Source: Candidatus Omnitrophota bacterium (GTDB taxonomy: Bacteria > Omnitrophota > Gorgyraeia > Zapsychrales > JANLHA01). From it: a stretch of 32,000 nucleotides of DNA. Below the pieces are notes generated by a model. It made no database searches, was not told where the DNA came from, and saw nothing but the letters and a program-made list of their open reading frames with translations. Below are positions 1 through 32,000 of the stretch, piece after piece (within the stretch, counting starts at the first letter, position 1; every line of letters starts with the position of its first letter). The translations under genes and the position numbers were made by a program. The stretch covers positions 510,001-542,000 of the forward strand of contig OY759724.1 of NCBI GenBank assembly GCA_963662715.1, written 5' to 3'.

Positions 1-193
1 ACGGCTCGTATTTAAAGGAATGGACATATTTCGATTTGATTCTTAAGTCTGTTTTTCCAATTTCATAAACTTCGCTTTCTTTCTCGATATCAACATCAAC
101 AAAGAAAGGATTCCCCTCCCACAGGCTGAGCTGGAGGATCAGGCTCAAGGACAGGAACAGGCGGGCGATAATAAATAATTTATGTTTTAACAT
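1..193 (-). CDS. hypothetical protein, N-terminal fragment (gene continues past the left edge of the window)
   Basis: ATG at 193..191 on the minus strand, open to position 1. My hand translation is MLKHKLFIIARLFLSLSLILQLSLWEGNPFFVDVDIEKESEVYEIGKTDLRIKSKYVHSFKYEP. The N-terminus is hydrophobic and signal/anchor-like. GGGGTG lies a few nt upstream. It is absent from the ORF track because it is truncated by the window edge. Confidence 0.4.
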   Translation of the reverse strand, partial: MLKHKLFIIARLFLSLSLILQLSLWEGNPFFVDVDIEKESEVYEIGKTDLRIKSKYVHSFKYEP

Positions 194-245
194 TCAGACA
201 CCCCAAAACGACACCGGGCAACTCATATAACTCTTCCAGATATTT

Positions 246-274
246 TCTATAATTTATAAATGAGTATCTTACAA
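246..274 (-). promoter_or_regulatory. candidate sigma70-type promoter for the partial gene at 1..193
   Basis: On the minus strand: TTGTAA (269-274), a 17-nt spacer, then TATAGA (246-251), about 50 nt upstream of the ATG. Motif match only. Confidence 0.25.
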
Positions 275-629
275 CTTAAGCCACAAATAGACAAGATTTA
301 AATTTGCAATCAGAAAAACACCGCACCCCACACAGCAAAGGCCGTTAACCGCCGGTCAGGGGGCTGGCTGAACAGATGAAATTCTCAGGCAAGGAATTTC
401 ACGGGCGGGGGTTTAAAACGCTGCAAATAAATATCTTATGGGATTAAAAAAGACAAAGAAAAACCGTATTCCTTATTCCTTACTGATACAAACTCGTCAA
501 AGGATATTGCCCTTCGGATTCTCCTAATAGCATACTCCCAAGACAAGCGGAAAAAGGCCCTTTGGCCAAGGCCCAGGCTCTCGAGGTGACTGGTTTCATA
601 TATCGGCCCTCCGCCGGAATCCCTGCCGC

Positions 630-668
630 AAAAAAAATGAACAACCCAAATCTTGATTGTTCATTTTT
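630..668 (-). terminator. AT-rich hairpin flanked by an A-run and a T-run; candidate bidirectional intrinsic terminator downstream of uppP
   Basis: ATGAACAA (637-644) pairs with TTGTTCAT (657-664) across a 12-nt loop. An A8 run precedes it and a T5 run follows. It lies about 80 nt after the uppP stop. Confidence 0.4.
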
Positions 669-747
669 CCAGAGTTGAAACAGAATATTTACCAAAGAAA
701 ACTTCCAAAGACAGAATGTCCTCTTTACGGCCCCGCAATCAATTAAG

Positions 748-1530
748 CTATGCTCCGGCCACAAAAAAATAAAAAGCGGCAGCCGCCAGGACACGGTAAA
801 CCCCGAAAGCCACAAAATTATTCCGCTGGATAAAATGCAATAAAAATTTGACCCCGGCCATAGCCACAACGAACGAGGTCACAAACCCTACAGCCAAAAA
901 CATCATTTGTTCCGTGTTTAAAGAGACGAAACCAAAACTCTTAAACAAATCCAAAGCCGTTGCCGCAGTCATCGTAGGGACGGCCAGGAGGAAAGAGAAT
1001 TCCACAATCGTTTTGCGCCGCAGGCCCAAAACCAATCCTCCGACGATTGTGGCCGCTGACCGTGAGACACCGGGGACCATCGCCAAAGCCTGAAAAAAGC
1101 CGATCAAAACCGCGTCACGGTAAGGCAGACGGCTCAGATCGTCCTTGGCATCGGGTTTCTCCTGATAACGTTTCTCAAAAACGATCAGGAAAATCCCCCC
1201 CAGGAACAGCGCGCCCACCACGACCCCCGTGCTCCCCAAAAGAACCGTCTTGATGACCTTATAAAAAGCCAGCCCCATTATGGCCGTAGGGATAAAGGCC
1301 GCACAGATCCTCTTCAGGACCTCAATATTCACTAAGAACGACCGCGCATAAAGAACGACCACCGCTAAAATGGCTCCCATTTGAATCGCAATCTCAAAAC
1401 TCGTCAAAAAATCCGTCTGAGGAAGACCAAGAAGCTTGGCGGCAAGGATCAGATGCCCGGTTGAAGAAACCGGCAGGAATTCTGTTAACCCCTCAACAAC
1501 TCCTAAGATAAACGCGGAAAATATATTCAT
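748..1530 (-). CDS. uppP: undecaprenyl-diphosphate phosphatase (UppP/BacA family)
   Basis: 260 aa. The N-terminus MNIFSAFILGVVEGLTEFLPVSSTGHLILAAKLLG carries the UppP signature (EGxTEFLPVSSTGH). The protein has multiple TM helices. ATG start with AAGGGTG upstream; TAG stop at 748-750. Confidence 0.93.
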   Translation of the reverse strand: MNIFSAFILGVVEGLTEFLPVSSTGHLILAAKLLGLPQTDFLTSFEIAIQMGAILAVVVLYARSFLVNIEVLKRICAAFIPTAIMGLAFYKVIKTVLLGSTGVVVGALFLGGIFLIVFEKRYQEKPDAKDDLSRLPYRDAVLIGFFQALAMVPGVSRSAATIVGGLVLGLRRKTIVEFSFLLAVPTMTAATALDLFKSFGFVSLNTEQMMFLAVGFVTSFVVAMAGVKFLLHFIQRNNFVAFGVYRVLAAAAFYFFVAGA

Positions 1531-1645
1531 AACACCCTTTTTCTAGTTTAAACGGTTTTAATCCGGTCCGCTGACCAGGAACACTTTATCGGGATGAAAG
1601 AATTCACAAAAACACCTGGAGAAGAATCCAGACCAGATATGGTCT

Positions 1646-2374
1646 TTACAATTTCTTAGCCACAACAATTCCAAAACACTTATAACGTCCGACCCTCTTT
1701 ATTGTCGCGGCCCTGAACCCCGCTTTGCGGCAGACCTCCGCCCACTGCCTGAGGCTTACGCAATATTCCCCTTGGTTTAAGATGTGTTTTTTCCCGTTGT
1801 CAAACATCTTGGAGAAGGCCCCCACCCCCGGATCTTTTAAAGCGGCAATCCACTCCTGTTCCAGAACCCGAAGAATTCGTTTAAACCTTCTGATATCGGT
1901 ATGCGCACCGGTCGTATCCATATCGACTTCACCGATGATCAACACACCGCCGGGCTTAAGAATTTTCAATATGGTCTTTAAAGCCGGCAATTTGTGCTTG
2001 AGATGGTGCAGCGTCACAGAGGATATCACCTTATCAAAGACATTACTCTTAAATTTTAATGACCCCGCATCCATCAGGCGAAGAGCCACCCTGTCCTGCA
2101 ACCTTAACTTCTGAATCTTATCCTTCAAAATTCTCAGCATTTCACCGGAATAATCCACTCCGGTAACAGAACAGTCCGCCTTCTGCAAAAACTTCAGGGT
2201 CAAAAGTCCCGTACCGCAGCCGATGTCCAGGACTTTATCCCCGTCTTTCACCCCTGAATTTGCGACCATGAGATCCAACAATTCCCGATGGAAGCTGATG
2301 CTCCCTAATGTCCGGTCGTATTCATTTGACCAGTTGTTAAACCAATGGCGGGTTGTGATTTTCTCTTTCTTCAT
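1646..2374 (-). CDS. class I SAM-dependent methyltransferase
   Basis: 242 aa. Motif I is VLDIGCGTGLLT, followed by an acidic residue (VTGVDYS) and LKPGGVLIIGE, as in Rossmann-fold Methyltransf_11/25-type enzymes. Confidence 0.85.
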   Translation of the reverse strand: MKKEKITTRHWFNNWSNEYDRTLGSISFHRELLDLMVANSGVKDGDKVLDIGCGTGLLTLKFLQKADCSVTGVDYSGEMLRILKDKIQKLRLQDRVALRLMDAGSLKFKSNVFDKVISSVTLHHLKHKLPALKTILKILKPGGVLIIGEVDMDTTGAHTDIRRFKRILRVLEQEWIAALKDPGVGAFSKMFDNGKKHILNQGEYCVSLRQWAEVCRKAGFRAATIKRVGRYKCFGIVVAKKL

Positions 2375-2528
2375 GTTTCGGGCATCCCTTGCTGCTGCAT
2401 TCTACCCCCACACAGACGGAGAGGCAAAGGAATTTTCAAGAAAGTCCGCAATCCCATAAAGACGGCCTGATACGCCTTTCCAAAAAATCCATCTTAATAT
2501 CGGGGAAGTTCAGGCGTGGGGAAAACGG

Positions 2529-2550
2529 CCGGGAAGATGAAGATTCCCGG
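2529..2550 (-). terminator. candidate intrinsic terminator after the BASS transporter gene
   Basis: CCGGGAA (2529-2535) pairs with TTCCCGG (2544-2550) across an 8-nt loop. On the minus strand it is followed by GCCGTTTTCCCC, which has only four T. It lies 12 nt after the stop at 2562. Confidence 0.35.
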
Positions 2551-2561
2551 ATAATGCCACC

Positions 2562-3485
2562 TTACTCTTGCCTTTTGCTATTCCATATGACCACCAAAAC
2601 ACTGGCGGTGATCACACACCATGTTGCAAATAAAGCTGACGGCAGGGCGGCTTCTGCGGAAAAATGTTTGAGGGCCAGAACCGCGCCCAGACCGGCATTC
2701 TGCATCCCGACTTCGATAGCAAGCGTTCGGCGGCGTTTTTGACTAAAGCCATAAACACGGCCCAGCCCATATCCACCCGCAAGCCCGGCTATATTAAGGG
2801 CCGCCACCGCCACAAAAATCAAGGCCGTAATCCCGGCCAATTTTTCTTTATTCAAAGCCACGATCAAACCGCAAATAAATGCGATGAACAACGTCGATAT
2901 CGCAGGAAAAACATTCACAATCCTGTCGATCTTTGCCCGGTACCGGTGCTTCAGCAAGAGTCCAACGCCGAGCGGCAAGACCACCATCATGAGAATGCTT
3001 TTAAACATCGCGAAAAAATCAACATGCATGTAGGTCCGGGCAAAAAGAAATGTAAATGACGGGGTCAGCAACGGGGCCAAAAAAGTTGAACATGTGGTGA
3101 TCGAGATCGATAACGCGACATCCGCCCGCGCCAGATAAGAGATCACGTTCGAGGCCATGGCGCCGGGGACAGATCCGGCCACGATCAGCCCCAGGGCCAG
3201 GGCCGGAGGGAGATGAAGCGCCTTGGCGATTAAAAAGGCCGCCAGGGGCATGATCATAAACTGCGTGACCGTCCCCAGCAACGGCAGATAAGGTCTTTTA
3301 AGGATCGGGATAAAATCTTCCGGATTTAATACAAATCCTATGCCGAGCATTGTAAACATAAACATATAATCCAGATAAGGCTTAAAAATTGTCAATGCCG
3401 GAGGATACAGATAACCTATGACGACCGCCAATATCGTCCAGACCACCAGTAATTCCGTAAACTTGACCAGTATTTTATTGATCAT
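2562..3485 (-). CDS. bile acid:sodium symporter (BASS/SBF) family transporter
   Basis: 307 aa with about 9-10 TM helices. Segments such as QFMIMPLAAFLIAKAL, VAGSVPGAMASNVISYLARADVALSISITT and AIEVGMQNAGLGAVLA match the BASS family pattern. Confidence 0.85.
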   Translation of the reverse strand: MINKILVKFTELLVVWTILAVVIGYLYPPALTIFKPYLDYMFMFTMLGIGFVLNPEDFIPILKRPYLPLLGTVTQFMIMPLAAFLIAKALHLPPALALGLIVAGSVPGAMASNVISYLARADVALSISITTCSTFLAPLLTPSFTFLFARTYMHVDFFAMFKSILMMVVLPLGVGLLLKHRYRAKIDRIVNVFPAISTLFIAFICGLIVALNKEKLAGITALIFVAVAALNIAGLAGGYGLGRVYGFSQKRRRTLAIEVGMQNAGLGAVLALKHFSAEAALPSALFATWCVITASVLVVIWNSKRQE

Positions 3486-3582
3486 AATCTTTTGCTTTCC
3501 GATGTCCTGACGGGGGGCCCTGGGGGCAGCGGAAGTTCTTCAATGTAAAAATATGTGATCAAAAGCCGCCCTGATTTCTTTA

Positions 3583-4269
3583 TTACAGCTGATCTATCCC
3601 GATAATATCATATGGAACGCCTCCGACCGGTAAATCCCCCTTCCACCTCTTCATTTTTGAATCATAAAAAGCCGACTCAAATAATCCTGTCCGGCATATT
3701 AAACCAAAAGCATCCTTACCGGCATCGTAGGAATAGTCGGCTGACGATGGATAATTAAGTTCCAGAATATCCGAAGGATATCGTCCGTTTTGTTTTTTAT
3801 ACTCTTCAAGCTCATGTATTGTTCTTACACCGTCTCTAAAAGGTTGCCTGACAATATAAGTGACGGCAAAACTGAAAAAACCGGCAAAAAGCAACGGGAC
3901 AGCTGTTCCCAGGAGATATTTTGAAAAAGCCGGTCTATGTTTTCTCCATAGGGAGACTAAAAACCAACCATAAGCTATAGTCCATAAAGAACCGGCTAAG
4001 ACCTCCGGAGGAACCGGGCTGAACAATACGCCCAACAGAGGCAAATTAGCAAAACAAAAAATTAAAAGAAATGGCCAAAGAATGACAAACGGAGCTATGT
4101 TAAAAACACCGCGTGACCGCGGCTTCAAGAACAATAAGACAAAAGTTGATAAAAAGTAGGTGTACCAGCCTAAAAGAATCCAAACCAACACGCTGCGGTT
4201 CTTCTTCCTGGCCAAATAAATATTACCCGTCACTCCCACAGCATAAAACATCAAAACCATTATGTTCAT
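3583..4269 (-). CDS. integral membrane protein, function unknown
   Basis: 228 aa: about 5-6 hydrophobic helices followed by a soluble C-terminal part of about 90 aa. The ATG overlaps the stop of the upstream MORN-variant gene (ATGA at 4266-4269). I recognise no family. Confidence 0.7.
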   Translation of the reverse strand: MNIMVLMFYAVGVTGNIYLARKKNRSVLVWILLGWYTYFLSTFVLLFLKPRSRGVFNIAPFVILWPFLLIFCFANLPLLGVLFSPVPPEVLAGSLWTIAYGWFLVSLWRKHRPAFSKYLLGTAVPLLFAGFFSFAVTYIVRQPFRDGVRTIHELEEYKKQNGRYPSDILELNYPSSADYSYDAGKDAFGLICRTGLFESAFYDSKMKRWKGDLPVGGVPYDIIGIDQL

Positions 4270-4940
4270 TCGTTATGACCTTTCGCCGGCTCCCGGTTCT
4301 TTCGATGCCCTTCCTTGTACCTCTCCTCGGCTACAAGCATCTCTCTTTCATCATAGACCTTGATCAATCCATCAAGAAGACCGTTTTTCATATTCCCGGC
4401 TTCTTTTAACTTTCCGTTTTCGTAATATGTTTTATACGGACCCTCATGCTTGCCGTCTTTGAAAATCATTTCACCTTTTATCATTCCGTTTTCATAATAC
4501 TCTTTATGCGGCCCTTCCTGCTTATCATCCTTGTAAGCCCCGTCCAATCGCAATTGTCCGTTTTTATAGTACTCTTTATACGGCCCCTCCAGTTTACCGG
4601 ACTTAAACGTCCCTTCGGCGAATAACAATCCGTCTTCATAATACAGTTTATAAGCCCCGTTGGCCTCCCCGCCCTTGAAAAGGCCGTCGACTTTCACCTG
4701 CCCGTTTTCATAATATGTTCTGCTGCGCCCCTCTAATTTTCCGTCCTTTAAGGTGCCGTCTCTTTTTAACTTCCCGTTCTCATAATATTCCTTAAATACG
4801 CCGTCTTGCATTACGGCTGTTTCATCTCCCCGGGCATCGGCATAATGCTCTTTCTTGTCTGTCCCAGAATCCGCCGCCTCAGCAAAACTCACATTGAATA
4901 AAATCAACCCCAGGATAACCGGCAAAAACAACCATTTCAT
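4266..4940 (-). CDS. secreted MORN-repeat-variant (YwqK-like) protein
   Basis: 224 aa. Signal peptide MKWLFLPVILGLILFNVSFAEA. About seven tandem 23-aa units follow the pattern G.FK.GK.EGPYK.YYENGKLK. A GGAGG SD lies 7 nt upstream of the ATG. Confidence 0.85.
   Translation of the reverse strand: MKWLFLPVILGLILFNVSFAEAADSGTDKKEHYADARGDETAVMQDGVFKEYYENGKLKRDGTLKDGKLEGRSRTYYENGQVKVDGLFKGGEANGAYKLYYEDGLLFAEGTFKSGKLEGPYKEYYKNGQLRLDGAYKDDKQEGPHKEYYENGMIKGEMIFKDGKHEGPYKTYYENGKLKEAGNMKNGLLDGLIKVYDEREMLVAEERYKEGHRKNREPAKGHNE
4300..4805 (-). repeat. tandem coding repeats of about 69 nt (23 aa) inside the MORN-variant gene
   Basis: The motif ccgttttcataata and its neighbours recur about every 69 nt on the plus strand. 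The protein shows repeated YYENG(K/Q/M) units. Boundaries are approximate. Confidence 0.6.
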
Positions 4941-5063
4941 TGATCTGCCTCCATTATTGCTTTAAGTTTTTTATCCCCCAAACGACAAAGGGCAGCGGGA
5001 GATAAAGGAGATACCCATATTTCATAATGGCTTTACCTGATTGAATCATCCTTTTCCATTCTA

Positions 5064-5106
5064 TCCCAAAGAAAAACTCTCTGCCACTAATTTAGTCACA
5101 GAGAGT
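5064..5106 (-). terminator. intrinsic terminator downstream of the YkgJ-like gene
   Basis: ACTCTCTG (5076-5083) pairs with CAGAGAGT (5099-5106). On the minus strand the hairpin is followed by TTTTTCTTT. It lies about 80 nt after the stop at 5187. Confidence 0.55.
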
Positions 5107-5186
5107 CATGTCGACTTGGGTGATTGGCTAAAACAGGTTAAAACCTGTCAATGCCCCTCAGGAAATTAGGCATTCACAACTTTTCT

Positions 5187-5999
5187 TCATGCGGAAGATT
5201 CAGGAGCCCGCGCGCTATCCGCAGCAAGATTGGTTAGCAGACTTGTTTTGTCCTTGCGGTTGCGGTACTTGAACTTGCTGAGCTTTTTGCGTGTTCCTTT
5301 GAGGTTGGAATCCCGAAATTTTTTTCGGAAAGTTCTTGTTAGCCATGTCTGTTCACTTCCTTTCTTCCTGTATTTTCTGAAAAGATCCTCATGATATCCG
5401 ATAATTTCAACAGCTCTTTTTACCGCAATATTTATGTTCCTAAAATCGTTGGCCAAGTCCATTGAAACTCCGTAAGCTTTAATAGCAAACTCACTTGAAA
5501 CGGGCGAATAAGATTTTATTTTTGATTGGCTTTGCACTCTTTGCACCTCTTGGGGGAAATAATTTTTTATTTCCTTACACAACATTATCTCCCGGTCCTT
5601 TTTTTCAGTAACACGGCTTGCAAACCCGAACAAACGGCAGAGTAAGGGCCGATAAGGATATACACTGCAATGCCCGCCATTTGAAAGCTGCTCTCGGGAA
5701 TAAAAAACACATCTGGCCCTCTCGTCCTCCGGATTTATTCGCTCCAGCCAATGATCAGCCTTTTTGCTTTGCAGCAAATAGACCGCTAGAGGCTGCACCT
5801 CGAGCACAGAAACACCTACGCAGGCATCACGGCAACAATTCCCGCATCCCGGAACGCAGCTTAGGGATGCCTTGGCCCGGAAGAGATCGATTTTCTTATC
5901 GATCTCGCGGAAAATATCCAACAAGGCAGTAACTTCTTTTTTTTTATAATCAGGCAAATAACTCAAATCCAGTTGTCCTTTTAATCCCAACATTTCCAT
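5187..5999 (-). CDS. YkgJ-family (UPF0153) cysteine-cluster protein with a basic C-terminal extension
   Basis: 270 aa. It has the Cys cluster CVPGCGNCCRDACVG and a later CSVYPYRPLLCRLFGF, as in the putative Fe-S/Zn-binding YkgJ family. The last 70 aa or so are Lys/Arg-rich (RKYRKKGSEQTWLTRTFRKKFRDSNLKGTRKKLSKFKYRNRKDK). Confidence 0.8.
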   Translation of the reverse strand: MEMLGLKGQLDLSYLPDYKKKEVTALLDIFREIDKKIDLFRAKASLSCVPGCGNCCRDACVGVSVLEVQPLAVYLLQSKKADHWLERINPEDERARCVFYSREQLSNGGHCSVYPYRPLLCRLFGFASRVTEKKDREIMLCKEIKNYFPQEVQRVQSQSKIKSYSPVSSEFAIKAYGVSMDLANDFRNINIAVKRAVEIIGYHEDLFRKYRKKGSEQTWLTRTFRKKFRDSNLKGTRKKLSKFKYRNRKDKTSLLTNLAADSARAPESSA

Positions 6000-6345
6000 T
6001 CATCCTTTCTTAACATAAACAAAAAAACGCTTCTAAGAAATCCATCGCCGCGCTTAACAAACCGGCAACAAATAACCTAAAAGCGTTTAACTTTCTTTCC
6101 TTTTAAGGCCGTTAAGAAATTAGTTCTCAAGCCTCTACCGGAAACTTCCCGGTATTTCAGGAATTTCATCCTCTTTCTATCAATTGTTTGCGCTCATTAT
6201 ATCATGTTTTTTGTCATGCAACAGAAAACAAAAAATAAAGACTACGGAAGGAATAACGAGAGAATCTCTATATTATTAGCTCTTCAATCATATAATCGGC
6301 CGACGGGGATATTTTTGAGGTCAGGTCGGAAAAACTGACTTTCAC

Positions 6346-7635
6346 CTATTCACGCATGGATTTAAACTCATATGCGCCGGAAGGATCCAGCGCATCAAGC
6401 AGCATCTGTACCTGCGGGTCTTCCGGATGCCTTGCCTGAAATTGCTGAAAGGCTTTCCTGGCTTCTTCTTCATGCCCCATCTGTATATACGCCAGGCCCA
6501 TCATAGTAAACGCCATATCAAATCCGGCGTCTGCGGCAATTTGAAGATGCTCAATGGCAGATTTGAATTCTCCTCTGCCCGAAAGATGTTGTCCATAAAA
6601 CAGATGTCCCTCGGCATGATCCGGGACTAATTGGAACAACTCTGCAAAAAACTTGTCTGCCTTCTCTCTGCTGCCGGGGATATCAAGATTATAAGCGAAT
6701 GTATTCGCCTTCCCCAACCTCAACAAAATTGGCTGACGTTCGGCCGTGCCGGCAAGCATATGCTCCAACCGGGCGATAACATCAAGCAATTCTTTCTCCA
6801 AATTTTCTCTTTGAATTTTCGAATCAAAATCAGGGGGATAATTCCGCGCATGCCGGAAGGCGGCCTGAAGGCACCGGTCGATTGGCTGAAAATCTTCGGG
6901 GGAAGAGTCATCCGCCACGCCAAAACCACTCAATATCCCTTCAAATTCAGGCGCATATTTATTGAAGTCCTCTTCAGCCGCAGAAAAGGTTATAGAATAC
7001 GCTTTTCCATTCTTATAGAAGAAATAATTCTTGTGTTTCCAGGGGATTTCATCTGCCGAGTGCTGAAGAAATGTCAGGACATAACATGGCTCCCCCAGAA
7101 AATTTATTTTCTCATCCGCCAAAACTTGCATCGTTTGTTGCTCGCGCAGACTTTCCCGGGTGTCCTCGAAATCTTGAACAGAACAGGGCATGGGAGACAA
7201 CAGGCTTATAACAGCTTTTCGATGAAGAATAAAACTGTAAGTGTTAACAGCTCCCTCCGCATAAAAATCCTGACCTTTCTCTTTCTCCAGACCGGCAAAA
7301 ACGGGGAACAATATCCCCTCTTTTAACAAATCCTCGTCATAGTCGTTATCTGTCTCCGACAGCTTCTGTGAACTTTCCTGTTCGCCTTTCTCAACCTCAG
7401 CTTGAAAAACAGGGATGAGGGAAACTGCCTCACGGGAAGAGTTGTCCATCATATTAAAAGGAATCCTGACAAGATCATCCGCCGTCTGTATACGGACATA
7501 TTCATCCGTCCTGTCAATAATATTGCCCTCATATTTTTTCCCATTCTTTAAACCAATTGTCTCAGATGAGCAGATATTAGCATAACCTAACAACATCACA
7601 GACAAATACACAAGACTTGCCGTTTGCCGTACCAT
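6346..7635 (-). CDS. secreted TPR-repeat-containing protein
   Basis: 429 aa with a hydrophobic signal-like N-terminus (LVYLSVMLLGYANICSS). The C-terminal 120 aa or so show TPR-like helical pairs (AIEHLQIAADAG...GLAYIQMGHEEEARKAFQQFQARHPEDPQ). AAAGGAG SD upstream. Confidence 0.8.
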   Translation of the reverse strand: MVRQTASLVYLSVMLLGYANICSSETIGLKNGKKYEGNIIDRTDEYVRIQTADDLVRIPFNMMDNSSREAVSLIPVFQAEVEKGEQESSQKLSETDNDYDEDLLKEGILFPVFAGLEKEKGQDFYAEGAVNTYSFILHRKAVISLLSPMPCSVQDFEDTRESLREQQTMQVLADEKINFLGEPCYVLTFLQHSADEIPWKHKNYFFYKNGKAYSITFSAAEEDFNKYAPEFEGILSGFGVADDSSPEDFQPIDRCLQAAFRHARNYPPDFDSKIQRENLEKELLDVIARLEHMLAGTAERQPILLRLGKANTFAYNLDIPGSREKADKFFAELFQLVPDHAEGHLFYGQHLSGRGEFKSAIEHLQIAADAGFDMAFTMMGLAYIQMGHEEEARKAFQQFQARHPEDPQVQMLLDALDPSGAYEFKSMRE

Positions 7636-7869
7636 TTTATGTCTCCTTTTTCTGTCGCCCTCCGCCGGTCCCGACGGCTTCTCCGGCGACTTGCCGCCCG
7701 ATAAAGCAGGCCTTCCAAAAACCCAAAAGCATTATATTCCCCGAGGACAATCTTTCCCATAAAATTCAAAAAAGTTCTTATCCCTATCCTGAGGGGAAAA
7801 ACACGCCGCAGGCCATTGTGTCCCCGCGCCCGTCGCTCTGCGAGTTTTTTGTCCAACATGCCGACAAGC

Positions 7870-7898
7870 AAAAAACTCCTCTAAAAGAGGAGTTTTTT
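7870..7898 (-). terminator. strong intrinsic (bidirectional) terminator closing the TPS operon
   Basis: AAAAAACTCCTCTAAAAGAGGAGTTTTTT: a perfect 7-8 bp stem (ACTCCTCT/AGAGGAGT) flanked by A6 and T6 runs. It lies 24 nt downstream of the stop at 7922. Confidence 0.8.
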
Positions 7899-7921
7899 CA
7901 TTTAGCAGAAATACGGGACTT

Positions 7922-8584
7922 TTAACGCCCTTCATTCAAAGTCACCGGGATATCAACTCTTAATCCCTGATAATGGGCCGTGATTGTTGTTGTCCCGGGG
8001 CTCTGAGGATACATCATCGGAGGATCTATAAAAAGCACGTCCGGATTCTCGGATGAGAACTGAAGCTCCGGGGATTTACTTAAATCCTTTTCCTGCCCGC
8101 TTTGGGTAACTCCAATGATTCTCGGGACAAGAGCAGGCGACATGTCGTTTAAGATCAAGGCCCCTTCAGGATATTCCAGCCGTTGATAAACTTCGTCATT
8201 CGCCAGATGAAATTTGATGTAGGAAATACCGGAGCTTCCCTCCGCCCCTCTTAACTTAACATGAAGACTCAGGACCACTTTGTTTGTGTCCGGGACGACG
8301 ACATCGACAATACCTGCCCCCTGGACAGGATATTTTTCCAAACCGCCGAGCTCTTTGGTATCCCATTTCAAATAACCTTCGGTAATCGTTTCCCCGGGCC
8401 ATGCGAGTTCAATCTGAATGGTTTGTCCAGGATGGACAATGTCATTCTCCCCCACGTTCAAAGCCTTAACTTCAATAGGGGCGGCCAGCCCCTGCCGAGG
8501 CATAAGAAACGCAAAGAAACAAAGGGCCAACAAGATGAAAAAAGGTGGCGTTCTAGCCTGATTTAAGGTGTATTGACAGGTCAT
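7922..8584 (-). CDS. secreted protein with a C-terminal bacterial Ig-like (Big_2-like) domain
   Basis: 220 aa. Signal peptide ...FFILLALCFFAFLMPRQGLAAP. The C-terminal segment SSENPDVLFIDPPMMYPQSPGTTTITAHYQGLRVDIPVTL resembles Big_2 domains. The ATG overlaps the upstream stop (ATGA at 8581-8584). Confidence 0.75.
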   Translation of the reverse strand: MTCQYTLNQARTPPFFILLALCFFAFLMPRQGLAAPIEVKALNVGENDIVHPGQTIQIELAWPGETITEGYLKWDTKELGGLEKYPVQGAGIVDVVVPDTNKVVLSLHVKLRGAEGSSGISYIKFHLANDEVYQRLEYPEGALILNDMSPALVPRIIGVTQSGQEKDLSKSPELQFSSENPDVLFIDPPMMYPQSPGTTTITAHYQGLRVDIPVTLNEGR

Positions 8585-10551
8585 TTCGCCAACTTCCTTT
8601 CCTTTAAGGATTCCCGTTTTTTACCTGAATTGATGGTCCCTAATAAAACCTTGGCTGCCTCCTCCGGACCTTTCTGTTCATATCCTGCTATCCCCAGCCG
8701 TGTTCTCATCTGTCCCACAAATATGTTTTGGGCAAAGAAGAGTTTAAAAAACTTCTTTGCGACTTTATCGTGTACTTCCCTGTATTGAGGCGGGCCAAAG
8801 ATATTCGCAAAATAAGAATGGACCAGCCCTGTAGAAGTGGTTGTCCCCTTACTCATGACAGCCCCTTCCTGAAATACATTCAGGGCTTTCTGGGCATCCT
8901 CAATCCGATCAATTAAAGGATGGTCAGCATTAATTTCTTCATAATTATTCGCATATAAAATAAAATCTATCTTATGTTCCCTGATAACACGGTCATAAGG
9001 CGTGATGGGCATAATAATCCGGGCATTCACCTTATTGGCACCCATAATAATGGCTCTGTCAATCTGGCCAAAAGCATAACCGGGCTTTAAATCATCCAAT
9101 CTTAAAAAAGCTCCGATTTCCGTGCCTATCCCTACAATCTCGCCTTTGTTATTTATTCTAATTGACCCCATGTCATCGGCAATAATATGCATGTCCTTGA
9201 TTTCGCCATAACCAATCTCACGGAACGCCTCTAATGTTTCCGACTTCCCTGCCCCCGTATCTCCGATAAGCAATATTGTCGCCTTCTTTTTTGTTTTCAA
9301 AGTTATATGCACTAAGGCTCCATGAAAAGGCAGGTGCCCTCTTTTCATCATTATGACATTATGCAACGTTAACACCATCTTTTTCAAGTAACCGAAATAG
9401 CCGAATTCCTCTTTTCCGGGAACCGCCGCAAAGAGTATTTTATTTCTTTCATCGTCATAAAAAACGGTCTGGTATTCCCCTAATCCTTTAACAGTCTTCT
9501 CGGGCACCCCGAAACAGTAAACAGCATCCGGCTTCCTTTTTAGGTCTTCCTCTTCTGCGAGCTGAAAAAGATTGGCCAGCGAATACCCCAATTCCACAAA
9601 AGTGTTGTGAAAATAAATTAAAATGAGCAGTTCTCCGACTTTTGCCGGATAACAGGCCCATTCTTTCTTCTTGATAGTCAATCTCTCCACAGGGTTTTCA
9701 TACACCCGCTCAAAAGCACCCGTTCTCTTATTCATGGGAGGGTTTAGAATCAGGGGAGGATACAGGAGGACCTGACGAATGACAGGAACTGTTTTAAGCT
9801 TATCATACTCACTCGCAGGAAAATCAATATCCATAGGGGCTGCGATAGCCGCCACTTCCGCGCCCGCCCGCACCTGGCGATAAATATTGGGATGAGCGCC
9901 GGTGATGTTTTCCGCAACATCACGATAAGCGGCCCTGACTAAATGGGTCAATTTTTCAATCGTTTCGTTAAAAACTCTATACGGGCGTCTCTCAATATCC
10001 GCATCTTCAGAAGAGCAGACAAGAAAACGGTCAAAGCTCCTCCAGTAATTGTAAAGATGCTCGACAAATTCATTGAACAACATCCTGTCTTCCAGGAAGG
10101 CCTCGGAGCCTTTCACAACTTTGGGGACTAAGTCCCCTCTCATTTTCGTCAAATAAAGGAATGTCTGAACAAGTGTATTTATTTTTGATTCATCAATTTT
10201 CTTTGAACGGAATATTCCCAGCAGTTCAGAGTCGTGCTCCTGCAAATCCTGTATGCAATTCTTCAATACACAAAGGAATAATTTGCTGGAAATCAACTCT
10301 TCCGATGTTTCGCAGATTCTGTTCCGGATCCTGATGATGATTTTGTTCTGATAAAATGCAAACTCGCCAAAATTCACGAAACCCCCTTTCACTTTTTTGT
10401 TCACGTTGAAGAAATTATAACAGATAATACCAATAATTAGAAACAAAAACCCAAACCCGGGAGGGACGAAAACCTGACGACAAATTTCACCCAAAAAAGC
10501 TAATTGGCTGGCAGAGGCATAAAAAATACGTTGCAAGCTATTGTCCCGCAA
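8581..10551 (-). CDS. membrane-anchored protein with an HPr-kinase/PEPCK-like P-loop domain, function unknown
   Basis: 656-aa ORF. HGALVHITLKTKKKATILLIGDTGAGKSETLEAF (P-loop at 9238-9264) and HIIADDMGSI (9166-9186) parallel the HprK C-terminal pattern HG.LV...G.L..G.SG.GKSE....DD. One N-terminal TM helix (FGFLFLIIGIICYNFF). The first canonical start is TTG at 10551, and there is no ATG in the first 136 codons or so, so the start is uncertain. Confidence 0.8.
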   Translation of the reverse strand: MRDNSLQRIFYASASQLAFLGEICRQVFVPPGFGFLFLIIGIICYNFFNVNKKVKGGFVNFGEFAFYQNKIIIRIRNRICETSEELISSKLFLCVLKNCIQDLQEHDSELLGIFRSKKIDESKINTLVQTFLYLTKMRGDLVPKVVKGSEAFLEDRMLFNEFVEHLYNYWRSFDRFLVCSSEDADIERRPYRVFNETIEKLTHLVRAAYRDVAENITGAHPNIYRQVRAGAEVAAIAAPMDIDFPASEYDKLKTVPVIRQVLLYPPLILNPPMNKRTGAFERVYENPVERLTIKKKEWACYPAKVGELLILIYFHNTFVELGYSLANLFQLAEEEDLKRKPDAVYCFGVPEKTVKGLGEYQTVFYDDERNKILFAAVPGKEEFGYFGYLKKMVLTLHNVIMMKRGHLPFHGALVHITLKTKKKATILLIGDTGAGKSETLEAFREIGYGEIKDMHIIADDMGSIRINNKGEIVGIGTEIGAFLRLDDLKPGYAFGQIDRAIIMGANKVNARIIMPITPYDRVIREHKIDFILYANNYEEINADHPLIDRIEDAQKALNVFQEGAVMSKGTTTSTGLVHSYFANIFGPPQYREVHDKVAKKFFKLFFAQNIFVGQMRTRLGIAGYEQKGPEEAAKVLLGTINSGKKRESLKERKLAK

Positions 10552-10634
10552 CGGATTTAAAATTCCTCTTCACCAGGGCCGCCACAAAAACTTATTGAAA
10601 ACAACTGATTCCAGATTATTTTTTATTTAACATA

Positions 10635-13600
10635 TTATTCTTTTTTCAGAAAATCGTTGTGGTAATCAAAAACTGATTGATTCGTAGATTGCTGAGTTCT
10701 ATCTTCGACTAACTTAAAAGCAGAAAACATGTCAATGGAATTACTGCCTGACCCCGGCCCCATCTTAAAAGCCTTTGTGTCAGAATTAGATGCACCGGAT
10801 AAAGACCGCGCTCCGGCAGTGTTCTCCTGCGTCCCGTTAACAAACTGCTGCACACTTACTACTGACTCAATAATATTATTCACATCTTCATTGGTGGTGT
10901 TGGTTCCGGTATCATCTACGACATCCGGCGCTGCTGTGATGGTCAATGTCCCGTTCGTATAACTCGCCGCATATCCCAAGAGAGACGTATACCCACCCGG
11001 GGTAATCACATAACCGCCGACATCGGTCGCGCCCTGGGAGGAGCCGGAATAGGAAACCGTCCCGCTGAAAGCTAATACAGCGGTATCCCCGTTAACAAAG
11101 TCGCTGGAAGTAACGCTGACTCCGTTGCCGCCGGAATACGCAGATCCGCTGTAAACCTGGCTATCGTCGTTAGCCGTGATGGTTACTGCTGGTTGTTCAC
11201 GATAAATGGCATAATTGCCGCTCCCCAAAGACGTGACATAATTGGCATCATCCTCATCACTGTTATAGCGGAAATTCCCGCTGGCGGAACCGATCAGCGC
11301 GGTCAACCCGGCGCTATCGCTGACATCTCCGGAATATAATGTTGCGCGCCCGCCGGAATCAACAGAAAGGCTTGCTCCGCTCACAACAATATCACCACCG
11401 GTGGCTGTTCCGGCCGCCGTACTTTTTCCCGCGTTTAACGTGATCGCGCTTGATCCTGTATTTGTTGTCGCAACCGCGCCGGTTAATGTCAAGTCGCCGG
11501 TTAAAGTCGCGATATCCACAGTACCTGTTGAATTCACTGCCCCAAGCGACATGGCATTACTATCAACTAATTGTAAATTCTGTGCGGACACCACCGAAAC
11601 CGCGCCGGTAAAGTCATTGTTTGTATTTGCCAATGTTACCGCGTTTGTCCCGGCGGTGATCGATGTGGTTCCCGTAACGTCCAACGCGCCGCTTTGCGTC
11701 AGCGCCCCTCCGGTCTGTAACATCAAATTCCCGGAAACCGTTGACGCACCCAGGTCCATCGCATCCGTATCCCGCAAACTCACATCGTTTCCGGAAACAA
11801 CGGACACCGCCCCGGCAAAATCATTCGATGCGTTAGTCAATGTAACATCATTAGCGGAACCAGCCGTAATCGTTGTCGTGCCTGTTACATCCAAGGCCGC
11901 GGTCTGGGTAATAGCGCCCGCGCTTGTCATCGCCAAGTTTGCCGCCGCGGTTACGGCCCCGCCGATGGTAATGGTTGAATTTGTCTGCAATGTCGTGCTG
12001 TCCTGAAAAGTCGGGGTTCCTCCTACCGTGATCGCGCCCGCTGTAGAGCTTCCGATAGTGACGCTGGAAAAACCGTCTTGAATATAACCCCATTCTGCCG
12101 CACTGATGTTGAGATCGCCGCTGCCGCCGGCCAGGCCGATCGTTCTTGCGGCAGAAGACGGCTTGATGGTCAATGTGCCGCTGCCGCCGGTTGCTGCAAT
12201 TGGCGCTGCCACGTCCATGAAGAGTGAATCAGCGACTATGGTAATCGCACTATTGGAACTTGTGACGCTTGAACCGGATTTCTCCCCAATATATGTCGCA
12301 CTCAAACGCATGTTTGAACCGCTAAGCGTAATGGCCCCGGTTGCTGACAACACGGCGTTCGTACTATCCGCGAGGGATAAATCATATCCTGAACCGGTAG
12401 TGCTGCCCGTAATCGTAATTCCACCGCTTCCTGTCGCTGAAATTGTCTGGCCCCAACCGATGTCAACACCATGGCTATTTGATGTCGCATTCGTTCCGGT
12501 GATCATTAATGTGTCGGCTGATGATGTCGTTATCGTGCCGGTATTGCCGCCCTCTTTCATTTCTACCCCTTTTACATCACTGACCACAACTGTAGCAGCA
12601 GCTTGACCATCAATAATAATTTGTCCCGATCCGGAATTGATATTTTGGTCAGCAATATACACACCCATGTGACCATTAGCGCTAGAGGTATCTACCGTTT
12701 TCCCGCTGATCTTTATATTTCCCCCGCTAGTAGTGAGGGTTGCATATTTCAAATAGACACCGGCATAGCGTTCACCTGTTTTTAAATAATCAGCCGCATA
12801 ATCATCGCCTACAGTAAGCGTGTCGGCTCCGCTGTAGGGCGTCCAGCTTGCTGTGCCATCGCCGCCGCCCATCCAGATGCCTCCACCATTAGTATTGATA
12901 GTTATCAAACTTCCGGAGGTGCCTGGCAATCCGATTCCTCCGATAGAATTCCCATCACTGTCCGCCCAAAATATCAAACTGGAACTTATCCCATCGCCAC
13001 CCGCCGCGGCACCGGTCAGGGTTGCACCGGCGTTCACCTCAATATTCCCGGCAGTCTTAAGCGTCAAGGGATCACTGTAAGAAACCGAAGCAGCCACCGT
13101 AATATCACCGGCCGAGGTGTTCCCGATAACAATACCGGAAAAACCACTCACAAAATTTGTTGAGAAATAACTGGCCGGAAGGTCAAGGTCATAACTGGTT
13201 GTCGCAAGCCCGATCGTTGTATCAGCCGTCCTTGGCTGAATCGTCAATGTTCCGGTACTTGCAAACCGGTCATTAGCATGAAGAGTCAGGGTATCTGCGT
13301 TCAATGTAATATTACTCGAAGAAGACGTCACATCCGTACCGCTTTTTTGTCCTAAATATCCGGGCTGATAAATATCCGTACTGCTGTTCACAGTGCTGCC
13401 TACTGTTCCGGTTATTGTGATCGCACCGCTGCTAGAAAGGACATTCCCCAAATTCCACATAACAACCCCGTTAGCTTGAGTGCTTCCTGTCCCGTCGGTT
13501 GTCCCGCCCGTTCCGGTAATGGTAATGCCCCCTCCGGCAGTTGTCTGAATTGTTCCCCGCAAATCCACTCCCATAGCCCATCCGGTATTATTTGTTGTGC

Positions 13601-15359
13601 TCGCGTCCCCGACAATCGTAATTGCGTCAGACTCCGTATTGGCAGATGTAATTTTTCCGCTAATCCATGAAATCCCTTGGGCATTAATTCCAGACGTCTC
13701 CTGAGAAACTCCATAAAGACTTATTTTCCCCGTACCACTATTGATATTTAACCCATCTCCGGAAGCCACATCGGCATAAATCCCCATATTAGTTTGCACC
13801 CCGAGCGCATCAAGAACATTACCAGTAGCCGCACCCTGACCGCGAATCGTGACATCTCCTCCCCCTGAAGTAATCGTCGTGCCCTGAAACCAAATGCCGC
13901 TTGTTTGACTGGCCACACCATCAAGTCCCTGGGCAAACCCGTCGGGTATACCATCACTGGCCGTCCCGCCATTGCTCCCGTCATCGGCGCCTCCCGCCAA
14001 AGTCACATCGCCACCGTTAGAAGTGATCGAAGAACTTGGCTTCATCCAGACCATCCCGCCGCCTGTCGCATCACTATCCGCCCAAAAAACAACATTAAGC
14101 TTGTTGCTGTCGCTTCTAGAGATGCTCATACCGGAATTCAGAAAAATGTTCCGATCAGCCTTAAACGTCAATGTCGTATCCGCCGACCCTCCGCTGACAC
14201 TGATATTATCATTAATCGTAATGTCGCCATCCGTCCCGCTGAATGAACCGTCACAGGAAGCGCCGGTGCAGCTACCTGTTCCGGCAGTGTCCAGCGTCAC
14301 ATTCGTTGTCCGTAAAGCAGTAGCGATTGTTGCCCCGGATATATCGTCTCCAGAGGAATCGACTGTAATATCAACCGGATCAATCAACCATTCACCGATT
14401 TCACCATCAATGGCATGCGTGGTGATTTTCACCGTATCCTTAATGTTTACCGTCGCCGCGCTTGTTTCAATAAACCCTCCGTCGCCGCCATTGGGTGCCG
14501 AGGCGTCCAGCGTGCCGTCAACGATCGTTTTACCGTATTCCATATCGGAAAGCAACAAGATGCGACCATTTCTTTCCGCGATTGTCTGCGCCTCGATCAC
14601 ACCTTCATTATTCACTACCGCGTTGGTAAGCTCATCCGCCGCCTCAGCCGTCATAAACACTACCCCGCCGTCGGCTTTGATCAATCCGCTATTTTCCGCC
14701 AATGCGTCAACAGCACCGTTATCAACAGTGAAATTAATCAATTGTTCATCGGCAAAAGCCAGATTAACTTTATCTGCGGCCACTAACGCAACTGTTCCCG
14801 CATCTGCTGAAATCGTCCCCTCGTTAACCACATGCGGGCTCAGAAAGGCTACATATCCACCAGTAATTTTCCCGTAATTCACCACATCCCCGGCCAATCC
14901 CGAACTTTCAAAAACGAAATTCCCCGACTGGAAATCAGCATCCGCCAAATCCAGCGACGAAGCCACCAGCCCTCCGACATCAACCTGCGAAGACTGTCCG
15001 AAGATGATGCCCGCGGAATTAAGCAGAAAAATCTGCCCATTAGCAGAAAGCCCTCCCAAAATCTGCGAAGGCGACGCATCGAAAATTCTGTTCACCGCGA
15101 CACTCGAACTGCCGGGCTGCACAAAGTCAACCCGGGCCTCAGCACCAATATTAAAAGTATCCCAATCCGCAACCATCGTATCAGAGTATTGATTGACCGT
15201 CATTTGACTATCCTGAGACGTTATCTTCCCGCTGCCGCTGGTGATTTCTCCCCCGGAAGGCAAAGCACCCGGCTCTATAGCCAAAACTAAAAATGACGTT
15301 AGGTGCAAAATAAAAATAATAATAAGCGGAATACTAAAAAGGCGATGAATGTGTTTCAT
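10635..15359 (-). CDS. tpsA: TpsA-type exoprotein (filamentous haemagglutinin family) with an N-terminal TPS domain
   Basis: 1574 aa with a Sec signal. The TPS/haemagglutination-activity domain covers roughly 14460-15270 (MTVNQYSDTMVADWDTFNIGAEARVDFVQPGSSSVAVNRIFDASPSQILGGLSANGQIFLLNSAGIIFG). More than 1000 aa of G/A/T/S-rich beta-helix-type repeats follow. The C-terminal MBG/YDG-like module reads TANDDSQVYSGSAYSG...GGYVITPGG...YTNGTLTITAAP. AAAGGAAAGGGG SD upstream. Confidence 0.93.
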   Translation of the reverse strand: MKHIHRLFSIPLIIIFILHLTSFLVLAIEPGALPSGGEITSGSGKITSQDSQMTVNQYSDTMVADWDTFNIGAEARVDFVQPGSSSVAVNRIFDASPSQILGGLSANGQIFLLNSAGIIFGQSSQVDVGGLVASSLDLADADFQSGNFVFESSGLAGDVVNYGKITGGYVAFLSPHVVNEGTISADAGTVALVAADKVNLAFADEQLINFTVDNGAVDALAENSGLIKADGGVVFMTAEAADELTNAVVNNEGVIEAQTIAERNGRILLLSDMEYGKTIVDGTLDASAPNGGDGGFIETSAATVNIKDTVKITTHAIDGEIGEWLIDPVDITVDSSGDDISGATIATALRTTNVTLDTAGTGSCTGASCDGSFSGTDGDITINDNISVSGGSADTTLTFKADRNIFLNSGMSISRSDSNKLNVVFWADSDATGGGMVWMKPSSSITSNGGDVTLAGGADDGSNGGTASDGIPDGFAQGLDGVASQTSGIWFQGTTITSGGGDVTIRGQGAATGNVLDALGVQTNMGIYADVASGDGLNINSGTGKISLYGVSQETSGINAQGISWISGKITSANTESDAITIVGDASTTNNTGWAMGVDLRGTIQTTAGGGITITGTGGTTDGTGSTQANGVVMWNLGNVLSSSGAITITGTVGSTVNSSTDIYQPGYLGQKSGTDVTSSSSNITLNADTLTLHANDRFASTGTLTIQPRTADTTIGLATTSYDLDLPASYFSTNFVSGFSGIVIGNTSAGDITVAASVSYSDPLTLKTAGNIEVNAGATLTGAAAGGDGISSSLIFWADSDGNSIGGIGLPGTSGSLITINTNGGGIWMGGGDGTASWTPYSGADTLTVGDDYAADYLKTGERYAGVYLKYATLTTSGGNIKISGKTVDTSSANGHMGVYIADQNINSGSGQIIIDGQAAATVVVSDVKGVEMKEGGNTGTITTSSADTLMITGTNATSNSHGVDIGWGQTISATGSGGITITGSTTGSGYDLSLADSTNAVLSATGAITLSGSNMRLSATYIGEKSGSSVTSSNSAITIVADSLFMDVAAPIAATGGSGTLTIKPSSAARTIGLAGGSGDLNISAAEWGYIQDGFSSVTIGSSTAGAITVGGTPTFQDSTTLQTNSTITIGGAVTAAANLAMTSAGAITQTAALDVTGTTTITAGSANDVTLTNASNDFAGAVSVVSGNDVSLRDTDAMDLGASTVSGNLMLQTGGALTQSGALDVTGTTSITAGTNAVTLANTNNDFTGAVSVVSAQNLQLVDSNAMSLGAVNSTGTVDIATLTGDLTLTGAVATTNTGSSAITLNAGKSTAAGTATGGDIVVSGASLSVDSGGRATLYSGDVSDSAGLTALIGSASGNFRYNSDEDDANYVTSLGSGNYAIYREQPAVTITANDDSQVYSGSAYSGGNGVSVTSSDFVNGDTAVLAFSGTVSYSGSSQGATDVGGYVITPGGYTSLLGYAASYTNGTLTITAAPDVVDDTGTNTTNEDVNNIIESVVSVQQFVNGTQENTAGARSLSGASNSDTKAFKMGPGSGSNSIDMFSAFKLVEDRTQQSTNQSVFDYHNDFLKKE
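11478..11897 (-). repeat. two tandem degenerate 210-nt (70-aa) repeats inside tpsA
   Basis: ALDVTGTTTITAGSANDVTLTNASNDFAGAVSVVSGNDVSLRDTDAMDLGA... is followed 70 aa later by ALDVTGTTSITAGTNAVTLANTNNDFTGAVSVVSAQNLQLVDSNAMSLGA.... The unit starts map to 11897 and 11687. The copies have diverged at the DNA level. Confidence 0.6.
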
Positions 15360-15374
15360 TTTTGCCCCTTTCCT

Positions 15375-17099
15375 TTAAAACCATATTGTAGCTTGAATCC
15401 AGAAACGCCCGTCAGGTGAACGGTTATCAGCATCTTTATCAAAGACATCTCGTCCGATGTTCTTTCCTACTTTATGCGCATAAGAACATTGAATCCGATA
15501 CATATTACTTTTTTCAAAATTGACACCCAGGCCAATACCCGTCAGCCAATAATGGTTGCGGCCGGAAATATTGGTTACAGAATTTGTCCAAGTATCCTTA
15601 TGCAAGGTGACATGCCCGGCGTCAAAGAATCCGACCAACTGTGTCCTCAGCCATCTCTGCATAAAAGGCAATTCCAGACGTTTTTCCATCGTCAAAATAT
15701 GGCCCTCATCACCGGAAGCTTCGCCGACAGGGTATGCACGGACACCGCTAGGCCCGCCCAAGAGTATCTTTTGCGAAGAATCCAGATTACAGCCGGAAAA
15801 CTGTCCCCTGGCAGAAAAAAATGCTGAAATATTTTTACCCACACGCTGCAAACGCGCCAAGGAATAAGTTGTTTTGAAAAACTTCCCTGCCGTTCCGGCT
15901 CCGGAATCGTCACTGGACTTCCCGTCTGTTATATCGACATCGCCGGGGTATAAACCGACAGAAAAACTGGTCAAACCTCCACCGAAAAACGTGTCATAAA
16001 AATTTCCGGAAAAATTAATATTACCCGCTAAAACGTTTCTATCACTTGTCACCGTGCCATCCAACTTATCTTCTAAAGAATAATGACTAAGGCCTAATCC
16101 CAACCATAAACTCGTCTTTTGAGTCCGTTTAAGCGGATATTTGACATCCCCTGTCCAGGTGTTCGCATACCCTTTGGAGCGCAAATCTTTCAATTTCCCT
16201 CCAAGCTCGTATCTAAGTCCGCTATAAGATAAATTCAAAAAAGTACCCGTTGCGCCGACCGGCAGAGAAAAATTCATCTTACCCTGATGCAATTCCGCCG
16301 CGTTTACATACATTAAAGAAAACATGTCCCCTTTACCCAGAACATCATACAACCCCACCCTGGCTGTCCGGCGAAAACTGCCCGTATACCGGTTACCAAA
16401 ATTGTCCCCTGACAAGACAGCCGAACCCCAATGCCCTTCTTTTGCCTGAATCGTAATTTTTGAAGTTCCCGGCGTCTGGCCTTTATCCAGATACGCCTTT
16501 GCTAATATCCCCGGCAAATCATTAATCAACAGTACGGCCCGCTCCAAATCCCGCAAATAAATTGGTTTATCTGCAACCAGAGACTTAGCAGCTATTTGTT
16601 CCAGGAATGCATGATCGATCCTGCATGACTTATCGACAACCACGTTCACCTGGCCTTCTAACTTACCAACCATAATATTAATCTTAAGGACTCCGTCAGT
16701 AATATCTTGTTGCGGCAAATATGCCCGTGACAACAGATGCCCTTTTTCTTCTCTAAGATATTTGGTCAACAATTTGGCGATCATCTGAATCTGACTAAAA
16801 CTCAATTCTTTATTGAGATAAGGATTAACAATTTCGTCCAACTCCGAGACAGACGCCAATCCTTCATAGCCGGAAAACTCAATTTTCTTTACAGTAACTT
16901 TTACATTATTATCAGTTATCAATTCCGGCTCTGTTTGAATTTTGTCCTCAGGGAAAGAGGACGGGACATTCTGAACGTCTTGTTGCATTTGTTGGTTCAA
17001 AATTGATCCTGAATCGGGGTTGGCAGCCAGAGCGTTAGGGAGGATTAAAAAAATTGTCGCCAGTAATACCAGAATATATTTAGAAATTCTTTTTGCCAT
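15375..17099 (-). CDS. tpsB: TpsB outer-membrane transporter (ShlB/FhaC/HecB family, POTRA plus Omp85-type barrel)
   Basis: 574 aa from the ATG at 17099; the ORF track extends 12 codons further to a non-ATG start. Signal peptide MAKRISKYILVLLATIFLILPNALA. POTRA-like region VKKIEFSGYEGL...LKINIMVGKLEGQVNV. The barrel ends in ...RFWIQATIWF. The gap to tpsA is 15 nt. Confidence 0.92.
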   Translation of the reverse strand: MAKRISKYILVLLATIFLILPNALAANPDSGSILNQQMQQDVQNVPSSFPEDKIQTEPELITDNNVKVTVKKIEFSGYEGLASVSELDEIVNPYLNKELSFSQIQMIAKLLTKYLREEKGHLLSRAYLPQQDITDGVLKINIMVGKLEGQVNVVVDKSCRIDHAFLEQIAAKSLVADKPIYLRDLERAVLLINDLPGILAKAYLDKGQTPGTSKITIQAKEGHWGSAVLSGDNFGNRYTGSFRRTARVGLYDVLGKGDMFSLMYVNAAELHQGKMNFSLPVGATGTFLNLSYSGLRYELGGKLKDLRSKGYANTWTGDVKYPLKRTQKTSLWLGLGLSHYSLEDKLDGTVTSDRNVLAGNINFSGNFYDTFFGGGLTSFSVGLYPGDVDITDGKSSDDSGAGTAGKFFKTTYSLARLQRVGKNISAFFSARGQFSGCNLDSSQKILLGGPSGVRAYPVGEASGDEGHILTMEKRLELPFMQRWLRTQLVGFFDAGHVTLHKDTWTNSVTNISGRNHYWLTGIGLGVNFEKSNMYRIQCSYAHKVGKNIGRDVFDKDADNRSPDGRFWIQATIWF

Positions 17100-17155
17100 A
17101 TTTTCCCTTTCTTTATATATCCCCAATACAGCCAAGGTTATATGATCAATACTTC

Positions 17156-17184
17156 ATTTTACATCAAAAAATATTTTTTAACAA
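17156..17184 (-). promoter_or_regulatory. candidate sigma70-type promoter of the TPS operon
   Basis: On the minus strand: TTGTTA (17179-17184), a 17-nt spacer, then TAAAAT (17156-17161), about 55 nt upstream of the tpsB ATG. Motif match only. Confidence 0.3.
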
Positions 17185-17504
17185 AAAAGGGATAAAATAT
17201 CTTAAACAGGCAGATGCTCCTAAGGAGGATAAATTTTGAGGGCAGGAAAATATACTGATAGAAGTATAAATACTTCAGGATGAAAAAAATGCAGAAGGCA
17301 CAGTGACGGTTTCTTTATTACTGAACTGCCGGCAAACACATCTCTCCACCAAGAGTCAAACCAACCTCTAATGTGTCTCGAGTATCAAAATTTGCACTCA
17401 TCATCCTGCAGACTCTGTTTCTCAATCAAAAACCAATTTTTATTAAATCCCTGATATGGCAAAATAATCTTTTATAACCGTGTTATATATATGCATTTCC
17501 CCTA

Positions 17505-17979
17505 TCAATCTCTTTTTAATATCATCTCCATAGGAGTGAACCGCATCCCGTTCTCTTCCCCGACAACACTAAATCCCACATTTTGATAGAAGGATAAAGA
17601 ATTTGGAGAAGCGCTGACCGTGACTTTTCCTATTTCCCGATGATTTTCCAAATATTGAGAAATGCAATAATTAATCAATCCCTTCCCCACCCCATGTCCT
17701 TGATGTCCGGAATCCACAAACAGCAAGGCAATATGACTATCTTCAATAATTGTTAATACTCCAATGAGGTTGGTTCCCGCCTACAGCTACTATCGTAAAT
17801 TTATGATTATCAACCTTTTCCAGGAAATCCGGAGAAAGCATGTTGAGGAATGTATCAATGCCCTGAGGAGAATATGCCGGCGCAACCTGCTCGTGGAAAA
17901 CCCGAACGATCAGGTCATACAGGTAATTTTCTTCGCCATTTTTCATCAACCTGTAATCATATTTATCCGGCACCTGCAT
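17505..17979 (-). pseudogene. GNAT-family N-acetyltransferase interrupted by a 1-nt frameshift
   Basis: Two adjacent ORFs (17743-17979 and 17505-17726) together make one GNAT. The second carries the acetyl-CoA motif HQGHGVGKGLI. Reading around 17735-17760, frame A gives ...AVGGNQPHWSINNY*. Skipping one C in CAACCTC gives ...GGNQ-LIGVLTIIEDSHIALLFVDSGHQGHG, which continues into the second ORF. Confidence 0.8.
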
Positions 17980-17982
17980 TTC

Positions 17983-18390
17983 TTATCTGCCTTCCGGCGA
18001 GTAAACAATTTCTTCCCTGGTTAAAATAAAATTTAAAGGCTCCTTGACTCTTGCCCTTTGAATCCGGATCTCAATACTAGAGCCGACAACGCCTCTTAGC
18101 TTTTCCAGAATTAAATATTCGAATTCCTTTCCTTCCACTGGCTCTCCATCAATATGAGTAATAACATCGCCTATATGAATGCCTTCATTAAAAGCAGGTG
18201 TCTCATCAATCACATCAAGAACCACGAGATCCCCTCTGTTGCTTTCACCGTCTTGATTATAAATTTGAGCGACCGACAAGCCAAGTCCTCCGAACTTCTC
18301 CTCTTGTGCGCAAACGTTAATGTTAGCTGATGAGACAAATAAAAACAATGCCAGGCCTGATACTGCGCATAGAAATGATTTCTTAGTCAT
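17983..18390 (-). CDS. small secreted PDZ-domain protein
   Basis: 135 aa. Signal peptide MTKKSFLCAVSGLALFLFVSSANINVCA. PDZ-like core GGLGLSV...GDLVVLDVIDETPAFNEGIHIGDVITHIDGEPVEG. Confidence 0.8.
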   Translation of the reverse strand: MTKKSFLCAVSGLALFLFVSSANINVCAQEEKFGGLGLSVAQIYNQDGESNRGDLVVLDVIDETPAFNEGIHIGDVITHIDGEPVEGKEFEYLILEKLRGVVGSSIEIRIQRARVKEPLNFILTREEIVYSPEGR

Positions 18391-18413
18391 CTTGATTTCT
18401 CCTTTCGATTCTT

Positions 18414-18809
18414 TTACAGGAAACTATACATCCATCTTGTGACAATAAATTTACTGTTTATTTGATGAATTGCTTTTTCTATGGAATACTTGACGTAATA
18501 TTTGCTGGAATCCCAGGGCTTAGTTTGTGACGGGACCTTGTTATTGAGCTTTAGCAAATTGGGCAATGCCCGCTTATCGCCTATTTGTCCTAATGCCCAT
18601 ACAGCACGGTTTCTTTCTTTGAAAGAATGGCGTTCTGATTCCATAAGTAAAATTAGAGCAACAGTATGATCCGAACCGAACTCAGCTTTAGCCTTCTCGC
18701 TTATTCCCCTGACTCCGTCAAAAATCAAATAAAATGAAAAGCCGAGCAAGGCTAAAAAACACAGGAATATTATTAAAATAGATTTGTATAAAATGTGTGG
18801 TTTGTCCAT
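18414..18809 (-). CDS. membrane-anchored HEAT-repeat-like protein
   Basis: About 131 aa from the ATG at 18809; the ORF track begins one codon earlier at TTG. One N-terminal TM helix. RNRAVWALGQIGDKRALPNLLKL resembles HEAT/PBS-lyase repeats. GGGAA SD upstream. Confidence 0.65.
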   Translation of the reverse strand: MDKPHILYKSILIIFLCFLALLGFSFYLIFDGVRGISEKAKAEFGSDHTVALILLMESERHSFKERNRAVWALGQIGDKRALPNLLKLNNKVPSQTKPWDSSKYYVKYSIEKAIHQINSKFIVTRWMYSFL

Positions 18810-18980
18810 CAAGATATTCCCTTCTTATGTATATGGCGCATTATTTTATACCAATTTTATCATAAAAGTTCATATAGCACATGATGGAATTTATCGTTAA
18901 ATATTGAGGAAGGCCCGTCATTCCGGATTGTTTTTTAAAATATATGCGGCATGTCCCGGGACACCGCTTCTTTTCCGGCT

Positions 18981-19529
18981 TTATCTCTTTATCAAACGTG
19001 TCCCGGTCTCGCTAATCGCCCGGACATCCTCGATAGTATAAAATGCATTGGGATTAAACTCTTTGACTTTCTCAATCAAATGAGGAATTTCTGAACGCCG
19101 AACAATTGTGTATATAATATCTACTTTGCCACTTAGACCATCGCCTTTTACAGTGGTAACTCGATACCCATGCTTTTTGAGAAATTCAATTAGACTCGAG
19201 GCATCACGACGGGTGATAATTCTGAGGATTTGAAACCCTATCGCCAATTTCTCTTCAATAATCATGCCAACATAAGTTCCCGTCGCGAATCCTCCGGCAA
19301 AACTAACGTAACAGACAGGGTTCGACAAATTAATAATAATCTGCCTGAAAGCAAGCAGCCAAATGAGCACCTGAAAAAATCCGATCACCGGGGCAAGAAG
19401 CTTTTTACTTCTGTGAAGCAACATAATCCTCACAGTATCCATAGAAACGTCGCAAATTCTAGCCAGAAAAATCCATAGCGGCAGCAAAAACCATTGATGA
19501 AACAAACTATTATTACCCAACAAGTCCAT
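18981..19529 (-). CDS. UPF0316 / DUF2179-domain membrane protein
   Basis: 182 aa. The TM part (ARICDVSMDTVRIMLL...) is followed by a C-terminal alpha/beta domain (FLKKHGYRVTTVKGDGLSGKVDIIYTIVRRSEIPHLIEKVKEFNPNAFYTIEDVR), as in UPF0316 proteins. Confidence 0.75.
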   Translation of the reverse strand: MDLLGNNSLFHQWFLLPLWIFLARICDVSMDTVRIMLLHRSKKLLAPVIGFFQVLIWLLAFRQIIINLSNPVCYVSFAGGFATGTYVGMIIEEKLAIGFQILRIITRRDASSLIEFLKKHGYRVTTVKGDGLSGKVDIIYTIVRRSEIPHLIEKVKEFNPNAFYTIEDVRAISETGTRLIKR

Positions 19530-19731
19530 TATCTATTCCTTTCATCATTTACGAATAAAAACCCTGTTCTTGTCTTCTTTTTTGGCTTGGTATAGAGCAG
19601 AATCCTTAGAGGAAGGACGGAGCAACTGCAAATATGATATGGATCCTTATTGTTCGAAGACTGTCATGAGAACAAGACAACAGCAATACAGACAAGCCCC
19701 GCTGGATGGATAAATCCGCTGCCAAGGAATT

Positions 19732-20322
19732 TCACATTCCTATTATTTGAATAATGCCCTTTCGTATCATCATGACACCAATAGCCGCCAAAAGCAGTGC
19801 CATGACTTTGGAAAGTGCGTTCGCCCCTGTCTTACCAAACGCACGCATCAGTTCATCTGACCAATAAAAAATTAATCCCACTAAAACTAAATTTAAGACA
19901 ACCGAACATATCGTGAGCCATATCCCGAATTGATCAATAAGCATCAGGCTTGTCGTGAGCACTGCTGGCCCGACAATTAAGGGCGTTCCGATGGGGACTA
20001 TTCCTATGCCGTCTTCCGGGACCCGCCTTTGTTTACCGGGAATAACGAGATCAATCACGGCAATGCAGAATAAGATAACACCTCCCGCGATCATAAAATC
20101 ACTCATGGTTATTCCCAATATCCCAAAAATGGCTTTCCCCAAGAAGATAAAAACTAGCGCAAGACACAGGGCCGTAAGGAGCGAGTAAATAATAATTATC
20201 TGTTTCTGTCCCTTTTGCAATTCATTCGTCAATGACACGAATATCGGCAAAACTCCCAGGGGATCTACCGCCACAAAAACAGGGATAAAGACTAACAAAA
20301 AATGATTAAAGGCATTGTCCAT
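19732..20322 (-). CDS. MarC-family (UPF0056) integral membrane protein
   Basis: 196 aa with about 6 TM helices. The N-terminal FLLVFIPVFVAVDPLGVLPIFVSLT is the typical MarC-family motif. Confidence 0.85.
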   Translation of the reverse strand: MDNAFNHFLLVFIPVFVAVDPLGVLPIFVSLTNELQKGQKQIIIIYSLLTALCLALVFIFLGKAIFGILGITMSDFMIAGGVILFCIAVIDLVIPGKQRRVPEDGIGIVPIGTPLIVGPAVLTTSLMLIDQFGIWLTICSVVLNLVLVGLIFYWSDELMRAFGKTGANALSKVMALLLAAIGVMMIRKGIIQIIGM

Positions 20323-20476
20323 TCTTGACTATTTCAAGAGGAAGAAAGTCCCCAGATTAAAAGAATATGAACGAAACGGCTTCCCCAGATATTGCCGCCG
20401 GTGGTTATCTCTGGGTTCCCTGTTTACAGCAGCAAAGATATTTACAGCTAATTCCGGAGCGGATGTGCCAATCAAT

Positions 20477-21232
20477 TCATAAATCATTCTTTACCCTTAT
20501 ATCAAAGTTTATCTGTTCGTATTTTATTTCATCGAGATAAAAAGTTATATGATCGGCATCTGTCATATTAACAACCCAGCAGAATCCTCCGATAATTCTG
20601 CTTAAAGGCTCCATTCGTAAAATCCAGTTGGGGTCCCCGTCAGTAACAATCATTTTCTTAGAGAGCTCCCCGAGATAGATAGTGTACTGTTGCCACTCAT
20701 CAGATAATGTGATCGGGCCAATTGATTTTGTCCCGACATCGCGGTATTTCCCCATAATTCCACCTATCTGGAACAAAGATATTTTTTCTCCTCCTTTTTC
20801 ACCTTTAGCCCAAAAAGTAAGTTTATCTGCGCCTCTCAGGTCGTATCCTCCGTGATTTTCCCCCCAATTGTTCTGCGGATCCAGCCAAAACAGACCCGCC
20901 CACCCGGCTTTTTTTGAATCACTATTCTTATACACAACTTTGATGCATGTCTTCCCGGAAAACGGATTTTCTCGATAATAGGGATCCATGATAAAATCGC
21001 TGAAATCTCCCATCTTTCCGGTCGGATGGTAATGGTTCTCCGAATAATCTCCGTCTTTGTACACATAGAAGGGGAAAAAATCAACCGATTTTCCTGGTTG
21101 ATACCGGGGATTAATAAAATCAGCATTTGATTCCTGTATTGCTGAATTCCCAGCCTCTTCTTGTGCCTGAGACAAAGATAAGATTCCACAAAACAGCAAC
21201 ATTACGGAAATAATTAAGTGCTTTCTTCTCAT
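20477..21232 (-). CDS. secreted protein, possibly a beta-sandwich/carbohydrate-binding-module-like fold
   Basis: 251 aa from the ATG at 21232, with GGAG SD (GGAGAAAGAAAATG); the ORF track extends 14 codons further upstream. Signal peptide MRRKHLIISVMLLFCGILSLSQA. AGWAGLFWLDPQNNWG...YDLRGADKLTFWAKGEKGGEKI resembles CBM-type modules. The family assignment is weak. Confidence 0.65.
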   Translation of the reverse strand: MRRKHLIISVMLLFCGILSLSQAQEEAGNSAIQESNADFINPRYQPGKSVDFFPFYVYKDGDYSENHYHPTGKMGDFSDFIMDPYYRENPFSGKTCIKVVYKNSDSKKAGWAGLFWLDPQNNWGENHGGYDLRGADKLTFWAKGEKGGEKISLFQIGGIMGKYRDVGTKSIGPITLSDEWQQYTIYLGELSKKMIVTDGDPNWILRMEPLSRIIGGFCWVVNMTDADHITFYLDEIKYEQINFDIRVKNDL

Positions 21233-21334
21233 TTTCTTTCTCCAAATTAAAATAAATCCCACTGAGAAGGGCACGGGAACGTTTCCACCCCAGTGGGATT
21301 ATCGATGACCGAACCATTTTAAGGCATACGTTCT

Positions 21335-21463
21335 CTATGAACAGCAAGGCGTAGACTTGGATGCATCATTTTTCTTCCCTTCGCTGCCGCATGACTTTGC
21401 CTTATCTTGCTTCTCACCATTTTTCTTCTTACCATCTTTTTTGCCGAATAATTTAGTTCTCAT
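21335..21463 (-). CDS. small Lys-rich protein (42 aa), hypothetical
   Basis: My hand translation is MRTKLFGKKDGKKKNGEKQDKAKSCGSEGKKNDASKSTPCCS, with a TAG stop at 21335-21337. A perfect GGAGG (21471-21475) lies 7 nt upstream of the ATG. It has the same orientation as all neighbouring genes. It falls below the ORF-track size cut-off. Confidence 0.4.
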   Translation of the reverse strand: MRTKLFGKKDGKKKNGEKQDKAKSCGSEGKKNDASKSTPCCS

Positions 21464-21497
21464 GTTTAAACCTCCGGATTGGTTAGCTATATACATC

Positions 21498-21548
21498 CTA
21501 CTCTTCTTCTTTATTTGGCTTTGGTTTCTTCGAGCCTTTCTTGGCCAT
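21498..21548 (-). CDS. candidate micro-ORF (16 aa, MAKKGSKKPKPNKEEE)
   Basis: GAGGAGGAA lies 5 nt upstream of the ATG at 21548, and TAG is at 21498-21500. The ORF is very short and sits in a purine-rich tract, so it may be a chance ORF. Confidence 0.2.
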   Translation of the reverse strand: MAKKGSKKPKPNKEEE

Positions 21549-21741
21549 TTTATTCCTCCTCTCGGGCTAAATGTTTTAATACGAATCTTAATCTGCTTTG
21601 TTTAGGCATCTTCCTTTTTCGTTATTAATACGTGCTGTGTCTTAAGTTAATCTCCGAGATAACGGCTGTGACAAAAATTTCTCGTGTTTTGGACGCCCAA
21701 ACGGTTTCACAGCAATATAAAATTAACCTGAGGGAAACATA

Positions 21742-21972
21742 TCAAAGACTCACAGCCTCTTTCCTTTTAGTTATGCCTTTAGAATCTTGAATTTTAATGA
21801 TCTTTTCAGCTTCAATCCAATTCTTCCAGTCCTGCCCCCGGACATAACCACTTCTTTCATAAAGTTCATATGCCTTTTCGGCAATCCTTTCATGAATATT
21901 TGCGTGACTTACAAGCGGAGTTCTTCTTCTCCCAAGAGCTTTTTTTGTTTTATCCTGCACTTTTTCTCTCAT
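21742..21972 (-). CDS. DUF2934-domain protein
   Basis: 76 aa. IAEKAYELYERSGYVRGQDWKNWIEAEKII matches the DUF2934 pattern (AYe.we.rG...G.d..dW..AE). GGGGGG SD-like run upstream. Confidence 0.75.
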   Translation of the reverse strand: MREKVQDKTKKALGRRRTPLVSHANIHERIAEKAYELYERSGYVRGQDWKNWIEAEKIIKIQDSKGITKRKEAVSL

Positions 21973-22008
21973 TTTTACCCCCCTTGAAAGATCCTTACCT
22001 TTCTCTGC

Positions 22009-22368
22009 TTATAAATATTTACTGATTAACGGCATCAGGTTCTCAGCCAAATTATCCCTATCGATAAATTCTTCGATTTCATCTGTTTTATACCACCTGT
22101 CAAATCCTGCTGATTTAAAGGGCGTAAGCATAATAATTTTGCAGTCAGGATAGCAGACCTTTATTTTATGCTGCATTTTATCGCCCTCGATATCATTTAA
22201 ATTAATGTCCAAGAATACGATATCCGGATGTTCTTGTTTGAACACTTCTAATCCGCCCATGTTGGATGATGATTCGAAAACTTTAATATTGTTCTTGAAT
22301 TGATCTATAATTTTGCAAAATATAACCCTAAAGTCATTATTAGCGTCGATTATTAATATTTTCTTCAT
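22009..22368 (-). CDS. stand-alone response-regulator receiver domain protein (possibly atypical)
   Basis: 119 aa. MKKILIIDAN...PDIVFLDINL...KIIMLTPF has the receiver layout (D8, D54, T82). The second N-terminal Asp reads Ala. The position where I expect the conserved Lys reads FIDRD. Confidence 0.8.
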   Translation of the reverse strand: MKKILIIDANNDFRVIFCKIIDQFKNNIKVFESSSNMGGLEVFKQEHPDIVFLDINLNDIEGDKMQHKIKVCYPDCKIIMLTPFKSAGFDRWYKTDEIEEFIDRDNLAENLMPLISKYL

Positions 22369-22388
22369 TGCGCGGTATTTTCATTTCA

Positions 22389-22919
22389 TCAAATTAAAGC
22401 TGAATAAGATTGTTTGACATCATTGACCGCTCTTATTTGATTTTTCTTAAACTGGATGAGTTTCTCAAAAACATCCTTAATGTTTTGTTCCTTAGCATCC
22501 GCTTTCAGGCGTTTATATAAATCCTGCAGCTTTGTTTCATAATCAAGTATGAATTTGAGCAAATCCAGGACATAGACATCATCCTCAAATTCCAACTTAG
22601 GTATCATATTTTCATACTCAGCATCATTAAAATCGGGAAATATCTCTTGTTTATGGGAACCGATTTCTATTTTCTCCATAAATTTCAGGTTCTTAGCCAA
22701 CCTTTCCCTGCAGTCGGAGACTATTTTCTTTACTTTGTTGTCAGTTAAAAGATCTTGCAACTCATCATAAATTCCTTTGATTTGCCTTTCATAAACCATG
22801 GAATCCTGGAGAATTTTTTCAAGACTATATATCATAGCGGCCTCCTCTTTTTTGACATTCCTACAAAGCGTTTCTAATATTTTCATCTTTTCGGCGATTT
22901 GATCATTAGTTATTCGCAA
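22389..22919 (-). CDS. hypothetical all-helical protein (degenerate ferritin/rubrerythrin-like four-helix pattern?)
   Basis: 176-aa ORF with a TTG start; the alternative ATG at 22886 has no SD. VLDLLKFILDYETKLQDLYKRLKADAKEQNIKDVFEKLIQFKKNQI resembles rubrerythrin-like helices but lacks the E..H ligand pair. The start and the family are both uncertain. Confidence 0.55.
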   Translation of the reverse strand: MRITNDQIAEKMKILETLCRNVKKEEAAMIYSLEKILQDSMVYERQIKGIYDELQDLLTDNKVKKIVSDCRERLAKNLKFMEKIEIGSHKQEIFPDFNDAEYENMIPKLEFEDDVYVLDLLKFILDYETKLQDLYKRLKADAKEQNIKDVFEKLIQFKKNQIRAVNDVKQSYSALI

Positions 22920-23095
22920 CCAAGAGTTTTATAATACATTTTAATTATTTTTTTAATCGGGAAAAACACGCAAAAAGATAGTAAAAATGACTATTTCCTG
23001 ACATAAATAGCTGCTATGAAACAAGTTATAATACGGGAAATTATCGGAAGGGGACGATACTGCGCACGCCTATATTGGGATTGAGTTACGCAGGC

Positions 23096-24007
23096 CTAGT
23101 CTTTAAAAACACCTAATCTGATTTGAATGAATTTATAGATTTCATGCGGGATATCTATGTCGCAGCATTTTTCTATACCTTTAAATCCTGGGGAAGAATT
23201 CGCCTCGCATACCAGAAAATGATCTTTGTCAAAAAGAAGATCAATCCCGGCAATTTGCAGATCAAGAAGACGCGTTGTCTCTGTTGCAAGCCATTCAATT
23301 TCGGGGGTAATCTCATATTGAGTGACATTGGCCCCGCGGGAAAAATTGGCTTTGAAAGCGCCTCCTTGCGAGGTCCTCTGCATACAAGCCACAACCCGGC
23401 TGCCGACAACAAATACACGCAAATCTCTTCCATGGCTGGAGGCAATATATTCTTGCAGGATAATATTCGTATTCTGCTTCGACGCTTCTATGAATCCCAT
23501 CAAGTCTTCAAAATTATGTTTATTTTCAATAAGATAAACACCATTGCCTTGCGTGCCGGATAATGTTTTTACAACAACCGGGAAATTAAGATATTTCTCA
23601 ACAAAATTCACATCTGTCGGGAATTTGACCAGCATCGTTTTAGGAACGGGCAAATTATTTTCGGCTAAAATTTGTTGCGTAAACAGCTTGTCTCTGACGG
23701 TTTCTACGCAATGAGATGAGTTCACGGAATACACTCCCAGTCTTTCTAAATGGCGTATAACGCTGAGATCAAAATAAGTCGTCGCCGAACCTCTTCGAGG
23801 AATAATAAAAGTCGGCAGTTTCACTCCCTGGCCTCTAAAAATAATGCTTGTCCGGTCCTCTCTGGTGACGACAAGGTCAACTTCCTTGGAACTGATAACT
23901 TTTATAGTTATCCCCTGCTTTTTAGAGGTTTCGATAAACCTGTTAATCTCATACTCATCTGGCGTGATTTCTTCAAAAGATTTCTTATATAATATCCATC
24001 CTTCCAT
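23096..24007 (-). CDS. rimK: RimK-family ATP-grasp alpha-L-glutamate ligase
   Basis: About 303 aa from the ATG at 24007, with AAGGAAAG SD. A TTG at 24028 would overlap the regulator's stop as TTGA. The sequence aligns by eye with E. coli RimK over almost its full length: PVVVKTLSGTQGNGVYLIE, IILQEYIASSHGRDLRVFVVGSRVVA, FKANFSRGA, IAGIDLLF, VCEANSSPGFKGIEK. Confidence 0.9.
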   Translation of the reverse strand: MEGWILYKKSFEEITPDEYEINRFIETSKKQGITIKVISSKEVDLVVTREDRTSIIFRGQGVKLPTFIIPRRGSATTYFDLSVIRHLERLGVYSVNSSHCVETVRDKLFTQQILAENNLPVPKTMLVKFPTDVNFVEKYLNFPVVVKTLSGTQGNGVYLIENKHNFEDLMGFIEASKQNTNIILQEYIASSHGRDLRVFVVGSRVVACMQRTSQGGAFKANFSRGANVTQYEITPEIEWLATETTRLLDLQIAGIDLLFDKDHFLVCEANSSPGFKGIEKCCDIDIPHEIYKFIQIRLGVFKD

Positions 24008-24024
24008 AAACTTTCCTTTCAATA

Positions 24025-24669
24025 TCAAACAAGCCCTTTGGTGATAGCATATTTGACTAAAGCTGCTGTCGTTCGAAAACCAAGCTTTTCACAAAGATTG
24101 GCCCGATGATTGGCCACGGTGCGAATGCTGATCTTCAGCTTATCTGCGATATTCTTATTTGCCATACCGCAGGCAATTAGCTCTAAGACCTGTTTTTCTC
24201 TTTTTGTAAGTATGTCTAAAGAAGGAAGACTGACCTCCTCCAGGGAACGGACATACCTATCCGTTAACATTGTTGAGACCAAGGATGAAACGAACTTTTT
24301 GCCCTCAAGAACCTTCTTGATGGCAAAATTTATTTGAATACAGGCATCGTCTTTGGCCATGAAACCGTCTGCGCCGCCAGAGATAGCATGTTCAAAATGC
24401 TCATAATCTTTAAGCATGGAAAGGACAAGGATCTTTACCCGAGGATATTCCTTCCTTATTTGTTTAATGGCTTCTATTCCGTCCATCTCAGGCATGGACA
24501 AATCAAGGATAATAATATCGCAGGCATGGCTTTTGAGTTTATTGAGCAATTCTTTCCCATCCGAAGCTTCTGCTACAATCGAAAAAGATGGTTCTTTTTC
24601 AATAAACCTTTTCAGGCCTTCTCTGATAAAACCATGATCATCAGCAATGATTATTTTTGTCGAAGACAT
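24025..24669 (-). CDS. NarL/FixJ-class response regulator (receiver plus LuxR/GerE HTH)
   Basis: 214 aa. Receiver: KIIIADDHGFIREGL...DIIILDLSMPEMDG. HTH: LTKREKQVLELIACGMANKNIADKLKISIRTVANHRANLCEKLG. It starts 3 nt after the kinase stop. Confidence 0.92.
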   Translation of the reverse strand: MSSTKIIIADDHGFIREGLKRFIEKEPSFSIVAEASDGKELLNKLKSHACDIIILDLSMPEMDGIEAIKQIRKEYPRVKILVLSMLKDYEHFEHAISGGADGFMAKDDACIQINFAIKKVLEGKKFVSSLVSTMLTDRYVRSLEEVSLPSLDILTKREKQVLELIACGMANKNIADKLKISIRTVANHRANLCEKLGFRTTAALVKYAITKGLV

Positions 24670-24672
24670 AAA

Positions 24673-26118
24673 TTATTCCCCTGTTTTCTTCAAGGGGATA
24701 CTGACCTTAACTGCTGTTCCGTGCCCCATGGAAGAATCAATCTTACAAGTGCCCCCTAATAGCTTCGCCCTTTCCCGCATGACAGACAGGCCAAGCCCCC
24801 GGTCCAATGATTTCTTTTTCCTGATTTGTGCTCTATCAAAGCCCCCCCCATTATCTTTTATATAAATATTCAATTTCGTATCCGAATAGCTTATATTAAA
24901 TTCCACTTCTGTCGCCCGAGAGTGTTTGATGATGTTTCCAAAGGCTTCCTGAACGATTCTGTAAACATTAATTTCGTCGCCCTTTAAAGGCATTTTCTTC
25001 AAATCCCGGGATTCGAACTTAATAGTTATTCCAAAGTCTTTATGAAAACGGCTGACCATCTCCTTTATGGCCTCATTTAAACCCAGGAGTCTCAGTTGCG
25101 GAGGCACAAGGTCGTAAGAGATGCTTCTTGCCTTTTCGATACAACTATTTATATGAATTAGCATCTCGTCCAAAAACTTTTTGACGGTTGGATCGACAAT
25201 TCCCGAATCCTGTCTATAGTAAGACGCCAACATTTTTAATCCAATCAAAGACTGCCCCAAATCATCATGAATATCCAAAGCTATCCGCTTCTTTTCTTTT
25301 TCCTGCGCTTTTATTATCCTTTGAGGCAATTCTTTAATGAGTTTATCAAATTCTTTTTCTTTAGTAATATCGATAACGGCACCAACGAGTCTGTTCGGTT
25401 TACCGTTTTCATCCGGATAAATCTTTGAAATATCTTTAACATGGATATATGACCCCTTGTTATGCTTTAAGCGGTATTCCTGTTGAAACAGGTCTTGGGT
25501 CAGGGTAAGAACGGAAAGTGTCTCTGTATATTTTTCTTTATCTTCCGGGTGGATGAGATCCAGCCACTCTTTTCCATTAATTTTCTTGCGATAAGGGTTA
25601 AAGCCTAATAAATTCTCGAACATCTTTCCCCAAATAATTTCGTTATTCTCAAGATTGCGCTCGTAAACAACCTGATGTGTAACATAATTTGCTTCCTCAT
25701 AACGTGCTTTCCAGCCGGCGAGTTGTTTCTCTGTCTGTTTCAGATGGGTTATGTCCTGGCAAATTGCGATGTACTGAAATGGCTCCGATTTTTCATCCAG
25801 GAACGGAACAACTGTTGTGTCTAACCAATAGTCCTGTCTATTTTTGTTAATGTTCTTTATTTGACCTCTCCACATTTCCCCCTTTTTAACTGTCCTCCAG
25901 AGGTAATAAAAGAACCTTTTATTATGAAATCCAGAGTTTAAAACATCATATCCCTGCCCAATCAATTCCCCTCTTGTATAGCCGGATATTTCACACAACT
26001 TATTATTAACAAAGATTATCCTGCCGCTAATATCAGTGACAACAACTATCGCGGCCATATCCAGCGCATTGCGCAGATCGTTTAATCTTTTGGTCATTTG
26101 AGCAGATGTCTTATCCAT
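24673..26118 (-). CDS. cytoplasmic PAS-PAS sensor histidine kinase (HisKA_3 / HATPase_c, NarX/DegS-like class)
   Basis: 481 aa with no TM segment. Two PAS-like modules: AAIVVVTDISGRIIFVNNKLCEISGYTRGELIGQ and NNEIIWGKMFENLLGF...LVGAVIDITKEKE. H-box IALDIHDDLGQSL, N-box NIIKHSRA, G-boxes DNGGGFD and GLGLSVMRERAKLLGG. Confidence 0.92.
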   Translation of the reverse strand: MDKTSAQMTKRLNDLRNALDMAAIVVVTDISGRIIFVNNKLCEISGYTRGELIGQGYDVLNSGFHNKRFFYYLWRTVKKGEMWRGQIKNINKNRQDYWLDTTVVPFLDEKSEPFQYIAICQDITHLKQTEKQLAGWKARYEEANYVTHQVVYERNLENNEIIWGKMFENLLGFNPYRKKINGKEWLDLIHPEDKEKYTETLSVLTLTQDLFQQEYRLKHNKGSYIHVKDISKIYPDENGKPNRLVGAVIDITKEKEFDKLIKELPQRIIKAQEKEKKRIALDIHDDLGQSLIGLKMLASYYRQDSGIVDPTVKKFLDEMLIHINSCIEKARSISYDLVPPQLRLLGLNEAIKEMVSRFHKDFGITIKFESRDLKKMPLKGDEINVYRIVQEAFGNIIKHSRATEVEFNISYSDTKLNIYIKDNGGGFDRAQIRKKKSLDRGLGLSVMRERAKLLGGTCKIDSSMGHGTAVKVSIPLKKTGE

Positions 26119-26171
26119 AACTTCATCAAATCATTTATTATTAACAATTTTAACCCGGCATTTTCAGTCAT

Positions 26172-26201
26172 ATTTTACATTAGCAATAAAACTTTTAGCA
26201 A
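26172..26201 (-). promoter_or_regulatory. candidate sigma70-type promoter of the kinase/regulator/rimK array
   Basis: On the minus strand: TTGCTA (26196-26201), an 18-nt spacer, then TAAAAT (26172-26177), about 55 nt upstream of the kinase ATG. Motif match only. Confidence 0.3.
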
Positions 26202-26379
26202 ATGAAATGTAATAGGTTAAAACAGCTTCTTGAGACTGGGGCACAAAAAATCCCCAGAGCCTTTCGCCCCAGGGAGTCTTTACAACTTATTATATATAAG
26301 CAACTTATATGATTCATGGCGGGCCGGCGGCTGATATTCAGAAGTGTCGGCACAGCACCCTACTGTATCCTAAATAACG

Positions 26380-26413
26380 AAAAAGAACAATCAAAATTTT
26401 GATTGTTCTTTTT
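26380..26413. terminator. perfect 34-nt AT-rich palindrome; candidate bidirectional terminator
   Basis: AAAAAGAACAATCAAAA|TTTTGATTGTTCTTTTT is exactly self-complementary. It lies about 105 nt downstream of the MFS remnant and upstream of the kinase promoter region. Confidence 0.5.
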
Positions 26414-26517
26414 ATGGAAAGGAAAACCGCCGGCCTAACCAGGTTAGAACTTGCCTCCTGGGTCTGCCCGTCCCCTAAAATGCGCCTGACACCTCTTTTA
26501 TCATCAGACGCAAATCC

Positions 26518-27204
26518 TTATTCCATCTCCTCCAGAGTTTTTCCTTTCGTCTCTTTCACAAATTTCAAGACGAATACGATCGACAGAAACGCGCAGAACG
26601 CATAAAGCCCGTACGCGCCGAAAAGCCCTATACTGGCGAGTATCATCGGAAATGTTATGGTCACAAGAAAATTGGCGATCCATTGCACCGACGCCGCGGT
26701 CGATATCGCGGCCCCTCTGATCTTGTTATTAAACATCTCGCCAAGCATGACCCACACGCACGGGCCCCAGGAAACACCGAAGAAAAAGATATAAATATGC
26801 GCCGCTAACAGAGCCGCAATAGCTTCGCCTCTCGTCAGCTACAGCTGTCCGGTAGCCGAGACTTCAGCAAGCTTAAACACATACGTCAACGTTCCCAGCG
26901 ACAACATCATATTGGTCGAGCCGCCTAAAAGCAGGGGTTTTCTGCCGACCTTGTCGATCAGGCAGATCGCAACGATCGTCGAAATAATATTGATCATCCC
27001 TGAGATCACGTTGATAAATAATGACGCGTTCTCTGAAAAACCGGCGGCATCCCACAGGACCGCTCCATAATAAAAAATCACGTTGATACCGACAAACTGC
27101 TGAAAGATGCTTAAAAAAATACCGACAACAACGATCGGAAAAATTTTCCCTCCCGAAAAAATATCCGTAAACCTTATCATAAAACGTAAAAAAGGGGATG
27201 ACAA
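26518..27204 (-). pseudogene. sugar-porter-family MFS transporter remnant (C-terminal half only, with an in-frame TAG)
   Basis: ORFs 26839-27204 and 26518-26757 are in the same frame. My reading across the gap is ...EVSATGQL*LTRGEAIAALLAAHIYIFFFGVSWGPCVWVMLGEMFNNKIRGAAIS.... The motifs FQQFVGINVIFYY, DKVGRKPLL and SWGP..WV..EMF....RG are typical of TM7-12 of XylE/GalP-type sugar porters. No N-terminal half lies upstream. Confidence 0.85.
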
Positions 27205-27227
27205 GCGTAAGTAATTCGCCGCTTGAA

Positions 27228-27274
27228 CAAAAAACGTGCCGGGGACTAAAAAGCGCCCGGCATATTCTTTTTTT
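27228..27274. terminator. candidate bidirectional intrinsic terminator
   Basis: TGCCGGG (27237-27243) pairs with CCCGGCA (27256-27262) across a 12-nt loop. AACAAAAAAC precedes it and TATTCTTTTTTT follows. It lies between the 573-aa membrane protein gene and the 5' truncation point of the MFS remnant. Confidence 0.5.
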
Positions 27275-27481
27275 ATCCCGATTCATCCGGTCAGACAAAA
27301 GGATATCCTCGGTTGATTCCTGTATCCAAGGCTACCCTAAAATTATACTAATGTATCAATCTTTTCTATAATAATCCTTGCGGGAAAGCACCCCCCAAAA
27401 GACATAATAAATACAAATCTGCTATTTCTAGATATGCAACATAACCTTCCCTATGGGCCGAGCACTACCCCAGAAGGCGAT

Positions 27482-29203
27482 TCATGAAACATGTCGTGTA
27501 AAAAGCACGGCAGGAGGTGATGGCTTCCCTCCATAATATTTTCTGGCACGCTTGACGGCGCTTGGCCTGTCTTTGAAAACATGCAATCCGTCTCTTATCG
27601 TATAGAAAAGATAATATTTAGGTTCGTTCTCTTTATAATACTTCCTGAATAATAGCTGTATTCCATCCCCCTTTCTCGATTGCCGTTCAGAGAACTTTCC
27701 TTGTATAAAATTGACTTCATATTGCACTTCACTCCAATAAAGCACAAAAGAAAATTGACGTTCTTGTTTATGCTCCTTCACAAAGTTATCCAAAGATACG
27801 ATATAATCCCGCAAGGGGCCAAAAGCTTCTGCTAGTTGGCTGTTAAAACGATGTGATTTAACCCCATTCAGAAGGGTCGACAGGCTTAATAATACCGTCA
27901 CCAACGTTATCAGAATACGATATCGGTCCCTGATCAAATGATGTAATAAGTTTAAACAGATGTAGCCGCAAAGCGTTAAGAATAAAACAAGAAAGTAGAA
28001 ATAATAAAGGCTCGTACGAATAAGCCCTTCGCCCCCCGTTAACAGCCTGCCATTCGTAATTACTAGAACATAAAAAAGAAAGAATAGCCCCGATGTCCCC
28101 AAAAACAAGACCTGTTTGTTCCGCGTCTGTTGTTCGGTATCAAGGAGTTCGTGTTTCTTTTGCAGAATTTTATTTTTCAAAATGCTCCCGAGCAGAAAAA
28201 CAATTACCAAAAACACCACCATATATAAAAAGCTAACAAATTCGAAAAAGCCTGAAAAACTGGCCCTTAAAAAAACGCCCGCTTGCTCCCAAAAACTCGA
28301 TGAAAATCCAAGGGTTTTGGCCGATGGAACATACGTCGATCTGCATTGTGGCGCAATAACCACATAATAAGGAAAAAGAAGCCCTTGGCCTAACATGCCT
28401 GCAACCAATAGAAATCCTTTTCCTACCAACGCCACACTATAGCGAGCGGCTGGAAATGCAAGATGCAATCCTCTTAGACAATAATCTGCCAAACTGCAGA
28501 TTGAATACGCCCCCACCGGGATAAACAACAAGCAGGGATGATTAAAACGCCCCCGACATATCCCTCGCTCTTTAAGCATAAATTTACGGTCACAATAAAG
28601 CGCCAGGACAAAAATAACACAACAAAAAACGCCGAATTCATGAGTAAAACAAGTCAGGGATAATACTGCCACCATACCCCAAAGGTACTTCTTCTCCTGC
28701 TGATGGGAAGAAACATACTTGATGAAATAAAAAAAAGCTTGCATTAAAAAGATATTAAATAGAAGATTCCCGCCCATATGATGCCAAATCACCATTTCTT
28801 GGGAAAGATAAAAGACCGAAAAATGAGCAACAAAAAAACCCGCCAAAAGACTCGGCCAAATCAGATAAAAAACACATAACATCTGCCATAAAACTATCAA
28901 ATGGAGCAAAAAATTTGTGATTTGCCATAATAAAAAATCATAACGGAAGGCCCATGTTTCTAAAGAAAGGAGCCCGTAAAAAATCGGCCGGAATAGCATC
29001 CGATCCCCTGCTTCTAAACGTCGCGTCCGGGGATAAGAAAAAGAAAACATTAAGAGCTCTGGAAGACTGTCTCGATCAGATGTTTCAATTAAATAGGTCG
29101 TATGATCCCCCCTTTCCGAATGGAAGAAAGAAGGGGAAAAAACATATAAATTGACCAAGCTCAAAACAATAAAAATAAGAAATAAGGATTTATGGACTCG
29201 CAT
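27482..29203 (-). CDS. large polytopic membrane protein with a C-terminal soluble domain (GT-C-like topology, function unknown)
   Basis: 573 aa with at least 10 hydrophobic helices, followed by a soluble C-terminus of about 110 aa. I recognise no catalytic motif. It sits downstream of the MBOAT/SGNH pair. Confidence 0.7.
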   Translation of the reverse strand: MRVHKSLFLIFIVLSLVNLYVFSPSFFHSERGDHTTYLIETSDRDSLPELLMFSFSYPRTRRLEAGDRMLFRPIFYGLLSLETWAFRYDFLLWQITNFLLHLIVLWQMLCVFYLIWPSLLAGFFVAHFSVFYLSQEMVIWHHMGGNLLFNIFLMQAFFYFIKYVSSHQQEKKYLWGMVAVLSLTCFTHEFGVFCCVIFVLALYCDRKFMLKERGICRGRFNHPCLLFIPVGAYSICSLADYCLRGLHLAFPAARYSVALVGKGFLLVAGMLGQGLLFPYYVVIAPQCRSTYVPSAKTLGFSSSFWEQAGVFLRASFSGFFEFVSFLYMVVFLVIVFLLGSILKNKILQKKHELLDTEQQTRNKQVLFLGTSGLFFLFYVLVITNGRLLTGGEGLIRTSLYYFYFLVLFLTLCGYICLNLLHHLIRDRYRILITLVTVLLSLSTLLNGVKSHRFNSQLAEAFGPLRDYIVSLDNFVKEHKQERQFSFVLYWSEVQYEVNFIQGKFSERQSRKGDGIQLLFRKYYKENEPKYYLFYTIRDGLHVFKDRPSAVKRARKYYGGKPSPPAVLFTRHVS

Positions 29204-29498
29204 ATATTTTTTATTGCTGTCTTAACATTAAATTCCGGGAAACCGCACCAAATTCAAAATTCTCACTCGTCGAACAGTCTCTACGCTTAAAAATCTCCAT
29301 GGGTTTAAGCCGCGGTTTTAGGGAGGTCATAAAAAACATGTCTTCTTTCACATTATGAACTCTATTGTTGTATTATTCTATCCCCAACAAAAACCATCGC
29401 TAACTGTTCGTTATCATAAAAGTCCTTGCCCTCCCCATCCTTCTTTGAGACATTGTGAGGTCAGGTCCTCAGGATCATGGACTCACCTTTGATGTTGA

Positions 29499-30518
29499 TT
29501 ATTTTATCCGTTGCCGCATCTGCGAAAGCAACTCCCTGGTGAACCGGGCAATACCTTGCCGAGAAAGATGGTCCCCATCCATACGAAAGTCCTCAGGAGA
29601 GTTAAATGCTTCAAAAAAATCAAACGTAGCATGAATCATGTTTTGATAATCCGGATTGTTGAGGATCCTCATATCGATGTCCTCCTTGGTCACATAAGCA
29701 CGGGCCTGTTGACGGTAATACGGGAAGGACGGCGTCCGCACCAGAACAACCTTAATCCCTTTTTCCCGGCAGAGCTCAAGGATCTTTTGAAAATAATACA
29801 AGAGGATAGGGTCAAACGGTTCATTGCCATAAAACCGTTTTCTGATCTCATGGTCTATCATGTCCTGAACAGAAGCAAAATCCTTTTCGCTGATGGTCTC
29901 TTGGGCCAATCTTTTACGCATAAACAGATGCAGCGGAAAACCGATTTCCGTTGGGACCCCTTGCGGATAAACACGCTCCAATACATTGAGAAGAAAATAC
30001 TCTTTCCCGACCAGCGGATTGAGAAGCGAAGTCGACAGCTTATATCTCAGGGCCGACGGGCCCTGGACCTCCATGAGCTCGCGATAATCGATAAATTCGT
30101 TCCAAAACAATTCCGGAAGCCGTTCTGTCCGGGATGAGTTGAAACTGTGCAGGTCCAGCGGCAGGACCACGACCTTTAACTCGGGCATGTCATCCATATA
30201 GCGCTTGATCAAATAATAAGAATGCATATAGCTGGTCCCGCCGAACGAGAGGTTGAAGATCATCTGCTGATAAGGAATCAGATTGAGGCCGTCCTGAAAA
30301 TGAGAGTCACCCAAAAAGACAATCTGCACCGTATCCTTAACCTGAAGGAACGTATTCAGGACACGGTAATTCTTAGACTTGTTTTTTTCAAACTGCTTGT
30401 TGATCCCTTCCAGCACCCAGAAAGACAGCACAAACAGGATACAAAAGAACAAGACATATCCTTTATTAAGCCGATATTTTTGACTGGGCTCAAAACTGGA
30501 AATAAATGAATTCTTCAT
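29499..30518 (-). CDS. membrane-anchored SGNH/GDSL-like protein, putative acyl-transfer partner of the MBOAT
   Basis: 339 aa with an N-terminal TM anchor (YVLFFCILFVLSFWVL). Block-I-like VFLGDSHF and block-V-like MDGDHLSRQG fit a Ser-Asp-His SGNH arrangement. The ATG at 30518 overlaps the MBOAT 3' end by 29 nt. Confidence 0.75.
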   Translation of the reverse strand: MKNSFISSFEPSQKYRLNKGYVLFFCILFVLSFWVLEGINKQFEKNKSKNYRVLNTFLQVKDTVQIVFLGDSHFQDGLNLIPYQQMIFNLSFGGTSYMHSYYLIKRYMDDMPELKVVVLPLDLHSFNSSRTERLPELFWNEFIDYRELMEVQGPSALRYKLSTSLLNPLVGKEYFLLNVLERVYPQGVPTEIGFPLHLFMRKRLAQETISEKDFASVQDMIDHEIRKRFYGNEPFDPILLYYFQKILELCREKGIKVVLVRTPSFPYYRQQARAYVTKEDIDMRILNNPDYQNMIHATFDFFEAFNSPEDFRMDGDHLSRQGIARFTRELLSQMRQRIK

Positions 30519-31926
30519 AATTGGTCACTCCAAACAGCAATAGCAGGAACAGCATAACAAAATACACCACGAATTGCACCGGAGCCTTCCAGGTCAAGGT
30601 CACGAATAAATTATTTTTAATATATTGAAAAATTTGAATAATGAACAGCAGGCAAATGAAGATCAGTGTATACGACATCATGTGCTGATGCAGCATATTG
30701 CTCAAGGGCTGTCGCACAAACAGCAACGCATAGGTCATCTCCTTGACTTGTGAGAGACCTTGCGCCCGAAAAAGCAGCCATCCATAACAGGTCAGGTGGA
30801 AAAAAATAATGATTTGTAAACCAGATAAAATTTTTCTAAAAAAGTCATTCTTCACTTCCGGACATTTTTGCCTTAATGGGCTTAAGAGTCGATAACCGAC
30901 AAGTAAGCATCCCTGGTAAAACCCCCACAAGACATATGTCCAGGCCGCACCATGCCACAGTCCCCCCAAAAGCATCGTAAGCATTAGATTGCGGGCAGTA
31001 AGAATTCCTGACCCTCGGTTTCCTCCTAAGGGAATATAGAGATAGTCCTTTAACCAACTCGACAAGCTGATATGCCATCGCTGCCAAAATTCCCGAGGAT
31101 TTCTGGAGAAATACGGCTGACGAAAATTTACCATGATATCAAATCCCATCAACCGCCCCACTCCCCGGGCGATGTTGCTGTATCCGGCAAAGTCGCAGAA
31201 GATCTGAAAGGCAAAGGCATACAAGCTGACCTGAATCGTCAAACCGTTATAAGGAAACTCTTGGTTAAAGACAAGGTCGACGATCTTGGCCAGATTATCA
31301 GCAATAAACATCTTGAGGAACAGTCCCCAAAAGATAAGAAAGCAACCTTCATACAACTCATCCAATCTCAGCTTTCGCGGTCGCAAGATCTGCGGCAGGA
31401 GTCGCGAGGCACGTTCAATAGGTCCGGCAACGAGTTGCGGGAAAAAGGCTACAAACAGAGCAAAATCGAAAAATTGCCGCGTCGGCTTTAACCGTCTCCG
31501 ATAAATATCAATCGTATAACTCATGGTTTGAAACGTATAAAAGGAGATCCCCACCGGCAGTACAATGTTCAATAGTCTCGGATTCCCTTTCACGCCAATG
31601 AGACCTAAAAACTCCGCAAAGGAGTATACAAAAAAATTGCAATATTTAAAGAAACCTAACAGGGACAGGTTCACAAAGACACTAATAAACAACAGCCGCT
31701 TTCTTCGCTTAATATCCTGCGTCTCATCGATCTTTATGCTACAGAAAAAATCAACAACGGTTGAGATAAGAATAAGAGAAAGGAATCGCCAGTCCCAAAA
31801 GCCATAAAAGACATAGCTTGCAACTAGTAGCAGCCTGTTTTGTTTCCGAACATCTTTGTGAAGGATAAGATAAAGGCTGTAGACAATAACGAAAAAAAAG
31901 AAAAATTCTATAGAATTGAATAGCAC
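30490..31926 (-). CDS. MBOAT-family O-acyltransferase (AlgI/DltB/PatA-like)
   Basis: 478 aa, multi-TM. N-terminus MLFNSIEFFFFF. Conserved FWQRWHISLSSWLKDYLYIPLGGNRGS and the catalytic-His region LLGGLWHGAAW. The apparent start is GTG at 31926. Confidence 0.92.
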   Translation of the reverse strand: MLFNSIEFFFFFVIVYSLYLILHKDVRKQNRLLLVASYVFYGFWDWRFLSLILISTVVDFFCSIKIDETQDIKRRKRLLFISVFVNLSLLGFFKYCNFFVYSFAEFLGLIGVKGNPRLLNIVLPVGISFYTFQTMSYTIDIYRRRLKPTRQFFDFALFVAFFPQLVAGPIERASRLLPQILRPRKLRLDELYEGCFLIFWGLFLKMFIADNLAKIVDLVFNQEFPYNGLTIQVSLYAFAFQIFCDFAGYSNIARGVGRLMGFDIMVNFRQPYFSRNPREFWQRWHISLSSWLKDYLYIPLGGNRGSGILTARNLMLTMLLGGLWHGAAWTYVLWGFYQGCLLVGYRLLSPLRQKCPEVKNDFFRKILSGLQIIIFFHLTCYGWLLFRAQGLSQVKEMTYALLFVRQPLSNMLHQHMMSYTLIFICLLFIIQIFQYIKNNLFVTLTWKAPVQFVVYFVMLFLLLLFGVTNYEEFIYFQF

Positions 31927-32000
31927 GATATGATCACTGGTTTAATACGATGTCTTCCGGACCGTGGCCCTCTTTTAATATAGAGCGGGCCACATAAATG

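Follow-up and report, generated by a model that had tools for sequence, protein, structure and literature searches.

A soluble protein of the PEPCK/HprK superfamily, probably a small-molecule phosphotransferase, encoded downstream of tpsA in an Omnitrophota genome

Gene model and flanking signals

The window analysed here is a 32,000-nucleotide stretch of contig OY759724.1 (positions 510,001 to 542,000) from a Candidatus Omnitrophota bacterium. Between tpsA, which encodes a secreted adhesin-like protein, and the gene of a secreted 220-aa protein it contains a gene for a protein of 598 aa, whose stop codon overlaps the start codon of the 220-aa protein gene (ATGA; Table 1). Mechanical reading of the same frame does give the longer ORF with a non-ATG start described in an earlier note on this DNA (8581..10551, minus strand, 656 aa, TTG as first codon). 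That note saw no canonical start other than TTG 10551 ahead of codon 137 and translated from there; however, in-frame GTG codons occur at positions 50, 54 and 59 of the ORF, and the last of these (10377-10375) aligns with the start codon of 17 out of 17 homologues (59-87% identity, 582-602 aa). All 17 begin at this codon, and the closest homologues have stop codons in the frame 5' of their ATG; GTG 10377 is accordingly the true start and replaces TTG 10551 in the corrected gene model.

The 58-residue extension removed by this correction carries the sole hydrophobic segment of the 656-aa ORF, the supposed transmembrane (TM) helix at ORF residues 33-48, which lies wholly within the untranslated stretch. 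In 19-residue Kyte-Doolittle windows the maximum is 2.21 in the extension versus 1.31 anywhere in the 598-aa protein, the whole of which lacks a hydrophobic segment by this measure, as well as a signal peptide or TM segment. The membrane anchor, formerly described as one N-terminal TM helix, was thus proposed because the gene had been read from the wrong start; the 598-aa protein is soluble.

The DNA upstream of GTG 10377 holds expression signals. A terminator-like hairpin lies 82 nt past the tpsA stop codon, with TTG 10551 inside its stem; its RNA fold is predicted at -20.7 kcal/mol (z = -4.74), and none of 200 shuffled sequences was as stable. The pattern TGnTATAAT of the extended -10 element is invariant and equally spaced upstream of the homologues with 79% and 87% identity, and GAAAGG or GAAGGG is aligned at the position of the ribosome-binding site in two close homologues. 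The extended -10 element TGTTATAAT probably acts as the gene's own promoter. Both the hairpin and the conserved -10 element stand between tpsA and the 598-aa gene.

Table 1. Features of the 598-aa gene and its upstream DNA. Residue numbers are those of the 598-aa protein; equivalences to E. coli PEPCK and HprK residues follow from profile alignment, not superposition; conservation is counted over 45 diverse family members, down to 26% identity.
Feature	Coordinates	Strand	Basis	Conservation
Coding sequence, 598-aa soluble protein of the PEPCK superfamily	8581..10377	-	GTG start, TGA stop; translation checked	
Family-specific N-terminal module, residues 1-230: beta-hairpin and confidently modelled helical bundle (25-160)	9688..10377	-	hhalign, fold search, conservation	
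False N-terminal extension with supposed TM helix; 5' untranslated/intergenic DNA	10378..10551	-	absent from all homologues; stops in frame of closest homologues; holds terminator, -10 and RBS	
Intrinsic-terminator-like hairpin (10553-10529) and T-run (10528-10519)	10519..10553	-	pattern scan, RNA fold	
Extended -10 promoter element TGTTATAAT	10414..10422	-	~36 nt upstream of GTG start	
Ribosome-binding site (RBS) GAAAGGGGG	10382..10390	-	sequence; precedes GTG 10377	
YFGYLKKM, residues 327-334; equivalent to PEPCK Y207-G-G-E-M-K212-K213	9376..9399	-	hhalign against ATP-PEPCK alignment	Y327 43/45, K332 43/45, K333 37/45
PFHGAL, residues 350-355; H352 equivalent to PEPCK H232 and HprK H140	9313..9330	-	hhalign	H352 38/45, G353 42/45
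P-loop/kinase-1a GDTGAGKSE, residues 372-380; K378 equivalent to PEPCK K254, S379 to T255	9238..9264	-	translation, hhalign, conservation	K378 44/45, S379 41/45, E380 43/45
Kinase-2 strand IIADDMG, residues 398-404; D401/D402 equivalent to PEPCK D268/D269	9166..9186	-	translation, hhalign, conservation	D401 41/45, D402 42/45
GTEIGAFLR, residues 418-426; E420/G422 equivalent to PEPCK E282/G284, R426 to K288	9100..9126	-	hhalign	E420 44/45, G422 45/45, R426 40/45
NARIIMP, residues 451-457; N451/R453 equivalent to PEPCK N331/R333, HprK without aligned counterpart	9007..9027	-	hhalign	N451 41/45, R453 40/45
MSKGTTTSTG, residues 508-517; conserved loop aligned with PEPCK AKLAGTERG segment	8827..8856	-	hhalign, conservation	

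Predicted fold and conserved residues

An AF2 model of the 598-aa protein (pLDDT 76, pTM 0.78) was compared with the PDB by Foldseek. All of the top 50 matches are ATP- or GTP-PEPCKs (E 5e-10 to 4e-8, 390-530 columns), with a probability of 1.00 but TM-scores of just 0.35-0.49 and rmsd of 7-10 A. In hhalign, the 45 diverse family members aligned with eight ATP-PEPCKs over 314 columns (probability 93.4%, E 2.4e-7), the homology starting at residue 231; this eight-sequence alignment was used in place of the single E. coli Pck, against which the probability was 65% and HG and DD were mis-registered. According to the profile alignment, the equivalents of E. coli PEPCK Y207, K212/K213, H232, K254/T255, D268/D269, K288 and N331/R333 are kept in 37-44 of the 45 members. 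PEPCK_ATP is also the commonest weak Pfam match (28 of 45 members, best 8.6e-6), although the gathering cut-off of PF01293 is not reached (15.8-16.1 bits versus 26.5), and the best NCBIfam match is a PEPCK subfamily model, NF006821, again below its cut-off (19.7 versus 369). The fold class indicated by Foldseek of the model and by hhalign is a two-domain one of PEPCK type.

The catalytic core also has a close relationship to HprK. Its GxxGxGKSE P-loop, with HGALV 20 residues upstream, and its HG/DD spacing are nearer to HprK, with 30% identity over 80 columns (hhalign probability 91%, E 1e-6) compared with 18% with PEPCK. Seven of the 45 members match Hpr_kinase_C weakly (best 7.7e-5); the gathering score is missed (13 bits versus 33.3), the 80 columns fall short of the whole ~170-aa catalytic domain, and the Pfam search gave no Hpr_kinase_N match in the 598-aa protein. 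Because the PEPCK alignment spans 314 columns against 80 for HprK, and because the PEPCK-only motifs Y-x-G-x-x-K-K and N-x-R are present, the predicted architecture is PEPCK-like rather than HprK-like.

These comparisons bear on several statements of the earlier note. Its assignment to the HprK/PEPCK P-loop superfamily is supported by the match of the predicted structure to PEPCK structures, a comparison that it had itself proposed, and by the conserved GKSE and DD. The P-loop and IIADDMG are encoded where it had placed them, and the Walker A lysine and the aspartate pair, whose retention among homologues was another suggested check, are conserved (Table 1). The order and spacing of the HprK/P core that it recognised hold for the HG, GKSE and DD motifs; an HprK-like architecture as a whole does not follow, the likeness being confined to the 80 columns.

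The N-terminal module is near-invariant at R117, R152, R167 and in the loop N216-K-R218-x-G220. The PEPCK N-terminal domain supplies a substrate-binding arginine (E. coli R65, TGRSPKDK motif); R218, kept in 38 of 45 members, is a candidate only for its counterpart. The N-terminal ~230-260 aa showed no similarity to the PEPCK N-terminus (residues 1-150; hhalign probability 0.1%), and an isolated AF2 model of the module, partly confident (pLDDT 66.8), found no fold match in the PDB by Foldseek (best E 0.82). There may be remote similarity in the beta part of the modelled module. An N-terminal region without recognisable relatives therefore exists, as had been reported, but it measures ~230 residues rather than ~380, since homology to PEPCK sets in at residue 231. 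Near the C-terminus, pLDDT falls below 50 over residues 506-526, which include the MSKGTTTSTG loop; this loop may be a mobile lid.

Distribution and genomic context

The family occurs in at least 577 GTDB species genomes at 54-66% identity, from Omnitrophota, Bacteroidales, Chloroflexota, Spirochaetota, KSB1 and others, and clustering at 50% identity leaves 590 representatives of it. Its cultured hosts include Petrotoga (P. mobilis, WP_012209163), Ilyobacter (I. polytropus, WP_013387115) and Limosilactobacillus fermentum (AYP99509). It reaches the cut-off of no Pfam or NCBIfam model, no member has a solved structure, and a literature search on the family found no publication. A heliobacterial genome paper mentions a 'PEP carboxykinase-like' protein, for which no tie to the 598-aa family was established. 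Database labels are inconsistent ('phosphoenolpyruvate carboxykinase', 'ATPase', 'EcfA2', 'hypothetical'). Sequence searches of the PDB, run both with the protein and with a profile built from 30 sequences, yielded just ABC-type Walker-A noise and were uninformative on fold.

No homologue of TpsA, TpsB or the 220-aa protein was found within 8 kb on either side of the family gene in the 84 other clustered loci, and no TPS neighbour lies beside the 87%, 79% and 78% homologues (three extra loci). Across phyla, the 85 loci contain no conserved operon partner, only lineage-specific synteny; in Bacteroidales, for example, the family gene neighbours holA, a 2-oxoacid dehydrogenase E1 gene, AlgH, ApbE and PNP. 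Such a lack of a conserved operon partner is as expected for a central-metabolic enzyme. We consider it probable that the location after tpsBA is accidental and that this is a stand-alone housekeeping gene with a promoter of its own.

Predicted function

The preferred reading, in which we have fairly good confidence from sequence comparison and the structural model, is that the 598-aa protein is a soluble cytoplasmic enzyme of a large uncharacterised family of the PEPCK/HprK superfamily, with phosphotransfer of the PEP/oxaloacetate type. By analogy with PEPCK it would most likely be a metal-dependent small-molecule phosphotransferase acting on this class of substrate. Residues ~231-585 would form the PEPCK-type architecture, with Mg-nucleotide bound at the P-loop (K378, S379). 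The second divalent metal, which is Mn2+ in PEPCK, would be held by K333, H352 and D402 as putative ligands. Phosphoryl transfer would then take place between the nucleotide and a small carboxylate or enolate substrate, placed by Y327, R453 and probably the N-terminal-module arginines R117, R152, R167 and R218, and the conserved flexible loops would probably shut over the site. Within this reading, we judge it about as likely that the enzyme is a genuine PEPCK isoenzyme as that it catalyses a related reaction on another small acid. Many Bacteroidales possess canonical PckA; if the 598-aa enzyme and PckA co-occur, a distinct function becomes likelier than an isoenzyme.

The earlier note had suggested a membrane-anchored, HprK-like protein-serine kinase acting on the Ser/Thr-rich TpsA or on the neighbouring Ig-like secreted protein. 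The HprK-like HG / GxxGxGKSE / ADD core and the position of the gene, including its overlap with the 220-aa gene, would fit such a kinase, yet it now appears highly improbable. The anchor disappears with the wrong start; export applies to TpsA and the 220-aa protein but not to the enzyme, which has neither signal peptide nor TM segment; the supposed substrates are missing near the family gene in all 84 other loci and beside the three close homologues; and the hairpin (z = -4.7) and the promoter element separate the gene from tpsA. The shortness of the HprK homology and the PEPCK-only motifs also argue against it, as does the failure of HprK-related RiPP/lasso-peptide kinase models in NCBIfam to match at E <= 1, with no precursor or maturation genes as neighbours. 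A regulatory, rather than metabolic, kinase/phosphorylase of HprK/P type directed at some cytoplasmic protein is less easily dismissed but still unlikely. The GKSE P-loop and HG motif closer to HprK than to PEPCK and the weak Hpr_kinase_C matches favour it, and the large family-specific N-terminal module could recognise a protein. However, the equivalents of the PEPCK small-molecule and Mn sites (Y207, K212/K213, N331/R333) are conserved with no HprK counterpart aligned, all whole-length fold matches are PEPCKs, and no conserved neighbour offers itself as a substrate; by contrast, lgt or PTS genes adjoin the hprK genes that were retrieved.

Very unlikely, too, is a generic P-loop ATPase, such as an ABC/ECF-type subunit, or a non-catalytic relic. 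The JGI label EcfA2 on some members and weak ABC P-loop matches (ABC_tran, E 0.066 in Pfam; ABCB1, E 0.002 in the PDB) point that way, but these matches span only ~60 residues round Walker A, Foldseek's top 50 are solely PEPCKs, neither an ABC signature nor a Q-loop is conserved, and no partner permease is conserved nearby. Many polar residues beyond the P-loop are very strongly conserved, which suggests a specific active site.

For the window, the reassignment to a PEPCK-type enzyme closes off a misleading line of enquiry: the gene encodes no membrane kinase, and evidence that TpsA is phosphorylated is lacking. It also draws attention to an enzyme family that is very widespread among anaerobes and strongly conserved, yet has no curated model or structure. 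Should the enzyme prove to be a true PEPCK, the PEP-oxaloacetate node may be missed or scored wrongly wherever the metabolism of Omnitrophota, Atribacterota, Thermotogota and others is reconstructed with standard models; should it prove otherwise, the 'PEPCK' labels are mistaken and there is a conserved reaction yet to be discovered. The cultured hosts named above allow direct testing.

Comparison with known systems

HprK/P (PF07475/PF02603) shares with the 598-aa protein a nearly identical H-G...G-x-S/T-G-x-G-K-S-E...A-D-D core, but is ~310 aa long with a MurE/F-like N-domain. The homology ends past the DD strand, and HprK has neither the Y..KK and N-x-R motifs nor the PEPCK C-terminal subdomain. 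The PTS genes found near some hprK genes have no parallel at the 85 loci of this family.

DUF4914 (Pfam, a ~610-aa profile) is weakly matched by 17 of the 45 members (best 5.6e-4) and perhaps represents a further P-loop family within this superfamily. It was rejected as the identity of the family: the match was inspected in one member (P0132), where it spans a ~65-residue P-loop stretch only and lies below the cut-off.

GTP-PEPCKs (PF00821/PF17297; 2QZY, 4WIE) are among the top fold matches (E ~3e-9, 430-470 columns) but give no match at the sequence level. The best whole-length structural matches are ATP-PEPCKs (PckA, EC 4.1.1.49; PF01293; 1AQ2, 2PXZ, 1XKV). Identity to these enzymes is 11-17%, and matches stay beneath the Pfam and NCBIfam cut-offs; they have GKTT in the P-loop in place of GKSE, and the PEPCK part bearing R65 is replaced here by ~230 N-terminal residues without recognisable similarity to it. 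The two nevertheless share the motif order, conserved equivalents that include S250 and E282/G284, a similar length and a stand-alone gene. Tentatively, and with distinctly less confidence than in the general assignment, the family might represent a fourth, structurally distinct class of the PEPCK fold, in which an HprK-like P-loop and a PEPCK-like metal and substrate site are joined to a novel helical module at the N-terminus. Conserved at >50% identity across anaerobic phyla, such a class might catalyse a phosphoryl-transfer/(de)carboxylation reaction of central metabolism that is assigned to no gene, rather than duplicate PckA.

Gene boundaries and putative transcription signals

The earlier note described a membrane-anchored protein of 656 aa, with a P-loop like that of HPr kinase/phosphorylase (HprK/P) and a TTG start, and suggested that it may be a protein-serine kinase. 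The corresponding mechanical open reading frame (ORF; 8581..10551, minus strand) is present in the sequence, and its GDTGAGKSE and IIADDMG motifs lie where they had been placed. Contrary to the note, TTG is one of several canonical starts ahead of codon 137: in-frame GTG occurs at codons 50, 54 and 59, and homologues begin at residue 59. A search of a 5.8-billion-protein collection, with 8000 candidates scored, identified 3754 relatives with E <= 1e-3. The best 120 are, with few exceptions, 582-602 aa in length and span only about 89% of the 656-aa query, and all 17 aligned homologues (59-87% identity) start at query residue 59, with M-x-x-G/x-E/x-F. As judged from these alignments, the 5' end of the 656-aa gene model is wrong.

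The 174 nt of the extension (10378-10551) hold three signals: a hairpin, an extended -10 element and a ribosome-binding site. The hairpin RNA folds at -20.7 kcal/mol (z = -4.74; 0 of 200 shuffles equally stable), and the TTG falls within its stem. The -10 element keeps both its TGnTATAAT pattern and its spacing to the start codon in the two closest homologues with readable upstream DNA (79% and 87% protein identity), and in both of them stop codons break the frame upstream of the ATG. The supposed membrane anchor is the only hydrophobic segment of the 656-aa ORF and sits within this false extension (Kyte-Doolittle 19-residue maximum 2.21 at residue 27, versus 1.31 in the 598-aa protein). From the start of the homologues, the extension signals, the stop codons and the location of the hydrophobic segment, the phosphoenolpyruvate carboxykinase (PEPCK)-like protein is a soluble protein of 598 aa, and its gene probably has a promoter of its own, lying beyond a putative tpsA terminator.

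Features of the window around the PEPCK-like gene
Feature	Position	Strand	Remark
DUF5698/DUF2179 membrane protein gene	18981-19529	-
Two-partner secretion (TPS) operon	10635-17135	-	ends at strong terminator-like hairpin 10553-10519
tpsB	15375-17135	-	POTRA_2 and ShlB domains
tpsA	10635-15359	-	1574 aa; TPS domain and DUF5649 repeats
Terminator-like hairpin	10553-10529, then TATTTTTTAT to 10519	-	82 nt past tpsA stop codon
Extended -10 element TGTTATAAT	10422-10414	-	TGnTATAAT, invariant in two close homologues
Ribosome-binding site GAAAGGGGG	10390-10382	-	upstream of GTG
GTG start codon	10377-10375	-	residue 59 of the 656-aa ORF
PEPCK-like gene	8581-10377	-	598 aa
GDTGAGKSE	9238-9264	-	P-loop
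IIADDMG	9166-9186	-
220-aa ORF	7922-8584	-	signal-peptide-like N-terminus
CxxCxxCC gene	5187-5999	-	PF03692, YkgJ-like

Distribution and gene neighborhood

When GTDB was scanned with one genome per species, relatives turned up in at least 577 species genomes. The best 80 of these (54-66% identity) belong to Omnitrophota, Bacteroidales, Chloroflexota, Spirochaetota, KSB1, Neomarinimicrobiota, Thermodesulfobacteriota, Sporomusaceae, Smithella, Syntrophorhabdus and others. The family also occurs in cultured organisms, among them Atrimonas thermophila, Ilyobacter polytropus, Petrotoga species and Limosilactobacillus fermentum. Of the named relatives, the one from Candidatus Aceula meridiana (Omnitrophota) is closest, so the window probably comes from that phylum. 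Source names disagree (PEP carboxykinase, ATPase, EcfA2, hypothetical protein), and automatic pipelines already apply the label 'PEPCK' to it loosely; no curated model, solved structure or literature on it was found. Haloarchaeal genes annotated as phosphoenolpyruvate carboxykinase (ATP) (L095, a Halarchaeum plasmid, and hits H28-H30) encode proteins that share only 23-27% identity with E. coli Pck and represent another divergent PEPCK lineage, with no relation to the window.

ORFs were called and clustered in 85 loci (+/-8 kb), the window included. No neighbor is kept across phyla among them, and the recurrent Bacteroidales neighbors are unrelated housekeeping genes. The 220-aa ORF, which matches no Pfam family, starts with an ATG overlapping the PEPCK-like stop codon (ATGA, 8581-8584), an overlap created by a C-terminal tail of about 12 residues unique to the window protein. 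Together with a AAGGAAAGGAAG stretch just upstream, this suggests translational coupling of the two genes.

Other neighbors recur locally. The CxxCxxCC gene lies 2.6 kb downstream of the PEPCK-like gene in the window and directly upstream of it, in the same orientation, in three further Omnitrophota genomes (L071 7300-7941, L010 1958-2617, L061 7358-7993; 31-34% identity to the window copy), which may reflect a lineage-specific linkage. Relative to the PEPCK-like gene, the DUF5698/DUF2179 gene (also L013 9776-10366 and L001 5280-5861) sits 8.6 kb upstream in the window and 2.1 kb upstream in A. thermophila; in one Omnitrophota MAG it follows after 3 nt, on the downstream side. At four loci (for example, L063 9906-12449), the PEPCK-like gene is followed after 61-148 nt by a gene for a GH57 and DUF3536 protein (about 830 aa, glycogen/alpha-glucan related). 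In Ca. Aceula meridiana, a beta-class carbonic anhydrase gene (L004 9871-10269) lies 104 nt downstream of the 79% homologue, on the same strand; this single case would fit a CO2/bicarbonate-using reaction.

Fold and active site

No Pfam or NCBIfam model matches the protein at or above cut-off: the best are PEPCK_ATP (E 0.006, 16 bits versus a cut-off of 26.5) and an NCBIfam PEPCK subfamily model (E 2.7e-4), with Hpr_kinase_C at E 0.075. PDB sequence searches gave only Walker-A noise. An AlphaFold2 model derived from 30 homologues (pLDDT 76.4, pTM 0.78) was compared with the PDB by Foldseek, and the top 50 matches are all PEPCKs, ATP- and GTP-dependent alike (E 5e-10 to 4e-8, probability 1.00, 390-530 columns), at modest TM-scores of 0.35-0.49. 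A family alignment of 45 diverse full-length members (identity down to 26%) was compared by hhalign with eight annotated ATP-PEPCKs and six annotated HprK/Ps. ATP-PEPCK aligns over 314 columns (probability 93.4%, E 2.4e-7; query 231-578 versus E. coli 115-468), HprK over only 80 (91.1%, E 1e-6; query 321-411, with the HG, P-loop and DD motifs). The core common to the whole superfamily is thus present, with the proposed HprK likeness in its sequence; the architecture is PEPCK-like.

Equivalent residues in hhalign (E. coli PEPCK in parentheses) are Y327 (Y207), G329 (G209), K332/K333 (K212/K213), H352 (H232), T374 (S250), K378/S379 (K254/T255), D401/D402 (D268/D269), E420/G422 (E282/G284), R426 (K288) and N451/R453 (N331/R333). 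Most of these E. coli residues do not vary across the eight ATP-PEPCKs, and several are mutated in PEPCK structures among the Foldseek matches (Y207F, G209S, K212C, K213S, S250A, D269N, R65Q). In PEPCK, K213, H232 and D269 are Mn2+ ligands, K254 and T255 bind Mg-ATP, and R65, Y207 and R333 bind oxaloacetate/PEP and CO2. Equivalents of known active-site residues are kept in 37-44 of the 45 members. Residues 207-219, 426-458 and 506-526, the last aligned with the PEPCK AKLAGTERG segment, are among the most conserved and the least confidently modelled (pLDDT < 50), as mobile active-site loops would be, and we infer that they are probably such loops.

The unassigned N-terminal region is real; at about 230 residues it is shorter than the earlier note had it. 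In hhalign it does not resemble PEPCK residues 1-150 (probability 0.1%). Modelled in isolation (residues 1-262), it has a pLDDT of 66.8, with a helical bundle at 85-95 (residues 25-160), and matches no PDB fold (best E 0.82, probability <= 0.14). Four of its arginines are nearly invariant (R117, 44/45; R152, 43/45; R167, 40/45; R218, 38/45).

Probable function and comparison with known enzymes

The protein is probably a cytoplasmic, two-metal, nucleotide-dependent small-molecule phosphotransferase with PEPCK-type chemistry. A kinase acting on TpsA is extremely improbable: homologues of TpsA, TpsB, the 220-aa protein and the TPR lipoprotein are absent from the 84 other loci (+/-8 kb), and no TPS genes were found beside the 87%, 79% and 78% homologues. 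The idea therefore lacks comparative support, and it is topologically awkward because the enzyme is cytoplasmic and its supposed targets are exported; the membrane kinase of TpsA first proposed is unsupported. An HprK-like protein kinase/phosphorylase with some cytoplasmic protein as target is unlikely, and a generic ATPase very unlikely.

Within the preferred reading of PEPCK-type chemistry, the odds are about even between a true PEPCK isoenzyme and an enzyme catalyzing a related reaction on another acid. The PEPCK segment supplying R65 is replaced here by the family-specific N-terminal module; thus, homology cannot settle the identity of the substrate. The family joins a P-loop resembling that of HprK to a PEPCK-like site and an N-terminal module that is new. 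In the sequence of the shared core the family is closer to HprK (30% identity, versus 18% with PEPCK); nothing in HprK aligns with the Y..KK and N-x-R motifs, and in architecture the family resembles ATP-PEPCK.
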